A program made the position numbers and the translations under genes. From IMG/VR virus record IMGVR_UViG_3300035498_000956: a DNA stretch of 64,000 bases, one strand, 5' to 3'. This document shows positions 1 to 64,000 of this stretch, piece after piece. The DNA comes from a virus. Lineage: Duplodnaviria > Caudoviricetes. Below the pieces are notes generated by a model. That model saw only the letters and a list, made by a program, of their open reading frames with translations. It ran no database searches and was not told the DNA's origin. Numbering within the stretch: the first letter of the stretch is position 1; every line of letters starts with the position of its first letter.

Positions 1-318
1 GCAGTAGCCTAAGCAGTACCCTAAGCAGTACCCTAAGCCTAAGCAGTACCCTAAGCCTAAGCCTAAGCCTAAGCAGTACCCTAGAGGTACCCTAAGCCTA
101 AGCCTAAGCAGTACCCTAAGCCTAAGCCTAAGCCTAAGCAGTACCCTAAGCAGTACCCTAAGCCTAAGCAGTACCCTAAGCCTAAGCCTAAGCCTAAGCA
201 GTACCCTAGAGGTACCCTAAGCCTAAGCCTAAGCAGTAGCCTAAGCCTAAGCCTAAGCCTAAGCAGTACCCTAGAGGTACCCTAAGCAGTAGCCTAAGCA
301 GTAGCCTAAGCCTAGAGG
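1..318. repeat. Modular tandem array of CCTAAG, CAGTAC/CAGTAG and CCTAGAGGTAC units; may continue beyond the window start
   Basis: The whole stretch parses directly into these units in irregular order. The - strand reads as TTAGGC/TTAGGG-like repeats. Confidence 0.95.
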
Positions 319-344
319 AATACCAAAAAAAATTTCAAAAACAC

Positions 345-373
345 TTGACAAACTGCTTTTAATGTGCTATAAT
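345..373 (+). promoter_or_regulatory. Consensus sigmaA promoter with extended -10 and A-rich UP element
   Basis: TTGACA (345-350), 17 bp spacer, TG-c-TATAAT (368-373), A-tracts at 325-340. Confidence 0.9.
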
Positions 374-426
374 AGGCACATAAGGTAAAGGAAAACAGAT
401 ACCACATAGAAAGGAATTGATTAAAA

Positions 427-1059
427 ATGAAAAAAAATTACATGGTTATGGACTTAGAGGGTTGCTACTATAAGGGTGCTTATCAACTAGGATATGCAAT
501 ATATAACACTCATAAAGGTGTAATCAAAAGTGATTACTACAACATCAAAACAATGCTACATAAGTACAAAAAAAGTAAAGTGCTAAAACGTCAAGATGTT
601 AAAAACATACTCAAAACCAAAACAAAAAGACAAATAGAAATAGAAATACTTGACTTAATTGAAAGATACAAAATAGATACAATCTTTACATATAACTACT
701 TTAGTGATAAAAAAACACTTGAAAATACTTTCAGTAAAGACTTTATCAAAAGACTAAATAATAAATGTCAATTTGTTGACTTAATGATATTAAGTGTTGA
801 AAACATAGTAAAAACAAAAGATTATATCAACAAACACGAAATAAAGAGAAACATGGTTAAACATGGTGTAACAGTAATATACACATATATAACAGATAGT
901 CAACCAACACTACAATGTCACAACGCCGAAAATGATAGTATATTAGAATGTACAATACTAAAGTACTTACTTGATAACAAACTAACAAAGACTAAAATAT
1001 ATAATAGTTTAATGCATGAATGGAATAGTATTAGAAAATATATAAAAGCAAACTTTTAA
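427..1059 (+). CDS. DEDDh (DnaQ-like) 3'-5' exonuclease
   Basis: ExoI motif MVMDLEG, ExoII-like YNYFSD, ExoIII HNAEND; AAAGGA RBS. Confidence 0.75.
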   Translation: MKKNYMVMDLEGCYYKGAYQLGYAIYNTHKGVIKSDYYNIKTMLHKYKKSKVLKRQDVKNILKTKTKRQIEIEILDLIERYKIDTIFTYNYFSDKKTLENTFSKDFIKRLNNKCQFVDLMILSVENIVKTKDYINKHEIKRNMVKHGVTVIYTYITDSQPTLQCHNAENDSILECTILKYLLDNKLTKTKIYNSLMHEWNSIRKYIKANF

Positions 1060-1069
1060 GTTTGCTTTT
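1044..1069 (+). terminator. Intrinsic terminator overlapping the exonuclease stop codon
   Basis: AAAAGCAAACTT-TT-AAGTTTGCTTTT hairpin followed by T-rich sequence. Confidence 0.75.
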
Positions 1070-1821
1070 GTCTTTGTCTTTAAAGTGTTTGTAATAATAT
1101 CAATTTGTATTGATAATATAATGTTATTATATTGTTATCTGTTCTATGTTGCTATCGTTCTATTGGTATCTACAATAGTATTATATAATGATATGGTAAG
1201 CACTCAATAGTATTATAGTCGTGTTCTGTTCTGTTCTATCAATGTTCTATTGATATTAATATTAGTGTTCTGCTGATAGTGTTCTATATTAGTCAATAGA
1301 ATAACATCAATTAATATTAGTGTTTTGGTATCACTCAATAACATTACTAACATAGTATAATTAATATAGTCGTGATACTAAAGAGATTTAACTATTGATA
1401 TTATATTATTGTGTTGTGTTCAATCTGTATCTATGTATTAGTATATAGTCAATACTGCTTAACCAATGTTACTATTGATAGCATTAAACTATTGATAATC
1501 TAATGTTGTTTGATAACATTATCTAATTGATATTATTTATTAATGTTCTTGTATTAATAACATTGTCAATACTGTTTTGATGTTGTCTATTAGTATTATC
1601 TATTAGCATTATACTATTTAATCAACAGTATCAACTTACTATTGGTTAGTACTAACCTAGTAAGCAACCTAATATATAATACTCTTGTCAATTGGTATTA
1701 TGTCAATAGCAACACTGTATTGTGCAACATGATATATTTAATATACCTTGATAGTATTGTCTTTGTATATTATGACATAACAATCATACAATTGTGTATA
1801 ATTCTATATAAAATTATACAG

Positions 1822-1903
1822 TAATGTTAAATAATTTTGTTGATAATGTCAAATTTAATAGTAAAATTAATGTCAAATTTGATATAAAATTCTGTTAAAT
1901 TTG
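1822..1903. repeat. Four iteron-like direct repeats, TAATGTYAAATTT consensus, about 22-24 bp period
   Basis: Copies at about 1822, 1844, 1868 and 1891; the middle two are identical (TAATGTCAAATTT). Confidence 0.6.
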
Positions 1904-2084
1904 ATTAATAGCTTGCAAGCTCATGCTACTACACAATGCCTTGAAATGACGTAGCTACGTCGTTTCCGAGCCGTTCAATCAATTCTTATTAAAGAATTGG
2001 GTAGGGGGTATGAAAATTTACGCATAGAATTTTTTTTCATGCGTAGGGATGCGCTAGAAACAAATTCGACATTACTAATTTTTT

Positions 2085-2120
2085 TCAAGGTTATTATTTT
2101 CAAGGTTATCTCAAGGTTAT
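2085..2120. repeat. Three direct repeats of TCAAGGTTAT
   Basis: Exact copies at 2085, 2100 and 2111. Confidence 0.8.
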
Positions 2121-2252
2121 CTCTATCTCCTCTCTCTCTCTCAACTCTATTAATATTATACCAAATTCTACTAACTTAATCAATACCATTAACCCTATTT
2201 TCCTATAATTCCTCAAACTCAATAATTTTCATCCACTCACATCTCACACATA

Positions 2253-2281
2253 TTGACTTTTTCCCGATTTTATTCTATAAT
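2253..2281 (+). promoter_or_regulatory. sigmaA-type promoter upstream of the packaging genes
   Basis: TTGACT (2253-2258), 17 bp, TATAAT (2276-2281). Confidence 0.7.
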
Positions 2282-2338
2282 TATATATAGAGAGTTGAAG
2301 ATTAGACAATCAACTCCCTCTTAACTCAACAGAAAAGA

Positions 2339-2403
2339 GGTTGTTCTAACTACAATAGTGATGGAGAGCGTAGCTCGTAATCACTATTGTAGTTAGAACA
2401 ACC
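2339..2403. repeat. Perfect 24-bp inverted repeat with a GAGC-GTA-GCTC mini-hairpin in the loop
   Basis: GGTTGTTCTAACTACAATAGTGAT (2339-2362) and ATCACTATTGTAGTTAGAACAACC (2380-2403). Confidence 0.95.
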
Positions 2404-2593
2404 CAGTAATTCTTTATTTAATTTTATCGCCTTAATTTTCGCGGCGAAAAACAAGTTATTAATTATTAATACTAATTAATCAACTATTAACTATTAACTA
2501 TTAATTAATTAATAACAATTCTAAAACTAACCTATAACCAATAGACTCTATTCCTATTGATTATTAAAAACTTAAATGGAGGTGAGAATTTAA

Positions 2594-3796
2594 ATGGATT
2601 TTAATCTAGACTTTTCTCTAGAAACATCTCAAGAACGTTCTCTCTATATAAAAACAATGGTGGATAAATTTCCACAACTAACTCAAAAGGAAACTGAACT
2701 TTGCGCCAACTACATCCTCTATGGTAAGGATGAGGTAACTGGTTTTAGTGAGGTTGATCTCAAACGAGTTGAAATTCAATCAAAATATAATTCCTATAGC
2801 CGCAAAACTCTAGTTTCTCTTGATGCGTTAATGGAGAATCCACTATTCAATGAGAACTCGCTTAAACCTGAACAAAAAATTTATAAAAAGGTTAAGCCTA
2901 CTATTGATAGGGATAGGGATAAGGATATTCCTGGTATTCAAGAGCTTTGGAAGATTATTGATCATCAACAAAAAATTATTGATTTTAATGATGGGAAAGA
3001 AGTTACTCTAGATGAGGGAGAAAAACTACCTCAACTCAATGAAAAAGACTTATATCAAGCTCGTCATCACTTAATTGAGATGCGCCGCCAGCAATATACG
3101 TTAAAAGATTTTGCTAAGCCTCCAATTCTTTTACAAGGAAATAAAGGAGAGTGGTATAATGATCCTGTTAATAGTCATTTGTCTTTTATGGTATTGCCTA
3201 GAGGAGTAGTAGGGGTAAAAAATGATTTGAAATTTGCTAATCCAAGATTATACCCTAGTTATGATACTTGTTTCGCGGCGAAAAAACAAGCTGATAAAGT
3301 TTTTGATTTTACAAATCCTCAACACGTTGTTCAATTGACCCTATTCTATTCGGAATTAGCCGAAATGGTTGAAAATTGTCCTGATTCACCTATTTGGAAT
3401 TTGCTTTGGACGCTTGATTTTTATTTTGAACAGTCAAATCCTTCAGAACAAGAAAAAATTATTTTTAGACTTAAGAAAGAAAGACATTCCAATAAGGAAA
3501 TTGTTGATCAAATCAAAAGAGAATTAGGTGTTACTCATCAAGAAAACTATATTTCAACCCTTTGGAGAAATAGAATTTGCGATGGTATTGTCGCCGCTGC
3601 GGAATTAAACTATGATGAATGGTTATGCAGAAACTATGATAAGGCTTGGAAAACTTGTATTGATTGCGGCGAAACCTTATTTCGTGATGAAAGGATTTTC
3701 TGTAAGAAATCAAAAGCAAAAGATGGACTTGTTAGTCGATGTAAGTGTTGTGAACGTAAACAAAGACTCTTAAAGAAAAATAAAGAGGTGAAGTAA
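2594..3796 (+). CDS. Phage protein with a possible LuxR/sigma region 4-like HTH and a C-terminal zinc finger
   Basis: GGAGGTGA RBS; SEQEKIIFRLKKERHSNKEIVDQI HTH-like segment; CxxC...CKCC near the C-terminus. Confidence 0.5.
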   Translation: MDFNLDFSLETSQERSLYIKTMVDKFPQLTQKETELCANYILYGKDEVTGFSEVDLKRVEIQSKYNSYSRKTLVSLDALMENPLFNENSLKPEQKIYKKVKPTIDRDRDKDIPGIQELWKIIDHQQKIIDFNDGKEVTLDEGEKLPQLNEKDLYQARHHLIEMRRQQYTLKDFAKPPILLQGNKGEWYNDPVNSHLSFMVLPRGVVGVKNDLKFANPRLYPSYDTCFAAKKQADKVFDFTNPQHVVQLTLFYSELAEMVENCPDSPIWNLLWTLDFYFEQSNPSEQEKIIFRLKKERHSNKEIVDQIKRELGVTHQENYISTLWRNRICDGIVAAAELNYDEWLCRNYDKAWKTCIDCGETLFRDERIFCKKSKAKDGLVSRCKCCERKQRLLKKNKEVK

Positions 3797-4120
3797 GTGG
3801 AAGAGAAATTATTAAAATTAATTGCAAAATGTGATGTTATTGATTTTTGCGGCTTATTAAAAATTCTTTGTATTAATCAAGTGGATGAAAATGGTGAGGA
3901 TATAGATTTCTATGCTTTACTTGAACTTGCTCTTGATAAATTCAATGGACTAAAACGTAAGCAAAAGAAACAAATCCTTAAGCTAATGGAGGATGTTGTT
4001 AAAGAAAATCAAAAGCCAAAAGAAAAAGAATCTGATCTCGCGGCGGTGATTAATAGAGGTGATGATGGATGCGTAGATGCATCAAGTGTGAAAAAGAATA
4101 CGGACCCTCAGGATTCATAA
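3797..4120 (+). CDS. Hypothetical protein
   Basis: GAGGTG RBS, GTG start abutting the upstream stop. Confidence 0.6.
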   Translation: MEEKLLKLIAKCDVIDFCGLLKILCINQVDENGEDIDFYALLELALDKFNGLKRKQKKQILKLMEDVVKENQKPKEKESDLAAVINRGDDGCVDASSVKKNTDPQDS

Positions 4121-4992
4121 GTGTTAATAGTCAATTTTTTAATGGACAACTTCCGATTTGTCGCTATTGTTTAACTTCAATGTTATCTGCGGCTGAAGAA
4201 TTGGATCGTTGGAATTTAATGGATAAGATTTGTCAATGGGCTAATATTCCCTTTATACCCGAAAAATGGGATGAGATGTATCAAGCTGATGGTGTTGAGG
4301 CTATTGGTCCATATTTTGCGATCTTTAGAAATAAAGAATATGAAAGATTAAATTGGTCTGAGTATAATGAGGTCTATAAAGAGTTAGCAGAAAAAGATAA
4401 GCTGTCTGCGGCGCTACCTCGTTATCAAGATCAACAGTTACTTGAACTCCAAGCAAAGTGGGGCTTAAACTATGATGAAGAGGAATTAGAATATTTGGAA
4501 AATCTCCATAGAGGATTACTGGCATCACAAAGTGTTGTCGGCGCGCTTCAAGAAGACCAAGCATTAAAAATTTGTAAAATCTCTCTTTCTATTGATGAAA
4601 AGATTAGGGATGGAATTGAATTTGATAAGGATTTAAAGTCCTATGATAATTTGGTTAAGACTGCTAATTTTACGCCGAAAACTTCAAAGAATGGTGATGA
4701 TTTCGATTCTGTTGGTGAGATTTTTGCTTATCTTGAAAAGACTGGTTGGATTAATAAATATTATGACGGCGCGGTCAGAGATGAAGTTGATAATACAATG
4801 AAGAATATTCAGAATTGGTGTAGACGCTTGTATACTAATGAAAGTGGTATTGGTGAAGAGATTACGGAAAGAATCCAAAATTTAAGACTTGCTAATCAAG
4901 AAGCTAATTATGATGAAAAAGATTTTGATGATTTTGATTTGAAATTTGATAGGGAATTGAATGAGGAATTTGAGGTGGATTTGAATGAGTAA
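4069..4992 (+). CDS. Putative terminase small subunit with N-terminal zinc finger
   Basis: CxxC...CxxC N-terminus, acidic C-terminus, overlaps the terL start. Function assigned from synteny only. Confidence 0.5.
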   Translation: MRRCIKCEKEYGPSGFISVNSQFFNGQLPICRYCLTSMLSAAEELDRWNLMDKICQWANIPFIPEKWDEMYQADGVEAIGPYFAIFRNKEYERLNWSEYNEVYKELAEKDKLSAALPRYQDQQLLELQAKWGLNYDEEELEYLENLHRGLLASQSVVGALQEDQALKICKISLSIDEKIRDGIEFDKDLKSYDNLVKTANFTPKTSKNGDDFDSVGEIFAYLEKTGWINKYYDGAVRDEVDNTMKNIQNWCRRLYTNESGIGEEITERIQNLRLANQEANYDEKDFDDFDLKFDRELNEEFEVDLNE

Positions 4993-5235
4993 TATTTTAA
5001 CACCAAGAGAAATTGTAACGCAAAGCTTTGGACGTGTTTTTGGCTCATATGCTGAAAAACATTTTAGAAATGGAATTGAATTAGAGAAAGGAGCAGTTTT
5101 AAATCAACAGAGAATTGAACAGAATAGGGATTTATATGAGAAATATTGTAATTTATGGAGTGTTTATCCTGATTTGTTTTTGGATTTGATTAAGCCTGTT
5201 GGTTCTCAATTTAATTTATATTTTTATCAGAGGAT
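4985..5235 (+). CDS. terL: Terminase large subunit, exon 1 of 3 (spliced: 4985-5235 + 5538-5593 + 6756-8236, 595 aa)
   Basis: Ends LYFYQR-AT (adenine-binding Q motif); the last U pairs with the IGS G in P1 (GGAU/GUCC). Confidence 0.85.
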
Positions 5236-5537
5236 TAAAAAGAGTCCCCTTATATAGTGATATATAAGTAAACAGATGGTTAATTGCTGGGAAGCCCTAA
5301 AGCTTAAATGCCTTAATGGAACGAAAGTAGAAACAAGTTTTAAGATGGAATATGGTGAGAGCCTAAGTTCTAGAACAATGGGTGATCAGCAGCCGATAAG
5401 GTTCAACGACTATTAGAGTACTTCAAGCGAAGGAATAGCCATCTAACTTATTGAAGTTAAAGATATAGTCTCATCTCTTATGAAAGTAAGAGCAGTGAAT
5501 ACTGGTTTAAGAGTAGCGATCTTAAATAAAGATAATG
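5236..5537 (+). ncRNA. Group I intron terL-I1 (302 nt, no ORF)
   Basis: Core elements AATTGCTGGGAA, GATCAGCAG, GTTCAACGACTA, AAGATATAGTCT; U-G pair in P1; terminal G5537; removal restores the frame. Confidence 0.9.
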
Positions 5538-5593
5538 TTTTTTAAGAGCTTGTATGCGTTATCGTTATATAAACGTTACTGCACCAAGAGCGT
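5538..5593 (+). CDS. terL: Terminase large subunit, exon 2 (56-nt micro-exon encoding (I)FLRACMRYRYINVTAPRA(F))
   Basis: Joins exons 1 and 3 in frame and supplies the first half of the Walker A motif APRAFSKT. Confidence 0.85.
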
Positions 5594-6755
5594 TAAAATG
5601 GCGCTCATTAAAAAGCTTGAATTGCGGGGACATCCTGAGAGTTTTAATTACTAAACAATAATAGTAATGTTATTGCGGCGAGAGTAATTATCTCGGTATA
5701 GTAAAAAGATTAAAAATTGGACAATCCGCAGCTAAGACTCTTAATATATTTAAATAAGGAGAATTATATGATTAAAACAATTATGTTAAATGGAACAGAG
5801 AGCGCTTACACAATAAATGAAAATGGTGATGTGATTAATACAAAAACAAATAAGAAATTAAAAGGTAGCGTGTCTAGATCAGGCTATCATTACACAAGAT
5901 TATCGCAGGATGGAAAGAAATACCGATTTTTTACACACGTTTTAGTTGCTGAATATTTTTTAACAAAGCCTATAGGGGATAAATATGTTGTAAATCATAA
6001 AGATGGCAATAAAATGAATAATAATGTCCATAATTTAGAATATATAACTCAATCTGAAAATGTTAAACACGCACATAAATGTGGTTTAATTAAAAAACCT
6101 TCTGGTGAAAAAATAAACATAAAAGATCTCCAAAATGAAATATGGGTTTATATTGATGATTATCCAGATTATCAAGTTTCAAATTATGGCAGAGTTAAAA
6201 GTTTAAAATATAACAAAGAACGTATATTAAAACCGTCAACTGTTAATGGATATTATTTAATTACATTGTCAAAAAATAATAAGACTAAAAACTTTTTAGT
6301 TCATAGATTAGTATATTATTATTTTATTGATAAACAAATTGAAAATTTTATGATTGATCATATAGACAATAATCCTTTAAACAATTGTTATTCAAATCTT
6401 AGAAAGGTGACTGTGCAAGAAAATGTACAATATGCATTATATGAACAAGGTGCTTTCAAACATTTAAAAAATGTAATTGCTTATAAAAATGGTGAAATAA
6501 TAGGAGAGTATACTTCTTGTGCAGAAGCTGCACGAGCATTGTCTTGTGATTCTAGCGCCATTAGTAAAGTATGTAGAGGCCTCTATAAACATACACATGG
6601 GTATGTTTTTAAGTATAAAGAGTAAAGTTCAACGACTATAATCCCTAAAATCACTGGGTAGTGGGCTTAATAATAATATAGTCTTATCTTATAAGAAATT
6701 ATAAGAAGTTCATAAGAGAACTGCAATAATGTTGTGAATTATTGTGAAAATCATG
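5594..6755 (+). mobile_element. Group I intron terL-I2 carrying an HNH homing endonuclease
   Basis: P1 GAGCGU/GCGCUC; AATTGCGGGGA and AATCCGCAG before the ORF; GTTCAACGACTA and ATATAGTCT after it; terminal G6755. Confidence 0.9.
5768..6625 (+). CDS. Intron-encoded HNH homing endonuclease (two NUMOD4/HNH units plus a NUMOD1-like tail)
   Basis: VNHKDGNKMNNNVHNLE and IDHIDNNPLNNCYSNL; YQVSNYGRVKS; AAGGAG RBS places the start at 5768. Confidence 0.9.
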   Translation: MIKTIMLNGTESAYTINENGDVINTKTNKKLKGSVSRSGYHYTRLSQDGKKYRFFTHVLVAEYFLTKPIGDKYVVNHKDGNKMNNNVHNLEYITQSENVKHAHKCGLIKKPSGEKINIKDLQNEIWVYIDDYPDYQVSNYGRVKSLKYNKERILKPSTVNGYYLITLSKNNKTKNFLVHRLVYYYFIDKQIENFMIDHIDNNPLNNCYSNLRKVTVQENVQYALYEQGAFKHLKNVIAYKNGEIIGEYTSCAEAARALSCDSSAISKVCRGLYKHTHGYVFKYKE

Positions 6756-8236
6756 TTAGTAAAACATTCATATCAATTTTGGCAATGCTATTGATGTGTA
6801 TTTTTAAGCCTGGAGTTAAATTATTTATTTGTGCACCGAAGAAGGAACAATCAGCAAAGGTGGCTAGAGAGAAGATCACCGAAATTCTTGATTTATTTCC
6901 TATTCTTGAAAAAGAAATTGTAACAAAAAACTTTGGTGGCGATTACATCAGAATTTCAACAAGAAATGGTTCTATTTTTGATGTATGTGCAGCGATAGAT
7001 AGTACTCGTGGCGGCAGAAGGAATGCGGGTCTTATTGATGAGTTTAGGGATCACAATGGTGATGATTTAAACAACATTGTGCTTCCTTTAATGAATGTCA
7101 ATAGAAGAATGAAAAATGGTGCAGTAAATCCATATGAACCTCAACAATGTCAGATGTGGATGTCATCTGCTGGGGATAAAAATTCATATGGTTATAATAA
7201 GGTAGTGGAGCATATGGAACAAATGATAGTCAATCCGAAATCCACTTTCATTTTTGGCTGTGACTATAAGATACCAATGATGCATGGATTACTACCTGAA
7301 AATTATTTAAATGAAATTAAAAATTCGGCAACGTTTAAAGAAGAATCGTTTGCAAAAGAATATATGGGTATCTGGTGTGGAGCAACATCAGAAGCCTGGT
7401 TTGAATATGATAAATTTAACCGACATAGATTGCTTTGTAATCCAGAAACATCTGAAAAAACTAGAGATGATATTGAGTCATTCTACATTATTTCAGTGGA
7501 TATCGCCCGTTTGCAGTGCCAAACAGTGGCAACCATATTAAAAGTCTTTCCAAGAACAGATAATTACTATGTAAATGTAGTAAATCTTTTTGTTCTGGGA
7601 AAAACTGATCAAGCTAAAGTTTTTGATAAGCAAGCTTTAGAGCTTAAACGTTTAATTAAATTATATAATCCAAAAGAAGTTGTTATAGATATAAACGGCC
7701 TTGGCGTGGGTCTAGGCGATGAAATGATTAAAGAAACATATGATAATGAAAAAGGAGAGTTCTATCCTGCATATGGTTTCTTTAATAATGATGACTACAA
7801 GAAGGTCCAACCTAAAAATGCTATCAACATACTCTATGGAATTAAAGCAAATGGCCCTCTCAATAGCAAAATGCATGGTAATTGTTATTCAATGATTTAT
7901 GGCGGCCAAGTTAAGTTTTTAATTTCTGAACAAGAAGCTAAAACAAAACTATTAGCCACAAGAAAAGGTCAAAAAATGACGATTGAAGAGAGAACTAAAC
8001 GTTTAATGCCACACCAATTAACATCGATAATGATTGATGAAATGATGAATTTAAAATTAAAACCAACTGGAGTTTCTGGTGAAATTGTCCTTGAACAAAT
8101 TAATAAGAGAATGACAAAGGATAAGTTCAGTTCCCTAGAAATGGGCTTACACCGTGTTAAGGAACTCTATGAGGAACACGCAAAACGTTTCCGTAAAAAA
8201 GGAAGCGGTAAACAATTAGTATTTTTTAAAACATAA
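6756..8236 (+). CDS. terL: Terminase large subunit, exon 3 (ATPase and nuclease domains)
   Basis: SKTF Walker A end, GLIDE Walker B, MSSA motif III, ISVDIAR and KDKFSS nuclease motifs. Confidence 0.9.
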
Positions 8237-8257
8237 ATAATACACAGGAGGTAAAGA

Positions 8258-9838
8258 ATGGATAAAAAAGAAAATTTGACTCCTGAACAAATTGAAGCAA
8301 AATTAAGACAACAACGTATCTCTACGTTTAAAAAATCAATAGAGTTAATGATTGCTACAAAAAAGGACGCATATCAAAAGACAGAAGCAAAGTCAATACG
8401 TCCTGTTCGTAGAAATTATTCTAAAGAAGAAATTAAGCGTATTGTTGAATTTGGAGATCCAATAGAACAAGCGCATTTATCAGAGTTCTTCTTTAAAACA
8501 AGCGGAATTTACAAGCGTATAATCCTCCATTATGCTACTTTTCTTAGGTACGCGTGGCTATTAGTGCCACACGTATCCGATAGAAAAACAAAGATTACTG
8601 AAAAGAAAAATCGTAAGGCTTATGAGGATGCTATTGATTTTTGTAGTAGCTTTCAAATTGAACGTAAATGTAGTCTTTTCATGAAGGATATTCTTGTTAG
8701 AGGCGCATATTATGGATTAATTCATGATGAAGGAGATAATGTTGTTATTCAAGATTTACCATTTGACTATTGTAGAAGTCGTTTTAAAAATGTCCAAGAT
8801 ATTGACATAGTGGAATTTAATATGGCTTTTTTTGATACTATTTCAGATGAAAATTTAAGAACACAAATTCTTAAAACATATCCTAAAATAGTACAAAAGA
8901 GTTATTATAAGTATAAAAATCATGGCGGCGAAAAATGGATATTTTTACCCGCTGAAATAGGCGTTTATTTTTGTTATTTTGATGAACGTCCTTTTTTCTT
9001 AGATTTAATTCCATTAATTGATGATTTAGATGATTATAAGGAAATTGACAAGCAACGTAACCTACAGTCTCTATCAAGAATTTTAACTCAAAAAGTTCCA
9101 GTAGATAAAGGCGAGCTTGTATTTGAACCTGAAGAAGCAGAATCAATGCATCAAGGTGTTGTAGAAATGCTTAGAGATAATCCTGATATTGATGTTGTTA
9201 CTTCTTATTCAGATATTGACCTATTGGATTGCAGTAGTGATGCCGATGAGGTTACTGAAGTTGAAGACGTACAAAATTTAATCTATGAATCTGCGGGCAT
9301 ATCAAAAGAATTATTCTATAGTACCACGGAAGCGGGCTTAGATTATTCAATTAAAAATGACTTAGCTATGATGATGATAATGGGACAACAATTTGCTCAT
9401 TTTTTCACAGTTTTATTAAATAATAAATTTTCAAATAAGAAAATGGTATTTGAGCTATTGATTTTACCATTAAGTTACTATAATGATGATGCTTATACTG
9501 AAAAATCAAGACAATTAGCAACATTAGGTTATAGTTTCTTAACTCCTGGTCTTGCTACTGGTATCAACCAAAGCAATCTAGCAGACCTTAAGGAATTAGA
9601 GAATGAGCTTCTAAATCTAGATGAAGTTCTTAAGCCATTACAAACTTCTTACACTCAATCTGGTAAAGTTGGTGATACTCCAGCTAGTGCTTCTGGTGAA
9701 ACTAGTACAGAAACTAGTACAGAAGAAACTACTGAAGAAACGACAACAGAAGAAGAATCTACAGAAACAAGTGAAGAAGATAATAATAAATCTAATTCTA
9801 ATGACGGAGGTGACACAAATGCCAATAGTGGAACTTAA
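8258..9838 (+). CDS. Portal protein
   Basis: About 500 aa directly after terL, acidic low-complexity C-terminal tail; synteny. Confidence 0.75.
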   Translation: MDKKENLTPEQIEAKLRQQRISTFKKSIELMIATKKDAYQKTEAKSIRPVRRNYSKEEIKRIVEFGDPIEQAHLSEFFFKTSGIYKRIILHYATFLRYAWLLVPHVSDRKTKITEKKNRKAYEDAIDFCSSFQIERKCSLFMKDILVRGAYYGLIHDEGDNVVIQDLPFDYCRSRFKNVQDIDIVEFNMAFFDTISDENLRTQILKTYPKIVQKSYYKYKNHGGEKWIFLPAEIGVYFCYFDERPFFLDLIPLIDDLDDYKEIDKQRNLQSLSRILTQKVPVDKGELVFEPEEAESMHQGVVEMLRDNPDIDVVTSYSDIDLLDCSSDADEVTEVEDVQNLIYESAGISKELFYSTTEAGLDYSIKNDLAMMMIMGQQFAHFFTVLLNNKFSNKKMVFELLILPLSYYNDDAYTEKSRQLATLGYSFLTPGLATGINQSNLADLKELENELLNLDEVLKPLQTSYTQSGKVGDTPASASGETSTETSTEETTEETTTEEESTETSEEDNNKSNSNDGGDTNANSGT

Positions 9839-11354
9839 TGAAGATATGTCAAGAGTCTCTATTGAACCTTATGGTGAACTTGAGCCAATTAATGATGTAT
9901 TATCAAAGGCAAGAGTCCGAATTTTCTATAAAGGACTAAATCGCAATCGCACTTTTATATCAGACGAGTTCGCTATCCAGCTTGAACAGTCTTTACCTTA
10001 TACTCCAATCAAAGGCATTTATGATTCTCTTGATGAAGATTTTACTGATCATGGAGAAGATAATTGCGAAGGACGTATTTATGGAATAGTACCAGAAAAT
10101 CCCAATGCCGTCTATGAAGAACATACTGATATAGATGGCATAGTACGTTCTTATCTTTGCTGTGATGTATATCTATTTACAGGATTGTATCAAGAAGCTC
10201 AAGAGATTTTAGGAAAATCCCAGTCTATGGAGATTTTTAGAGAGACGATGGATGGAGAATGGAGAATTGCAGATGATGGACAGCCAATGTTTTACTTTAC
10301 AAAAGGCTGTTTTGTTGGTTTGCAAGTTCTAGGTATTGCAGAAGAACCTTGTTTTGAAGGAAGTGCTTTCTTTAGTCTATGTAAAGATATTCAAGGTTTA
10401 ACTGAATATATAAGAAAAATTGAAGAACAGGAGGAGAATAAGGTAATGGAGAAAGCTAATTTTACTAATTTTAGATTATCTGACAATCAAAAATTTAGTT
10501 TAATTTTTGCTGAGCTAAATAAGAACGTTGCTGAAGATGCTCTATACCCTGACTATCAAGTGATAGATGTATTTGATGAATATGCTCTATGTTATAATTT
10601 TAAGACTGATAGTTATGAAAGAGTTTCTTATACTAAGGACGATTCTAGTGTTACTCTTGGCGAAATTACAACTTGCTTTATGATTGATGTTACTGAATCT
10701 GAATTTAATGCGCTTCAAGCTATGAAGTCTATGAATGAAGGCTCTTACGAAAATCTAAATGAAAATTTTGCTAAGAAAGAAGATCCTAAGGAAGAGGACG
10801 AAAAAGAAGACTCTAAGGATGATGAGTCTAAGGATGATTCTAAAAAGGATGATTCTAAGAAAGATAAAGAGGATCAAGAAGAGTTCAAGAAGGATGATGA
10901 TGACAAGAAGGGCTGCAACAGCTCTCTAATGGAAAGGGTTCTAATTGAAGAAAGAGATAGGTTCGCGGCACAAGTTCAAGAACTCGAAAATGAAAAGACT
11001 GAATTCCAAAAGGAAAAAGAAAACATTCTAAAAGAAAATGAAGAACTACTTGCTTTCAAGAAACAGATTGAGAGTGAGAAAAAGGATGAAATCATAAATC
11101 AATTTGATGGTGTTCTTGAGGAAGATGTTCTTGATAGATATAAATTAGAAAAAGATAGTTTTACAGTTGAAGATTTAGAGAAAGATATGTGTTTAACTGC
11201 ATATAAGGCTAATCCAAATGTATTTAGTAAGAAACAAGAGGAAGAGGTCGAAGCTCCATTGGTATTTAAGAATAGTTCAATGAAGAGCGAATCTGAATTA
11301 AGTGGCTGTGAAAGGCTAATATTAAAACATAAAAAGATTGGAGGTAATAAGTAA
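9819..11354 (+). CDS. Prohead protease/scaffold protein
   Basis: GGAGGTGA RBS gives start 9819 (MPIVEL); NRNRTFI...QSMEI...PCFE N-domain, K/D-rich linker and coiled coil; lies between portal and capsid genes. Confidence 0.7.
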   Translation: MPIVELNEDMSRVSIEPYGELEPINDVLSKARVRIFYKGLNRNRTFISDEFAIQLEQSLPYTPIKGIYDSLDEDFTDHGEDNCEGRIYGIVPENPNAVYEEHTDIDGIVRSYLCCDVYLFTGLYQEAQEILGKSQSMEIFRETMDGEWRIADDGQPMFYFTKGCFVGLQVLGIAEEPCFEGSAFFSLCKDIQGLTEYIRKIEEQEENKVMEKANFTNFRLSDNQKFSLIFAELNKNVAEDALYPDYQVIDVFDEYALCYNFKTDSYERVSYTKDDSSVTLGEITTCFMIDVTESEFNALQAMKSMNEGSYENLNENFAKKEDPKEEDEKEDSKDDESKDDSKKDDSKKDKEDQEEFKKDDDDKKGCNSSLMERVLIEERDRFAAQVQELENEKTEFQKEKENILKENEELLAFKKQIESEKKDEIINQFDGVLEEDVLDRYKLEKDSFTVEDLEKDMCLTAYKANPNVFSKKQEEEVEAPLVFKNSSMKSESELSGCERLILKHKKIGGNK

Positions 11355-12088
11355 TGGCTATCAATGAAAATTATTACAAGTTTGACCGTCAAGGTTTTGG
11401 TCAATTTGAGCCTAACCAAGTATGGTTTACAAGAAACGGTGCTATTGAAGCACAATGCAAGCTAGATCCAAAAGTATTTACATCTGATATTAAGACTATG
11501 GGCTGTGCTTGTAATGCATCTGATGGCAAGATTTATGGTGAAGTTGGACAATTTCTAGCAGTAGATAAAGCTCCTCTAACTGGTCTAGGTAATGGTAATG
11601 GCATTGCTACTGTTCCTACAGCAACAACAGATGAAAAAGGTCTTCCAGTTGGTGTTAACTATTCTACTGAGAAGATTTATAATCAATTTACTCCTGGTCG
11701 TAGGAATTATTATATGACTGCTAATGATTTTAATCCTAGAATAGGTTTTCTTTCTGTTGGTGAGAGATTTACTACTAACACAGTTCTCATTAATGAACAA
11801 GCTACATCTTTTAAGGCAGTTAAAACAGCTGATGTAGATGGAGATGTCGTTGCAGCTAGTAGGGCCACTTGGGCAAATATTAGAGACGCTCTTAAAGAAG
11901 GAAATGTAATTTATGCTATACTAACAACTGATTCTGAAGGTCAACTCGTTGTTGGCGCGACTGTTGATGCTAATACGCAAGCAATTGGTGGTATTTATAC
12001 AAGAGTAGTTAAAGCATATACAAACGCAGATGGAACTCTATCATTTATGTTCCAAGTTATTAATAAGCCTGTAACAACAAATGCTTAA
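11354..12088 (+). CDS. Putative head decoration/minor capsid protein
   Basis: Position between scaffold and MCP; GERFTTN motif; beta-rich composition. Confidence 0.55.
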   Translation: MAINENYYKFDRQGFGQFEPNQVWFTRNGAIEAQCKLDPKVFTSDIKTMGCACNASDGKIYGEVGQFLAVDKAPLTGLGNGNGIATVPTATTDEKGLPVGVNYSTEKIYNQFTPGRRNYYMTANDFNPRIGFLSVGERFTTNTVLINEQATSFKAVKTADVDGDVVAASRATWANIRDALKEGNVIYAILTTDSEGQLVVGATVDANTQAIGGIYTRVVKAYTNADGTLSFMFQVINKPVTTNA

Positions 12089-12108
12089 TTAAGGAGGAGG
12101 TTTAGATT

Positions 12109-13182
12109 ATGAATTTACAAGATATTAAAGAATTGGCTCTACATAGCCTAAGAGGTACTACTCCTGATCCTACTAAGTATAGTAATCAAGATGTAAATGA
12201 GGCACTTAGAGCAGAGATAAAAGAACTAGCAGGTACATATAATGCTTATCGTAGAAATAAGCTAGATGTATTTGAAATTATACAAGAAACTAACGATATG
12301 ATTCTTCCAAAGTATGTTGAAGAATTTATGGGCACTTTTGCAGAGATTAAGACAGTTGGTCACAACCAAAAGGCTCAATTTGTAAGAAGAAGAGGTCGTA
12401 GACGTGCAAAGCAGTTTATTACTGAAGTAGGTCTATCTGGCGTTTATGAGGCATTTAGACTAGATAAGGAGACTTTTGAAGTTAGTGCACACGCAATTGG
12501 CGGCGCGGCTTATATCGATTTTGAGAGATTCCTTTCTGGTGATGAGGACCTAGCAGAACCAATGAGTCTAATTCTTGAAGGTATTCAAGAGGCTGTTATG
12601 GGTGAGGTTCAAAAGGCACTTCTAGCAACTATTAATCAGGTTGATAGACCATCTGCAAATATTGTTGTAAGTCCTGATTTTGATCCAGATTCAATGGCAA
12701 GACTATGTGCTGTTTGTAGAGCTTATGGTGGCTCAGCTACTATATTTGCTCCTCCAGAGTTTATAGCTGCAATGGGTCCAGATGCTATTGGTCTTCCAAT
12801 TTGGAAAAATGACACAGGCGGTGCCACTCCAGTATATGCTCCAGAAGATATTTCTGCAATTCATAATACTGGTTACATTCAACAGTTTAGAGGTAATCCA
12901 ATTATTATGATTCCTCAATCTTTCACTGATGAAACTAATACAACAACTCAGATCAATCCTGGTGTTGCTTATGTATTCCCAACTGGTAATGAAAAGATTG
13001 TTAAGATAGTATTTGAAGGTGAAACTATCGTTAAGGATTGGGAAAATAGAGACAATTCTATGGAAATTCAAGCATACAAGAAGATGGGTTGTGCTATTCT
13101 ATCTACTCATGATTGGTGTGTATATCAAAATACTACATTAACAAATGAAGCTGATACTAAGTACGAAGTTCCAACTAAGTAA
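12109..13182 (+). CDS. Major capsid protein
   Basis: 357 aa, AGGAGG RBS, followed by a terminator, strongly biased codon usage; synteny. Confidence 0.8.
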   Translation: MNLQDIKELALHSLRGTTPDPTKYSNQDVNEALRAEIKELAGTYNAYRRNKLDVFEIIQETNDMILPKYVEEFMGTFAEIKTVGHNQKAQFVRRRGRRRAKQFITEVGLSGVYEAFRLDKETFEVSAHAIGGAAYIDFERFLSGDEDLAEPMSLILEGIQEAVMGEVQKALLATINQVDRPSANIVVSPDFDPDSMARLCAVCRAYGGSATIFAPPEFIAAMGPDAIGLPIWKNDTGGATPVYAPEDISAIHNTGYIQQFRGNPIIMIPQSFTDETNTTTQINPGVAYVFPTGNEKIVKIVFEGETIVKDWENRDNSMEIQAYKKMGCAILSTHDWCVYQNTTLTNEADTKYEVPTK

Positions 13183-13200
13183 TTAAATAAATATAAAATG

Positions 13201-13232
13201 AAAGGTGAGTGGGATATTCTCACTTGCCTTTT
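13201..13232 (+). terminator. Intrinsic terminator after the MCP gene
   Basis: AAAGGTGAGTG...CACTTGCCTTTT. Confidence 0.75.
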
Positions 13233-13254
13233 GAGTTAAAAGGAGGAAAAAATA

Positions 13255-13722
13255 ATGCAAGGAAGACAAGTTAAAGTTAGAAATACTGTAAATAGAACTG
13301 TAGTAATGAAGTTGCCTGAGTTTGGCATTAATAGAGTTTGGAGAGGTATAGGTGTAACTTATCCAATTCCTTTTGATGTTCTAGAACAAGCTTTGTGGCA
13401 AAATGGTGTAAAATATCTATTTGAAACTGGTATTTTATATATCGATGATATGCAAGATAAGATTGATTTAGGACTTGAGCCAGCGGATGCTAAGCAACCT
13501 GAAAATATCATTGTTCTTAATGATGGTCAAAAGCTTAATCTTCTAAAAGTTACAAATTTTGAGGATTTTAAGACAAAAATACATGAACTATCTAAGGATC
13601 AAGTAGATGCATTAATCGATTATGCTATTGATAATAAAATTGTGGATGTTGAAAAGTGTAGTTATTTAAAGGAATTAACTGGCAGGGATATATTGAAAAT
13701 AGTTTCTAATCAAGAGGACTAG
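13255..13722 (+). CDS. Hypothetical virion morphogenesis protein
   Basis: AGGAGG RBS; follows the MCP gene. Confidence 0.6.
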   Translation: MQGRQVKVRNTVNRTVVMKLPEFGINRVWRGIGVTYPIPFDVLEQALWQNGVKYLFETGILYIDDMQDKIDLGLEPADAKQPENIIVLNDGQKLNLLKVTNFEDFKTKIHELSKDQVDALIDYAIDNKIVDVEKCSYLKELTGRDILKIVSNQED

Positions 13723-13731
13723 GTGATATAA

Positions 13732-14202
13732 ATGGCAACTCCTCTTATGACTGTTTATCAAGCATTCTTAGCTAAGATAGAAGAAGATGAGTGGGCGCGC
13801 GGTCATGATGACGATATGGAATGGATTCTCGCCGATTGGGAATCAATTCTTGAAAGTGCGTTACCTTATTTTCGTTATCCACGTTGCAGTCTAGAATATA
13901 ATCAAGAAGAAGGTTTTGTAGATGAAGCTTTTGGTCAAGATGAAATTCAAGTTATTGCAACTTTTATGAAGTTAGAATGGTTAAGAAGAACTGTTCTATC
14001 TTGGAAAAATATTAAAACTCAATATTCTGAAAAGGATTTTTCTCAAGCAAATTTATTATCTCAATTCATTAACTTACAAACACAAACAGAAGAAGATGCT
14101 AGGCATCTTGAGCATATTTATTATCGTTCACGTAAACGTAAAACTTATGACTATGGTCGTTTAGTCGGCGGAAAATCTCATAGGTATCCTAGACATGATT
14201 GA
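13732..14202 (+). CDS. Putative head-tail adaptor
   Basis: Size and synteny in the neck region. Confidence 0.5.
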   Translation: MATPLMTVYQAFLAKIEEDEWARGHDDDMEWILADWESILESALPYFRYPRCSLEYNQEEGFVDEAFGQDEIQVIATFMKLEWLRRTVLSWKNIKTQYSEKDFSQANLLSQFINLQTQTEEDARHLEHIYYRSRKRKTYDYGRLVGGKSHRYPRHD

Positions 14203-14461
14203 TAATGGATATAAAGAGTTAATGAAAAAGAAACTTTATGGTTTATTGAGAGAAAGAGAGAAAAATGGAGAATGGGAAAAATTTTTAGATACTGTTTTAG
14301 TGGAGCTAATGGGATATCCAGAGGACAAGAGAACAACTAATTACTATTTCTTATATTACAAGTTAAATACTTGTAAATATCTTTCATTCAAATATTATAG
14401 AAAAACAATTTTTGAATGTATGAATTTATTTGATGGGATTGATGAAAATGGATTATTTTAA
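14195..14461 (+). CDS. Hypothetical protein
   Basis: Overlaps both neighbours in the operon. Confidence 0.6.
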   Translation: MIDNGYKELMKKKLYGLLREREKNGEWEKFLDTVLVELMGYPEDKRTTNYYFLYYKLNTCKYLSFKYYRKTIFECMNLFDGIDENGLF

Positions 14462-15170
14462 AGATGTATATTTAAAACGATTAAATCTTTACGGTGATGA
14501 TATGCGTTCACGTATTGTTGGTGAAAAAATCCATGAGTTTGATGAATTATTCATGAAACAAACTATTTATCAAGTATTAGTCCATCAAATTAACGATGAA
14601 TGTTCTCATATTGTTGCTTCATTACAACCTAATAAATGGAATGAATCTCAGGAGTTATCAAATTTATTAATATCTAGAAAAGAAAAACAGCTTAAAACTG
14701 GAGATATGCTTAAAATATATCAAAAGATTGGAGATAAGGAAGTAGATAAGATATATTTGATATTATTCCATGAGGATAATATTACTTTAGGCTATTATTG
14801 TTATAAATTAGTTTTACTTGATGATGTTATTATGTTGACTAATGAGTATGGTGATACATTACATACTATACCAGTTAAGATCACAAATAATTCAACATTT
14901 ACAAAGGAATCGTTTAATTTAAATAATGGCGGCTATAGAGGTCCTAACAGAAGTCTCACTTGTGTGACAAGAGATTTTGATTTCTTTAAGAAAGGTACTT
15001 ATTTCCTTCATAAAGATAAAGGATGGGAAATAGCTGAAAAAGATAATATTAGTATTGAAAATGTTGTTTACTTATCTCTTGGTGAAAGTTTAAAAGAAGA
15101 ATACGAACCTCGTTCTTCAGAAGATATACTTGTTGGAGACGATATGAATTTCTTTTTAAATAATCGTTAG
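14448..15170 (+). CDS. Putative head closure/neck protein
   Basis: Synteny; likely start MDYF at 14448. Confidence 0.45.
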   Translation: MDYFKDVYLKRLNLYGDDMRSRIVGEKIHEFDELFMKQTIYQVLVHQINDECSHIVASLQPNKWNESQELSNLLISRKEKQLKTGDMLKIYQKIGDKEVDKIYLILFHEDNITLGYYCYKLVLLDDVIMLTNEYGDTLHTIPVKITNNSTFTKESFNLNNGGYRGPNRSLTCVTRDFDFFKKGTYFLHKDKGWEIAEKDNISIENVVYLSLGESLKEEYEPRSSEDILVGDDMNFFLNNR

Positions 15171-15181
15171 GAGTGATATAA

Positions 15182-15697
15182 ATGGTAGATTTTAGAGAAG
15201 AATCTAAAGTAAATTATGGTCAAGAATTAGGACCAAATTTAATTAAAGTAGCCAAAAAGCTTTTAAAGAATCAAGATCTACTAAAATTATTAATTAATAC
15301 GGATTTAGATCCTTTAAATAAAGAAAAACATCCAGATATTATTGATGGTAGTACAATTTTACATAAGAATGTAAGAGTAATTCCTCTATTACAAGCAGAA
15401 GAAGTTACTACTGAAAGCACAATTGTATTGCTTTTTCGCAGTGGCACACCAAATTCTACAAATGCAGAAAATGAAAATTTAAGTTTACTAGTTAGCGTCT
15501 ATTGTCCTTTTAAAGAATGGGCAATTACAGGAGATACAATGCGACCATTCGCAATTATGAGCGAGGTTAGAAAATCTTTGCAAAACAAGAGGATTAATGG
15601 TTTAGGCGAAATCCGTTATGAGGGATTTAATGTTTCAAACTTATCCACTGAGATGGGTTGTTACATGATGGAGTTTTATATAAATGCCTTCAATTAA
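15182..15697 (+). CDS. Putative tail completion/terminator protein
   Basis: Synteny; RPFAIMSEV...INGLGE motif. Confidence 0.45.
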   Translation: MVDFREESKVNYGQELGPNLIKVAKKLLKNQDLLKLLINTDLDPLNKEKHPDIIDGSTILHKNVRVIPLLQAEEVTTESTIVLLFRSGTPNSTNAENENLSLLVSVYCPFKEWAITGDTMRPFAIMSEVRKSLQNKRINGLGEIRYEGFNVSNLSTEMGCYMMEFYINAFN

Positions 15698-16430
15698 TCA
15701 TGAAACAGTAAAAGAACAAGCTTTTGTTAATGCTCCCTCTTGGTTGCCTGGTGTATGTCAAGTGTATCCACTAACTATTAAAGAAATAATAACTATTGGT
15801 ATGGAAGAATATAGTAGGCGTTTAGGTTTACTTTTACTAGAAGAAGCTGATATCTTTAAAATGATTGATGGAAAAACAAGTGAACCAATAGAAATTGGTG
15901 ACATCCATACTATTGAATATTTATTAAAAATGGCTGATCAAGATCAGCGTTTTTCTATAGAATTGCAAACTGCTCTCTCTACTTTTATAAAAGAAGACAT
16001 ATTATTCTTGCCTAAGATTAATTCAATCTTAATAGGCCCGCCATCAGAAAAACGTTTAATTAATGATGGTAATTATCATTTATTACAGGAAATTTTGAGG
16101 ATTCAAAATAAAAGACCTGTAAAAGAAGCTCCACCAGAAAATGAATCTGAAATTGCTAGGCGCTTTAGATTAAAGCGTGAAGCTAGAGACGCGGCAAAAA
16201 GAAAACAACAACAAAAGAATGGTAATGAACAATCATTTGTTGATATGTTGGAAATTGCTCATGTATTTGGAATTAATTATGAAGATGTGACTTTGTTTGC
16301 TTTTTATAATTTACTTGCCAGATATCAAAAGAAAGAAAAGTGGGATAATGATATTAGGATGATATGCGCTGGAGCAGATTCAAAGAAAATAAAAGCAAAA
16401 TATTGGGGCGAAAGCTCTAAAGATGAATAG
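15684..16430 (+). CDS. Putative tail assembly chaperone-like protein
   Basis: Synteny; C-terminal TLFAFY...AGAD...YW. Confidence 0.4.
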   Translation: MPSINHETVKEQAFVNAPSWLPGVCQVYPLTIKEIITIGMEEYSRRLGLLLLEEADIFKMIDGKTSEPIEIGDIHTIEYLLKMADQDQRFSIELQTALSTFIKEDILFLPKINSILIGPPSEKRLINDGNYHLLQEILRIQNKRPVKEAPPENESEIARRFRLKREARDAAKRKQQQKNGNEQSFVDMLEIAHVFGINYEDVTLFAFYNLLARYQKKEKWDNDIRMICAGADSKKIKAKYWGESSKDE

Positions 16431-16441
16431 GAGGTTAAAAA

Positions 16442-19400
16442 ATGGCTGCACAAAACCTTTTTGAAAAATATGGTATTAAGGAAGTCGCAGACGTTACTTT
16501 TTATCGTATTGATAGAGTAGACGAGACCTATGAATCTCAAAGAAAGATTTTGGTTTCTTCTATTTTAAAGAGTTCCGTTGAGCTAAAAACTGTTTATCCT
16601 TTAACTGAGGTTAATGGTGAATATGTTGGTGCAGAAGACGGTTTTGAAGCTTATGTTTTTCCAGAAGCTGAGATTTTAACTGGAACTAATTATACTTGTG
16701 ATGACGAAGGTGTTACTGGCACTTTAGATGAGAATAGATCTTTCACTTTGCTCGCTGCTGGTGATGGAAATATGCTTGTTGAAAAAGGTCTTGCTGAATT
16801 GGAAGATGGTGTAGTAGTTATTACTGCTTTATCAACATCTGATCAAGAAACTGCTAACCAAGAAACATCTAAAGAAGATGAGAATAAACAAGCTGATTCA
16901 GAACCTACGGCAGTAGATGAAGAGGACGACAATTCTGTAACTACTGATCCAACCACTAGTTCAACTACTGATTCAACTACTAGTTCAATTGCTGATCCTT
17001 ATAAAGTAGGTGATGTGATTTATTTTGATCTAGAATATGTTATTAAAAAAACAGCTCCAAGTATTTTAAGAAGAAATACATTAGTTAATCCTTTTTTACA
17101 GATTGGCATGAGAATTGAAAATGTTACAAGCACTGCTATAAAATTTAAGATAGTAGAAGAATCTAGCTATCAATTCAGAAGAAATATTAATAATTATGTT
17201 GAAATTTCTGTTCCAGTTCAAGAGGTAAAATTCAAGGTAACTGAGAAAGATGCTAAAGATGCTGATATTTATCAAGATGGTATTCTTGAAAAGAGTGAAA
17301 CTGTATTAGTTCCACTTAAAGATTCTATAAAACCTTTTACATTTGATGGCACTTTTATTGAAATGACTGTGCAAGAGGCTATTACCGCTGGTATTATCAA
17401 ACAAACTGATGTCGTTAAAGCACTCGCGTCTGCATTAGATTTAAATGAGGATGAGATTGAAGAACAATTTGACGAAAATGAACAGAATTATGGCACACAG
17501 GAAAGATTACAAATAAGATTAACTACCACTTTAGGCGGAGATGCAGTAGAAACTGCTAGTGACGTTACTGTGCCTACTCGTGATGGGAATACTTTTTCAC
17601 TTATAAACACTTCAATTGGTTTAAAATTCATTCTAAATAAAATGGCAGGTCCAGATGGTACTCATGAATATACTTATGCACAACAACTTTTAATGTTATT
17701 TGCACAAGATCAAAACTTAATCACTAGAAAGGGCACTCGTTATACTTTTGAAGATTATGAGACAATTTTTGGTAATTTTAGTTTTAATGATAACTATGCA
17801 GTATCTCCAAATTCTTCAGAAAGACAAGTAGTATTAGTATATGCAAATCATACATCAGAAGCTCTTTATAAACTTGATGAAATTCAAGAGGAAATGAATA
17901 AACTAAATCAAAGCATTTCTGCAAAAGCATATGATGTTGAATATGATCTATATGCTGAGTTATTTGTAGAAGATGAAATGGGTTATTACGATCAGACAAA
18001 ACTAGGTTCTGGATATGCAAGAGAGAATGATGTTAATACTCCTTATACAATGACTATTACTGGTTCTTATACAGATGTTGACAGTCACTACAAAGAGCTT
18101 GATCCTGTTCTTGCTGGCGCGGTAACTTGGGATAATAGCGTTCATGATAGTATCAATGATGCTATTGATGCATTAAGAGCCAAGAAGAAAATTTTGGATG
18201 CTTCTGAAGATGATGGTCTATCAGGATTTAGCAAAATTTCTGGTGGTTATAAAGTATCTAATGATCTAAAGCCAAATGCAGCTGATGGTATAGGAGATTA
18301 TCTAGGTCGTTATGAATATACATTTGAAGATGATGCTTCTTATCCTCTATCTGATGGTGTAGCTCTAGATAATAAAAATCTAAAATATTCTAAGTACTCT
18401 CTATCTAGTGTTCTTGATTATCTAGAACAAGCAGCTAATTTGGATAATTCCGCAGGAGATGAAATTACTGTCGGTGTATCTGATCAATTACATGGTTCTG
18501 GTTTAGCATCAAATAGAGCAATTTATGTCCGTGTAGATGGCGCTGTAGATATGTCTGCAAGAGCTTATATCTATATTCTAAGAAATAGAAATTATAAGAT
18601 TCTATCTAGTGATGTTGATGGTATTTTTAGTTTCTATGATAGAAAGGGTAACCTACTATATTATCAAGATCCAGTATTTGCAGGCACTGAATATCTAGCA
18701 CTTATTGTTATTGGTAATAAAGGCATAATCTTTACTCTTGGCCGTCACGGCAATAAGAAAATTGAAAAAGTTGCTTGGATGGTTAATGAAAAAGGTTATA
18801 TTAATGATAAGCTCTGTCAAAGAATAGTAGATCATGGCGTAATTCATACTACTACTGTTACTGTTGATGATGAGTCATTTGATGCGACTTGTCAACTATC
18901 AGGCTTTAAGGTTAAGAAGATTAAAAAGAAAGTAATGAAATATACTCCAGTTCTATTCCTAGATACTCTAAAGGTTTCTACTATTGAACAAACTGCAGAA
19001 CAAACTTCTGCTACTGGTGGTAGAGGCAATGCCGAGCTAATTATTTGGGATTATGGTAAGGAAATTACTCTATCTCTTGAGGATGCTCTTTACACTCCTG
19101 CTAGTATGAGCGCTATGTTTGGTTCTTCTAAGGATAAGGACTTTACTAAGGGTGTTAAGGATACTAAGAGAATTGATAGAACTGAAAAGTGCACAGCTGC
19201 ACGTTCATTCATTATCCCAGCAGGCAATAGTAAGGGTGTTCCTTCTGAAGGTGATCTTACTGCACAAGCAGTTTACATTGATCTAAATACAATGCAACCT
19301 TATGAGGATGGCACTCCAATTGCTGAGGGCGAAGTATACTTAAAGTGGACTCGTTCTGTTGCTTATGGTGAGAATAGCTTAGGTAATACAATTGAAATTT

Positions 19401-19768
19401 CTGCTGAGAGATTCCCTGGTACTTATAGAATTGTTGGTGATACATTCGCTAGAAATAAGACTACTGGTGAAGATCAGAGATTCCAATTCATTATTCCTCA
19501 AGCTAAGATGTCTAGTGAACAGACTATTACATTGGAAGCTGAAGGAGATCCAACAGTCTTCTCAATGGAAATGAAGGTTCTACGTCCAGATGATGGCGTA
19601 ATGGTTAAGCTAGTTCAATACGATGTAGTAGAAAATACCGAGGAAAATGACGGTTCTACTATGGTTAAGGACACTGAAAACCTCAACCTTCTTGATGATG
19701 CTGAAATGTATAGGGTTAGTAGTGAAGCTGACGATGACGATACAGCTATCGGCGCAACTGAATATTAA
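16442..19768 (+). CDS. Tail tube protein paralog 1 with an insertion of about 800 aa after the first strand
   Basis: YGIKEVADV at the N-terminus; core resumes at about aa 834 with PVLFLDTLKVS..GGRGN..WDYGKE..EDAL and ends FPG..EAEGDPTVF. Confidence 0.75.
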   Translation: MAAQNLFEKYGIKEVADVTFYRIDRVDETYESQRKILVSSILKSSVELKTVYPLTEVNGEYVGAEDGFEAYVFPEAEILTGTNYTCDDEGVTGTLDENRSFTLLAAGDGNMLVEKGLAELEDGVVVITALSTSDQETANQETSKEDENKQADSEPTAVDEEDDNSVTTDPTTSSTTDSTTSSIADPYKVGDVIYFDLEYVIKKTAPSILRRNTLVNPFLQIGMRIENVTSTAIKFKIVEESSYQFRRNINNYVEISVPVQEVKFKVTEKDAKDADIYQDGILEKSETVLVPLKDSIKPFTFDGTFIEMTVQEAITAGIIKQTDVVKALASALDLNEDEIEEQFDENEQNYGTQERLQIRLTTTLGGDAVETASDVTVPTRDGNTFSLINTSIGLKFILNKMAGPDGTHEYTYAQQLLMLFAQDQNLITRKGTRYTFEDYETIFGNFSFNDNYAVSPNSSERQVVLVYANHTSEALYKLDEIQEEMNKLNQSISAKAYDVEYDLYAELFVEDEMGYYDQTKLGSGYARENDVNTPYTMTITGSYTDVDSHYKELDPVLAGAVTWDNSVHDSINDAIDALRAKKKILDASEDDGLSGFSKISGGYKVSNDLKPNAADGIGDYLGRYEYTFEDDASYPLSDGVALDNKNLKYSKYSLSSVLDYLEQAANLDNSAGDEITVGVSDQLHGSGLASNRAIYVRVDGAVDMSARAYIYILRNRNYKILSSDVDGIFSFYDRKGNLLYYQDPVFAGTEYLALIVIGNKGIIFTLGRHGNKKIEKVAWMVNEKGYINDKLCQRIVDHGVIHTTTVTVDDESFDATCQLSGFKVKKIKKKVMKYTPVLFLDTLKVSTIEQTAEQTSATGGRGNAELIIWDYGKEITLSLEDALYTPASMSAMFGSSKDKDFTKGVKDTKRIDRTEKCTAARSFIIPAGNSKGVPSEGDLTAQAVYIDLNTMQPYEDGTPIAEGEVYLKWTRSVAYGENSLGNTIEISAERFPGTYRIVGDTFARNKTTGEDQRFQFIIPQAKMSSEQTITLEAEGDPTVFSMEMKVLRPDDGVMVKLVQYDVVENTEENDGSTMVKDTENLNLLDDAEMYRVSSEADDDDTAIGATEY

Positions 19769-19784
19769 TATATAAAATAATAGC

Positions 19785-19823
19785 AATTGGCTATTGAATG
19801 AAATAGTTCAATAGCCAATTTTT
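19785..19823 (+). terminator. Intrinsic terminator after tube paralog 1
   Basis: AATTGGCTATTGAA / TTCAATAGCCAATT followed by TTT. Confidence 0.8.
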
Positions 19824-19847
19824 ACTAGTAACCGAGGTGAATATATT

Positions 19848-21860
19848 TTGGATATTTTTGATCAATACGGTATAAAGGAAGTTGCGGATGTAACACTTTA
19901 TAGTATACATAAAAAGAAAGACGGTAGTGGTGAGGTATATTATGTACCTGCACTTTATTTTGATACATTAAAGGTTTCTTCCACTGAAAAAACTGCAGAT
20001 AATGTATGGGCGCAAGGTGGTCTTGGTAATGCTAGATTGATTTGTTGGGATTATGGTAAGACAATTAATGTTAGTCTTGAAGATGCGCTTTGCACTCCAG
20101 CTTCTCTTGGCTTATGCTGGGGAGGTATTCTTGGATCTGACTGGAAAGATGGAGAAATTAAGAATGAATATGGGATTAGTTATAATCATAGGAATCCTGT
20201 AGAAAAGATTTCTAGAATGGAGAAGGCTTTTTATCCTAGAAATGATAGAGAGAATGGTACGGTTAGTAAACTATTACCTAAAGCACCTTATGACTCTAAT
20301 AGGATTGATAATGATTTGTTATTACAATCTTCTGTAGTAGATGGAACTAAAGTTGAAGGATTTGGATATGTTAGTAATCATCCTTATAAATGGAGATTGG
20401 GTATTGAATCTAAAATTCAATCAATAGCAATGATTCCAGATAGATTTTATGATTATTTTGGAAATAAATATATGTTAAGTGATGAATATCCTATTGTAGT
20501 ACGAGAAAATGTTGTATATCCTGATATTCCAGTAAAACTAGATAAAGATATAAAAATAGATGTATCTTATACTTTTACAGATGAAATGAAAAATGAATGG
20601 ACAGCGATTATTAAAGATTATTGCAAAAAAAATAATTGTAGTTCAGTTCAATTTCAGAAGGACACTGAAGATCAATTTGTTGATTTATATCCAGATTTTA
20701 CACTTACTCTTGAGTCTTTCCTTAATAATAGGCAATATGTTTCAGCTAATCTTGATTCTACTTATCCAAGAGATGGAAAAGTATTAAGAATTCAGTCAAT
20801 AAGTACAAGTACTGTAGAAGAAGATAACCCTACACTAAGTACATTTATATATATAACAGCAGTGATAGCGGCAGACCCAAATTATTATATTAAACGACAG
20901 ATCACGTATGTAATGCAATCTGAAGATAATGATAAAATCAATTCTTTAAATGGACAAATTGTTTTAGATCAAGATAAAGAATCTATTAATTTTTTTAAGG
21001 ATACAGTTAAAGAAGAAACTTATACTGGGGAATTAGTAACAAAACAAGAAATTCAGTTAATAAAACAAGCACATTTTTTACAAATCGTAATTGACAACAA
21101 TGGTGATTATAGCACTTGGATTGATGTTGAATCATCAATATCATCAGATGCCCAATCATATGATTTATCTAATTGTCAATTTCAACAAGTACATTGTATT
21201 AATATTGATCAATTTAAAGGATTAGATTTATGGATTAGATTTCACAGTATTAACGAATTAATTTATTGTTTACTTACAAAATATGAAGAAAATATTGTAA
21301 GTATTAATTCAAAAGTAATTAATCTTGGTGGCTATAATCAAACAACTAAATGCATGAATTCATATAATTATGAAGATGATACATCTATGCAACATCAGGC
21401 ATTGGATGGAAAACTGTGGTGTTATGTTAATCCAAGAACAATGACTCCATATGAAGATGATTATTTCTTCCATCAAGGTGAACCATATTACAAAAAATCT
21501 CTAACTCTTTCTCAAAACAACAAAGCTCTCAAGGCCAAAAAAATCACAGTCAAAGCAGAACAATTTCCTGGTATGTATATGCTTGTAGGTGAAACATATA
21601 TAAGAAGTAGAGAAACAGGTGAAGATGAAAGAATGCAGATTAAATTCCCTCTATGTAAAGTTAAATCAGACCAAAATTTAACTCTTCAAGCCGATGGAGA
21701 TCCAACAGTCTTTAATCTCGACCTTGAGATTGCGCGACCAACGAGTGGTATTATGATGGAATTAACAGAATATGAGGTAGCAGCAAAAACACAAGTGAAT
21801 GAGCGTTATGGCTACGATGAACAAGTAGATGGCTCAACGGAAGTATTAATGAGCGAGTAA
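19848..21860 (+). CDS. Tail tube protein paralog 2 with an insertion of about 400 aa
   Basis: Same core motifs; the insert lies between RMEK (aa ~123) and YVNPRTM (aa ~526). Confidence 0.7.
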   Translation: MDIFDQYGIKEVADVTLYSIHKKKDGSGEVYYVPALYFDTLKVSSTEKTADNVWAQGGLGNARLICWDYGKTINVSLEDALCTPASLGLCWGGILGSDWKDGEIKNEYGISYNHRNPVEKISRMEKAFYPRNDRENGTVSKLLPKAPYDSNRIDNDLLLQSSVVDGTKVEGFGYVSNHPYKWRLGIESKIQSIAMIPDRFYDYFGNKYMLSDEYPIVVRENVVYPDIPVKLDKDIKIDVSYTFTDEMKNEWTAIIKDYCKKNNCSSVQFQKDTEDQFVDLYPDFTLTLESFLNNRQYVSANLDSTYPRDGKVLRIQSISTSTVEEDNPTLSTFIYITAVIAADPNYYIKRQITYVMQSEDNDKINSLNGQIVLDQDKESINFFKDTVKEETYTGELVTKQEIQLIKQAHFLQIVIDNNGDYSTWIDVESSISSDAQSYDLSNCQFQQVHCINIDQFKGLDLWIRFHSINELIYCLLTKYEENIVSINSKVINLGGYNQTTKCMNSYNYEDDTSMQHQALDGKLWCYVNPRTMTPYEDDYFFHQGEPYYKKSLTLSQNNKALKAKKITVKAEQFPGMYMLVGETYIRSRETGEDERMQIKFPLCKVKSDQNLTLQADGDPTVFNLDLEIARPTSGIMMELTEYEVAAKTQVNERYGYDEQVDGSTEVLMSE

Positions 21861-21873
21861 AAGGAGGAATACG

Positions 21874-23316
21874 ATGAATATTTTCGAGCAATATGGTATT
21901 AAAGAAGTTGCAGATGTAACTCTTTATGCTATTGAATTAGATGAAAATGATGATGAAATGTATATTCCTGTATTATATATGGATACTTTAAAAGTATCAA
22001 CAGTAGAACAGACTGCAGAACAAACTTCTGCTACTGGCGGCAGAGGAAATGCCGATTTAATTACATGGGATTATGGTAAGGAAATTACTGTTACTTTAGA
22101 AGATGCATTATTTACTCCAGCTAGTATGGGTATGATTTGGGGTGGAGTTCATGATAAGTATCCTATTGTTATTAAAGCAACAAAATCATGGGCACCAAAA
22201 TGTTGTAATGGTATTAATGATAATGATTATACATATGATTATACAAGTAATCTCACTGGTCCTTTCAATAATATATTTAATAAAACAACAGAAAAATGGC
22301 CAGATTCAGATAATGAAGTCTCTATTTATGTAACAAGAGTAAATCAGTTAATTATGTTAGATGCTAATGGTGGTCAAGCTATCAATGCTGATGATTTAGT
22401 GACTGTTGATTTTACAGTTATTGATAAATTTCTTTGTTATGGAGAAGGTTTTATAGAAAGCGATTATCCTGATATGAGAGGATATAAAAAATTTAAATAT
22501 GACTCTTCAAATAATCGTATCGAAGTATTTCTAGATTGTGAACGTGAAATATATGATGTTGATATAGATAAAGTTCAAACAATTACATATGATTTAGAAA
22601 CTAAAGTTAAATATAAATCTTTTTATGATTTATATAAGGGTAATACATATCAATATAATTTAGACGATACAGAATACTTAGAGAGAATGGAAAAATGTAT
22701 TGCAACAGAAACTTTTTGTATAGATACTGATATTAATAATTATCACAGTCATTGCCGCAATAATAAGAGATATAATAACTGTGAATTAACTGTTTTTATA
22801 GATCCAAAAACTATGGATGTATATGAACCTAATGCCAACAGTTTTCAGAGAAAAGTAAGGGGGAATAACTTAAATAACTATTATAGTGTTCAAGAACAAA
22901 CTGTATCAGGAAATCTCCATGTAATAAAACAATATGAAGTATATTATAAATGGACTAGAACAAAAGCTCCAACACATGAGAGTCTAGGTACGCAGATAAC
23001 TGTAGATGCTTTTCATTTCCCAGGCACATTTAAACTAGTAGGAGAAACTTATGTTAGAGATAGAATTAATGGTAAGGATCAACGTTATCAATTTGAAATT
23101 CCTCTATGCAAAATGAGTTCTGAAACTAGTTTAAATCTAGAGGCAGAAGGAGATCCAACTACTTTTAGTATGTCTTTAAAAGTTTTAAGAAAAGAAGATG
23201 GAACAATGATGAAATTAACTCAATATAAAGTAAATCATAATTATTATGATAAAATACAAAGTGCAAGTAATAAAGTTGTTCCTATTGAAAAAATTAATGA
23301 TGAGGATGAAACATAG
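21874..23316 (+). CDS. Tail tube protein paralog 3 with an insertion of about 180 aa
   Basis: Same core motifs; the insert lies between WGG (aa ~90) and RMEKC (aa ~271). Confidence 0.7.
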   Translation: MNIFEQYGIKEVADVTLYAIELDENDDEMYIPVLYMDTLKVSTVEQTAEQTSATGGRGNADLITWDYGKEITVTLEDALFTPASMGMIWGGVHDKYPIVIKATKSWAPKCCNGINDNDYTYDYTSNLTGPFNNIFNKTTEKWPDSDNEVSIYVTRVNQLIMLDANGGQAINADDLVTVDFTVIDKFLCYGEGFIESDYPDMRGYKKFKYDSSNNRIEVFLDCEREIYDVDIDKVQTITYDLETKVKYKSFYDLYKGNTYQYNLDDTEYLERMEKCIATETFCIDTDINNYHSHCRNNKRYNNCELTVFIDPKTMDVYEPNANSFQRKVRGNNLNNYYSVQEQTVSGNLHVIKQYEVYYKWTRTKAPTHESLGTQITVDAFHFPGTFKLVGETYVRDRINGKDQRYQFEIPLCKMSSETSLNLEAEGDPTTFSMSLKVLRKEDGTMMKLTQYKVNHNYYDKIQSASNKVVPIEKINDEDET

Positions 23317-23336
23317 GAATACTAATTCCTATGTTT
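23309..23336 (+). terminator. Hairpin, probable weak terminator, at the end of paralog 3
   Basis: AAACATAGGAAT-ACTA-ATTCCTATGTTT. Confidence 0.55.
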
Positions 23337-23374
23337 ATACTTATTAAATAACTTTAATGAGGTGAAAATAATAG

Positions 23375-26300
23375 ATGAATTTATTTCAAAAGTATGGAAT
23401 AAAGGAAGTTGCAGATGTTGTCTTTTATTCTATTGATGAAATTGGAGATGAGCAAGTATACACACCAGTTTTATATTTAGATTCATTAAAGGTATCCACT
23501 TTAGAACAAACTGCAGAAAAGACCGAAGCTAAAGGTGGATTGGGTAATAAAAAGTTAATTACTTGGAATTATGGAAAGGAAGTTACCTTATCTTTACAAG
23601 ATGCATTATTTACTCCAGCAAGTATGAGTATGGTTTGGGGTGGAAAATTAGATAATCATCTTTCTCCTTATATGTCTGCAGCATTAAAATGTAATTTAGC
23701 TAATCAATATTTACAAAATCATTATTCAACTAAAGCTTATCCTTCTCCTAGCTTAACTGATGAAGAATGGGAATTAGTTTATCAGGCTGCAAGTGATGTT
23801 AAATTTTCTACTGGATTGACAGCTTCTGATGGAGAAGTAAAAACTAGATGGTTTTCAATTGATAATCCTGTGCACGTAAACAATAATGATAATAATGTCG
23901 ATAAATGGAAAGAAAAATTACGTTCTGCATATTATAATAGAAATACTTGTTTTCCATTACCACAATTTGTAGGTAGTGATCAAAATGGAAAACATGAATC
24001 TGGAACTAGTTCTTATGATCAAACTCAACAAACAATGGATAAAGCTTTTGGTTTAAATATTCTTCCTTATATTTCTCAAACAAATACTCTATCTAGTTTT
24101 ACATATCAAACTTCACTTGATAATCATACTACCTTATTTAAACCTGATGTTGAAAATACAGATTTGTTAATTGGAAATTATGACTTCACAAATTCTAGTA
24201 GTGGATTAAAAAATTCTGAAATTAATAATGTGATTACAAATCAAATTCATGAGATAGTTATTGATGATGAATATATTAATTATTTGCATAATAATATGGA
24301 AAATATTGCATTAAATTTAAATATAGGCGATTTTTTCTATTTTTCATTAAATGATCTTTTAAAACAAGAAGATAATCACATAACTACAGATAGTAATAAT
24401 AATAAAGTATGTACATTAAAAGTTGATGAAAGTGCGCTTAATGAATACGCAGATGCGTTATTTGAGACTGCAAAAGAGATAGAATTAACTGAAGCAGAAA
24501 ATGCAAATGATTTTCGTACAGAAATAAAGAAAAATGTTGCTAAAGCATTATGTTATCTTTACACTAAGAATGGAAGTATATCGACACTTGATGAAGATAA
24601 TTATTCCTGTACACTTAATATTTCAGATGGTTATTCAGATCCTATTTATCAAGGATATAACTATTTTAACAAATCTGATAATGATAAGTTTACAATAGAT
24701 ATGGATTTTTGTAAAGTGGAAAATAGTAACGAGTTGTATCAATATTGGAATATGAATCAATATTTTCAAAAGAATGATTATACTTCTTCTGGTAAATGTT
24801 TACTTGAAAAAATTTTATTAATGGTATTTTTTGGATATAATAAGGCTACAACAGTTTTTCCTATAAAATCAGCAGATACATCAGATTCAGGTGGATTAGA
24901 ATTAACTACTGATTTAAAAAATATTTTAAGAATAATTTTTAGAATATATTTAAATCATAAAATTGAACATTTAGAAGGTAACAACTGGGATCAATTTATG
25001 ACTAATATGATTGTGTCTAATAATTCTGCTAGTTCATTTGAGGTTAATGCAACACTTTATAAGATATATGCAATATTTAAATTAATTAGAGAAAACTTAA
25101 ATGATATAATAGAAAATTATCATAATTATTTTATCGCACAATGTTTTGTTCCTGCAGCCTTATGTCCTCAATATGATAAAGATAATCAACTTACAGGGTA
25201 TCGTAGTAGAAAGACTGCTATAAAAAATTGTTTAATATTGTCAATGAAAAAGGATTTTTTTCAAAAATATTGTTCAGGCTATTTAGAAACAGATCCGAAT
25301 TCTAATATTAATTCTAAATTAAAAATTTATACAACGCAAGTTGATAATAATAACACAACAATATATGAAAAACAAAGTTTTAAATCAATGAAACAAGCAA
25401 CTACTAGCAATAATAATAATATTAATTCAATTACTTCATATATAATTTCAGCATCAACCGAAGCCACTTTAACAAATGTATTTGATGTTACAGATATAAA
25501 TCAACTAATTCAAGATGATGAAAATGAATATAAGTTATATCAATATAGTAAATATTACAAATCTTATTCGCAATCTTCAAATGGTGACGGTGATACTAAG
25601 ACAATATGTCAACAATATGCTTATGGTTCATTGGCTGTTTTTCAATTAGCAATTCCTGTATATTGTTTTTATACTTCTAATTTAACCAATACTCGTTATA
25701 GTACTGCTTGTCAATATGATTATCATAACTATTTTAATGCATATTTATTGATATCATTTAGTCCTATTGTAAAAAATCGACAATTAACTGGAGTTCGTCC
25801 ATTTTTTAATAATCTTAATGAATGTTATCAAGTACGATTAGTTAATGATCTCAAGATAAGTAATGAACTAAATGATACATTATTGACAGTAGATCAATTA
25901 AAGAATTTATTTGCTGGAACTTTTAATCCTAAATCCAAAGACAAAAAATTCTATTTATGCACAAAGCCTGAAAAATTATATGGGGCATTAACTGCAGCAA
26001 TTGATACTTTTGATACTGGTAAATATAGTGCGAAAAAAACATGGGGAAGCTATGTTGCAGATAATGCATGGGGAAGTATTGATACAAGCAACACAACAAC
26101 AACTAAGAAATATTCATATTGCAATACAGAAGACGAAGTTTTAAATCAAATTGCTGCACAAACTCAAGAATACTCTTACTATGCAATGAGTCCATATATA
26201 ATCCAACGCTTAATCCAAAATATTCGTACCGAATCAGATTATACAAAAGTAGAAACATCAAATGACATGGTTCTTGATGTAATTGATAGAATGGAAAAAT

Positions 26301-27088
26301 GCGTTGTAACTAAACGTGGCGGCTTAAAAATCAGTCGTAAAGACCAAGAGAGGAATATCCTAAGATACTATACAGATGACAAATCTTCATCTTATGAAAT
26401 ATACTACGATGTTAAAACAATGACACCACTATTCCATTACTACTCAGCATCTGAAAATGTAGATTTCTATCGAGATACATTAATCCCAGCAGAGCAAGCT
26501 TATAATCAAGATCAAGGATTAGGAACATCTAATAATTCAAAAACTCTAATTAAAAAGATGCAAGGTAATAGCAAAGAACAAGGTACTACAAAATACTACA
26601 TAGACCAAGAACATGATGAATTTGTATTACCTGTTGGTTCAGTATACTACAAATGGACTAGAACAGTTGTCAACAATCAATATGTCCCTGGCGACTATAC
26701 ACTCGGAGAACAAACTCTAGGTGAAAGAATTGTAATCAACCCAGATACTTTCCCAGAGAAATATAAAATAGTAGGTAACACTTACATACGTAATCAAAAA
26801 ACAGGTAAGGATGAATGTTATCAATTCACTATTCATAGAGCATCAATAGGCGTTGACACAAACATTACGCTTGAAGCTGAAGGAGACCCTACCGTTTTTG
26901 ATATGTCAGTTGACGTATTGTGTCCTCCAAATAATGTTATGATGGAACTTAAACAGTATAGCGTTATTGAAGATAAAGAGAAAGGTGGAACTAAGGTTGT
27001 ACCTTATGGCACTCAACGCAGTAAAACCTACACTAAGATTGATGATATGGTTGAATCAATTAATCTTGAGAACAACGAAATATATTAA
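23375..27088 (+). CDS. Tail tube protein paralog 4 with an insertion of about 880 aa
   Basis: Same core motifs; Asn/Tyr-rich insert between WGG (aa ~90) and RMEKC (aa ~972). Confidence 0.7.
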   Translation: MNLFQKYGIKEVADVVFYSIDEIGDEQVYTPVLYLDSLKVSTLEQTAEKTEAKGGLGNKKLITWNYGKEVTLSLQDALFTPASMSMVWGGKLDNHLSPYMSAALKCNLANQYLQNHYSTKAYPSPSLTDEEWELVYQAASDVKFSTGLTASDGEVKTRWFSIDNPVHVNNNDNNVDKWKEKLRSAYYNRNTCFPLPQFVGSDQNGKHESGTSSYDQTQQTMDKAFGLNILPYISQTNTLSSFTYQTSLDNHTTLFKPDVENTDLLIGNYDFTNSSSGLKNSEINNVITNQIHEIVIDDEYINYLHNNMENIALNLNIGDFFYFSLNDLLKQEDNHITTDSNNNKVCTLKVDESALNEYADALFETAKEIELTEAENANDFRTEIKKNVAKALCYLYTKNGSISTLDEDNYSCTLNISDGYSDPIYQGYNYFNKSDNDKFTIDMDFCKVENSNELYQYWNMNQYFQKNDYTSSGKCLLEKILLMVFFGYNKATTVFPIKSADTSDSGGLELTTDLKNILRIIFRIYLNHKIEHLEGNNWDQFMTNMIVSNNSASSFEVNATLYKIYAIFKLIRENLNDIIENYHNYFIAQCFVPAALCPQYDKDNQLTGYRSRKTAIKNCLILSMKKDFFQKYCSGYLETDPNSNINSKLKIYTTQVDNNNTTIYEKQSFKSMKQATTSNNNNINSITSYIISASTEATLTNVFDVTDINQLIQDDENEYKLYQYSKYYKSYSQSSNGDGDTKTICQQYAYGSLAVFQLAIPVYCFYTSNLTNTRYSTACQYDYHNYFNAYLLISFSPIVKNRQLTGVRPFFNNLNECYQVRLVNDLKISNELNDTLLTVDQLKNLFAGTFNPKSKDKKFYLCTKPEKLYGALTAAIDTFDTGKYSAKKTWGSYVADNAWGSIDTSNTTTTKKYSYCNTEDEVLNQIAAQTQEYSYYAMSPYIIQRLIQNIRTESDYTKVETSNDMVLDVIDRMEKCVVTKRGGLKISRKDQERNILRYYTDDKSSSYEIYYDVKTMTPLFHYYSASENVDFYRDTLIPAEQAYNQDQGLGTSNNSKTLIKKMQGNSKEQGTTKYYIDQEHDEFVLPVGSVYYKWTRTVVNNQYVPGDYTLGEQTLGERIVINPDTFPEKYKIVGNTYIRNQKTGKDECYQFTIHRASIGVDTNITLEAEGDPTVFDMSVDVLCPPNNVMMELKQYSVIEDKEKGGTKVVPYGTQRSKTYTKIDDMVESINLENNEIY

Positions 27089-27090
27089 TG

Positions 27091-27120
27091 ATAAGACGAC
27101 TTATGTCGTCTTATTTTTTT
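27091..27120 (+). terminator. Intrinsic terminator after paralog 4
   Basis: ATAAGACGAC-TTAT-GTCGTCTTAT followed by a T-tract. Confidence 0.85.
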
Positions 27121-27233
27121 ATAGCTTTTTGCGCTTCAGATGACCTTTAATTTAGTAAAGTTTTGCGGGGAAGCGGGATTATACTTACTTTGCGGCGAAA
27201 TTTTATTATAATAAAATCAAGAGGTGATAATAA

Positions 27234-28133
27234 GTGGAAGAACAATATGGAATAAAGGAATTGTATGATATAACTTTACGTTTGCGCGCACCTTTAGAGA
27301 TTGCGGGTAAAAAGTATGATACGAATGAAGCGATTTTAATGCTTGATAAGGCAAATATTGCTACAGTTACTGAATCTAGGATTAACCAACAAGCGACTGG
27401 CGGCTATCATAATATTCCTTTAATTAATTGGGAGACAGATAAAGAGGTGAATTTTTCAATTACCAATGGATTGCTAAGTCCAGTAAGCTGGGCATTATTA
27501 AGTAATTCAAAGGTTAAGAGAAAAAGCGTTCAATCTGTTAATTATATTGAACCAGTACAAGCGTTATGTGATGATGACTATTGTGCTATTGATTTAAAAT
27601 ATAAGCCTAATGCGATATTGGATTTAATGGGAGTTCAGGGAAATCCTAATAATGAACCATTACCAATGGGTAGGAGACCTGAATTGATGTTGAAACCATT
27701 GCCTCCTAGCAAAGTTAAGTGGATTTTTTGCTATGATGAACGAGGAAATAAGATTAAAGATTTTGAAATATATGGGAATAGAGTTTATTTTAGAGATGAT
27801 TATTCTAAGGTTTATGTTGATTATACTTTTGATTATTATGATGGACTGGATAGTATTGAGATTGGTGATAGATTGATGAATGGGTTTTATAGTTTGACTG
27901 GAAAGTTTAGTAGTAAGGCTTATAGCGATGGTGTTGTAAGGACTGGTGTTATTACGATTCCTAAGTGTAAGATTAATAATGCGTTGAGCATGAAATTGGG
28001 AAGAGATGTTGATCATTCAGTTGTAAGTGATTTTTATATTACTGGGTATAATGATGAGGATGAGAGAAAGGATAAGAGAAAGACATTTGAGATTTGCTTT
28101 TTGGATAAGGAATTGACAGGGGAGTATTTGTAA
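27234..28133 (+). CDS. Divergent tail tube-like paralog 5
   Basis: QYGIKELYDI...ATGG..N..LINWE..KEV; C-terminal IPKCKI. Confidence 0.6.
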   Translation: MEEQYGIKELYDITLRLRAPLEIAGKKYDTNEAILMLDKANIATVTESRINQQATGGYHNIPLINWETDKEVNFSITNGLLSPVSWALLSNSKVKRKSVQSVNYIEPVQALCDDDYCAIDLKYKPNAILDLMGVQGNPNNEPLPMGRRPELMLKPLPPSKVKWIFCYDERGNKIKDFEIYGNRVYFRDDYSKVYVDYTFDYYDGLDSIEIGDRLMNGFYSLTGKFSSKAYSDGVVRTGVITIPKCKINNALSMKLGRDVDHSVVSDFYITGYNDEDERKDKRKTFEICFLDKELTGEYL

Positions 28134-28134
28134 G

Positions 28135-30114
28135 ATGGCAAAAACTAAAAAAACAAATTTGGTTAATAATTCAATACAAAACTCGTGGCCTGGTTGGGAT
28201 AAGTGGGTTGGTGCATATTGGTATGGGGAAAATTCTAAGAAAAAAGAAGATGTTATTGAAAAGATTAAAAATGAAGGGCCATTGAATGATGCATTAAAAA
28301 AAGCAAATAATATAGTGAATACAGATATGAATCAATTAATAAATAATGATGACGAAGCTATTTTTTCTACACAATATAAAGAACTAATTGAATTAGAATT
28401 ATCTTTTTATAAACAACTTATAGGAGATCAAGATTCAGACAAAGATAATTATTTAAATAAAGATGATGGAGACAAAATTGATTTTTGGACAAGATATTTT
28501 TTCCTAGGAGAAAAAGATTCAAAAAATGAAAATAAATCTGATTTGTCATCTATAGTAGAACAGCCTATAATAAGTTTTAAAATTTTAATTTCATCTGAAG
28601 AATTTTTAAATTTAATGTCCTCTCAAAAAATTGATTTACATTTAACTAGTTTTATTCAAGAAAACAGCGGCGAAAGACCAACAGAACAAGATAAAAAAAA
28701 TGTTGTAAAAGATATTATAGAAGAAGGCTCAATTCAAACGGTATTGGAAACACCAGCAAAAGAGTATTTTGAAGAAACAATAAATAAGTATTTTGAACAA
28801 CTGTTATCAGAAAAGCAAATAGATCCAAAAACAATTTCAAAATTTAAAATAACATCAAAAGCAGAATCAAGGTCTATGCGAGAAGAAAAACAAGATATTA
28901 AAAAACAATTGAGCGATTACATACAAGTTTTAAAAAAAGATAAGCGTATTCAGTTTCAGGAAGAATCTTTACGAATAACGACACAACAAGGTAAATTAAT
29001 GATAAATATGCCCATTGATGTTGTTGGAGGATTATATGAGCAAGAAATTGAATCAGAACATAAAAAGAACTCTGCTAATTCTAATGATACATATACAGAA
29101 GATGATTATATTAACGGTTTTAAGAATGCCACAAATAAAGCTTTAATTCAATTACAAGAAAAAGATGGTAGTGTTATATTAACTGTTATGAATTTAGGAA
29201 AGCTTTATATATCAAAAGAGCAATATAAAGATTTTATTAATGCTATTAATAAGTTTTTAAACAGTGACTCTTTTGATGATCAGATAAAAAATGCGATTGT
29301 ATATTCAGAGGAAACAGAGATTAAAGGTGTTGCTAAATCTAATTTTGTTGGAAATATGGGAGAAATTGTTGGATATTTAAATAATTATTATGCTGGATTA
29401 GATCCTCAAATAACAGGAAAAATCTTTGATACAGGACAAGTTTTCAATGAAAAGACAAGCTTTGGAGAAAGTACATCTGATGTATTGGCAACAATTAAAA
29501 TAACGGGTCAAAAGGATGGAAACAATCAAATTGGTATTAATATAAAAAACTATACTTCAAAAATTGGTTCAACAAAATTTAAAATTTATGACGATAGTAG
29601 TGATCCAAAAAAACAAAACGGAATAAATTTAGGTAAGCAATATATTTTTAAATATTTACCACAAGATACAGTATTATTTTTACGTTATTATGATATTAAT
29701 AATAAAAATGAATTTCTTACTCCAAAAGCAAGTTTAGAAAATAGACAAAAGCTGATTTCTCTTGTTTCAACTATGAATTATTTTAATTTTATTAGAGGTC
29801 ATGCTGCGATAGAACCAGAAATTAGTAAGAATTTGTTTTATCAAATTAATAATTATATCATTCCAATTTCAGTAATATTAAAACAGCTTGATAAAGGCAT
29901 TTATGAAATTTTTAAAAAAGGTACTACGGATTCAGAACTTTTTAAAATTATTAGCCCTACTGATCAGTCAGATGCTATAATTAATGAAAAAAATCCAAAT
30001 ATAATGAATCGTACTTTAGATCAAAAAATATTAAATGATCAATTACATTTTTCTTCTGTATTATTTAATGGATTTACAATTGATTTATCAAGTACAAGAC
30101 TTATATTTAAATAA
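28135..30114 (+). CDS. Hypothetical protein, possible C-terminal PD-(D/E)xK-like fold
   Basis: 659 aa ORF; GE...SDVL...GINIKNY pattern only. Confidence 0.4.
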   Translation: MAKTKKTNLVNNSIQNSWPGWDKWVGAYWYGENSKKKEDVIEKIKNEGPLNDALKKANNIVNTDMNQLINNDDEAIFSTQYKELIELELSFYKQLIGDQDSDKDNYLNKDDGDKIDFWTRYFFLGEKDSKNENKSDLSSIVEQPIISFKILISSEEFLNLMSSQKIDLHLTSFIQENSGERPTEQDKKNVVKDIIEEGSIQTVLETPAKEYFEETINKYFEQLLSEKQIDPKTISKFKITSKAESRSMREEKQDIKKQLSDYIQVLKKDKRIQFQEESLRITTQQGKLMINMPIDVVGGLYEQEIESEHKKNSANSNDTYTEDDYINGFKNATNKALIQLQEKDGSVILTVMNLGKLYISKEQYKDFINAINKFLNSDSFDDQIKNAIVYSEETEIKGVAKSNFVGNMGEIVGYLNNYYAGLDPQITGKIFDTGQVFNEKTSFGESTSDVLATIKITGQKDGNNQIGINIKNYTSKIGSTKFKIYDDSSDPKKQNGINLGKQYIFKYLPQDTVLFLRYYDINNKNEFLTPKASLENRQKLISLVSTMNYFNFIRGHAAIEPEISKNLFYQINNYIIPISVILKQLDKGIYEIFKKGTTDSELFKIISPTDQSDAIINEKNPNIMNRTLDQKILNDQLHFSSVLFNGFTIDLSSTRLIFK

Positions 30115-30128
30115 TAGGAGTGAAGTAA

Positions 30129-31664
30129 ATGGCAACTACACAAACAATAGCCTTTAAAGGCACGTTCGATGCATCCGAAATAATCTCCTCTCTAAAGAAA
30201 ATCCGTTCTCAAATGGAATCTCAGGGAGCAGATACAAAACTTTTTGGAAATGTCGATACACAAATTAAAGCAATTGAAAAACAAGCTGAACAATTAGCAA
30301 AAAAAGCTAAGGAAGGTTTCAGTAATACAAAAGATATGGAGAATTATAATAAAGACGTTGCAAAACTTAATTCTCTATATGAACGTACTGCTCAAGACCT
30401 AGAAAAAATTAGTCAAAAAGTAGAATACACAGCACCAGAAGAATATATTCAAAAAGTTAAAGATGCTCAAAAAGCTTTACAAAGTTTAAAAGACGAAATT
30501 AAATCAACTCAACAACTTCAAAATCAACAGATAGTAACAAAATTTACTAGTGAAGGCGTTGGAGAAGATAGAGCAAAACAACTAGCTGAAAGTATTAGTG
30601 ACCAAGAAAAATTCAATAGTCTATTAGAAGAAGAACGTCAAACTCGTCAAGAAATCTATGACTTAGAAACAAAAGAAGCTGAAGAAGCCGCAGCAAAGAA
30701 TGCAATTGAAACTAAAACAGTTGACTTAAGCTCATCAAACTATAAAGTTAGTAAACAAAGAACTAGTACAAACCTTCCAAGTTTAACTGGTAATACAGAA
30801 GAGGGTGCACAATCTGACTGGAAGGCAAGAAAAGACAACCAACGACACGTCGATTATTCAACTTTTAATGATAGAGCAAATAGTGAAGCAACTCAACTTT
30901 ATCAACAAGCTTTATCAGATGTTACAAGTGGAGCGAAAGAAACTCAAACTGCAATTCAAGATTTGATTAATACTTTTTCTAGCTATGGCGCAATTATAGA
31001 AAATCAAGAAGAGTTTACTCAACAGTTTGTTGCAGATTTACAAGATGTACAACAAGCGGCTGAAAATGCAAGTACGAATGTTGAACACACTTTTGATACT
31101 TCAACAAGTGCAAATGGTATTAATTATGCCGCTGAAGGATCGACTGAAGCTGCTGACCTTGAAACGTATAGACAACAAGAAGCAGCACTTGCCACTGTTA
31201 ATCAAAGATTGAGTGAACAAGCAGCTGCAGAAGCAAATGTACAGGCGGCAGAACAAGCAAGAGATCAAGCAGCGTCTGAAGCTAATGAGACAATAACGAC
31301 TGGATTAGAGAATGGCGTTACAAGTATGAATGAGTATACCACAGCTGTTCAAAAATCTGTTGAGCAACAAAAAGAGGAATCTGCAGCTCAAGAAAAAATT
31401 AATGCCGCTTTTGATAATTTAAAAAATAGAGTTACTCAAATCTTGTCCATTGGTAACGCTTGGAATCAAGTTAAACAACAAATTCAAGCAACGACTCAAG
31501 ACTTAGCAGAATTGGATGCTAGTTTTGCTTCTATAGCAATGGTTACTGATTATGATGTTAGCGATATGTGGAGTAGCTATGGTGACTATGCTGCAATGGC
31601 TAATGAACTTGGTCAATCTACTAAAGACGTAATAGCATCGAGTGCACTTTTCTACCAACAAGGG
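30129..31664 (+). CDS. Tape measure protein, exon 1 of 4 (spliced: 30129-31664 + 32909-33192 + 33479-33508 + 34410-40818, 2752 aa)
   Basis: Ala/Gln/Glu coiled coil leading into a TP901-type TMP core ending LFYQQG. Confidence 0.85.
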
Positions 31665-31691
31665 AAACCTAGATTATAAAAATGGATAGTA

Positions 31692-31720
31692 TTGACTATT
31701 TTTGTATCCTATGATATAAT
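31692..31720 (+). promoter_or_regulatory. Intron-internal sigmaA promoter for the HNH gene
   Basis: TTGACT, 17 bp, TG-a-TATAAT. Confidence 0.8.
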
Positions 31721-31784
31721 ATATACATACTAAGAAAGAGATCTTAGTATAAAATATAAAATAATATATCGGAGGAATTAAATT

Positions 31785-32588
31785 ATGAGTGAAACAAAAA
31801 GAATTATGATTGATGGACAGGAAACAGACTATACAATTAATACAGAAGGCATAGTTATAAATCTTAAAACCAAGAGAGAATTAAAAGGAACTCTAGCGAG
31901 AAATGAATATCGTAATGTACAACTTACTATTAATGGTAAAGCAAAAAGCGTGATGGTACATCGTTTAGTAGCAGAAACTTTCATACCAAATCCTAATAAT
32001 TATTCAATGGTAAGCCATATTGATGGTAATAAGTATAATAATAATGTTGATAATCTTCAATGGTGTGAAGAACCAATAAAAAAGAATAAAATTAATGCAG
32101 TGACTAAAGTTAGTGTTGATAATGTAGAATGGAGACCTCTTAAAGGATTTGAAGGTATATATGAAATTTCTAATAATGGTGTTATAAAAAATTGTGTAAC
32201 TAAAAAATTATCTTATGGCACAAAGCGTAATGGATATGTCCGTTTTAATTTACAAGACAAAATGTTTTCTGCACATAGATTAGTTTGGGAAACTTTTAAA
32301 GGTGAAATTCCTAAAGATTATGTAATTGATCATATAGATGGTAATCGTTCAAATAATGATTTGAGCAATTTAAGATGTATTACTAATTCAGAAAATATGA
32401 TAAATGCTCAAAAGAATGGTCATAAAGGTCAGCATAAAGTTGCTCAATATGACAAAAACCATAATTTAATAAAAGAATGGCCAAGTTTTACTACCGCCGC
32501 AAAAGAATATGGTGTCACTTATGCTGCTATTAGTAGTGCAGCTAAGCGACATGGAATGAGTTGCGGATTTTATTGGGAAGAAATATAA
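31785..32588 (+). CDS. Intron-encoded HNH homing endonuclease (tandem NUMOD4/HNH)
   Basis: VHRLVAETF...SHIDGNKYNNNVDNL and IDHIDGNRSNNDLSNL; GGAGG RBS. Confidence 0.9.
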   Translation: MSETKRIMIDGQETDYTINTEGIVINLKTKRELKGTLARNEYRNVQLTINGKAKSVMVHRLVAETFIPNPNNYSMVSHIDGNKYNNNVDNLQWCEEPIKKNKINAVTKVSVDNVEWRPLKGFEGIYEISNNGVIKNCVTKKLSYGTKRNGYVRFNLQDKMFSAHRLVWETFKGEIPKDYVIDHIDGNRSNNDLSNLRCITNSENMINAQKNGHKGQHKVAQYDKNHNLIKEWPSFTTAAKEYGVTYAAISSAAKRHGMSCGFYWEEI

Positions 32589-32908
32589 TTCTTCCCTACC
32601 AACCCTTGAAAATCATTGGATTGCTGGAAGGTCCTTAAATCTTTATTACCAAACGAAATTAGTAATAATTTCGCGGCTGATTGTAGATAAGGTATGGTGA
32701 TAATATAAAGATTTGGAAAATCAGCAGCTAAGTTTCCTATTGATTTTAGGAAAAAAGTTCAACGACTAACAGTCGGTCAAGGACTGTGTAGGATCAAGTG
32801 ATCCGAAGTAGTGATACCTTTATGGTTTGATATAGTCTCAACTTCTATAGAGATATAGAGTAGTATAAACTAGTTTAAAAAGTAACGTTTTTAAAAATAA
32901 GAAAATTG

Positions 32909-33192
32909 TTGGATACAAATGAAGCGTTAAGTTTGACAACCAATACCATGAAATTGGCTACTTTATCTGGTAGTGATTTTAGTACAGCAACAGAACAAAT
33001 GACAGCGGCACTTCGTGGATTTAATATGGAAATGGATGAAGGCTCAAGAGTAACAGACGTTTATTCATCTCTAGCTGCAAGCGCAGCGGCAGACGTTGAT
33101 GGTATAGCATACGCTATGAGTAAAACAGCGTCAATTGCTGCGAATGCAGGTATGGACTTTGAAACTACGTCTGCTTTTATTACTCAAATGAT
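32909..33192 (+). CDS. Tape measure protein, exon 2
   Basis: LDTNEAL...MTAALRGFNME...AMSKTASIA...TQM-AT, TP901-type core. Confidence 0.85.
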
Positions 33193-33478
33193 TAACGTGA
33201 CTTAAGTCACAAAAGTCCCTTATAATAGTAATATTATATTGAACCGTGAATATGCGGGAAAGCCCTTAGAGCTTTACTTACTAAGTATTTTATAATATGG
33301 TGAGAGTAATGACCTCAGTATAGTAACAATAGTAAAGATTGGGTAATCCGCAGGGATTGGAATATTTAATTTCAAGCCCTCAACGACTACCAAGCGGTAT
33401 CCAAGTAATAATGGATAATGGTATAGTCTACTCCGACCTTATAGGTGTTAAAGTATCTTGAAAAAGACGGTAGAAAGG
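33193..33478 (+). ncRNA. Group I intron TMP-I2 (286 nt, no ORF)
   Basis: AATATGCGGGAA, AATCCGCAG, CTCAACGACTA, GGTATAGTCT; 5' exon ends in U; terminal G33478; restores MIETTQE. P1 is short, so the 5' boundary is less certain. Confidence 0.8.
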
Positions 33479-33508
33479 AGAAACAACTCAAGAAGCGCCT
33501 GAAAACAT
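33479..33508 (+). CDS. Tape measure protein, exon 3 (30-nt micro-exon encoding (I)ETTQEAPEN(I))
   Basis: Bridges exons 2 and 4 in frame to give TQMIETTQEAPENIGTAMKTIIARF. Confidence 0.8.
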
Positions 33509-34409
33509 CAAGTACGGTGTCCTTGCAGCATAATACATAAACTGCATTGAATAACTCTTTCTAATTGACTTGGACATCCAGCAGTGGATAACAGGGCGGA
33601 AGCTCATCGAGATTGCTCGAATAAGCACCGTGAACGACTGAGTGAAAGAGGCCCATGTCAATGGGCGTGCGACAGTCTCAACTTTAGTATAACAAAAAGA
33701 AGCTAAAGGCACTATATGTGCAGAATTATAAATTTAATAAGTTTAATATTTAAAGGAGAATTAAATATGATTTATGAACGCAATTCAAATGTTTTTGAGA
33801 AGATTGATTCAGAAGAAAAAGCTTATTGGCTAGGTTTTTTATACGCTGACGGATATGTTGATCCAGAACGAGGTGAATTAATTCTAGGATTGGCAGACAA
33901 AGATAAAGAACATATAGTAAAATTTCAAAACTTTTTAGAAACAAATGCACCATATAAAGATAAAATTAATAATCAAAATAAACCTTATCGTTTTTTTAGG
34001 TTATATGATCAAAAAATCTGTTTAGATTTAGAAAAACAAGGTTTATACAGAAAAAAATCGTTAACTTTAACACCTCAAATGCAAATGTCAAATGAGTTAT
34101 TAATTCATTGGAGCAGAGGATTATTTGATGGCGATGGTAGTATTTATCCACAAAAAAATAGTGTTAATTCAATTAGATATCGAATTAATTTGGTTGGAAC
34201 AGAAGATATATTAAATTATGTAATGAATTTATGGCAAATTAATAAGAAATTAGATAGAAATAGAAGTGTTCCAAAATTTGTAGTAAGTGGAAAACGAGAA
34301 GTAAATAAAATTTTACATATGTTATATGATGATGCTTCTATCTATTTAGATAGAAAATATCAATTGGCGAAAAAAGCTATAGAGCAAAATTTATAATTTG
34401 AAGATATTG
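33509..34409 (+). mobile_element. Group I intron TMP-I3 with a LAGLIDADG gene in its 3' (P9) region
   Basis: P1 ACAU/GUGU; P3 CTCTTTC/GAAAGAG; P7 GACTG/CAGTC; terminal G34409. Confidence 0.85.
33767..34396 (+). CDS. Intron-encoded LAGLIDADG homing endonuclease (two motifs)
   Basis: YWLGFLYADG and WSRGLFDGDG; AAGGAG RBS gives start 33767. Confidence 0.9.
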   Translation: MIYERNSNVFEKIDSEEKAYWLGFLYADGYVDPERGELILGLADKDKEHIVKFQNFLETNAPYKDKINNQNKPYRFFRLYDQKICLDLEKQGLYRKKSLTLTPQMQMSNELLIHWSRGLFDGDGSIYPQKNSVNSIRYRINLVGTEDILNYVMNLWQINKKLDRNRSVPKFVVSGKREVNKILHMLYDDASIYLDRKYQLAKKAIEQNL

Positions 34410-37400
34410 CGGTACAGCAATGAAAACCATCATTGCAAGATTTACAGAATTAAAAGAAAATGTATCTGCAGCAGATAGTGAATTTGATGATCTTGATTAT
34501 AATGATGTAGATACAGCATTAAAGTCTGTTGGTATTTCAATTAAAGATGCTAGTGGTCAATTTAGAGATCTAGATGATGTCTTTCTTGAATTGGCAGAAA
34601 AATGGGATACACTTGATAGAAATACTCAACGTTATATCGCAACTACCGCGGCGGGTAGTAGGCAACAGTCGAGATTTATTGCAATGATGAGTGATTATGA
34701 TAGAACACTTGAATTACAAGCAACAGCTTATGAGTCAACTGGACAATCAACTGTACAATTTAATAAATATCAAGATACTGTTCAATATAAAATTGAACAA
34801 ATTCAAAATACTTGGGAGCAATTAAGAGTTTCGTTATTGGATCAGGATGTTTATAAAGATGCTTTAGATTTAGGTAATAAATTATTAAGTGGGATTAAAA
34901 AAGATATTAGTATAAAAGATTTGGCATTTATTGCTGTAATCGGCTTAACAGTTGGTAAAAACTTTGTTTCTCAATTTATTAATGGCATGAAAACAAATAT
35001 TGGAACTGTAGCAGATGTTTTTAACAAACAGGTTACTCCTGCATTTAAAACAGCTGCAAGTACAGCTGGTAATTCTATTAATACAGGAATAGCGACAGTT
35101 TTAAGCAAAAGTAAGATAGGAACAAAAGTTAGTAGTTTAATTTTTTCTGATAATGCAAAAAAACAATTAGAGCAAAATCTTCAACAAGCAACAAGCGCAT
35201 TTAATCAACAAATGGAAAAAATTAATACTCAATTTTTAGAATTAACTAATAGACAAAAGAATCTTTTTTCTTTAGCTGATCAGCCTATTTCTGCTCAAGC
35301 ATTAACTGATTTTTATACTAAATTACAACAAGTTGGTTCTGTTACGGAATTAACAGAAACAGAAGTAAATGAATTATATAAAAAAATGGGTGGAACTGAA
35401 GAACTTACTGCTGGCACTGCAGCATATGATCAGTTCGTTGCAAAATTACAACAAATGGGAGTAGTTCTTCAGCAAGATATAACTAATGAGGAAAATACGA
35501 CTACAGCTTTACGACAATATATTCAAGCAGTCAGAGAAGGGTCAGCATCTAGTCAACAATTACAGCAAGCAACTCAAAATTTAAGTAATTCTTTTGGTGC
35601 TCTTGGTCCAGTAGTTAATAGTGCAGCAAGTGCAATAAAAGGTGCATTTAAATCTTCAATAGGATCTGCAATTACTAGTGGAATTATTACTGCTATTTCT
35701 ACAGGAGATTTTTCAACTGCTTTAAAGACAACTGGTTTAACTTTAGTAACAGGCATGATTTCTCAATTAGTTCCTCAATTTATATCTTTTTTAGGAAAGC
35801 AACTCGCCGCGTTTATCCCTACACTTATTCCTATATTATCAAATCCAGCCGCTCTAGCTGCTATAGCAATAGGAACAGTTGTAGTTGTTGGCTTAGGTGC
35901 ACTAATTTATAATTATTATAAGAAAAACAATGTATGGACTTCTTTATCTGAGAGCTTAGATGCAGAGATTTCAACTATGAAAAAAAATCTTGAAGATTTA
36001 AAAGAAGCTGCCGAAACTACTACATCTACAGCAAAAGCAGATCAACAAGCAGTTTCAACAATGGAGAGTGTAAAAAAAGAATGGGATGAATTAAATAATA
36101 AAATTAGTTTAACTGAGGATGAACAAGAAAGATACAATGAGTTAGTTGAAACAATAAATGATGAATATTCAGATACAGTTGCATATTATGATGAAATGAA
36201 TAATAAATTAATTATTAGTGAAGATTTGTGGAATCAGCAATTAGAAGATGCAAAAGAAATTGCGGAATTATCTCAAGCAATAGCTCTTGGCACTCAGAGT
36301 AATGTAAATGCAGAAGAATATGAACTTGAAAAAACAAAAAATCAAAAAGCTAAACTTCAATTAGAAGGCGGTTTTTATACTAAGACTAATGAGAATGGAG
36401 ATACTACATACACTACAGATATTTATGAGACAGGTACTTCTGCTGATTTTTCAGCTTTACAAGATGTTATCAATCAAGGATTAACAGATTATGATAGTAT
36501 TAGTCAAGCAATAAATGATAATTATTCGACCGCCATTGCCTCAGGTCGTATAGCAGCAGATGATAATAAAGCTGATGAAATTAATCAAATGTTAAAATTA
36601 TTTGACGATTATTATAAAGAGCATGGTACACAAGGAGAAGTTGATCTTTCTTATGTGCTGCAACAAATTTTAGATAATAATCAAGATGCGTTAGAATTTT
36701 ATCAACAAATATTAGACGAGCAAGAGGGAATTGATGACATTATTAATGAAGCAGATGAAGCGTCTAACCAACGATATATAGAATCACAACGTCAAAATTA
36801 TCAAAGTAATATTACTGCAACAGTAGGAGCAACGCAAGCTAGTATGGTAACAAATACTGATGCAGCTGATGAGCTTATTGAATTACAACGTTTATTACTT
36901 GAAGATGATCAAGAGGCAATAGAAAAAACTAGTCAATATATTAATGAAGAATTTAAATCATTAACCAATTTAGATCCAGCAGCACTCTCTGAAGGCTCAG
37001 ATTTTATGTCATCATTAATAAATGCAGAAGATTTTTCGAGTGCGGCCGAAGCTGTAAACTTATCCGAAGAAACATTATCAGCAATCACAGGCTTAACTGC
37101 AGATACATTTGTTAACATGAGAGGAGATGCAGAACATTTAGCAAAACTTATTAGAGATAATACATTTACTCAGTATATTGAAAATGATATGCAAACTGCA
37201 GCAGAAGAAATTCCAGAGCAATTAGTTGATAGCTTTGCTGAAGTAAGTGAAAATATAAGCACAATGTCTCTTGATGAATACCAGCAAAGTATTCAAAAGT
37301 TAGAAGGTCAATATGGAGATGCTTATAAAGACAATATTGAATCTGCAGCTACTGTTGATTATGAACAATATGCAAATATGTTTTTAACACAGAATGAAGG

Positions 37401-40400
37401 CGGACAAATTACTGGAGGATTTTTCTCTAATCTATTTACGTCAGAAGATGCAGCAACTGCTTTTACTGATGCAATAAAAAATGGAGATTTTGAAGCTGCT
37501 GGAGATGCTCTTAGAGATCAAGGCCAGGGTATGTGGGCGGATCTTTTTACTCAAATTGATCCTACAACTATCTCAACAATGTCCAATTTTATTGCTAATA
37601 ATGTTACTGGAGATGAAGCTCAAGCACAAGCCAAAGAAAAACTTCAAACAATGTTGACTAATATATTAAATGACGAGGATAGTGTATTATCAGAAAATGA
37701 ATTAGATTTGATATTAAATGCAAATGTTAACTGGGACGAAGTGAATCCTTTAAATGTAGAAGAAACAATGGAAGACTTGGCCGAACAGCTAATGACAGAT
37801 TCAAGTGGTGCTCTTAGTTTTAATGAAGCTTTAGAAAAAGTTAAATCAGTGTTTGGAGATATTAATGATTTAGTAGGTTCATTTGAATATGGATCAGCAA
37901 CTGCTTTTAATACATTAATCACATCAGCAAAAGAAGCAGGAGAAACAATGGTTACTCAAGCTGATACAATTACTTCAATAATGGATGAGATTGATACGTC
38001 TATTGGCTTAACTAGAGAACAATTAAACACTCTCGATGAAGCTGGATTAAGTGATGTGTATGAATTAGATATTGATACTGGTAAATTTGAAATTAAAATG
38101 GAGAAAGTGCAAAATCTATTTTCAGAAACAATTGCAACAAATGAAGAAGCATTGAAAAAAGAATTAGGAACTGAACAAGAACGTTTAAATACTGTAACAT
38201 CTCAAATTCAAGAATTAGATAATAAAATAGCAAATTATAAAAAATTAGGTATGGATACTACTGAATTAGAAGAAGAAAAAACTGAGTTACTAAAAGAACA
38301 ATCGACTTTAACAGATCAAATTGCAGAACGAACAGAAGAGGCAGAAAAAGAAATCTCATTAGAATTTCAAAATCAAGTTTCACTACTTGAAGCAATAAAA
38401 GAAACAATTCAAGAGGCACAAGATGCAGTAGATGAAGCGGAAAAAACTTTAAAAGAAAAACAAGAAGCATATGATGAAGCAAAAGAAGCAGCAGACAATG
38501 CAGCAGCAGTACGAGAAAAAGCTATTGCTGATGCATATGAAGAAGAAGCTAAAACGATTAAAGAAGCAGAAGAAGCTGCAGAGAGTGCTTTAAAATCATT
38601 ACAAGATGCGTATGATACTTTAGCAGATGCCCAAGAAAAACTTGCAGAAGCTCAAGAAGATTTATATGAAGCAATTCATGGTTCTGCTGATTGGGATAGC
38701 GGCCTTGAACGATTAGATTCAGCAAATCAAATGTTAACTGGATTAAATACTCGTTTAAAAACCTTAAAATCAAATATGGAAGATGCTTCAGATTTGGATA
38801 GTATGGTTTCTAGTACAGAAGCCTATATTGCGGCACAAAAAGAAAAAATGAATTTACTTGAAGCAGAAAAACAATCTACACAACAAAGTTTAGATAATAT
38901 GTTATCTGACCTTTATAGTAATGACGCATATGCCAATGTTCGTGATTCAGTTCAATTCACTGTTGATGGACGAATGATGCTTGACACCAGTGCTCTTGAA
39001 AATGCAGATGCAAGTGATGCTATTAAAGATGCATTAGTAAAATTACAAGCAGAATATAATAAAGAAGTAGACTCAATGGCAACTGCAACTGAAGAAATGG
39101 AAGCTCTTGAAGATGAATGGGAGAACTATTATACAACAGCATTAAAAAATTATATATCAACTCAAGATAAAGTAGTTAAAATTTTAAAAGAAAATGCTCA
39201 AGCAGAGATAGATGCAGTACAAGATAAATATGATAATTTAAAAGAGGCAGATGATGATTATATCAGTGCTCTACAGGATGCAATTCAGAAACAACGTGAT
39301 TTAAGAGATCAAGCAAGTCAATATGAAGAATTAGCAACAAAAGAAAAGAAATTATCTTTAATGTCAAGAGATACCTCTGGAGCTAATCAAAAAGAAGTTG
39401 CAACACTTGAGGATGAAGTTGAAAACACTCGTCAATCATTACTTGATAAAGAAGTTGATAATTTAATTTCCTCTATGCAAGAAATGTATGAAACTCAACA
39501 AAAGGCAAGAGAAGAAGAAATTGAATATTTAAACGCTTTGATGGAAACTACTGATTGGTGGATTCAAGCTAATGAAATTATTCAGGGATGGACAGATTCT
39601 GCTGATGCTGTTGAATGGTTTATGAGCAATGATTCATCTGTTCAAGACATGAGTACTGAAGCTCAAGTTCAATATGCACAAGAAGCTGAAACTGATTATA
39701 CAAATGCTATTAGTCTTGAAGCTGTTCAACAAGTATTAGCTGATGTTGGAGGTAGCATTACAGATGCAATTCAAGCAGATGTGGATAGTGTTAATGAAAT
39801 ACTTACAACATTAAATATTAGTACTGAAGTAGGAAACCAAGTGCTAGAAGCTGGTGTAGTTGCTAGAGATGAGGCTATAGAAACAGCTCAAACAGCTATT
39901 GAATCTGCACAAGAAACAGTTACTAATGCTGAAGAAAATTTAGTAAAAATGCAAACTGCTTATCAAGAAGCTTTGGATGACGTGACTACAAAAACACAAG
40001 AAGCTGCAGAAACTAGAGCACAAGCAGTTAAAGATGCTTATGATACAGAGTCGACTACTTTAGAAGCATTAACCACTGCAGAACAAGATTTGTCAACAGC
40101 TCAAGCAGATCTTGATACTGCTACTCAAAATTTAGATGAAGCATTGAAAGGATTAGGTACAGATGCTGCGACTGTAATATCTGGTATTGATGAACAAATT
40201 CGTCAATTACAGAACAATTGTGTGCAGTATATACAAGATTTAGAAAATCAAAGGATGTCCGAAGCTTCAGAACGATATTACGTTAGTGTTAATGGAAAAG
40301 ATGATTTGGAAAGCCTACATAGTTTAGAAGCTTCTGGTACTCCTCTTAGTAATGAAAACTGGTTTACTAGTGAGCAAGAGGCACAAGATTTTATCAATTC

Positions 40401-40818
40401 TAATGCACAGTATTTAAGTTCTCAAGGAAAAAATCTTTCTGTAAAACATTACGCATCAGGTGGTATGGTAGACTTTACTGGTCCAGCTTGGGTAGATGGT
40501 ACAAAATCAGAACCAGAAGCATTCTTAGACCCAGAAGATACAAGTAACATCGCAGCATTAGCTCAAGCACTACGTTCAATGAATCTTTCAACTCCACTAG
40601 TTAACCAAACAGAATCTCCTATATCCAACATTTCCTCAACTCTCAATAACGTAACCAATAACTCCAACACATCATATACAGGAGGAACTGTTAGTATCAA
40701 TCTTAACATAGAATCAATTTCAAGTGATTACGATGTAGAATCAATGTTAGACTTAATGGAAGAACGTATTAACGAAGCATCTAATCCAATTGGATCTTCT
40801 GTTATCCTTCGTAAATAA
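34410..40818 (+). CDS. Tape measure protein, exon 4
   Basis: KTIIARF...AGSRQQSRF core, hydrophobic transmembrane block, long coiled coils, C-terminal YASGG...GPAWVDGT..PE motif. Confidence 0.9.
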
Positions 40819-40831
40819 AATATAACTTAAC

Positions 40832-40867
40832 TGAGTGAAGATTTATCTAAAATCTTCGCTCATTTTT
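40832..40867 (+). terminator. Intrinsic terminator after the TMP gene
   Basis: TGAGTGAAGATTT / AAATCTTCGCTCA followed by TTTTT. Confidence 0.75.
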
Positions 40868-40881
40868 GGAGGTGGAAATAA

Positions 40882-43197
40882 ATGGCAGATTTCATTCATT
40901 TTCGTTTTGGAAACTACCATTCAAAAGATTTAAACTTAATCGTAACAAGCTCAAGCAATTTCTATTCTCAAGATTTATTACCATCAAATACTGATACAAC
41001 AACTGATATTAGCGGCAGTAATGGTAAGTATTATTTTGGCTCTATTTTTAGTACAAGAGAATTTACTTTAAATCTTGCGTTTGATAGTATTACCGAAGAT
41101 AATTTACGATTAATCTCTCAAATTTTTGGAAATGATAAACCACAAGATTTAGTTTTTGATGAACGTCCTTATAAAACTTATAAAGCAAAAATTAAATCTA
41201 AACCAACTTTTAAATATGTTTGCTTTTTAAATCAAGATGGAGAAAGAGTCTATAAAGGTACTGGCACACTCAATATGATTTGCTATTCTCCATTTGCTTA
41301 TTGTTTTAATAAATACATAGTAAGATCAGCAGATTATTACATTCATACTCCGCCAGAAAAAGCAATTAAAGAATGGTACAATACTGAAATTAATATTCAA
41401 CCATGGTACGGCGGCTATCCAACATATGATCAAGTGAAAAAAGGAGAACTCTATTTCAATACTCCTTCTGGTACTAGATCAATTATTGACGTAAGACGTT
41501 ATTGGGATAACATACCAGAATGGGCGCACAGCAGTAGATTATTAACTACTCCTACTCTTGATTATGATCAGGAATTAATGTATGCTCCTCAATGTTCAAA
41601 GGTTGGATATTTAAATTTAGATAAAGGCTTTGATAAAACAATAGACACAAATTTATTAACCAATCGCCTTTTTGTATATAATCCTGGTGATTTACCTATT
41701 GATTTTGAATTAAATTTCAACAATCCTGGCCTATCTACATTTTTTCAAAAACATAAAGATGCAAATGGGCATAAACGTTTTAGAATTAGGCGTTTAAATG
41801 TTCAGCGTTTAGGTCTAGCAGATGCAGTTAATTGGTGTGGATTGACAACTCAAGATTTAAATGATAATGTGACTTATAAATATGATAATAAGTATTTTAA
41901 ACGTGTTGGAGATATAGATGGAAGCAGTATTGACAGATTGGTTAGTAATAATGAAATTAAATCTTTGTCTGTTGATGATTTACAAGATACAGTTGCGGAA
42001 ATGTTATCTGGACATGAATCTTTTGATGATTTAGGACCTTGTCATCCTAAACATTGTTATATGATTGAACCAATTCCAAGAGAAAAATTAGGAGATTATA
42101 TTAGAACTTTTTGTTATCAAACCGCAAAATCTAATACAGGTTTTACTAATCAATTAAATGAATTATCAGCCGCGGCGGATCGATATGAAGAATTGTATGA
42201 TTTGTGTATAACAGAACAAGAAAAATTTCAGTTATATTGGGAAACTTTAATTAATACCGTACTTAAATTCTATGGCAATACTAGCTTTTTTAAGAGTAGC
42301 ACTCAACAATCAATGTACACTAACTATACTATTGATAGTTTCATTAATGATTATCTATTTGATCCACCAGAATATTTAGTTGATTCAGAGGATGCTGCAT
42401 ATGGTCAATTTATTTTTAATTATAATAATCTTCCTCAATACTACACTGGAGATTATCTTGAAATTGATATAACCGATTTGTCAATAGATGAAGGAGGAAA
42501 TGCTTCAGACCTACCAGAGCAACTAATACTTGACACGGAAAACAGAATGTTGTATAATATAATAGAAGATAATACCAATACTTATTATGGTACAAAATCT
42601 AAAAACATTCTCAATGATTATATAACTAAAGGTCACTGGTTTCAACTACCTCCTGGCTGGAGCGTAATTGAAATTATTCCAGTATTAGATCAAGATATTA
42701 CAGATGATAAAACATGGAAAGCTGCACGAGAGTATTATTGGGGTTATAATAACAATAGTACAGAATATGATGCAGATCTTATGCGCGCGTACTATAATTG
42801 CGTATATGATTTAGCAAAAGATAATTTTCTTACTTATGCAAAATGGAATTTAGGATTAACATCTAATGATTATTCTAATCAAGAATTAATTCGTCACTGG
42901 TTAGCTGGATGGGAGGAATATAATGAAAAGAATGAAGATAATAAAAATTTTGTAGAATCATTATATACACAAAAGCTCCATAGTTTAGAAGTTCAATTCC
43001 TAAAAACGATTCAATCCTATTGGTCAATGTTAACTGGTCAATCAACAGGAAAAGGTGACAATAAACTTTCTGGTACAATCAGTGAATGGTTTCAATATGC
43101 AGAAAACTATATTTGGGAATTATTCCCACCTACATATTGGGGATATAATCAATTTTTAGACGGCGCAACAATTAAATATACACCATTATATTATTAA
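40882..43197 (+). CDS. Distal tail protein (Dit) with large insertions
   Basis: Follows TMP; N-terminal G.YYFG...REF...LVFDERPYKTY.AK...CYSPFA; NPGDLP; C-terminal YTPLYY. Confidence 0.7.
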   Translation: MADFIHFRFGNYHSKDLNLIVTSSSNFYSQDLLPSNTDTTTDISGSNGKYYFGSIFSTREFTLNLAFDSITEDNLRLISQIFGNDKPQDLVFDERPYKTYKAKIKSKPTFKYVCFLNQDGERVYKGTGTLNMICYSPFAYCFNKYIVRSADYYIHTPPEKAIKEWYNTEINIQPWYGGYPTYDQVKKGELYFNTPSGTRSIIDVRRYWDNIPEWAHSSRLLTTPTLDYDQELMYAPQCSKVGYLNLDKGFDKTIDTNLLTNRLFVYNPGDLPIDFELNFNNPGLSTFFQKHKDANGHKRFRIRRLNVQRLGLADAVNWCGLTTQDLNDNVTYKYDNKYFKRVGDIDGSSIDRLVSNNEIKSLSVDDLQDTVAEMLSGHESFDDLGPCHPKHCYMIEPIPREKLGDYIRTFCYQTAKSNTGFTNQLNELSAAADRYEELYDLCITEQEKFQLYWETLINTVLKFYGNTSFFKSSTQQSMYTNYTIDSFINDYLFDPPEYLVDSEDAAYGQFIFNYNNLPQYYTGDYLEIDITDLSIDEGGNASDLPEQLILDTENRMLYNIIEDNTNTYYGTKSKNILNDYITKGHWFQLPPGWSVIEIIPVLDQDITDDKTWKAAREYYWGYNNNSTEYDADLMRAYYNCVYDLAKDNFLTYAKWNLGLTSNDYSNQELIRHWLAGWEEYNEKNEDNKNFVESLYTQKLHSLEVQFLKTIQSYWSMLTGQSTGKGDNKLSGTISEWFQYAENYIWELFPPTYWGYNQFLDGATIKYTPLYY

Positions 43198-43208
43198 GAG
43201 GTGATAAA

Positions 43209-46200
43209 ATGTCAATTATTAAACCTACTTATGAACTTAGTGTTTGGGAAGAAGTTCTTAATTCAGATGGCACAAAAAGTGAAAAGAAACAAGCGATTAT
43301 AGGAGCAGATGATATGACTGCTCTTGGTCGCGCGACAAGTGTTCAGTTAAAAAGAGAATTAAAAGGACAAAATACTTTAACTTTTCAAATGCCATCAAAA
43401 TATTTTGATCCAGAATCTGGTGACTATGTTCGTAATGAATTAGCAGAATATTTGTGTAATGAAAAAAAGGTTAAATTATTATTTGAAGATGAATGGTATG
43501 AATTTTATGTAAAGAAAATTGACGAGAAAAAGCAATTTAAGAGTATTATGTATAGCTATACTTGTAATGATGCGTTTATTGAAGAATTATCAAGAAATGG
43601 TTATGGTATTACTTTTGATACTGATTTATATAATAATGTTGAAGAGCTGGGTGTATTTAGTGATACAATTTTAAATGATAATACAATTTGGGATTATGAC
43701 GCAAGTAAAAACTGGGGAGATTTTACAGAATATACTGAAGAAAAGTTGTATAAAATTGACGCAAGTTTACTTGATGGATTAGCGGTATATAAGATTGCTC
43801 TTGATATTCCTGAAAAAACACTTACAAACGATTTTACAGATTCAAGTGATTATACGCTTACTAATGTGTATACTGGTGAGACTCGTATTATTAATATGAG
43901 CGATGATAAAGCAAGAGAATTAAGGTATTTTTGGAATAATAAGAAAAAACCTGATAATAATGCTCCTACTACAGTTTATAGTAGAGGTTTTGATTTATTA
44001 CAATCACCTACTACTATTGGTACTGATGTTAAATATATATATTTCCCATATAGTCAATTGCAATATGTTTATAATGTTACGGATACAACTACTGATACAA
44101 AGTATAAAGCAACTGCTACAGCACAGTTATATCCAAATAGAACTGATAAACTAGCTTTAAGTGCTTATACAGATGATCCAGCACAATTAATCCAAATGTT
44201 AATTATTCCAGATGATGCTGAGGTATCTATTGATGAAGATGGTTTGTTAACAAATACAAATTTCCATTATGTTACAACAATTCAAGCATGGGAAAAATTC
44301 TTAAAAGAAGATAAAAATGTTACATTAGTAGAAGATCAAGATGGTAAATACTGGCCAACTGTTTATTCAGAAGGATATTTAGATAATTGGGGAGTTACAA
44401 CTGTTAATTTAGGAAAAAAAGTTTCTATTACTGATAGAACGGAAATTAATATTAGTGAAGATATTGATAGATATGTTACTGTGTATAATAATCCAGCAAA
44501 GGGTGATAATAATAGTTTTATTGAATTATGGACAGATGAAACTTTTTTAGAGCATCAAAGTGATGATACATTTAAGAATTTTTGGTTATGTTCTTATTCC
44601 ACATCACGTTCTATTGTTCCTCAATTAGCTAGAAATTATGTTCAAAATGGTACAAATATAACGGAATCAGATGGATGGGAATTTGCTAAAGTTGATGCAA
44701 ATCCATTGAAAACTTCACCTTCTTTGTCCGCGGGGACGGGAAATGAGGATCAAATTATTACTACTATTTCTGAGAGTGGATCTTCTGGAAAGTGGTATAT
44801 ATCTCGTTATAATTATAAAGAAGCATCCTATGAATATTATGATCAATCTATGACATCATTCCCGACTATTCCCACTTCAAATTTGTTTGATACTTGGGCA
44901 GATGCAAAAAGCAAAGCAGAAAGTGAAGGCTTGCAAGTTGGTGGTGGCACATCAGACTATTATGTTCAAATAGTACAATATACTACAACTGAATTAGCTG
45001 ATATAGAATCATCAACATCAACTGGTATTAGTGGTTTATTAGTAACTATCCCAGGCGCGGAAGATAATGAGGATGTAAATTATTGTTCTGTAGCTGAGCG
45101 TTCAGTGTTAAATTTTGGATTAGTTGGACAGGAAATGACAATTGAAGCAAATAAATTCTACGCATTTAAAATAGCTCTTGAGTTTTCAAAAAACTCATCG
45201 ACAATTGAAGATAAGGACGATACAAGTAATGCAACAATGGCTTTAGCTGCTAGTAGTCAAACTACTGTTATGTTATTAGGTAAAGCCACTTCTTCTATTA
45301 TTAAAAAATACGATCAGCTTATTAATGGCACTGATGAAAATAGTAAAATTAAACGATTAGCTAATTTGCTAAAAGAGATAGATGAATTAAATGCTAATGA
45401 TGAAATCAATCAAGCTATAAGTGACGAAATCTATCAAGCGATAAATGATGCTGCAACACTTATGCAGGATTTAAACAGTAATAATAGTTTAAATCAAGAC
45501 TCATATGGTAATGCAAAAGACAGTATTGTAAAACAAATTAATATTTTACAAAATTTATACAATACAAAAGCAACAAGTGAAGAAAGACAATATTTAAGAG
45601 AAGCTATTAATATTCTTTCTCAAGGACTAATTGATTTTACTCCATCTCTTGAATCAGACTCTTCTTCTGATACAACTGAAGAAACAGATACAACTGAAGA
45701 AGCTGATATTAACACAAGTGAAGAACAAACTGATATTGCTCTTACTCAGCAAATTATTATAAAGATCGGCAATGGTGCAATTAATCCTAATGGTTATTAT
45801 AGTTTAACTGGAGATATTTTTTATTCTAAAGATAGTGAAAATAAACTTATACCAACAACAGAACAAAGTCAAGTTATTAGTTTTTCTTACTACGATTATA
45901 CTCAAATGATTAAAGATGATAATTATTATTTATTAATTTCTCCAACAAATAGTTATGATACTCCATATATTCAAATTACTTTCCCTCAATGCCAAGAAAC
46001 AGTTACATATAAAATTACAGATATGGAATTTTTTGAAGCTTATACGAGAGGAGTAGATAGTAAAGAGTCAAGAGAAGAAGATCTAGAAGATTCCGATTTT
46101 ATTTATAAATATAGTGGAAGAGATTTTAATTATGATAAAAGTAAAGATCTTGATTATACAGGTTATTTTTCAAATGTTAATTGGGTAAAAATTGTTAATA

Positions 46201-49200
46201 AAAGAGATTTATTGCTTGAAACTGATGTTACTCTTGGTGATGTATTTGAATATGAACGATATTATTTGCAGGCATTAGAATACACTGATAAAGATACAAA
46301 AACATTAACTTATAAAGATACATTTAAACTTACTTCATTTGTTACTGAGGATACTACTACAGAATATCATGGATTGGATTCTAGTATATATACAGATGAT
46401 GACTATAAAGTTATTACCAATTATTTTGATTTAGGTAAATGTAAATATTATACTAGCGGATGGATGGACTGTTGTTATTCAGAAAGTGGTACAGATAATG
46501 TTCCTAATAGAGAATGTTTATTTCAAAAATATGGTTATTGTCCATATAGATTCCAAACTGAAAAACATCCTCGCCGCATAAGGACTTTAACAGGAGAAAA
46601 ATCAAATCGTTTTAATTTAATTCAAGAACTATCTAAAGTTTTTGAAATTTATCCAATGTTTTATATTAAACATAAAAACAATGGTAAAGTAGAAATGGAT
46701 GAAAACGGTAAAATGATTAAAAAAGTATTTTTCATAACTGAAAAAGGTATGGAAAATAAAATTGGATTTAGATATGAGAAAAACTTAAGTAATATCACTC
46801 GTACTATTGATTCAAGTTCTATTACAACTAAAATGTATGTTTCAGATGTAGATTCAAGTTTATCTGATACTGGTTTATGTACCATTAAATTAGCAGAAGA
46901 CAATCCATCTAAAGATTCTTTTTTAATTGATTATTCGTATTATATAGAAAAAGGGTTAATGAATAAAGACGTTACAGAAAAAGAATTGTATGGATCAAAT
47001 CCTGATCAAACCATAACAACAGAAAATGAATATCTTAATGCTGATGGATTTTTACCTAAATTAGGATATTTAAATGGACAATATGATACTTATTCCAATC
47101 TAATTATAAATATGCAAGACGAATCATATACTGAACTACAAGCTAACATTGAAACAAATTTTACAGCAATAGAAGAAGCTATTAAACTCTTAAATGATTA
47201 TCAAACTAAACTTAATAAATATAAAAATCCTAAGAAAGGAGTTAATGACCAAAGTGATAGTTTTAATAATACTTTAGAGCAATATAAAGAACAATATAAT
47301 ATATTAAGTGGTTTAATTGGAGAAACATTCGGAAAATCAGGAACGGAAATTGAAGGATCTGTACAATTAGATGGTATAGCTTTAAACGACAATAGCCAAA
47401 TGGTCATTACATTGCAAAGCATGGAATATTATGATCCTATTACTAATCAATTTAGAAGATATCATGTTAAAGACTTTTTAGAGCAAATTATTTGGCAAAA
47501 AACAGGTGATGATCAATATAATTCTGATTGGAAAACTTTTAAGGAAACTTATTTAGATATGTTTTTATATAATAAATATTATGGACTTTTTGGGCAATTT
47601 CAAGGTGAATATGAACAAATTCAAGAATGGAAAAAAATTCGTGCAAGTTATTTAAAACAAATCAATAGTTTAACTGCAGAATATTATAAAAAATATGAAC
47701 CATTCTTAAAAGAAGGTACTTGGTCTGATAGTAATTATTTAAGTGATAATACGTATTATTGGGGCGCGAAAGCGGTTCTTACAGATAGTTGTAAACCAAA
47801 TGTAAAATATACAATTTCAGTAATTGATTTACATAATTTACCAGAATATCAAGAGTTATATACCTTTAATTTAGCTGATACAACATATGTTGAAGATATT
47901 GAAATGTTTGGTGCAGATGCCTTCACGGGATTACCAAATAGAATTAAGGTACTAATTTCTTCAATCACGTATAATCTTGATAATCCATCTAAAAACTCAA
48001 TAGGAGTGCAGAATTATACTACTGCTTTTGAAGATTTAATGAGTTCTGTGTCAGCAACTGTTCAGTCTTTAAGCTTTAATGAGAATACTTATAAGCGCGC
48101 GAGTAACTTTACTGCAACACAAGAGGTTCAAGGCGATAGTTTGCAAGGCGCTCTTGATAATAATACACTTACTTTAGTTAATACTGATGAGGACAATATT
48201 ACTATTGATGAACAAGGTCAATCTGGTAGTGATATTAATAATCATGCTTATCAATATAAATTAACTGGAGAAGGACTATTCTTCTCTAAAAATGGTGGGC
48301 AATCTTGGGATACTGGTGTTACTCCTAATGGAATTAATGCAAGTTATATTAAAGTTGGAGATCTAGATGCTAGTAAAATTTCTATTATTGATGGAAATTA
48401 TTTATATTTTATGTGGGATAAGACTGGTATTACAGCTTATAGAGATCCTAAAACGACTGGTCAAGAATCAACCTTATTTGGAGATTATGCAAGATTTAAT
48501 AAAATGGGTTTATCTATTGTTGAAGATCATAAAATAAAATTAAGAGCTGGATATAATTATGAAAAGAGTAATAATAGTGATTATAATGATGGCGATATTA
48601 GAGGCGAATTGGATATTTCATCACAAGAACAAAGGCAAGATACAGATGGCAATTTGTATGTAAAAAACACTCAAAGGAATATTGGTTTTTATTTATATGA
48701 TAATAAAGGCAATGTAATATTTAAATCAGAAAATTCTGAAGATGGTGCAGCCCAAATTTCTTTATTGGGAGAATTACAAGTTAGTGATACAACATTATCT
48801 GAAACAAAAGATGTAATGATTTATAACTATTCAGACGGAATTGAAGCGACATATCACGCAGCACAAAGCTCTGATGAGCAAAAATTATTAAAAGATAATA
48901 TTTCAGGGATTTTTACAAATAACGGCTTTTATACATCACTAGAAGCAGTTGGAAAAAATATTAAAATTACAATAGATAATAGTACTTATTATACAAATTT
49001 TACTAATCCAGATACAAAGTCATCAACTAAAATATCTGAAAGAGTAATTAAATGTAGTAATGGAACAATGCAAATTTGTAAAAAACGTTATTTATTTCAA
49101 AAATACACAAAAATTGAAAAAACTACGACTAATTCTACAACTGATTCTTCAATAGAAACAATAACAGAAGAAAATTACCATATCGAATTATGGGTTTATT

Positions 49201-50102
49201 CCATTGTAGATGCAAATAAGACAACCGACTATTATCGATATAATGATCCATCTTCAATTAATGATGATACTTTTATTACAACAACTAAAGCTACAACTAT
49301 ACCAGCGTATTATAAAATAACAGGCACTCCAATTGAAGATGTAACAAACTTAGATTCTAGTTATAAATCTACGTCAATTTATCTTTTAGATAAGGATAAA
49401 ACTGAAATAACACAAGCAACGTCTCAGACAGTTTATTTTTCATCTGATAATTCAGTTGACAAACCAATTGATGGACAGCCATATATTTTTTATCTTACAG
49501 ATAGTAGCTTCGCAAAAACTGAAGATAACAAAAAAGTTACAGAAACAATAACATACACAGATGGTGCACAATTATTATTAAACAATATGAATGTAAATAG
49601 TGGAACAGCACGTGATTTAAATGAAAGGCTATTTTCAGCGTTCTCAACTTCTGCAACTGAAGGTGGAAAAAATATTTTAACTATATTAAAAAATGGTAAT
49701 TTATATATAGGAGGAGTATTTAATAGCGACAATTTTAATGGACAGACATTGACAAATACACTTACTATTACTGATGCTCCATTAGAATATGATAGCAGTA
49801 ATAAAGTATTAAAAATGGAATTTAATACAATACAGGACAGTAATGGCCGTAAATTAGGTGATTTTATTCAAGACTCAATCTATGATATGAAAGGCCAAAT
49901 TACTGACTGGATAAATGAGCAAATTATAGCAATAAATAGCAACATATCAAGTGCACAACAAACAGCCAGCGCAGCTTCTGAAGATATAACTACTATTTTA
50001 AATGACATAAGTAGTTTTAAAACCACATATAATAAGCATACTCATACTATACAAGTAGAAGAAGAATCGAAGGAGACGGAGAAACCTGCTCAACAAATGT
50101 AG
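43209..50102 (+). CDS. Tal/baseplate hub-tail spike protein
   Basis: Follows Dit; LTFQM, SNRFNLIQELSKVFE, NITRTIDS...TKMYV, and GINASYIKVG.LDAS.I spike motifs; 2297 aa. Confidence 0.75.
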   Translation: MSIIKPTYELSVWEEVLNSDGTKSEKKQAIIGADDMTALGRATSVQLKRELKGQNTLTFQMPSKYFDPESGDYVRNELAEYLCNEKKVKLLFEDEWYEFYVKKIDEKKQFKSIMYSYTCNDAFIEELSRNGYGITFDTDLYNNVEELGVFSDTILNDNTIWDYDASKNWGDFTEYTEEKLYKIDASLLDGLAVYKIALDIPEKTLTNDFTDSSDYTLTNVYTGETRIINMSDDKARELRYFWNNKKKPDNNAPTTVYSRGFDLLQSPTTIGTDVKYIYFPYSQLQYVYNVTDTTTDTKYKATATAQLYPNRTDKLALSAYTDDPAQLIQMLIIPDDAEVSIDEDGLLTNTNFHYVTTIQAWEKFLKEDKNVTLVEDQDGKYWPTVYSEGYLDNWGVTTVNLGKKVSITDRTEINISEDIDRYVTVYNNPAKGDNNSFIELWTDETFLEHQSDDTFKNFWLCSYSTSRSIVPQLARNYVQNGTNITESDGWEFAKVDANPLKTSPSLSAGTGNEDQIITTISESGSSGKWYISRYNYKEASYEYYDQSMTSFPTIPTSNLFDTWADAKSKAESEGLQVGGGTSDYYVQIVQYTTTELADIESSTSTGISGLLVTIPGAEDNEDVNYCSVAERSVLNFGLVGQEMTIEANKFYAFKIALEFSKNSSTIEDKDDTSNATMALAASSQTTVMLLGKATSSIIKKYDQLINGTDENSKIKRLANLLKEIDELNANDEINQAISDEIYQAINDAATLMQDLNSNNSLNQDSYGNAKDSIVKQINILQNLYNTKATSEERQYLREAINILSQGLIDFTPSLESDSSSDTTEETDTTEEADINTSEEQTDIALTQQIIIKIGNGAINPNGYYSLTGDIFYSKDSENKLIPTTEQSQVISFSYYDYTQMIKDDNYYLLISPTNSYDTPYIQITFPQCQETVTYKITDMEFFEAYTRGVDSKESREEDLEDSDFIYKYSGRDFNYDKSKDLDYTGYFSNVNWVKIVNKRDLLLETDVTLGDVFEYERYYLQALEYTDKDTKTLTYKDTFKLTSFVTEDTTTEYHGLDSSIYTDDDYKVITNYFDLGKCKYYTSGWMDCCYSESGTDNVPNRECLFQKYGYCPYRFQTEKHPRRIRTLTGEKSNRFNLIQELSKVFEIYPMFYIKHKNNGKVEMDENGKMIKKVFFITEKGMENKIGFRYEKNLSNITRTIDSSSITTKMYVSDVDSSLSDTGLCTIKLAEDNPSKDSFLIDYSYYIEKGLMNKDVTEKELYGSNPDQTITTENEYLNADGFLPKLGYLNGQYDTYSNLIINMQDESYTELQANIETNFTAIEEAIKLLNDYQTKLNKYKNPKKGVNDQSDSFNNTLEQYKEQYNILSGLIGETFGKSGTEIEGSVQLDGIALNDNSQMVITLQSMEYYDPITNQFRRYHVKDFLEQIIWQKTGDDQYNSDWKTFKETYLDMFLYNKYYGLFGQFQGEYEQIQEWKKIRASYLKQINSLTAEYYKKYEPFLKEGTWSDSNYLSDNTYYWGAKAVLTDSCKPNVKYTISVIDLHNLPEYQELYTFNLADTTYVEDIEMFGADAFTGLPNRIKVLISSITYNLDNPSKNSIGVQNYTTAFEDLMSSVSATVQSLSFNENTYKRASNFTATQEVQGDSLQGALDNNTLTLVNTDEDNITIDEQGQSGSDINNHAYQYKLTGEGLFFSKNGGQSWDTGVTPNGINASYIKVGDLDASKISIIDGNYLYFMWDKTGITAYRDPKTTGQESTLFGDYARFNKMGLSIVEDHKIKLRAGYNYEKSNNSDYNDGDIRGELDISSQEQRQDTDGNLYVKNTQRNIGFYLYDNKGNVIFKSENSEDGAAQISLLGELQVSDTTLSETKDVMIYNYSDGIEATYHAAQSSDEQKLLKDNISGIFTNNGFYTSLEAVGKNIKITIDNSTYYTNFTNPDTKSSTKISERVIKCSNGTMQICKKRYLFQKYTKIEKTTTNSTTDSSIETITEENYHIELWVYSIVDANKTTDYYRYNDPSSINDDTFITTTKATTIPAYYKITGTPIEDVTNLDSSYKSTSIYLLDKDKTEITQATSQTVYFSSDNSVDKPIDGQPYIFYLTDSSFAKTEDNKKVTETITYTDGAQLLLNNMNVNSGTARDLNERLFSAFSTSATEGGKNILTILKNGNLYIGGVFNSDNFNGQTLTNTLTITDAPLEYDSSNKVLKMEFNTIQDSNGRKLGDFIQDSIYDMKGQITDWINEQIIAINSNISSAQQTASAASEDITTILNDISSFKTTYNKHTHTIQVEEESKETEKPAQQM

Positions 50103-50128
50103 ATATAGTAACTAGGAGGAGAAATTAG

Positions 50129-50485
50129 ATGTTAATAAATCGTAATATAATAATTCAATTACAGCCGATTTTTAATAAAATAAAACAAAATACAAATATT
50201 GGAATTTATACTCAATATAATTTTCTTAAATTAAAGAAAATCTATGAAGATGAATTATCTATTTTTAATGAACAAAAAGAAAGATTTATGAATTATTGTG
50301 AACCAACTTCAAATCCAAATGAATTTAAGATAAAAGATGAATATCTAGAACAATGTACTAAAGAATTGAATCAACTTAATTCAATATCTATTCAAATTCC
50401 AGATATCTATTTTTCTCTTGATGAATTGGAATCATTAAATCTTACATTTGAAGAATTAGAGCTATTAATGCCATTTATTAAATAA
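50129..50485 (+). CDS. Small tail-associated hypothetical protein
   Basis: GGAGG RBS; last gene of the tail operon; ends LMPFI. Confidence 0.6.
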   Translation: MLINRNIIIQLQPIFNKIKQNTNIGIYTQYNFLKLKKIYEDELSIFNEQKERFMNYCEPTSNPNEFKIKDEYLEQCTKELNQLNSISIQIPDIYFSLDELESLNLTFEELELLMPFIK

Positions 50486-50492
50486 TCATTTT

Positions 50493-50655
50493 GGAGTTTT
50501 TGTGCAAGTTGCACAAAAACTCCTTTTTGATTTTATTCACTAAAAATCTTTTTGTGCAAATTGCACAAAAATTTCTATGTTTCAATCATATCCATCCTTT
50601 AAAATTTCTCTTTACTCCATTACCTCTATTAAAATTTTTGTGCAACTTGCACAAA
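50493..50655. promoter_or_regulatory. Three palindromic TTTGTGCAA-N-TTGCACAAA boxes; the first doubles as a terminator hairpin
   Basis: Copies at 50493-50523 (extended, followed by TTTTT), 50549-50571 and 50637-50655. Confidence 0.7.
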
Positions 50656-50767
50656 TCCAAAAATCCCTATTCCTAATTTTTGTATAAAATTAACAAACTT
50701 TTTTTCCAAAAGGAAAATCTCAAAACTTTTTTCTCAGTTCCTACTTATAATATAGAACGATAGAGAG

Positions 50768-51253
50768 GTGAGAAAAATGGCATATAATTATCCAAATAAT
50801 AGTCAAAACTATTATAACCAACCAAATATGCAACAAATGCAATTTCAACAACAACAAAACGTTCAACCTTTATTTCCACAACCACAAGGTAACGTTTATT
50901 ATATAAATTCAACGCTTGAAGTTGCAAATGTTCCTACTAGCGCTGGTGTTTCAGTAGCATTGTGTATGCAAGAGGGTTTTATGTATATAAAAACAATGCA
51001 AAATGGAAATCCAATGTTTTGGGCTTATAAAATAACTCCATATGAAAATACTAATCAAAAGGAAGTAACCAAAACTCCAGAAACACCACAAATTAATTTT
51101 AATGAACAATTTGAACAATATAACAATCGTTTCTTAAAATTAGAAGAGCAAGTAAATGGTATACAGGCGGTCATAAATCAAAATAATCAAGCCGCACCAG
51201 TACAACAAACTAATGCAACCCCTAATAGCAAGGGAGGAGATTGGCAATTATGA
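50768..51253 (+). CDS. Gln/Asn-rich hypothetical protein
   Basis: Low-complexity Q/N/P N-terminus; the true start may be the second Met (MAYNY, 50777). Confidence 0.7.
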   Translation: MRKMAYNYPNNSQNYYNQPNMQQMQFQQQQNVQPLFPQPQGNVYYINSTLEVANVPTSAGVSVALCMQEGFMYIKTMQNGNPMFWAYKITPYENTNQKEVTKTPETPQINFNEQFEQYNNRFLKLEEQVNGIQAVINQNNQAAPVQQTNATPNSKGGDWQL

Positions 51254-51492
51254 TAAATTTTAATATGAATCCTATGGAATTAGTTGGCCTATTAAAAGGC
51301 AGAAATCCACAGGAATTAGTAATGTCAATGATTAAAAACAATAACATTAATGATCCAATGATTAATGAATTAATTGGATATGCCGAATCAGGCGATATGA
51401 CAAGCTTAACTAAAGTTGCTGAAGACGTATTTGCAAAACAAGGAAAAAACTTTGATACTGAATTTAATAATTTTATGTCCTTATTGCAATAA
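51241..51492 (+). CDS. Small Met/Asn-rich hypothetical protein
   Basis: GGAGGAG RBS; NPM...NPQ...DPM helical pattern. Confidence 0.65.
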   Translation: MAIMINFNMNPMELVGLLKGRNPQELVMSMIKNNNINDPMINELIGYAESGDMTSLTKVAEDVFAKQGKNFDTEFNNFMSLLQ

Positions 51493-51542
51493 GCCTTTAA
51501 CAATTAAATAAATACTATATTATTTTTTAGGAGGAATCTTTT

Positions 51543-51645
51543 ATGGGAGAAAACGGACTATCAGTTGCTGATGCTTTAGCATTACAGAACAAGAATGGTA
51601 CACAAAACACAGACGGTACTTTTGGTGGAGCAAATGGTGCATGGT
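51543..51645 (+). CDS. Cys/Gln/Asn-rich membrane-anchored protein, exon 1 (spliced: 51543-51645 + 52406-53316, 337 aa)
   Basis: AGGAGG RBS; MGENGLSVADALAL...GGANGAW-T; not present in the ORF track. Confidence 0.8.
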
Positions 51646-51811
51646 AGAAACCTGCCACTTTATAAGGTGACTTATATCGAATAATCGCGGAATTAAGCGG
51701 GAAGGCTGAAATGCTAATCCGAACCGAAGGCTTAATAGAATTAAGTCAGGGACAACGCATAGGAGTTGAAAAGATATAACACTCCCACGAGGCCGCGACA
51801 CTATTTAATTA

Positions 51812-51840
51812 TTGACTCCTTAATAAAAATATGTTATAAT
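51812..51840 (+). promoter_or_regulatory. Intron-internal sigmaA promoter for the HNH gene
   Basis: TTGACT, 17 bp, TG-t-TATAAT. Confidence 0.8.
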
Positions 51841-51865
51841 AAAAATAAAAAAAGGAGTGGATTCT

Positions 51866-52324
51866 ATGTCACAAAAATCAATGACAATGGATGAATATAT
51901 TATTACTAAGACTGGAGAAGTTATAAATAGTAGGAACAATCACATCTTAAAACCTCAACCAAATAGTAAAGGATATTTAAGAGTTAATCTTTGTGGTAAG
52001 CGATATTTTATTCATAGATTAGTAGCTGAAAAATATATTCCAAATCCAGAGAATAAGGAACAGGTAAATCATAAGGATGGTAATAAAAATAATAATTCAG
52101 TAGAAAATTTAGAATGGGTAACAAATCAAGAAAATAGAGATCATGCAATAAAAAATAAGTTACATTTACAAGGAGAAGATTGTCCTTGGTCTAAATTAAA
52201 TCAAATGCAAGTTGATTATATTAGAGCTGATAATACACATTCTAGTCGAGAATTGGCTGATTTATATAATGTTTCAATTCATACCATTAATGATATTAAA
52301 AATTATAAGACATGGAAAAATTAA
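51866..52324 (+). CDS. Intron-encoded HNH endonuclease with C-terminal HTH
   Basis: IHRLVAEKY...VNHKDGNKNNNSVENLEW; AAGGAG RBS. Confidence 0.9.
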   Translation: MSQKSMTMDEYIITKTGEVINSRNNHILKPQPNSKGYLRVNLCGKRYFIHRLVAEKYIPNPENKEQVNHKDGNKNNNSVENLEWVTNQENRDHAIKNKLHLQGEDCPWSKLNQMQVDYIRADNTHSSRELADLYNVSIHTINDIKNYKTWKN

Positions 52325-52405
52325 ATAGTTGAAAAGTTATGCTGAACTATTACGAATAGAAAGTAATAGAAATATAAGATAAAAAACTTATATGATAACA
52401 ATTTG

Positions 52406-53316
52406 GGGTCATCATTTTAATCCTATTCTTTGCTTTTGCAGGTTGGGGCGGCAATCGCAACAATAACGGAGGTAACGAAGGTACTAACACAGTAGTTATT
52501 CCAGCTAATTTAGGCGGCAACAATGGATATAATGCTTGTTGCACTCCAGCTACACAGCAAGGAGTAACTGATGCTTTTAACTTTAATAACCTACAAAATG
52601 GTGTTAGAGGAGTTCAAAATGGTCTTTGCCAAGGTTTCTATACAACAAGTAATGAAATCGCTGGTCTAGGATCACAAATGCAGAATGGTTTTTATAATAA
52701 TGAAGTATCAAATGTAAGAGGTCAGTTTGATATTCAAAATGCTATTAACCAAAATTCCGATTCACTACAAATGTCAATTAATCAAGGTGTTAACGGAATC
52801 CAAAGCACTTTAAATCAAGGTTTCAATTGCACTCAAAACGCAATGAATCAAGGCTTTAACGGAGTACAAAGTGCACTAGCACAAACTAACTATAATATGA
52901 AAGATTGCTGTTGTGAAACAAGAGAATCCATAATGCAATCCAACTTTAACAATCAAACATCATTTAATGGTATCCAAAATACAATGCAACAAGGATTCTG
53001 CGGCGTACAGAACGGACAGGAAAATCTAAAGTATGCTCTAGCTCAATCCACTTGTGACATAATCTCAAATGCAGATAAAAATACTGATAGAATCATCAAC
53101 CATCTAGTTCAATCTGAGATGGATGCTCTAAGGAATCAATTACAATCTGCTAATTTCCAACTATCACAGCAAGCTCAAACTAGCAATATAATTAATCAAC
53201 TACAACCTGTTGCACGCCCAGCTTATTTGGTTCAAAGTCCTTATATGTCTGCCCCTCTAGGTGGATTTGGCGGCAACGGTACATTCAATAATAACAATAG
53301 TTGCGGTTGTTGTTAA
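52406..53316 (+). CDS. Cys/Gln/Asn-rich membrane-anchored protein, exon 2
   Basis: Frame is open from 52408: VIILILFFAFAGWGG hydrophobic segment, QGF repeats, DCCCETR, C-terminal SCGCC. Confidence 0.8.
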
Positions 53317-53329
53317 GGAGGGATGACGT

Positions 53330-53761
53330 ATGAGTTGTCCTACAGCAAAATGTCTTTGTGAGCATTTAATAATTTCACAAAGTGTAACGTTTTCTAATGG
53401 AACATTAATCATCAATATACCTAGTGGTAATTATGAGAATGATGAAAAATATTGTATAATAGTAGCACAATCAATTCCTACAACTACAACTATCGCGGCG
53501 AATGTTGTGATCACTATTGGTACAGGTACAACTCAATATCCACTAGTCAATAGTAACTGTACAAATGTAAATGCTTATGAAATTCAATCTAGAACACGTT
53601 ACTCTACAGTAGTTCATACAAATATCCAAAGTGGAGTATTCCAGCTTACTGGACCAGTTTGTAGAAATTCTTCTTCCTCTTGTTCTAGCATTTTATCTTT
53701 ACCTATTGCTGCCGCGAAAAGTACGGCAGAAACAAATACTGAAAATACAGAGGAGGAATAA
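53330..53761 (+). CDS. Cys/Thr-rich beta-strand hypothetical protein
   Basis: GGAGG RBS; MSCPTAKCLC N-terminus. Confidence 0.7.
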   Translation: MSCPTAKCLCEHLIISQSVTFSNGTLIINIPSGNYENDEKYCIIVAQSIPTTTTIAANVVITIGTGTTQYPLVNSNCTNVNAYEIQSRTRYSTVVHTNIQSGVFQLTGPVCRNSSSSCSSILSLPIAAAKSTAETNTENTEEE

Positions 53762-53764
53762 TTT

Positions 53765-54208
53765 ATGGAACAGTTATTGAAAAAAGTAGAAAAAGAACTC
53801 CATACTATTGGAGAAAAAGGAATTACAAACGCAAATCTTGATGCAACTTTTAAGCTAATAGATATTTATAAAGATATTAAAGAGAGTTGTTATTATGATT
53901 ATAAGACTAAAAAAGGAGAGGAAATGACTTACTCTGTTGATGAACAAGCAGGTACTTGGGAAGCAAGTGGCTCATATGGAACAAGAGAAACAAGTCCACT
54001 CCATAGTCGTATGCATAAATACACTACAAAAATAAAAAATGGCGTAGATGAATATCTTAGCGGCGAAAATCAAGAGGATAAAATTGCAGGCATTAGTGTA
54101 GTTATGGAAACTATTTGTTCATTTGTTGAGGAACTTTATGACTATGCTAGTACAGATAAAGAGAAAGAAGTTATTAAAAAACACATCCACATGATGAAAA
54201 ATTGGTAA
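53765..54208 (+). CDS. Hypothetical helical protein
   Basis: GGAGG RBS; last gene of the accessory operon. Confidence 0.7.
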   Translation: MEQLLKKVEKELHTIGEKGITNANLDATFKLIDIYKDIKESCYYDYKTKKGEEMTYSVDEQAGTWEASGSYGTRETSPLHSRMHKYTTKIKNGVDEYLSGENQEDKIAGISVVMETICSFVEELYDYASTDKEKEVIKKHIHMMKNW

Positions 54209-54212
54209 AATA

Positions 54213-54243
54213 AAAAGGAGTAGATTTTTAATCTACTCCTTTT
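54213..54243. terminator. Bidirectional terminator between convergent transcription units
   Basis: AAAAGGAGTAGATT-TTT-AATCTACTCCTTTT. Confidence 0.9.
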
Positions 54244-54245
54244 CT

Positions 54246-54971
54246 TTATATAAATTCAACCATTTGGCTTTGAGATTGAACATAATCAACATATCGTCCA
54301 ATTAAAATTGCGTCTGCTTCATCATTAGTAACGTTAATATCAAATAAAGTCTTAACCTTAATTTGTGCATTTTTCTTTTGATCTGAACGTGAGCGTCCTT
54401 TAATTTGATTGTAATTTCTCCATGTCCCAGGCGGCACAACAGAGAATGGGATTCCTTTCTCATAGGTATAATTAATCAAAACACCTTGTAATGAGGCTAA
54501 TTTTTTATAAGTAGTAACACTTTCATTTCTACCACTCTCTAATTGTTGCAATTGAATATCCTCAAAAGCAACTATATCTGGATGCCAATTTTCAATCATT
54601 GAAGCCACCCACTGTTTCGTTTTACTAACTCGTTCCGTATGATTATTTCCTTCCGATTGCCATTTTCCGTACTTTATGAGATGGCCTGAATCATACACAC
54701 TCCATCCACTAGTAATTGTTGCTTGATCAAAAGCTAATACTCTAAAACCTGTTTTTTTAACGGGGCGGCAATCTACGCTAAAATGAGGATTCTGTGAGCA
54801 GAGCGGACAGATTGGTTTTCTTCTCCATTTATCAAGAGATAGGAACACAGAATGATCATTAGGGCATTTAAATTCCATCTCACTTTTTAGGTTCAAATAA
54901 GTGGTTGAGATTAAATCCCAACCACTACTTACTACCTCCTGTTTTACATCATCATATTTTAATTTACTCAT
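54246..54971 (-). CDS. ruvC: RuvC-like Holliday junction resolvase with N-terminal zinc ribbon
   Basis: VLAFDQAT..SGW, AFED and NDEADA acidic motifs; C..H...CxxC N-domain. Confidence 0.75.
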   Translation of the reverse strand: MSKLKYDDVKQEVVSSGWDLISTTYLNLKSEMEFKCPNDHSVFLSLDKWRRKPICPLCSQNPHFSVDCRPVKKTGFRVLAFDQATITSGWSVYDSGHLIKYGKWQSEGNNHTERVSKTKQWVASMIENWHPDIVAFEDIQLQQLESGRNESVTTYKKLASLQGVLINYTYEKGIPFSVVPPGTWRNYNQIKGRSRSDQKKNAQIKVKTLFDINVTNDEADAILIGRYVDYVQSQSQMVEFI

Positions 54972-55744
54972 TATTTACCACTAGAACCAAAGCCGCCTTC
55001 TCCTCTATTTGTATCATCTAATTCATTTACTTCAATGAAATTAGCGATTGGAACTTCGTTTAGTACTAGTTGAGCAATTCTATCGCCTTTATTAATTGTA
55101 TAATCTTCAGAACCAATATTATCAAAAATAACACCAATTTCGCCGCGATAATTGCTATCAATAGTACCAACACCATTAGCAATTCTCAACTTTGTTTTAG
55201 CCGCCATACCGCTTCTGCTTCTTACTTGAATTTCATAACCAATAGGAATAGCAACCTTTAAACCAGTAGGAACAATCACTGTTTCGCCCGCTGGAATAGT
55301 AACTTCACTTGGTGCATAAACGTCCATACCAGCATCTCCATCATGAGCATAAGTTGGAATTACTGCGTCTGGATTACTCTTAACAATTTGTATATCAATT
55401 CTCTTTGATGGATTTTGCATATAGTCTAATGCTTGTGCAGAAGATGATTGTACAATGTATATGAGCAATTCTTTCTTTAGGTCAGAAAGACTATCATCAC
55501 CATTAATCTCATCAAGAATTGTATCAATACCTTTTTGCTCATTTTCTATTGAACTATGAGGAGTAATTATAATTTGTTGTCTTAATGATTCTTTAAATTC
55601 AACTGAATTAAAAGTTTCTGCAAATATATTCTTTATAGATGGATAACTTATCTCAAACTGTTTATCATCTAGCTCTATAAGCTTAACAAAATCATCTCCA
55701 CCATTACCTAATGCTACTAAAAATTCTCTTAAATTATCAGTCAT
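54971..55744 (-). CDS. dut: Trimeric dUTPase with an N-terminal extension of about 110 aa
   Basis: AGMD, RSG, GTIDSNYRGEI, GDRIAQ and RGEGGFGSSG motifs. Confidence 0.95.
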   Translation of the reverse strand: MTDNLREFLVALGNGGDDFVKLIELDDKQFEISYPSIKNIFAETFNSVEFKESLRQQIIITPHSSIENEQKGIDTILDEINGDDSLSDLKKELLIYIVQSSSAQALDYMQNPSKRIDIQIVKSNPDAVIPTYAHDGDAGMDVYAPSEVTIPAGETVIVPTGLKVAIPIGYEIQVRSRSGMAAKTKLRIANGVGTIDSNYRGEIGVIFDNIGSEDYTINKGDRIAQLVLNEVPIANFIEVNELDDTNRGEGGFGSSGK

Positions 55745-55758
55745 ATTTTAATCCTCCA

Positions 55759-56490
55759 TTATATTAAACTTGTTGCAATTTCATCTATAATGCCATATTG
55801 AATGGCTTCTTCAGCCGTAAACCAATAGTCATCTTTACGAATCTTATCATAAAACTCTTCATCTATCTTTGTCTTATTTAGAACGTGCTTACGAATTTTC
55901 TTTAATAGAATCTTATAATGTTCTCCATGTTCATTAAATTTATGAGCGTCTCCTTCATATGTGCAAGAACCCTCATGGAATAAGAAAGATGAATGTGGAA
56001 AAGCATAACGTTTATGGCCGCTAATGCCAATAAAAAATCCACCACTAAATCCATTTCCTATTGTTATAGTGTGTACAGGAGTTTTAGATAATCCAATTGT
56101 ATCTATAATTGATAGTGTTGCATATAAATCGCCGCCAGGGGTATCAATATAAATCTTAATTGGGATTCTATCTGCCACTGGTATCTCATCCATTTCATCA
56201 GCTAAGTTCCAAAATTTAATTGAATTAAATATTAGTGTAGCGTGTTCTGGTGTAATTTCTTGATTTAAATATAGACATCTTTCTAAGAAATCAACTGCTT
56301 CATAAGCTTTTTCTGTATCTTGTAATTTTTCATTTGATAAAATCTCATCTAAAAATCCACCCAATTGAGGAATTTCTTCTTCAGCAATTTCATCATAAAT
56401 TTCAGCAATTTGATTTAAAATTACTTCAAGTGGCTTTAGTTTACCATTATCATCTAAAAAATTAATTTCATTCATTACTTCATTACTCAT
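55759..56490 (-). CDS. clpP: ClpP-like protease subunit
   Basis: IYIDTPGG, FSGG (Ser), FHEG (His), DYWFTAEEAIQYGIIDEI (Asp); GGAGG RBS gives start 56490. Confidence 0.85.
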   Translation of the reverse strand: MSNEVMNEINFLDDNGKLKPLEVILNQIAEIYDEIAEEEIPQLGGFLDEILSNEKLQDTEKAYEAVDFLERCLYLNQEITPEHATLIFNSIKFWNLADEMDEIPVADRIPIKIYIDTPGGDLYATLSIIDTIGLSKTPVHTITIGNGFSGGFFIGISGHKRYAFPHSSFLFHEGSCTYEGDAHKFNEHGEHYKILLKKIRKHVLNKTKIDEEFYDKIRKDDYWFTAEEAIQYGIIDEIATSLI

Positions 56491-56683
56491 TTGTTTCCTC
56501 CTTTTGACAATACTCACATTTTCCATTTTTATAACTATGTGGGCAGCCATTTCTAATTATATTTAATTGAGTTGTTAATTGTTCAATCTTAGGTTGATAA
56601 GTAAAAGTTCCTCCATGAACTAAATTATTTAACTCATTTATTATATCCTTCACTTGAGTTTGAATTTCAAAGGTTGTTAACAT
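56483..56683 (-). CDS. Small protein with C-terminal CxH...CxxC zinc motif
   Basis: GGAGG RBS; CPHSYKNGKCEYC. Confidence 0.65.
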   Translation of the reverse strand: MLTTFEIQTQVKDIINELNNLVHGGTFTYQPKIEQLTTQLNIIRNGCPHSYKNGKCEYCQKEETNE

Positions 56684-56694
56684 TTAAATACCTC

Positions 56695-57621
56695 CTATCT
56701 ATATGGATTTGATTTTAATAATAATCTAATATCTTTTTTGTCTTGTAAAATTTTTTCAATGAAATTATACTCCTTATTATTATTTTCATAAAATTTATAA
56801 AATGAAACTTTTTCTTTTGATAAGAACCAATCCCATATTAATTTTATAAATTTCATTTCATTATTTGGTGGTTGATAAATTTTTTCATATCTAAGAGTTT
56901 TATTATTTTTAATACTATAGTAGATATTATTAACATATTGATTAAGAAAAGTAATAAAATCTTTTTGTGTAAAATCAGGGTATGAAAAAATTAATCTATC
57001 TAAATCGATAAATTCCTTAAAGAACTCATCAGTATAATCAAATTCAACTACGATGTTGTTTCTATTAGCAGTTGCTATTGAATACCATTGTAAAAATGTT
57101 TCTAAATCTTTCGCCGCGGTTCTATGTAAGAAAATTAAATTATGATGTGTTTTTAATTCTTGACATAAATCCCAGCCATTTACATATAATGGATTGATAT
57201 CTACAATATAAATACTCCTTTTGCTTTCTTTATATCCAGTCAAATCTTGATTTTCTAATCTTATTATACCATGTTTTTCAACTTTAGTCAATATCTTCGG
57301 CGGCTTATTAAGTAGAGAATAAACTAGATAATTAGGTGAATATGGTTGATATTCAATAGGTAATGGTTGAAAAGCTTTTATGATACCTTGCCCATATGTT
57401 ATTACGTTATCTTGCGCCAAAATCGTTTTTTGAAATTTTGTATTAAAATAATTTTTAAAGTACCATATTTGATTATATCTACCTAGCTCTTCCTTTTCAG
57501 GATATTGAATCAGTTTTACTATATCTCCTTTTGAGTGATGAAAGTTAAAAACTTTCATCATCTCAAGGTTTGGGACATAATTTGGATATGATAAATCTTG
57601 GTCATATAAACCTACTACCAT
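56695..57621 (-). CDS. Hypothetical protein
   Basis: Translationally coupled to dnaE; N-terminal GLYD...PNLEMMK. Confidence 0.6.
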   Translation of the reverse strand: MVVGLYDQDLSYPNYVPNLEMMKVFNFHHSKGDIVKLIQYPEKEELGRYNQIWYFKNYFNTKFQKTILAQDNVITYGQGIIKAFQPLPIEYQPYSPNYLVYSLLNKPPKILTKVEKHGIIRLENQDLTGYKESKRSIYIVDINPLYVNGWDLCQELKTHHNLIFLHRTAAKDLETFLQWYSIATANRNNIVVEFDYTDEFFKEFIDLDRLIFSYPDFTQKDFITFLNQYVNNIYYSIKNNKTLRYEKIYQPPNNEMKFIKLIWDWFLSKEKVSFYKFYENNNKEYNFIEKILQDKKDIRLLLKSNPYR

Positions 57622-60600
57622 TATAAATCCTCCTCTTCAATTCTTTCTGTTGATGATTGAATGATAATTCCTTTTTCGCTTAGCTCATCTATCTTTTCAA
57701 ATAATGGATATTCAGTGTTTTTATATTTTTTAGGAATGAAATCATCTCCTCTTCTAATACCAGTTATAATTAACTTAGTTCCTCTTGTAAACCATGATTT
57801 TTCAATTACGTGTTTTACTCCTTCGCTATCTCTTTGAGATATTTGTTTATCCCATTGTGCAAATTGATTTTTCCAAACTTTTACTGTAACAACACCAGTA
57901 GTTGTTAATAATGTAACTGAACTTTTATTTTTATCTTTATCGATAACTGTTCCAGCTATACGTACAATTTTATATAATGTAATGACATCACCATTTTTAT
58001 TTTGAATTTTTGTTTCAACTATTGGACTTTCAGGTAATTTGTTAAAATTAACTACATGATATAAACCATTCTGTAATGAATCTAGTTCATGAGCATGATA
58101 GTAGAATCCTAAGCTATCCATTTCCCACTTTGAAATTGATCCCTCTGTATATTTTTCTGCTACGTCATTTAATAATGATTGATTTAAATCATTCAATATT
58201 TGCTCTTGATTGGCTTTCATCCACACTCTTACTTTTTCCATTCCTCTTTTATATATTCCATCCCATATTGATTGTTTTATATAAGCTGTTTGAACATTAT
58301 TTTCAACTGTTAATTGCTCAAGTAAATTAATGTCATAATTTTCAGAGAAAAATCTCATAGCATTATTATCTAATTTATAATAATCATCATGTTTTGATTT
58401 TTTAATATATTTATTGAAGTTAAATAATCTTCTTTCAAAATCTAATTCTTGAGGAATCATATTTTTTGCAATCAACATTTGCATATTCTGCAATGTAATT
58501 CTTTTCTTTTTATCTGCAATTAATTCTAAATACATATCCATGATTTCATTACGATTTTGATTTTTATAAAGCTCATCAAAAACTCCCGCTTTTATCAGAC
58601 TAATCATTTGAACTTTATTAATTTTAACTTTCTCAAGAAAATCTTCTATTGAATCAAAAGGACGATTGTTAAATATATCTAATACCAATTGAGTGCCAAT
58701 TCTATTAATACCTTTCATTCCATAGATAATTGCATTTCTGTCTTTATCTGGTTTAAAAATTAAATCTGATTTATTAATATCAGGAGGAAGAACATTAATA
58801 TTCTTTGACTTTGATTCGCCAATCGCCGCACTAATTTTACCATAGTTAACTGATTTATTTTTCTTTTTATCATCTTCTTCATTTATATCATCTATTTCTA
58901 ATAAATCTGCACCGCCAGCATTAACAATTAAACAAGCACAATTCCAATATATTGATGGATAATTTGTTGCTAAATAAAGAGTTTGAATACCAACAAAACT
59001 ATAAGCGAGAGCATGAGGTTTTGCAAACGCATATGACATTTGTGGCATCATTACTGTATCCCATACATACTGACCCAAACATTCATTTGGACATTGTGTT
59101 AAGAATTTCTTTTTTAATTCAGGCACTTTTTTAATATCTTTTTTTGCAACTACTTTTCTTGCCATATTTGCTTCTGCTAATGTAAAGTGAGCAATATTTT
59201 CATCCATACATACTTCCATTAAATCCTCTTGGGAGGCTGGAACTCCATAATTTTCTAAATAATAAGGCTCTAATAATTTAATCTCGTCTTCGCTTAATCC
59301 TCGCTCTCTAACTTCTTTATACCATAAATCCATATTATTTCTTAATCTACAATATCTATCCAATGGACGTTCTTTATCTTTCTCTCCCATTAATCTCATT
59401 AATGCATTTGCTGATGTTAACTCTATAGGATTTCTTGGCTTAACTTGTTTTGCTGTTGCTAATCCAACACCAGTACTAAATTGGAACACATCTAATACTT
59501 CGCCGTTACCAAGCGCATCCCATAATCTTTGATCTTCTAAATCTAGAACGCTAGGATGAAGATATTGATTGTAGATTTGGCGCAAAGATTGATTATTTGG
59601 AATTACATTATCTTTCTGCATTAATTCTATACAAGTTGTAATCTTATCACAAATTTCTGTTACCAATATATCATATTTTACATCGCCCATTTTTTCTGCA
59701 TCATGTAATGAAAATTGAGTTGTTAAATCTCCGTTTGGACTTCTCATTAATGCACCAGTTTCATATGGGTTATTATTATACATGATAACACCACTTGCGT
59801 GTTGACCTCTTTTATTAACTAATCCTTCTATTGATTCTATTATATTTAATAGTCCAGGGTACTTATTTACTTCATTTACAAATGCTAAAATTGGTTTTCT
59901 ATCTTTTTCTTCATTTCCATAGACAACATCATGAATGCTCCATAAGAATCCTCTCTCTTGAGGAATTAATCCACTTAAATATTGAGTTGTTTCCACCTCT
60001 AATCCATTTGGATATATTTCTGAACGATAACCTCTTCCTGCCGCGGCGATTGCTGAACGAGTACCTTCTGTACCAAAAGTACAGACTTGTACTACGTTAA
60101 TTTCTCCACGTTCTTCTCTAATTGCTTCAAAAATCTTTTTTCTTTTACTTGGACTGACATCTGTATCAACGTCGGGCAATTCTAATCTTTCTTTATTTAA
60201 GAATCTCCATTCCTTTAATTTCCAAACAATAGGATCTAATTGCGTGATGCCTAAAAGATAGTTAGATAAGAAACAAACGCTTGAACCTCTTCCAGGCCCT
60301 ACGATTGAACCACATTCCCAAAATAAATCAATATAATGTTTATAAGTGTTAAAATATTTAAACAAAATATCATTTAATTTATCTCCTACTGTTTTGATTA
60401 TATCTGCTTCAATTTCTAAACGATTTAAATAAGTTTCATTATATAAACCTTTTTCATTTAATCCATTAATACATTCATTTAACCAATATCTTTCTTGTTC
60501 ATTATCACTTTGAGATAAATAAGTTAAAATTGGATATTGAGATAAATTAAAGTCTTTTTTAGGATAATTTATAACTGCAATCTCAGGAATAATTGAAGTA

Positions 60601-61538
60601 TGTTCTAATGAAAAATGTTCAATTTTATTATAAATTTCCATTGAATTATTACAAATCTCAACAAACTCATCAATAGAGAAAAAATCTTTTAAATTTTCAT
60701 AAGCCTCCTCATTATCCATCATGTGAGCATCTTTATAAAATTCATCTACTTCTCTTTCTCCTTCTTTAGAGTTTAAATATGCTTTATGAACTGGGCGCTC
60801 TTTAGATGTTAAATAATGTGCATCTGAGCCAATGATAATTTTACGTTTATAACATTGTGCAATACTTTTTATTCTACTATTAAAAATTCTTTGTTCTTTT
60901 GATGTTCCCGCGGCGATTTCAATGTAAAAATCGTCTTGAAATAAGTCAATATTCCAACGTATATACTCGTCAATTTCTTTCTTGTACTGAAGAATTAATT
61001 CTTTATCGTCTTGATTTTCAGCTTTAACTAATTTTAATACTCTATCGTCAAGAAAATTTCCTAAACAAGCACTGGATGCAATTAAACTGTGTGGATATTT
61101 TTTTAATATTTGTTCTAGTTCTTTCTTTTCTGTTGGTACTCTTGTCATACCACGAGATGAAAAACTATTATACCATGCTATTGAACTTAATTCTCTTAAT
61201 GCTCTATGCCCTTCTTTATTCTTTGCTATTAAAATATAGTGCCAATATTTTTCAATATTTGTTCTATCATCAACTAAATAAATCTCATTTCCACAAGCAC
61301 ATTTAAAATCTTGAGATATAATTCCGTCTTTTTTTAATTGTTCTTCTGCTTGTAACCATTTTAAATGACCACATAAGCATTCATGGTCAGTTAATGCTAA
61401 ACCTTTCATACCTAATTGATAAGCAGTTTTTATCATATCAGGGATTTTATTAATTGAATCAATTAAACGGATATTTGAATACTCACTATGGGAATGATTA
61501 TCAAATCTTGCGATTTCATTAAGACTATTCATATCCAT
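57621..61538 (-). CDS. dnaE: DNA polymerase III alpha subunit (DnaE-type)
   Basis: PHP domain HSHSEYS/TDH/SDAH, GPGRGS, PDVDTD, HASG, KYDIL, YAF.KPHA; OB-fold C-terminus; no intein seen. Confidence 0.95.
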   Translation of the reverse strand: MDMNSLNEIARFDNHSHSEYSNIRLIDSINKIPDMIKTAYQLGMKGLALTDHECLCGHLKWLQAEEQLKKDGIISQDFKCACGNEIYLVDDRTNIEKYWHYILIAKNKEGHRALRELSSIAWYNSFSSRGMTRVPTEKKELEQILKKYPHSLIASSACLGNFLDDRVLKLVKAENQDDKELILQYKKEIDEYIRWNIDLFQDDFYIEIAAGTSKEQRIFNSRIKSIAQCYKRKIIIGSDAHYLTSKERPVHKAYLNSKEGEREVDEFYKDAHMMDNEEAYENLKDFFSIDEFVEICNNSMEIYNKIEHFSLEHTSIIPEIAVINYPKKDFNLSQYPILTYLSQSDNEQERYWLNECINGLNEKGLYNETYLNRLEIEADIIKTVGDKLNDILFKYFNTYKHYIDLFWECGSIVGPGRGSSVCFLSNYLLGITQLDPIVWKLKEWRFLNKERLELPDVDTDVSPSKRKKIFEAIREERGEINVVQVCTFGTEGTRSAIAAAGRGYRSEIYPNGLEVETTQYLSGLIPQERGFLWSIHDVVYGNEEKDRKPILAFVNEVNKYPGLLNIIESIEGLVNKRGQHASGVIMYNNNPYETGALMRSPNGDLTTQFSLHDAEKMGDVKYDILVTEICDKITTCIELMQKDNVIPNNQSLRQIYNQYLHPSVLDLEDQRLWDALGNGEVLDVFQFSTGVGLATAKQVKPRNPIELTSANALMRLMGEKDKERPLDRYCRLRNNMDLWYKEVRERGLSEDEIKLLEPYYLENYGVPASQEDLMEVCMDENIAHFTLAEANMARKVVAKKDIKKVPELKKKFLTQCPNECLGQYVWDTVMMPQMSYAFAKPHALAYSFVGIQTLYLATNYPSIYWNCACLIVNAGGADLLEIDDINEEDDKKKNKSVNYGKISAAIGESKSKNINVLPPDINKSDLIFKPDKDRNAIIYGMKGINRIGTQLVLDIFNNRPFDSIEDFLEKVKINKVQMISLIKAGVFDELYKNQNRNEIMDMYLELIADKKKRITLQNMQMLIAKNMIPQELDFERRLFNFNKYIKKSKHDDYYKLDNNAMRFFSENYDINLLEQLTVENNVQTAYIKQSIWDGIYKRGMEKVRVWMKANQEQILNDLNQSLLNDVAEKYTEGSISKWEMDSLGFYYHAHELDSLQNGLYHVVNFNKLPESPIVETKIQNKNGDVITLYKIVRIAGTVIDKDKNKSSVTLLTTTGVVTVKVWKNQFAQWDKQISQRDSEGVKHVIEKSWFTRGTKLIITGIRRGDDFIPKKYKNTEYPLFEKIDELSEKGIIIQSSTERIEEEDL

Positions 61539-61564
61539 CCTCCATTTCTTTATTTACTATAAAT

Positions 61565-61593
61565 ATTATATCATATTCTATAAAAAAAGACAA
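61565..61593 (-). promoter_or_regulatory. sigmaA-type promoter for dnaE, overlapping the upstream terminator
   Basis: On the - strand: TTGTCT, 17 bp, TG-a-TATAAT. Confidence 0.7.
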
Positions 61594-61626
61594 GATAATT
61601 TTTATTTTTAAATTATCTTGTCTTTT
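61585..61626 (-). terminator. Intrinsic terminator
   Basis: AAAAGACAAGATAATTT / AAATTATCTTGTCTTTT inverted repeat. Confidence 0.75.
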
Positions 61627-61636
61627 CTCCTTTCTT

Positions 61637-61861
61637 TTAATTATATTTTTTTCTTACTGATGTAACCCAATATTGATCAATTATTTCTCCTTTTGATTTC
61701 TTTTCTTTTTTAACAGAACCATATGATACTAATTCATATCCCTCCTTAAAAGAATTTTCTTTAATTTGCTCAATAAACTTCGTAACCATTTCCTCTGAAT
61801 CAATTCTATACTTTTCTGTTCTCTCTAAAAGTTCTGCTCCAATAATCATATTCTCTTCCAT
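61637..61861 (-). CDS. Hypothetical protein
   Basis: GGAGG RBS and its own promoter. Confidence 0.75.
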   Translation of the reverse strand: MEENMIIGAELLERTEKYRIDSEEMVTKFIEQIKENSFKEGYELVSYGSVKKEKKSKGEIIDQYWVTSVRKKYN

Positions 61862-61900
61862 ATTAAATCCTCCTGAGGTCTTTTCTCATTTTCTATATAT

Positions 61901-61929
61901 ATTATATCATACTTTCTGGTAAAAATCAA
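61901..61929 (-). promoter_or_regulatory. sigmaA-type promoter
   Basis: On the - strand: TTGATT, 17 bp, TG-a-TATAAT. Confidence 0.7.
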
Positions 61930-61935
61930 TAGGAA

Positions 61936-63681
61936 TTAGAAATCTAAATTAGAAATTTCTTTAAACTCCATATTTTCTATTAATATTTGAGGTGTACTCA
62001 CACCATTCCAATTGTTTATATTTGGTTTACCTACAACAGTAGCATTGAATGCACCATTCATCTGCTGAATTTTCTCTATTGTATCTGTTGCTTTAAATTG
62101 AATATAAGTGGTATTATTAAATGTAAATTTAAGTGTATCAGCATTTTTACCAATCACATCATACTTTTCTATAGGAACGTTCTCGATCAAAATTAATCCT
62201 TCAGGATTGCCTTGTCCCCATAGATTTGATGCTTCACCTAATTCTAATATCATCTTTTTTAATTTAGCAGAATTACCATTAACTATATAGTCCACTTCAT
62301 AAAAACCACTATTAAAATCAATAGACTCTAGTTCTTTATTTGCATATTGAATTAACTTATTAATTTGTGAAGTTTTTATTCCAAATCCTGCCGCATTTTT
62401 ATGTCCCTCTACATATTCCATATAATTACTTGAATCTAAAAATGCTTTAAAATCTTGCAATTCACTATCATTTAATCCTCTCATTGAGCCGCGGAAATAG
62501 CCATCAGAACATTGTCTACCTAATAATGTTGGTTTTTTATGAGTTGCGGCGATATTCATTGCCATTAATCCAGTTAATGTTGTACTTGTATGTAAATCAG
62601 AAGCATCTACAACTAAAATTTTATTTTCATCTAAGTTATTATTAAAAATTTGAATCTCTAAAGCTTCAATTCCTTTTTCCTTTTCTCTATTTTGTCTAGC
62701 TCTAGCATTAACACAATTTCGGGCGCTTTGTTCAGCTAAACATTCAAATTGACCAGCTTTTGCACCACGCTTTGTGGACTGAACCATTTTATCTCCATCT
62801 ACAAATGCTTCAAACAAAATTTCCTTTTCTCGCATACTACCAACTCTAATAAGAGCATTTACTATTGGTGTTATATAAAAACTTATGTCATTTGGTGTTA
62901 AATTTGAAGTATTACCAATAGAGAAAGATTGTTTTTCAATTAATTCTCTTAATGCAGGATTATTAATATGGCTTAAACCCCAGGCATTAATAAAACGATT
63001 TTCTAATGTTGTAACTTGTGCCATATCACCTATTGATCCTACTGCCGCAAGATCAAGATAATAATCTGCATTGTCAATTCCCAATTTTTCATCAAGTACA
63101 CAAAGGAATTTATATACGACACTCGCGCCTGTTAGCTGTTTATTTGGATAATTTTGACTCAATTGATTATTTATAACAATAGCATCTTCACTATAATGTG
63201 GAGCTTCGTGGTGATCAAGTACTAATATATCATATCCAGCCTCTTTTAAAATTTTATGATATTCATAATCATTACTTGAAGAGTCTGGTAATATTATTAA
63301 ATCAAATTGCTTAGAATCTTGTAAATCTTCCATTTGATCTTCTAGACCATGTTGTTTGCCTTCATGGAGTTTATAAGATAAACTCGTATCAGGTTTATAC
63401 TTCTTAATATAATTCCATAAAGCAGATGCAGATGTTATGCCGTCTTGGTCACAGTCTTGAATAATAAGAATTTTACTATCATTATTCAAATGCTTAATTA
63501 ATAAATCAGCACCTTCACCAATATTATCCAACAAATATGGATCTAGTAAATTTTCTTTAGAGGGATATAAAAATTGTTTAAATTCCTCTTCTGAATTATT
63601 AATGATACCTCTATCAACTAATAAATTAAAAAGAAAGTTATCATTAACATCTTGTCTAACTTTTTTTTGTATATATTGCAT
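61936..63681 (-). CDS. recJ: RecJ-like ssDNA exonuclease (DHH/DHHA1)
   Basis: DCDQDG, LDHH, GSIGDM, GSMRG and GHKNAAG motifs. Confidence 0.93.
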   Translation of the reverse strand: MQYIQKKVRQDVNDNFLFNLLVDRGIINNSEEEFKQFLYPSKENLLDPYLLDNIGEGADLLIKHLNNDSKILIIQDCDQDGITSASALWNYIKKYKPDTSLSYKLHEGKQHGLEDQMEDLQDSKQFDLIILPDSSSNDYEYHKILKEAGYDILVLDHHEAPHYSEDAIVINNQLSQNYPNKQLTGASVVYKFLCVLDEKLGIDNADYYLDLAAVGSIGDMAQVTTLENRFINAWGLSHINNPALRELIEKQSFSIGNTSNLTPNDISFYITPIVNALIRVGSMREKEILFEAFVDGDKMVQSTKRGAKAGQFECLAEQSARNCVNARARQNREKEKGIEALEIQIFNNNLDENKILVVDASDLHTSTTLTGLMAMNIAATHKKPTLLGRQCSDGYFRGSMRGLNDSELQDFKAFLDSSNYMEYVEGHKNAAGFGIKTSQINKLIQYANKELESIDFNSGFYEVDYIVNGNSAKLKKMILELGEASNLWGQGNPEGLILIENVPIEKYDVIGKNADTLKFTFNNTTYIQFKATDTIEKIQQMNGAFNATVVGKPNINNWNGVSTPQILIENMEFKEISNLDF

Positions 63682-63685
63682 TTAA

Positions 63686-64000
63686 CTAACCTACCTTAAT
63701 TCTATTTTTAATTAATTGAATTAACTTCTCTTGACCTCTATCAATAGGAGAATCTTTATGATTTAATAAACCATAATCATCTAATATAAAGCTCATTTGA
63801 CAGTAATTCTTATATCGTACACATTTATCCCATAACTTTTGAAAATATTTATCTCGTTCTTGTCGATTTGTAAATTCTTTATCAAAAGCTATGATAATTT
63901 CTCGCGCTCCAGCATCCATTAATAATTGGATTTGATATTTATTAAAATTACTGCCGCAAACTGCAACAGAATTATTATTAAAAATACCTTCTTGCATTAA
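63686..64000 (-). CDS. dnaG: DNA primase, C-terminal TOPRIM fragment (gene starts beyond the window)
   Basis: SVAVCGS, IIIAFDKE and KDSPID motifs. Confidence 0.75.
   Translation of the reverse strand, partial: LMQEGIFNNNSVAVCGSNFNKYQIQLLMDAGAREIIIAFDKEFTNRQERDKYFQKLWDKCVRYKNYCQMSFILDDYGLLNHKDSPIDRGQEKLIQLIKNRIKVG

Follow-up and report, generated by a model that had tools for sequence, protein, structure and literature searches.

Five tandem tail tube paralogues, four of them carrying large loop insertions, in a large uncultured siphophage

The textbook siphophage tail is a homopolymer of one small protein, and host recognition takes place at the tail tip. A 64,000-nucleotide stretch of DNA from a virus of the Caudoviricetes (IMG/VR record IMGVR_UViG_3300035498_000956; hereafter the window) raises the question of what kind of tail is built from five consecutive + strand genes (16442-28133) of one family, of which four bear insertions. 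Numbered by position, the genes are:

16442-19768, + strand: copy 1, 1108 aa, phrog_2729 E 3.9e-40, probable main tube subunit
19848-21860, + strand: copy 2, 670 aa, TTG start, phrog_2729 E 1.6e-31, insert-bearing tube paralogue
21874-23316, + strand: copy 3, 480 aa, insert-bearing tube paralogue
23375-27088, + strand: copy 4, 1237 aa, phrog_2729 E 6.8e-39, insert-bearing tube paralogue
27234-28133, + strand: copy 5, 299 aa, GTG start, phrog_2729 E 1.7e-14, divergent insert-free B-type paralogue

A preliminary description of the window had recognised five tandem paralogues with a common YGIKE(V/L).D start and had taken them for tail tube genes from synteny and the motif family. All five proteins do begin with this motif and all match phrog_2729 (5/5, E 1.7e-14 to 9.9e-42), and the ordered core motifs quoted at the time were reproduced both by BLASTP among the copies and by alignment of the insert-deleted cores. 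The A-type profile matched the solved tail tube protein of phage SPR (SPR TTP) over nearly the full length (E 1.5e-9) and the B-type profile (copy 5) matched it with E 1.2e-5, while the A and B profiles aligned with each other in hhalign at 99% probability. PF27173 was precomputed for the exact copy 4 protein, which was found letter for letter on 6 contigs, and for all copy 1 homologues in the database. The gene order (portal, MCP, connectors, paralogues, tape measure, Dit) places the array between head-tail connector/terminator genes on one side and chaperone/tape measure genes on the other; the same order is found in Bacillus phage Thrax1 and Enterococcus phage EF1, and in Thrax1 the slot is occupied by a single homologue annotated as major tail protein. 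The original assignment is in this way supported by gene order and by the agreement of profile and fold with SPR TTP, and the five genes are, by homology, SPbeta/SPR-type tail tube genes (phrog_2729; PF27173) of a large siphophage of ~158 kb.

In an AF2 model of copy 3 the core reached pLDDT 70-93, and SPR TTP was the top Foldseek match (E 7e-6, prob 1.0). SPR TTP was also the leading match with VIA (Z 10.3, 193/221 residues aligned, rmsd 6.3), followed by the tube proteins of YSD1, Chi and JBD30 and by Hcp, all of the best rows being tube proteins or Hcp. As modelled, copy 3 has the tube fold, a two-sheet beta sandwich with a flanking helix and a long beta3-beta4 loop. The core of copy 1 was modelled poorly (pLDDT 30-73). 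The idea that the cores adopt a tube fold is upheld by the structure check for copy 3, and copies 1, 2, 4 and 5 are given this fold by homology only.

Within SPR TTP, residues 35-55 (R42-G-G-x-G-N47) form the loop that joins successive rings (bioRxiv 10.1101/2024.11.10.622895). The SPR motif, rGGiGN, aligns with GGRGN, GGLGN, GGRGN, GGLGN and GGYHN in copies 1 to 5, respectively. The most conserved blocks of the copies are this GG.GN loop, the N-terminal strand and the EGDP..F motif, and they correspond to the inter-ring and inter-subunit contacts of SPR at R42/G44/G46/N47, the N-terminus and F204/M206 (bioRxiv 10.1101/2024.11.10.622895). Because an insert-free A-type copy was absent from every five-copy phage examined, and because the ring-stacking loop is kept in all copies, a heteropolymeric tube is the simplest reading.

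The view of four of the copies as scaffolds, each with an unrelated insert at one of three sites, also stands, the inserts of copies 1 to 4 measuring 801, 390, 167 and 870 aa. Their limits were set with the core HMM, which gave split matches in copy 1 (2-40 and 19-295) and copy 2 (2-115 and 113-286). In copy 1 the insert (residues 26-826) lies between strands 1 and 2 and separates strand 1 (residues 1-25) from the tube core (residues 827-1108). That of copy 2 (residues 136-525, nt 20253-21422) follows the RMEK strand, and those of copy 3 (residues 96-262, nt 22159-22659) and copy 4 (residues 96-965, nt 23660-26269; rich in Asn, Ser, Thr and Tyr) lie just past the ..PAS..WGG helix; copy 4 has a second insert of about 60-80 aa before YYKWTRT (about nt 26435-26674). 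Two of the three sites fall in the peripheral, already variable domain 2 of the tube family. An 870-codon open frame in DNA of about 26% GC cannot have originated by chance. No similarity was detectable among the inserts or with the window's remaining ORFs, nor did the inserts match a Pfam family, PDB sequence or PDB fold, and the window's copies gave no Ig, FN3 or CBM match in Pfam. Insertion borne by an intein or intron is made very unlikely by the open frames and by the lack of any Hint, LAGLIDADG or HNH match, both in the window's inserts (Pfam, E up to 0.1) and in the proteins of 62 relatives. The insert of copy 1 has three parts:

16520-16705, + strand: N-terminal stem, residues 27-88, 50-70% identical across the five-copy loci, pLDDT 81-90
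16706-17620, + strand: variable middle, residues 89-393, an acidic Ser/Thr-rich linker at ~130-185 and then a variable domain, low pLDDT
17621-18919, + strand: C-terminal module, residues 394-826, 42-46% identical in every five-copy locus

Among the loci compared, the variable middle was matched in L018 only (78%). The C-terminal module, which gave no PDB fold match, is carried by more than 558 proteins in the database, every one of which is a PF27173 tube protein. The copy 2 insert likewise has conserved flanks and a variable middle, and that of copy 3 is unique to the window among the loci compared. Since they combine conserved stems with variable tips, the inserts are not wholly arbitrary.

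The same five genes (six in one case), with inserts at the same sites, were found on ~30 uncultured phage contigs of 135-185 kb (loci L002-L018, L050 and L056-L068), and more than 558 distinct copy 1 proteins were counted at 90% clustering, on contigs of up to 187 kb. A single copy is present in cultured relatives, against two in a sister group of uncultured phages. Each copy forms a separate orthologue group, with support of 99-100 for the clades of copies 1, 2 and 4 (100 for copy 2), and the B type splits from the A type with support of 100; copy 1 has the slowest-evolving core and groups with single short A copies. When insert content was compared across related phages, as had been suggested in the preliminary description, sites and stems proved to be conserved and the middles divergent or replaced. 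Copy 1 and its counterpart in L018 are 99% identical in the core and 78% in the insert, and for the sole other homologue of the copy 4 insert (P0129) the values are 97-100% and about 46%. The inserts thus diverge or are replaced around cores that hardly change, which is how host-binding cassettes behave. In one relative (L003) the copy 3 insert contains a dockerin (Dockerin_1, E 7.2e-11, residues 182-239); no Pfam Dockerin_1 match was found in the window's own copy 3 insert.

The relative amounts of the copies were approached through proxies. Codon adaptation to the MCP is highest for copy 1 (0.66), followed by copy 3 (0.61), copy 2 (0.55), copy 4 (0.54) and copy 5 (0.50), and weaker start codons are used by copy 2 (TTG) and copy 5 (GTG). 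In TAG-recoded relatives copy 1 usually has no in-frame TAG, like the MCP and scaffold, whereas copies 2-5 have 1-15 each; in L067, for example, copy 1 has 0 and copies 2-5 have 12, 15, 14 and 13. Exceptions are copy 1 of L059, with 6, and of L009, with 3. Copy 5 of recoded relatives has up to 13 in-frame TAGs in 297 codons, and the gene lies downstream of a conserved terminator. The hairpins of the array are:

19785-19820, + strand: terminator-like hairpin after copy 1, 14-bp stem followed by TTTT
23309-23336: weak hairpin after copy 3
27090-27115, + strand: intrinsic-terminator-like hairpin between copies 4 and 5, 11-bp stem and T-run

Terminator hairpins had been described after copies 1, 3 and 4; those after copies 1 and 4 were confirmed, but the one after copy 3 is weak because it is AT-rich and has no proper T-run. 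About half of the related loci have a hairpin comparable to that of copy 1, and the hairpin with T-run before copy 5 is kept in 13/15. Judged from these proxies, copy 1 would seem to be the main, abundant subunit and copies 2-5 look rarer, copy 5 being a candidate minor ring or adaptor. Indirect support for the graded stoichiometry proposed earlier thereby comes from the terminators and start codons, from adaptation of the codons to the MCP and from the TAG density of recoded relatives.

The explanation towards which we lean, with some reserve, is that copy 1 builds the shaft, copies 2-4 are rarer subunits that display modules, copy 5 is an adaptor and the modules bind the host. Copy 1 would be the abundant shaft subunit, its ~800-aa insert leaving the hairpin of strands 1 and 2 on the outer surface (a position that we infer by analogy with the SPR contacts) to form a conserved outer module, with a variable domain on a linker protruding from it. 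Copies 2-4 would enter the same lattice, interspersed with copy 1 or in a few dedicated rings, and each would present a different module from peripheral domain 2, and a minor adaptor ring without an insert would be supplied by copy 5, whose gene would be expressed from past the conserved terminator. The displayed modules may bind host surface structures, making the tail shaft a multivalent adhesin, and module swapping would then shift host range. As comparisons with Pfam, PDB sequences and folds gave no match for the window's inserts, the case for adhesion is drawn from the evolutionary pattern and from the relatives. Such a shaft has a cost: roughly 600 subunits (our estimate from the ~2,700-aa tape measure) of 123 kDa would outweigh the capsid, which is sterically possible. 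More tentatively, the shaft may be an obligate hetero-polymer, in which four co-evolving paralogues occupy defined lattice positions, a conserved outer layer is fused to the main subunit and about as heavy as a myophage sheath protein, and exchangeable receptor-binding cassettes are carried along roughly 400 nm.

It is also conceivable, if doubtful, that copy 1 alone makes the shaft and that copies 2, 3, 4 and 5 each form one or a few dedicated rings, fixed in position near the baseplate or neck, that anchor side modules, in the manner of T4 gp48/gp54/gp3 or the RaK2-type trio, and are not mixed subunits. The long retention of each copy as a separate orthologue group, with a core that has diverged from the others, suggests distinct structural positions, and in their many TAGs and lower codon adaptation copies 2-5 resemble minor virion proteins. 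However, the ring-stacking and inter-subunit motifs are almost unchanged across copies 1-4, so that no sequence feature enforces an order, and copies 2-4 lie with copy 1 upstream of the conserved terminator. This arrangement and the mixed shaft that we favour differ in the placing of the subunits only.

A role in immune evasion appears improbable. DSR2 abortive-infection defence is set off by the SPR-type tube protein, which acts through its beta3-beta4 loop and the 202-217 loop (bioRxiv 10.1101/2024.11.10.622895), and extra copies or bulky inserts could serve mainly to mask or decoy surfaces seen by such host sensors and not to bind the host; an arms race with sensors could likewise account for the fast turnover of inserts. 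Yet the loops recognised by DSR2 are exactly the blocks that are conserved here, and the dockerin and pectate-lyase modules of relatives point to the cell surface. That the extra genes are redundant, decaying duplicates, or that the inserts (inteins, introns or mobile ORFs) are excised to leave ordinary tube proteins, is very unlikely even for a phage with many group I introns and homing endonucleases, in some relatives of which the 3' end of copy 1 is interrupted, as the frames are open across 167-870 codons of AT-rich DNA, the stems are conserved as protein (42-70% identity) and all copies are retained in ~30 genomes.

The closest known protein is the TTP of the Bacillus subtilis phages SPR/SPbeta (PDB 8K98, 8XKN, 8YGM, 9JGH/9JGI), which shares the family, the fold, the plan of a tube-forming and a peripheral domain, the GG.GN ring-joining loop and the genome slot in large siphophages. 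SPR TTP is, however, a single 264-aa gene forming a homohexameric tube (bioRxiv 10.1101/2024.11.10.622895), whereas here there are five genes, and 4/4 A-type copies bear inserts, which we regard as far larger than the whole SPR protein. Decorated tube subunits display, all along the shaft, an additional domain that faces outward and has a presumed role in adsorption (PMC11445458, PMC5717097, PMC6669499); among them are lambda gpV, SPP1 gp17.1*, T5 pb6, JBD30 gp44, those of YSD1/Chi and the CBM-bearing lactococcal MTPs. In each case a single gene bears one small domain of about 80-150 aa (Ig-like, FN3 or CBM), as a rule C-terminal or added by frameshift, whereas the modules here lie in internal loops, reach 870 aa, differ in four paralogues and turn over like cassettes. 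With five genes and internal inserts of 167-870 aa at three sites, the array falls outside the lambda gpV/SPP1 gp17.1* class, although it would work alike.

More than one tube-fold gene per genome is likewise found in T4 (gp19/gp48/gp54/gp3), in the RaK2/121Q tube trio and, as annotations without structural study, in actinophage clusters AM, AU, AW, BI, CC, DJ and EL with 'two major tail proteins' (PMC11080557). In such phages the main gene is often closed by a terminator and followed by minor paralogues, but these are small and undecorated, form single adaptor rings where studied and, unlike the present copies, have no large loop insertions. A precedent for a tube family carrying host-surface-active modules is phAss-1, whose 538-aa 'structural tail protein' matches the core HMM (E 3e-26) and has an internal insert; in its relatives a tube-family protein is fused to pectate-lyase domains (PMC10607447). 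That protein differs in being a single copy in the 41-kb stretch examined and in its C-terminal module, and its authors read it as a tail fibre (PMC10607447). Our literature search found no paper describing a decorated five-copy tube array, so that the earlier description of an undescribed system holds for the array, but not for the protein family, which is already known.

The four or five tube genes of this widespread gut/rumen phage lineage, with their huge and quickly exchanged loop modules, have been retained for a long time, which suggests a shaft of several subunit types that has a part in host binding. The dockerin of the relative suggests the cohesins of cellulosome or amylosome scaffolds as a candidate receptor class. 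If confirmed, the finding would change host-range prediction for abundant uncultured phages, provide a test case for the sorting of paralogous subunits in a helical lattice and establish at least three loop sites in a tube protein that tolerate insertions of up to 870 residues, which would be useful for display engineering. Should the obligate hetero-polymer prove true, non-contractile tails would gain a new class of architecture, and the shaft would be a natural scaffold for the display of several adhesins.

The window comes from a siphophage genome that is large and AT-rich, and its exact proteins are present on contigs of up to 158 kb. On the plus strand, genes for terminase, portal, major capsid protein and head-tail connectors are followed by five paralogous genes (copies 1-5), and these in turn by a 659-aa ORF, an intron-split tape measure gene, Dit and a 2297-aa tail protein. 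The features in and around the array are as follows.

15684-16430, + strand: 248-aa gene directly upstream of copy 1; phrog_4051, function unknown
16442-28133, + strand: five consecutive tube-paralog genes, all matching phrog_2729
28135-30114, + strand: 659-aa ORF, separated from copy 5 by a 1-nt gap; very low GC (25.5%)

All five copies matched phrog_2729, 'virion structural protein', with E values from 1.7e-14 to 9.9e-42. The ordered core motifs that the preliminary description had read as shared by four of the paralogs were reproduced by BLASTP between the copies and by alignment of the cores after deletion of the inserts; at the DNA level, a repeat scan found 72% identity over 198 nt between copies 1 and 3. 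The 659-aa ORF, which occupies the slot expected for tail assembly chaperones, gave no match in PHROG, Pfam or PDB. The 248-aa gene may encode the tail terminator. Its position is kept in phages Thrax1 and EF1, and in relatives that read TAG as an amino acid it is among the most TAG-dense genes (5-6 per 240 codons).

Three lines of evidence show that the five genes encode tail tube proteins, an assignment proposed earlier from gene order and a motif family and now borne out by the position of the gene in relatives, by profile comparison and by the predicted fold of copy 3. Firstly, tblastn placed the family, at less than 41% identity, in large siphophages of Firmicutes (the Bacillus Tsamsa/Thrax/Kirov group, the Lactococcus 949 group and Enterococcus phages); some of these records name the family member major tail or tail tube protein, and in Thrax1 and EF1 the gene occupies the same slot as the array. 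Secondly, a profile of insert-free relatives of copies 1-4 (A type) matched the solved tail tube protein of Bacillus phage SPR (PDB 8K98/9JGH) over nearly its full length (E 1.5e-9); a profile of copy 5-like proteins (B type) matched the same protein with E 1.2e-5, and the two profiles matched each other at 99% probability. Thirdly, comparison of a predicted core with known tube folds was carried out on an AlphaFold model covering all of copy 3, in which the core had pLDDT values of 70-93 and the insert was without a confident fold. The SPR protein was the best match, both in Foldseek (E 7e-6) and in VIA-align (Z 10.3, 193 aligned residues), where it was followed by the tube proteins of YSD1, Chi, JBD30 and Bxb1 and by Hcp. 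The SPR tube is homohexameric; in each subunit domain 1 forms the tube and domain 2 is peripheral, and successive rings are joined by the beta3-beta4 loop (residues 35-55, including R42, G44, G46 and N47; bioRxiv 10.1101/2024.11.10.622895). This loop corresponds to the GG.GN motif, which is kept in all five copies. The core HMM also matched (E 3e-26) the 538-aa 'structural tail protein' of phage phAss-1 (L001:24697-26325, OQ749652), which has an internal insert. The phAss-1 paper treats this protein as part of the tail fibre (PMC10607447), and the published annotation probably misses its identity as a tube protein.

A scan of IMG/VR for related loci gave 52, and their ORFs, translated both with the standard code and with TAG as Gln, were searched with the core HMM. 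The same five genes were present on contigs of 135-180 kb (L002-L018, L050), with inserts of differing length at the same HMM positions, whereas those of 110-130 kb (L019-L053) had two genes only: an A copy that is short (235-306 aa) and free of inserts and, after it, a B copy resembling copy 5. The cultured relatives and phAss-1 had a single copy within the stretch examined. Species-representative genomes added 14 loci with the same array; all of them came from MAG contigs, many of which were as large as a phage genome (150-184 kb). The bins holding the phage-sized contigs were of varied taxa, mostly Clostridia, Oscillospiraceae and Ruminococcus, and give at most a hint of the host. One MAG-borne locus (L065:10013-23601) had six tandem tube paralogs, five of A type plus a B copy. 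In a maximum-likelihood tree of the cores the A and B types separated with support of 100; copies 1, 2 and 4 formed clades (support 99-100) and copy 3 was placed to one side of a branch. The shortest branches were those of copy 1, which grouped with the short A copies. This pattern in the core sequences indicates that the expansion is old, that all copies have been kept, and that copy 1 is the conservative descendant of the original tube gene. The last core strands of copy 1 in one relative (L066:12628-13812) reappear about 950 nt downstream, and in L066, L061, L017 and L065 a stretch of 500-1300 nt, lying between copies 1 and 2, divides the 3' end of copy 1 from the remainder, an arrangement that would fit group I introns within the tube gene.

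The inserts of the window lie at three sites of the core.

Copy 1, residues 26-826: between strands 1 and 2
Copy 2, residues 136-525: after the RMEK strand
Copy 3, residues 96-262: directly after the PAS..WGG helix
Copy 4, residues 96-965 (window 23660-26269): same site as in copy 3

As first described, the inserts are dissimilar: we found no similarity among them or to any other ORF of the window. Across the related phage genomes the array and insert sites are shared, and the lengths and contents of the inserts differ. The sites in copies 2, 3 and 4 map to the stretch that is variable in the short relatives and is equivalent to domain 2. That of copy 1 is the turn of the N-terminal hairpin, and because the hairpin of the SPR protein contacts domain 2 of the neighbouring subunit, we infer that this insert points outward from the tube.

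The copy 1 insert is nested: its variable middle, which includes a linker rich in Ser/Thr and acidic in character, is enclosed by two conserved parts, an N-terminal stem (residues 27-88) and a C-terminal module of 430 aa (residues 394-826), the latter 42-46% identical across all phages with five copies. The module was present in more than 558 database proteins (90% clustering), all annotated PF27173, and tblastn against 50,697 GenBank phage records gave no match, so no cultured member is known in that collection. In the copy 2 insert the flanks are conserved and the centre varies; the copy 3 insert is unique to the window. At the copy 3 site, L002-L004 carry a type I dockerin (L003:12509-13972, residues 182-239; Pfam E 7.2e-11, above the cut-off), which suggests that the tail shaft of these relatives docks onto cohesins of a cellulosome- or amylosome-bearing host. 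Pectate-lyase domains are fused to members of this family in relatives of phAss-1 (PMC10607447). Other phages share no more of the copy 4 insert than its first 50-138 residues; the remaining ~730 aa had a single homologue (P0129) among 5.8 billion proteins, in which the tube core is 97-100% identical and the insert ~46%. The GC content of this insert is ~26%, compared with 31-34% in the flanking core. Similarly, copy 1 and its counterpart in L018 are 99% identical in the core and 78% in the insert. Host-range determinants typically show this pattern, in which the stem is conserved and the tip has diverged or been replaced.

Several proxies bear on the relative abundance of the copies. Codon adaptation to the capsid gene was 0.66 for copy 1, the highest among the non-capsid genes tested, then 0.61 for copy 3, 0.55 for copy 2, 0.54 for copy 4 and 0.50 for copy 5. 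Copies 1 and 3 start with ATG behind strong ribosome-binding sites, copy 2 with TTG and copy 5 with GTG. Many relatives (L006-L017, L050, L056-L068) need TAG read as Gln, and in these TAG density follows expected protein abundance: copy 1 is usually free of TAG over 765-1120 codons (exceptions L059 and L009), like the capsid and scaffold genes, whereas many TAGs occur in copies 2-5, in the 248-aa connector gene and in the tape measure gene, with up to 15 in minor virion genes. In L067, for example, copy 1 has none and copies 2-5 have 12, 15, 14 and 13. In 13 of 15 loci copy 5 is separated from the last A copy by a hairpin with a T-run (window 27090-27115), and one follows copy 1 in about half of the loci (window 19785-19820). 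Taken together, these indirect measures favour copy 1 as the principal subunit of the shaft, with copies 2-4 less abundant and copy 5 a minor component.

We lean, by a modest degree, towards a decorated shaft built of several subunits. Copy 1 would polymerise around the spliced tape measure protein (~2,700 aa) which, at the usual 1.5 Å per residue, would by our estimate give a tail of ~400 nm and ~100 rings. Its insert would add ~88 kDa per subunit, and by a simple volume estimate the shaft would be ~20 nm wide, which is feasible. Copies 2-4 could join this tube because their lattice contacts are retained, adding three further displayed modules, and copy 5, whose contact motifs have diverged, would probably form an adaptor ring. 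The main rival, possible but clearly the less probable, leaves the rest of the mechanism unchanged and confines copies 2-4 to a few dedicated rings. With the decorated multi-subunit shaft, the displayed modules may bind reversibly to polymers or protein scaffolds of the host surface, and their exchange would retarget the phage.

The mass of the copy 1 insert led us to consider a sheath-like identity, for which no fold support was found. The model of the whole of copy 1 (AF2, mean pLDDT 56) was confident in the conserved insert blocks; Foldseek against PDB gave weak matches to the SPR protein and a likeness to MSCRAMM adhesins that was not accepted (probability ≤0.07), a VIA wide search reached Z ≤3.6, and BFVD returned unannotated homologues only. 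Pfam searches gave noise for the five window proteins (E up to 0.1) and, for 62 paralogs of relatives, nothing beyond the one dockerin and one weak AmyA-gluTrfs_C match. Searches of PDB sequences with the copy 2 and copy 4 inserts (phmmer) and a copy 1 profile found nothing credible, and the ESM Atlas yielded no usable match to the copy 1 module and only an unnamed viral cluster for the copy 2 insert (score 0.75). The window inserts are thus without a Pfam, PDB-sequence, Atlas or fold match, which does not imply new folds, the copy 1 model being too large for a domain-level search. Intein and intron readings of the inserts, and a pseudogene reading of the copies, were rejected, as the frames are open and no Hint, LAGLIDADG or HNH match (E up to 0.1) occurs in them.

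The tube family is already known and structurally solved; decorated tube proteins are known too, and so are genomes with more than one gene of the tube fold. A literature search on multi-paralog or loop-decorated tubes returned only actinophage annotations of 'two major tail proteins', and no paper with the combination seen here, in which there are four or five paralogs, every A copy is decorated and the internal loops carry very large, cassette-like modules. What these loci add is a decorated multi-paralog array that is conserved across a widespread uncultured lineage.

Follow-up and report, generated by a model that had tools for sequence, protein, structure and literature searches.

Group I introns in phage tape measure protein (TMP) genes are not new. 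Tourasse and Kolsto (2008) described TMP-IVS1, IVS2 and IVS3a/b, group I introns of the IA1/IA2 type, in the TMP genes of Bacillus cereus-group prophages (PMC2504315). These introns occupy several sites in the gene family, with up to two introns per gene. Similar introns fit different sites via P1, different introns share one site, and the targeting of conserved sequence was read as a spreading strategy (PMC2504315). The second precedent is orf142, the tail tube gene of Staphylococcus phage Twort (Landthaler and Shub 1999). According to PMC10136302 and PMC11878797 this gene is interrupted by three group I introns, the second and third of which are separated by an exon of 23 nt, and it shows exon skipping. 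In Bastillevirinae, two or three introns per gene were reported by Weglewska et al. (2025), with HNH, NUMOD4 and occasional LAGLIDADG cargo, and some of these phage introns splice only in vivo (PMC11878797). The sequence-only reading followed up here had regarded phage introns as best documented in nucleotide metabolism, replication, terminase and lysin genes; this account was incomplete, as TMP introns have been known since 2008 (PMC2504315) and those of Twort orf142 since 1999.

The locus described here lies in a window of 64,000 nt, the whole stretch of DNA analysed (IMG/VR record IMGVR_UViG_3300035498_000956), and is very probably one TMP gene invaded at three sites in its most conserved stretch by mobile group I introns (Table 1). 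It resembles the Bacillus cereus-group prophages in having group I introns within TMP, at several sites in the gene family. It differs from them in that three introns are placed within 314 nt, one exon is only 30 nt, the TMP has roughly double the length, one 5' splice site has a G-C pair, and the phage belongs to an uncultured group (contigs of ~160-180 kb). With Twort orf142 the locus shares a phage tail structural gene as host, three introns and a micro-exon (23 compared to 30 nt). According to the same sources, introns 2 and 3 of Twort are close relatives, whereas here they come from separate sequence families; the host genes also differ, and splicing was experimentally shown for Twort while it is predicted from sequence for the present TMP. 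Multiple introns per gene and HNH/NUMOD4/LAGLIDADG cargo are common to this locus and Bastillevirinae, but in the latter the introns occupy DNA polymerase, terminase and nucleotide-metabolism genes (PMC11878797). The question why only such genes are colonised, raised in PMC11878797, is partly answered by the TMP cases. The present gene is a further case of group I introns in structural, besides DNA-metabolism, genes, with the conserved TMP core as a favoured landing pad.

Table 1 Exons, introns and intron-borne features of the TMP gene (^ marks a splice junction)
Feature	Position	Strand	Evidence
TMP exon 1 (512 codons; end TTC TAC CAA CAA GGG)	30129..31664	+	No gaps against intronless homologues as far as FYQQG
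Intron 1, group I, 1244 nt, phase 0	31665..32908	+	Homologue alignment and spliced aligner
Promoter-like TTGACT-17-TATAAT (11/12, with TG), ahead of HNH gene	31692..31720	+	Consensus match only
Putative HNH homing endonuclease gene in intron 1	31785..32588	+	Pfam HNH_3 9.4e-29, NUMOD4 6.8e-14
Intron 1 catalytic core, P3-P9 with P7.1/P7.2-like hairpins	32585..32860	+	Rfam RF00028; RNAalifold
Intron 1 internal guide sequence CCAA^CCCTTG	32599..32608	+	Best among all 10-mers of the intron
TMP exon 2 (284 nt; LDTNEA...FITQM + AT)	32909..33192	+	PhageMin_Tail 8.2e-17; alignment to homologues
Intron 2, group I, 286 nt, without ORF, phase 2 (AT^A)	33193..33478	+	Rfam RF00028; L005 homologue
TMP micro-exon (30 nt: A GAA ACA ACT CAA GAA GCG CCT GAA AAC AT)	33479..33508	+	Spliced aligner; homologue alignment
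Intron 3, divergent group I, 901 nt, phase 2 (AT^C)	33509..34409	+	Homologue alignment and spliced aligner
Intron 3 core, P1-P8 hand-built fold	33505..33690	+	Alignment A1 (window, L030, L036)
Putative LAGLIDADG homing endonuclease gene in intron 3, 209 aa from ATG	33767..34396	+	LAGLIDADG_3 6.3e-8
TMP exon 4 (6409 nt; start C GGT ACA GCA ATG = (I)GTAM...)	34410..40818	+	Translation; homologue alignment

Joined reading frame of the tape measure gene

Joining of the four exons gives a frame of 8259 nt and 2752 aa, in which the only stop is terminal and no frameshifts occur. The junction peptides are LFYQQG^LDT and TQMI^ETTQEAPENI^GTAMKTIIARF. Compared to 101 intronless homologues (2400-2709 aa) the joined protein was 63-83 % identical with 0-1 gaps, and no gap fell at a junction. 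The proposal of three introns whose removal restores one 8259-nt frame was thus confirmed, and colinearity with intronless homologues, which had been set as its test, was found at all three junctions. A custom spliced aligner, supplied only with the intronless homologue P0007 and set to favour introns ending in G, recovered the boundaries of the three introns exactly. The 30-nt micro-exon, also claimed earlier, is real: it was recovered by the same aligner, and its peptide, (I)ETTQEAPEN(I), is identical in most of the aligned intronless homologues. Exons 2 and 3 together make up 314 nt, in agreement with the earlier estimate of about 315 nt of coding sequence between the introns.

The translation of exon 4 gave tblastn matches to phage TMPs that begin at its residue 1. 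Exon 2 covers positions 30-127 of the 201 in the Pfam profile PhageMin_Tail (PF10145), a domain which a domain search found also in the intronless TMP homologues. A Sipho_tail gene is located downstream of the TMP gene (40882-43197), and YomU_Tube genes lie upstream of TMP in relatives. Based on domain content, length and gene order, the product is a predicted TMP of the TP901/PhageMin_Tail type. Among 50,697 phage records, megablast with the region detected no close relative.

Gene callers give three or four separate ORFs for this gene, the ORF list entry covering exon 1 being 30129-31679, and miss the 30-nt exon altogether. Such calls would be expected if the gene were a decayed pseudogene, or encoded separate small proteins, with inserts that are not spliced. 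This is hardly credible, as neither exon 2 nor the 30-nt exon has a start codon context of its own, the junctions restore conserved peptides in frame over 8259 nt without frameshift or internal stop, and the inserts carry covarying ribozyme folds. Readings as an intein, a group II intron or a plain pseudogene were rejected: the frame meets stops inside the inserts, the core is of group I type, and the junctions are restored exactly.

Ribozyme folds and cargo of the three introns

Homologues of intron 1 occupy the identical site in four related loci (L005, L126, L127 and L128), and an in-frame stop is located four codons past its 5' splice site. Its core, with the R element GTTCAACGACTAAC and the S element GATATAGTCTC, scored 51.3 bits (E 2.1e-12) with Rfam RF00028, exceeding the gathering score of 50. 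RNAalifold on five intron 1 homologues gave 81 pairs, of which 35 had compensatory changes. The guide matches the reverse complement of CAAGGG^TTGG, the joined exon sequence, at 10/10 positions (P1 and P10), and exon changes at -6, -4, -1 and +3 in the four loci are accompanied by covarying guide bases. Two other placements were rejected. Placing the 5' splice site behind U31670 (FYQQGKP) would add residues present in no homologue, and this site is without a guide complement; when both boundaries are moved by a single base, the terminal G is lost.

Intron 2 is preceded by U and has an in-frame stop after four codons. It matched RF00028 full-length at 33198-33450 with 41 bits (E 2.6e-9), which is below the gathering score, and its homologue at the same site in L005 (69 % identity) shows compensatory changes. 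In the MFE fold GAU^U is paired with AGUC, so that the splice site carries U·G, and P1 has only 3-4 pairs. A P1 formed by UGAU and GUCA was abandoned, since the GUCAC segment folds into a hairpin with covarying pairs in L005. For introns 2 and 3, P10 is weak or unclear.

Intron 3, also preceded by U, has an in-frame stop after eight codons, and L030 and L031 have copies with 87 % identity at this insertion site. It had no Rfam match, and a fold was built by hand with the helices P1 ACAU/GUGU, P2 UGCAG/CUGCA, P3 CUCUUUC/GAAAGAG, P4 CUUG/CAGG, P5 AUCCA/UGGAU, P6 GCGG/CCGU, P6a UCGAG/CUCGA, P7 GACUG/CAGUC and P8 GCCCAU/AUGGGC. With the P3/P7 pseudoknot, 97.8 % of the cells were paired and 12 double-sided changes were found among three sequences (window, L030 and L036), compared to 34-44 % paired in slid controls. 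P1 gives U·G at the 5' splice site. An exact-pattern scan of IMG/VR with the R/S motif of intron 3 returned nothing beyond two known contigs.

The group I cores that the sequence-only reading had recognised in all three introns were thus matched by Rfam models in introns 1 and 2, while for intron 3 the hand-built fold takes the place of a model match. The terminal G that it gave to each intron is present (32908, 33478 and 34409). Rfam at gathering thresholds on the whole window, and in E-value mode on a 3.3 kb stretch, gave no group I match; the RF00028 matches to introns 1 and 2 appear only on stretches of ~330 nt.

The cargo differs between the introns as had been stated, with HNH_3 and NUMOD4 domains in intron 1, none in intron 2 and LAGLIDADG_3 in intron 3. 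Both endonuclease ORFs have intact predicted catalytic domains. The LAGLIDADG ORF, downstream of P9, extends from 33716 or 33767 to 34396, and its ATG is preceded by the ribosome-binding site AAAGGAG; the protein has two motifs (LGFLYADG and GLFDGDG) and 206 relatives on metagenome contigs. An HNH-based search of IMG/VR yielded distant endonucleases only and no site-A introns.

We anticipate that each transcribed intron would fold as a ribozyme, with its guide sequence holding the 5' splice site in P1. Free guanosine would attack this site, the last G of the intron would dock and the exons would be ligated, full-length TMP mRNA requiring all three excisions. The in-frame stops 4-8 codons past the 5' splice sites would bar ribosomes from the ribozymes. 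The HNH and LAGLIDADG enzymes would cut intronless TMP copies in co-infecting relatives and so spread introns 1 and 3; intron 2, without an endonuclease gene, is probably a passenger.

G-C pair at the 5' splice site of intron 1

In group I introns the 5' exon near-universally ends with U, wobble-paired to a G of the guide (U·G). The last base of exon 1 is instead G, opposite a C of the guide (CAAGGG with CCCTTG). At the matching splice site L005, L126, L127 and L128 have U·G. The G-C pair is found also in L125, a separate assembly from another sample, which is 97.5 % identical.

For the Anabaena intron it was shown that the base at the 5' splice site must be a pyrimidine, and that activity was lost when U·G was reversed to G·U (PMC12355055). 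Because G-C replaces U·G, intron 1 might, by comparison with this mutagenesis, splice poorly or not at all. Introns 2 and 3 would then splice with intron 1 crippled, and the genome would be defective or full-length TMP scarce. The purine at the end of exon 1, the U·G kept by relatives at the same site and the pyrimidine demanded in another group I intron (PMC12355055) all point in this direction, but we consider it unlikely. The G-C pair is compensated on both strands and accompanied by two more guide changes, and P1 is perfectly paired, which points to P1 having been kept functional by selection. L125, from a different sample, carries this pair too, and the rest of the core, the HNH gene and the entire 2752-aa frame are intact.

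There is, in our estimate, about an even chance that intron 1 functions in nature as a group I intron with a Watson-Crick G-C cleavage-site pair, the purine being on the exon side, and that it descends from a U·G form through compensated exon and guide changes. If intron 1 splices efficiently, the wobble would not be absolutely required for the choice of the 5' splice site in this intron family. This pair is the sole point of the locus able to teach something new, namely how strictly the U·G rule holds.

Intron sites in related phages

The TMP genes of relatives have at least 14 intron insertion sites between residues 512 and 709, and the load per gene varies from 0 to 9, the nine-intron layout being that of L029/L032, next to which the present gene with its three introns is a milder case. 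Nearly all of these introns have a U before them, a terminal G and canonical R/S elements. The sites coincide with the conservation peak of TMP (residues 451-750), a place where selfish homing elements would be expected. The comparison supports the TP901 core as a homing hotspot, in line with the sequence-only reading.

The same reading had seen in the three splicing events a possible post-transcriptional checkpoint, in which rate-limiting or conditional splicing would time or gate tail assembly. A single essential late protein would indeed depend on all three excisions, and exon skipping is known in Twort orf142 and in a Bastillevirinae polymerase gene; skipping of the 30-nt exon would here stay in frame, since the introns on either side of it share phase 2. 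However, no intron is present in this region in ~100 of 120 close homologues and in ~20 of 26 IMG/VR loci, and the introns are therefore dispensable. Occupancy moreover varies freely over the sites, the sites follow DNA conservation, and two of the present introns encode homing endonucleases, which fits selfish spread. A checkpoint thus found no support and seems very unlikely, and the best explanation of why the introns cluster is a build-up of selfish elements on target DNA that is conserved, rather than a regulatory role.

For annotation the consequences are practical. A 2752-aa TMP is split into three ORFs with loss of the 30-nt exon, and default Rfam on the whole window misses all three introns. 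Database TMP lengths will be wrong across this phage group, and therefore tail lengths predicted from them as well. The Perkons TMP homologue, of 2439 aa with a tail of 380.6 nm, gives 0.156 nm per residue and thereby ~430 nm here. A tail of ~410-430 nm is predicted from the 2752-aa TMP, for which the ~400 nm proposed earlier was a reasonable figure.

The interrupted tape measure gene

The tape measure protein (TMP) gene was called as three long ORFs with two further ORFs between the pieces. When its four exons are joined they give one open frame of 8259 nt (2752 aa), in which the only stop is the terminal one. Exon 2 alone matched positions 30-127 of the 201 in Pfam PhageMin_Tail, and thus the domain is interrupted at both ends by inserts. 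With the start of exon 4 as query 3725 relatives were obtained; among the best 120, 101 were intronless TMP homologues of 2400-2709 aa with PF10145 and 19 were shorter (about 1900-2090 aa), their first residue corresponding to residues 615-627 of the joined product. Residues 440-700 of this product were 63-83 % identical to the full-length homologues with no gap or one, the lone gap lying downstream of every junction, and the junction peptides LFYQQG/LDT and TQMI/ETTQEAPENI/GTAMKTIIARF ran uninterrupted through the alignment. A custom protein-to-DNA spliced aligner, in which introns may have any phase and a terminal G is the sole feature rewarded, returned exactly the three introns of the table with an intronless homologue (P0007) as reference. 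The open frame, the aligner and the homologues, which are colinear across all three junctions, concur on the layout of three introns and a 30-nt exon proposed in the sequence-only reading.

Features of the TMP gene, of a second split gene and of related contigs (L handles)
Feature	Contig	Coordinates	Remark
ORFs bearing TMP exons	window	30129-31679, 32906-33205, 34420-40818	+ strand
ORFs between TMP pieces	window	31785-32588, 33716-34396	+ strand
Exons 1-4	window	30129-31664, 32909-33192, 33479-33508, 34410-40818	
Introns 1-3	window	31665-32908, 33193-33478, 33509-34409	
HNH ORF, intron 1	window	31785-32588	two HNH_3, NUMOD4
Promoter-like site	window	31692-31720	strong; consensus match only
Guide sequence, intron 1	window	32599-32608	CCAA/CCCTTG
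LAGLIDADG ORF, intron 3	window	33767-34396	LAGLIDADG_3
Block divergent from L125	window	31326-31525	79 % identical
Second split gene	window	5250-6730	
Canonical R/S pairs	window	5405/5466, 6631/6679	
P4-P6-like match to introns 1 and 2	window	5608-5736	
ORF in second gene	window	5717-6625	HNH, NUMOD4, I-HmuI-like
ORFs flanking second gene's introns	window	4069-5257, 6734-8236	no Pfam match
TMP with nine predicted introns	L029	7337-14293	67-kb contig
TMP with nine predicted introns	L032	4510-11466	157-kb contig
8-nt exon	L030	9962-9969	
8-nt exon	L031	2057-2064	
Intron at residue ~589	L005	4583-5958	boundaries ambiguous
DUF723-like ORFs	L005	4756-5841, 6976-7902	
DUF723-like ORF	L127	6177-7256	

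Each intron ends in G and has an in-frame stop 4-8 codons past its 5' splice site, and the U preceding introns 2 and 3 can pair with a guide-sequence G. Both introns flanking the 30-nt exon are in phase 2, so its skipping would keep the frame, and skipping as in phage Twort is possible. According to PMC10136302 and PMC11878797, the Twort tail tube gene orf142 has three introns, a 23-nt exon and exon skipping, and in the Coxiella 23S rRNA gene two group I introns flank an exon of 34 nt. Group I introns were described in 2008 in TMP genes of B. cereus-group prophages, at three sites with up to two per gene (PMC2504315), and Bastillevirinae genes carry up to three, with HNH and occasionally LAGLIDADG cargo (PMC11878797). 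The TMP intron finding is correct and well delimited, and represents an ordinary example of a kind already known; it is of value chiefly for annotation, together with a testable G-C splice-site pair in intron 1.

The earlier estimate of a tail of about 400 nm is reasonable. Psychrobacillus phage Perkons has a homologous TMP of 2439 aa and a measured tail of 380.6 ± 16 nm, i.e. 0.156 nm per residue; for 2752 aa this ratio predicts about 430 nm, and 0.15 nm per residue gives 413 nm.

Ribozyme cores and cargo

The Rfam group I model RF00028 detected introns 1 and 2 only in stretches of about 330 nt, and scans of 3.3 kb and of the whole 64-kb window gave no group I match. The intron 1 core exceeded the gathering score of 50 with 51.3 bits (E 2.1e-12), and intron 2 scored 41 bits (E 2.6e-9) over its full length. 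Intron 3 had no Rfam match in the scan of a stretch of about 330 nt.

Five contigs (L005, L125, L126, L127 and L128) have introns homologous to intron 1 that interrupt the gene between the same two codons. RNAalifold, run on five cores (the window and all of these contigs except L125), gave a consensus of 81 pairs, of which 35 were kept through two-sided changes; the pairs span P4, P5, P6/P6a, P7, P8, P9 and two P7.1/P7.2-like hairpins between P7 and P3'. Intron 2 has an ORF-less, 69 % identical counterpart at the same site in L005, and its 5' hairpin, P3, P8 and P9 show compensatory changes. For intron 3 a fold was built by hand: P1 ACAU/GUGU, P2 UGCAG/CUGCA, P3 CUCUUUC/GAAAGAG, P4 CUUG/CAGG, P5 AUCCA/UGGAU, P6 GCGG/CCGU, P6a UCGAG/CUCGA, P7 GACUG/CAGUC and P8 GCCCAU/AUGGGC, where P3 and P7 cross to form the pseudoknot characteristic of group I introns. 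The fold was tested on the window aligned with two other copies, one in L030 that occupies the same site and is 87 % identical, the other in L036, more distant and located through its LAGLIDADG protein. In these three sequences 97.8 % of cells were paired with 12 two-sided pair changes, and pairing fell to 34-44 % when the 3' partners were shifted by 1-3 columns.

The cargo agreed with what had been claimed: HNH in intron 1, behind a promoter-like site; no ORF of at least 100 aa in intron 2; and in intron 3, after P9, an ORF with two LAGLIDADG-type motifs. In relatives, three ORFs of 308-361 aa in L005 and L127, whose matches to DUF723 (PF05265) are weak or faint, sit inside group I introns, the usual place of homing endonuclease genes, and may represent an endonuclease family not yet described.

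The G-C pair at the intron 1 splice site

In the only junction retaining both a terminal G and the QQGL frame, exon 1 ends in G, not U. The intron 1 guide sequence matches the reverse complement of the joined exon ends CAAGGG/TTGG at every base and is by far the best complement among all 10-mers of the intron. Exon end and guide sequence are CAAGGG and CCCTTG in the window and L125, CAGGGT and GCTCTG in L005, L126 and L127, and TAGGGT and GCTCTA in L128. This covariation at -6, -4 and -1 fixes the pairing register, and hence U·G was replaced by G-C at the cleavage site in the lineage of the window. The same pair in L125, from another sample, rules out an assembly error, though L125, 97.5 % identical to the window, does not count as a separate lineage. 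In the Anabaena intron the splice-site base must be a pyrimidine (PMC12355055), which puts good splicing of intron 1 in question; the compensated P1 changes argue for effective splicing.

Blocks of 200 nt are 95-100 % identical between the window and L125, except for one that lies upstream of the point where intron 1 is inserted, at a distance of 140-340 nt; this block could reflect recombination or co-conversion tied to homing.

Insertion sites in related phages

With the spliced aligner, one intron was found in the TMP core of L003, L007 and L026, two in L027, five in L005 (exons of 55, 22 and 36 nt) and nine in L029 and L032. Nearly all have T before and G last, in about 25 of the 31 listed the R and S elements are canonical and P7 is complementary, and further insertion sites were seen at the C-termini of 84 exon-1-type ORFs. 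Overall, relatives use at least 14 sites (residues 512-709), which lie on a peak of TMP conservation: residues 451-750 have a mean identity of 0.50-0.74, and most of the rest falls under 0.3, with the caveat that residues 618-1037 served to pick the homologues. The homing hotspot proposed earlier is upheld, and the pattern is that expected of homing elements needing conserved targets, an argument also made for TMP introns of B. cereus prophages (PMC2504315). The core is intron-free in about 20 of 26 IMG/VR loci and in 101 of the 120 best homologues, and the introns are therefore dispensable; nothing supports the suggested regulatory checkpoint.

The nine predicted introns of L029 and L032 (residues 547-709) all have T before and a terminal G, seven have canonical R/S, and the micro-exons measure 12, 17, 18, 9 and 21 nt. 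In L030 and L031 an 8-nt exon, GAAAACAT, separates a site-614 intron from a copy of intron 3 and is followed by an exon of 9-10 nt. The L005 intron at residue ~589, with weakly DUF723-like cargo, has CAATTG at both ends, which allows either G before and a terminal G or U before and a terminal A; its L029 counterpart has a clean U before and G end.

Upstream in the window, a second gene, too, is interrupted by group I introns. The relatives fall in bins of gut-type Bacillota and of other MAGs. L007 and L128 translate to database proteins only with TAG as Gln, which suggests stop codon recoding in some members of this phage group; in L128 FYQQG is encoded TTC TAT CAA TAG GGT, and the intron guide sequence pairs with that TAG.

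Follow-up and report, generated by a model that had tools for sequence, protein, structure and literature searches.

The last base of the 5' exon of group I introns (position -1) has been described as 'virtually always a U (or exceptionally a C)' across thousands of introns (Tourasse et al., 2014, PMC4227781). A departure is provided by the group B IStrons, IA2 ribozymes that insert after AGGG, TGGG or GAGG and splice after a G, as was proven by RT-PCR and sequencing for BcISt1 of Bacillus cereus ATCC 10987 (PMC4227781). In these elements the U of the U.G pair is the first base of the intron, and the pair sits one position past the cut (PMC4227781). In the Tetrahymena ribozyme a Watson-Crick pair in place of the wobble lowers docking approximately 100-fold, with poor docking at neutral pH, and the exocyclic amine of the guide G is worth at least 2 kcal/mol (PMC13692252). 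The requirement for a U at -1 has also been named as a major constraint on trans-splicing ribozymes that are to be programmable (PMC13692252). The original prediction for the intron described here, which has a G at this position, took the U-G pair to be near universal, in agreement with this literature; its statement that the exceptions involve a C in the exon was too narrow, since the group B IStrons end in G (PMC4227781). Given the IStron precedent, with its RT-PCR proof (PMC4227781), this intron is not the first with a G at -1, and that feature has already been published. What is new here, judged from the sequence, is a G(-1)-C pair without a U.G at or beside the cut, for which no natural counterpart was found in the literature searched.

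The intron lies in a 64-kb window (the whole stretch of viral DNA analysed) within a gene for a TP901-type tape measure protein (TMP), identified by TIGR01760 and PF10145 matches on its exons (PF10145 at 8e-17 and TIGR01760 at 2e-9 on exon 2; TIGR01760 at 6e-13 on exon 4). Three insertions split the gene and the intron under study is the first of these. TMP exon 1 (30129..31664, + strand) ends ..FYQQG, and when its ORF is read on an in-frame stop is met five codons inside the intron; homologues continue uninterrupted as FYQQG^L (^ marks a junction). At the 5' end of the intron the junction reads CAACAAGGG^AAACC, where G31664 is the last exon base; at the 3' end it reads AAAATTG^TTGGAT, where G32908 is the terminal base of the intron. 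Exon 2 (32909..33192, + strand) opens with UUGG, the four bases that form P10, and the L codon at 32909 is the exact starting point of the PF10145 alignment. Related phage contigs, retrieved using the exon-2 peptide as query, supplied 43 distinct intron-less alleles, all of which read (F/Y)(Y/V/I)QQG^L through the junction with no gap; with the residue that follows the junction L, uninterrupted genes read (F/Y)YQQG^L(D/N/K). The alignment with the TP901-1 TMP is likewise gap-free across the junction. As uninterrupted homologues read straight through QQG^L, the intron is placed at 31665-32908 (31665..32908, + strand), giving a 1244-nt IA2-like group I intron that lacks P2 and carries an endonuclease gene within the P1 loop. 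When 31665-32908, 33193-33478 and 33509-34409 are excised, the translated product is in perfect register with its homologues in contigs L022 and L033 (..AFITQMIETTQEAPENIGTAMKTIIARF..) and the reading frame of 2752 aa is intact. A near-identity search of GenBank phages gave no match.

An mRNA that reads QQG-L allows just two pairs of cuts, 31664^32909, from which the intron ends in G, and 31663^32908, from which it ends in U, and both leave a G as the final base of the 5' exon. Five further introns, found in metagenomic phages (here L031, L096, L078, L080 and L020), interrupt exactly the same QQG^L codon junction. The cut at 31664^32909 is favoured because it alone keeps the terminal G, and all six same-site introns share the ending ..UUG^. 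Junctions that would end the exon in U, such as one after U31670 with the product QQGKP, were discarded, every homologue having QQG^L without an insertion. The flanks and the gap-free homologues therefore agree with the predicted junction, CAAGGG^TTGG, and with its 5' exon ending in G.

The internal guide sequence CCAACCCTTG (32599..32608, + strand) matches the reverse complement of CAAGGG+TTGG at every position. It had been predicted at this place as a 10-nt complement with a C opposite the exon G, and both points are confirmed; the 10-mer occurs once in the window, both strands considered, against 0.04 expected from shuffles. Within it CCCUUG (32603-32608) pairs with CAAGGG of the 5' exon (31659-31664) to form a P1 of 6 bp, and CCAA (32599-32602) pairs with the 3' exon to form a P10 of 4 bp. 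C32603 stands opposite G31664, which places a Watson-Crick G-C pair at the splice site. The U.G pair, a near-universal but not strictly defining trait of group I introns (PMC4227781), is absent from the whole of P1. The intron starts AAACC, and A+1 faces A32602. By nearest-neighbour calculation the P1 duplex energy is -7.6 kcal/mol, compared with -4.4 kcal/mol for L031. The guide ends 3 nt 5' of P3, with an AAA joiner and no P2 between them, which is the expected place for the 3' strand of P1. From this placement and pairing, P1 is a long-range helix closing a loop of 938 nt.

The P1 loop holds a promoter-like element, a ribosome-binding site and the endonuclease gene. The first of these, TTGACT-17-TATAAT (31692..31720, + strand), was read from the sequence, and TTGACA...TATAAT is found at the same relative place in L020 and L096. 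The ribosome-binding site GGAGG (31771-31775, + strand) lies 3' of it. The gene itself (31785..32588, + strand) is a full-length ORF for a homing endonuclease of 267 aa (Pfam HNH_3 9e-29, NUMOD4 7e-14), for which a protein search returned distant relatives only. L020 and L096 have homologous ORFs in this loop, and L031 retains a decayed remnant; the window intron and its same-site relatives have in common that the P1 loop harbours an endonuclease or what is left of one. Immediately 5' of the guide, an 8-bp hairpin, GGGAAGAA/UUCUUCCC (32575..32596, + strand), spans the stop codon of the endonuclease gene. The 3' tail of the intron is 71 nt long and has no ORF.

When a 371-nt piece (32560-32930) was scanned against Rfam, RF00028 matched positions 32571-32860 with 54.7 bits, the gathering score being 50. 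Rfam scans found no intron in the whole window at the gathering threshold, nor in 20 kb at E<=10, and the absence of the match from long scans together with its presence in the short piece is ascribed to a filter effect. The architecture of the core was set by comparison with three introns of GenBank phages, in the polymerase gene of Klebsiella phage KP2025 (L017), the capsid gene of the crAss-like phage cr131_1 (L016) and phiKp_21 (L015), all of which are similar to the window intron in the 3' half. The 5' strand of P3, AUCAUUG (32612..32618, + strand), pairs with UAGUGAU at 32809-32815. According to the Rfam alignment and the fold, P4 (32622..32726, + strand) is formed by UGCUGG (32622-27) and UCAGCA (32721-26) and encloses J4/5 (AAGG), P5 and a P5abc-like extension of about 75 nt, which L031 lacks. 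The block from the P7 5' strand CGACUA to the P7 3' strand UAGUC (32833-37) occupies 32763..32837 (+ strand) and contains P7.1 (ACAGUC/GACUGU), P7.2 (GGAUC/GAUCC), the 3' strand of P3, P8 (ACC/GGU) and J8/7 (UUGAUA). The order of elements, P7, P7.1, P7.2, GAAG, P3 3' strand, P8, J8/7 and P7 3' strand, is the IA2 layout, and P7.1 and P7.2 lie between P7 and the P3 3' strand in the same order in L016, L017 and L031. The P9 region with the omega G at 32908 (32838..32908, + strand) was assigned from the fold and from the shared ..UUG^ ending.

Compensatory changes in the relatives support P3, P7.1 and P8. P3 covaries in L031 (CAUUUUG/UAGAAUG), L020 (CACUCCU/GGGAGUG) and L017 (CUUAUUG/CAGUAAG), and P7.1 covaries in L016 (ACCG/CGGU), L017 (UCCC/GGGA) and L020 (UCCGU/ACGGA). 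J4/5 keeps its two adenines, being AAGG here and AA or AACG in relatives, and in the same comparison no obvious change that would compensate for the G-C pair was seen in J4/5 or J8/7. Two other versions of P3 were considered and rejected: CCUUGA (32604-09) with UCAAGG (32778-83), taken from an energy-minimised fold, since UCAAGG is the P7.1 loop in homologues, and AAAUCAU with AUGGUUU, since P8 could not then be accommodated and the pairing fails to align with L031. The comparative assignment of UCAAGG to the P7.1 loop leaves CCCUUG (32603-32608) free for P1. Taken together, the IA2-type ribozyme core is intact. It was also observed that the P7.1 loop (GGUCAAGG) is able to pair with the guide (CCUUGA/UCAAGG) and could compete with P1.

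The six same-site introns form an allelic series at position -1. L031 has UAGGGU^ with guide GCUCUA and L096 has CAGGGU^ with guide GGCCCUACUG, each giving a U.G pair. L078 (UAGGGC^, guide GACCCUACUG) and L080 (CAAGGC^, guide GACCCUGUUGG) have C.A, the latter with an additional uncompensated A.C at -4; L020 (CAGGGC^, guide GCUCUG) has C-G, and the window intron (CAAGGG^, guide CCCUUG) has G-C. A layout of a 6-nt guide, AA(A) and P3 is common to the window intron, L031 (GCUCUA-AAA-P3) and L020 (GCUCUG-AA-P3). Comparing the window intron, L031 and L020 in that order, P1 has C-G, U-A and C-G at position -6, A-U, G-C and G-C at -4, G-C, G.U and G.U at -3, and G-C, U.G and C-G at -1. Because the two strands change in concert at positions -6, -4 and -1, the P1 pairing is real and the G-C pair represents a compensated double change. 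The structural reading offered originally, of P1 plus P10 formed with a guide just 5' of the core, is therefore supported by covariation in homologous introns, the comparison that had been proposed as a check on it, as well as by the sequence itself.

The glycine codon before the junction was also compared in the 43 intron-less alleles, where it is GGT in 23, GGC in 18, GGA in 2 and GGG in none. As GGG is missing from these alleles, the exon G is seen only alongside the guide C. An exon G paired with a guide C is the pattern that selection for pairing would produce, and simple inheritance from a GGG allele would not yield an exon G found only with a guide C. The same double change bears on the idea that the G-C pair is a sequencing or assembly artefact. 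Single-base errors do occur, but here two bases 939 nt apart would need mutually complementary errors in a gene whose remainder is in frame. An artefact is thus extremely improbable, which bears out the original view that a sequencing error was an unlikely explanation.

The remaining introns allow the base at -1 to be compared more widely. Four others in the window have a U there, two in terL (I1, GGAU^; I2, GAGCGU^) and two in TMP (I2, AUGAU^; I3, AACAU^). It had been stated that five other introns all have a 5' exon ending in U, and this holds for these four; the remaining one was not located in the window, and 27299 and 840-1560, considered as candidates for it, are not introns. In an automated junction survey other TMP introns mostly had U at -1, with ambiguous cases at site 391 in L028, site 302 in L040 and site 387 in L078, and at the last of these a U at -1 and a terminal G are mutually incompatible.

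This last case lends something to the suggestion that the chemical cuts in the window intron are shifted, either falling after G31663 and U32907 or being directed by another guide such as UUUUUGU at about 31699-31705. A shift of one base would give the same mRNA, group B IStrons provide documented cases of shifted sites (PMC4227781), and UUUUUGU could, by means of three G.U pairs, form a helix with ACAAGGG. The shift would nevertheless leave a G at -1 and would replace the conserved terminal G by a U. The double changes in P1 show that the base facing the variable first position of the guide is the last exon base and not the invariant terminal G; in L020 the base opposing this position is the C of the 5' flank, facing G. 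UUUUUGU, for its part, was rejected as a guide: it lies near the 5' end of the intron, within the promoter-like element and a long way from P3, and neither L020 nor L031 has an equivalent. Shifted cuts are consequently considered very unlikely, and cleavage after G31664 is retained below.

In our view the window intron is, with a probability of roughly three in four, a mobile IA2 intron with an HNH endonuclease in an essential TMP gene, one that would self-splice through a Watson-Crick P1 ending in G(-1)-C and that would derive from a U.G ancestor. The G-C pair at the cut site is itself, on the comparative evidence, a real and rare natural variant. Splicing would most likely follow the normal two-step guanosine pathway, after G31664. 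The ancestor would have had a U.G pair of the L031 type, from which a synonymous change of GGU to GGG in the exon and a change of G to C at the first guide position would give the present pair. With A+1 facing A32602, the point at which the P1 helix ends, and not wobble geometry, would probably define the cut site, and the fixed distance from P1 to P3 (the 3-nt AAA joiner, with no P2) probably helps to set it. What the sequences demonstrate is the position of the junction, its pairing with the guide, covariation in P1 and an intact core; the efficiency of splicing and the mode of site choice, including the altered splice-site recognition originally suggested, are matters that we infer from compensation and conservation.

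The main challenge to self-splicing through a G-C pair is that the intron may be impaired or dead, the pair being a recent state, mildly or strongly harmful, whose host genome is defective, tolerates a low output of TMP or needs a protein helper. Tetrahymena biochemistry demands the wobble for efficient docking and first-step chemistry (PMC13692252), G-C is present in only one of the six same-site introns, and the A.C at -4 of L080 shows that uncompensated mismatches occur in this family. With the pair carried by one sequence only, a crippled allele in an assembly is conceivable. Against this stand the perfect 10-bp P1/P10 match and the integrity of the core, the endonuclease gene, the two other TMP introns and the 2752-aa frame. 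A perfect G-C is also unlikely to have arisen by drift alone, because the passage from U.G to G-C needs two independent changes and both intermediates are mismatched. An impaired intron is therefore thought unlikely, if less so than shifted cuts or an artefact.

A broader reading, which we put forward only tentatively as it is rather less probable than not, is that the core of this lineage needs neither the wobble nor the amine of the guide G, and accepts U.G, C.A, C-G and G(-1)-C, choosing the cut by the helix end and distance. If this were true it would offer a natural template for trans-splicing ribozymes free of the 'U at -1' rule. The most useful product of this work may be the four-state series itself (U.G, C.A, C-G and G-C), which, being found at one site in homologous ribozymes, is a ready-made experiment: swapping the four pairs in one small core would separate a universal wobble requirement from one specific to Tetrahymena. 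The series also shows a mobile intron tracking the synonymous drift of a host codon, the third position of glycine and the first guide base having changed together.

Among described systems, a natural intron with C-G instead of U.G at its cut site was reportedly the subject of work by Hur and Waring in 1995, and L020 is of the same kind. In that kind the guide G is retained opposite a pyrimidine, C, in the exon, whereas the window intron has a purine in the exon and a C in the guide, so that the minor-groove amine of the guide G is lost. The title of that work is said to raise coding-level selection for C; in the exon of the window intron, the codon position at -1 is synonymous. Barfod and Cech are said to have made engineered mutants of the -1 and guide bases in the Tetrahymena ribozyme in 1989. 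These concern the same base pair, but they are laboratory mutants of an IC1 intron. The IA2 introns of KP2025 and cr131_1 share the P7-P7.1-P7.2-P3'-P8 block with the window intron, including GUAGGAUCAAGUGAUCCGAAG. The KP2025 polymerase intron also lacks P2 and has the guide layout GCGAAU-GUAAAA-P3; its exon AUUCGU^ and guide GCGAAU form an ordinary U.G, unlike the G-C of the window intron. The same-site introns L031, L096, L078, L080 and L020 share both insertion point (QQG^L) and core with it, and among them all a purine at -1 with a guide C is confined to the window intron. BcISt1 and the group B IStrons resemble it in being of IA2 type with P7.1 and P7.2 and in having a 5' exon that ends in G after GG. 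They differ in that their first intron base is a U forming a shifted U.G, whereas here an A faces an A and there is no U.G, shifted or otherwise. Their cargo differs also: in group B IStrons genes of the IS200/IS605 or IS607 type lie downstream of P9.2, towards the 3' end, with an AU-rich inverted repeat on their flanks, whereas the window intron has no IS ORF there, and its sole ORF is the HNH/NUMOD4 endonuclease in the P1 loop.

Three closely related group I introns occupy the same codon junction (QQG|L) of the tape measure protein (TMP) gene in relatives of the window's phage (L078:2930-3240, L080:2720-3030 and L096:790-1930). The 5' splice site pair is C.A in L078 and L080 and U.G in L096, and the difference is a natural exchange between U.G and C.A, wobble pairs of similar shape. 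The P1 helix of L080 also has an A.C at position -4 without compensation, the guide fitting CAG where the exon reads CAA. Both group I introns in the large terminase gene of the window have normal U.G splice sites, GGAU|U with AGUCC in the first (5240-5540) and GAGCGU| with GCGCUC in the second (5595-6730). The HNH endonuclease gene of the second is a paralogue and lies in the P6 loop rather than in that of P1.

Introns crowd the TMP genes of this phage group, with approximately nine distinct sites among loci L021-L097 (reference residues 200/201, 234/235, 257/259, 276, 295/296, 303-305, 312/313, 381/382 and 387-398), and some of them flank micro-exons. At site 387 of L078 (3940-5345) a U at -1 and a terminal intron G are mutually incompatible. 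P1 has a U.G at GCU|AG, and cutting there would leave an A at the intron end; a cut after the G instead would retain the terminal G. The mRNA is identical under every cut option.

Scans of stretches 20-64 kb long from the window with the Rfam group I model (RF00028) gave no match at all, and the gathering score was exceeded only in a scan of 371 nt. Introns carrying large loop insertions are easily overlooked by routine Rfam scans.

In three of the same-site introns a sigma-70-like promoter, TTGAC(T/A)-spacer-TATAAT, lies in the P1 loop upstream of the endonuclease gene (window 31692-31720; L020:1861-1889; L096:~826-855). Expression of the endonuclease seems to be served by a separate, conserved promoter within the intron.

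In-frame TAG codons occur in many TMP relatives where others have glutamine, for example in FYQ*G (L002, L003, L018, L026-L029, L031, L054, L057-L067 and L098), and these phages therefore seem to decode TAG as glutamine; the phage of the window does not. L098, whose contig was binned into a Gastranaerophilales MAG, also has an insertion of ~700 nt without an ORF (2790-3497), 4 nt upstream of the TMP site used by the window's intron. This looks like a group II intron, beginning with GUAUG, containing a domain-V-like hairpin (CCGUAUGACGGGAAACUGUCACGUACGG) and ending in ..CUAU. The contig may be a chimera, as the first 1980 nt of the locus are GC-rich and unrelated.

The P7.1 loop motif GUCAAG is kept in L020, L078, L080 and L096. 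In the window the P7.1 loop (32775-32783) has 6 bp of complementarity to the guide (32604-32609), UCAAGG/CCUUGA. The loop could sequester the guide, or the match could be due to chance, the probability of a 6-mer match in 320 nt being ~8%. The window's intron also has a P5 extension of ~75 nt (32632-32716) with an A-rich bulge and a three-way junction. This extension, which is absent from the closest same-site relative (L031), resembles P5abc.
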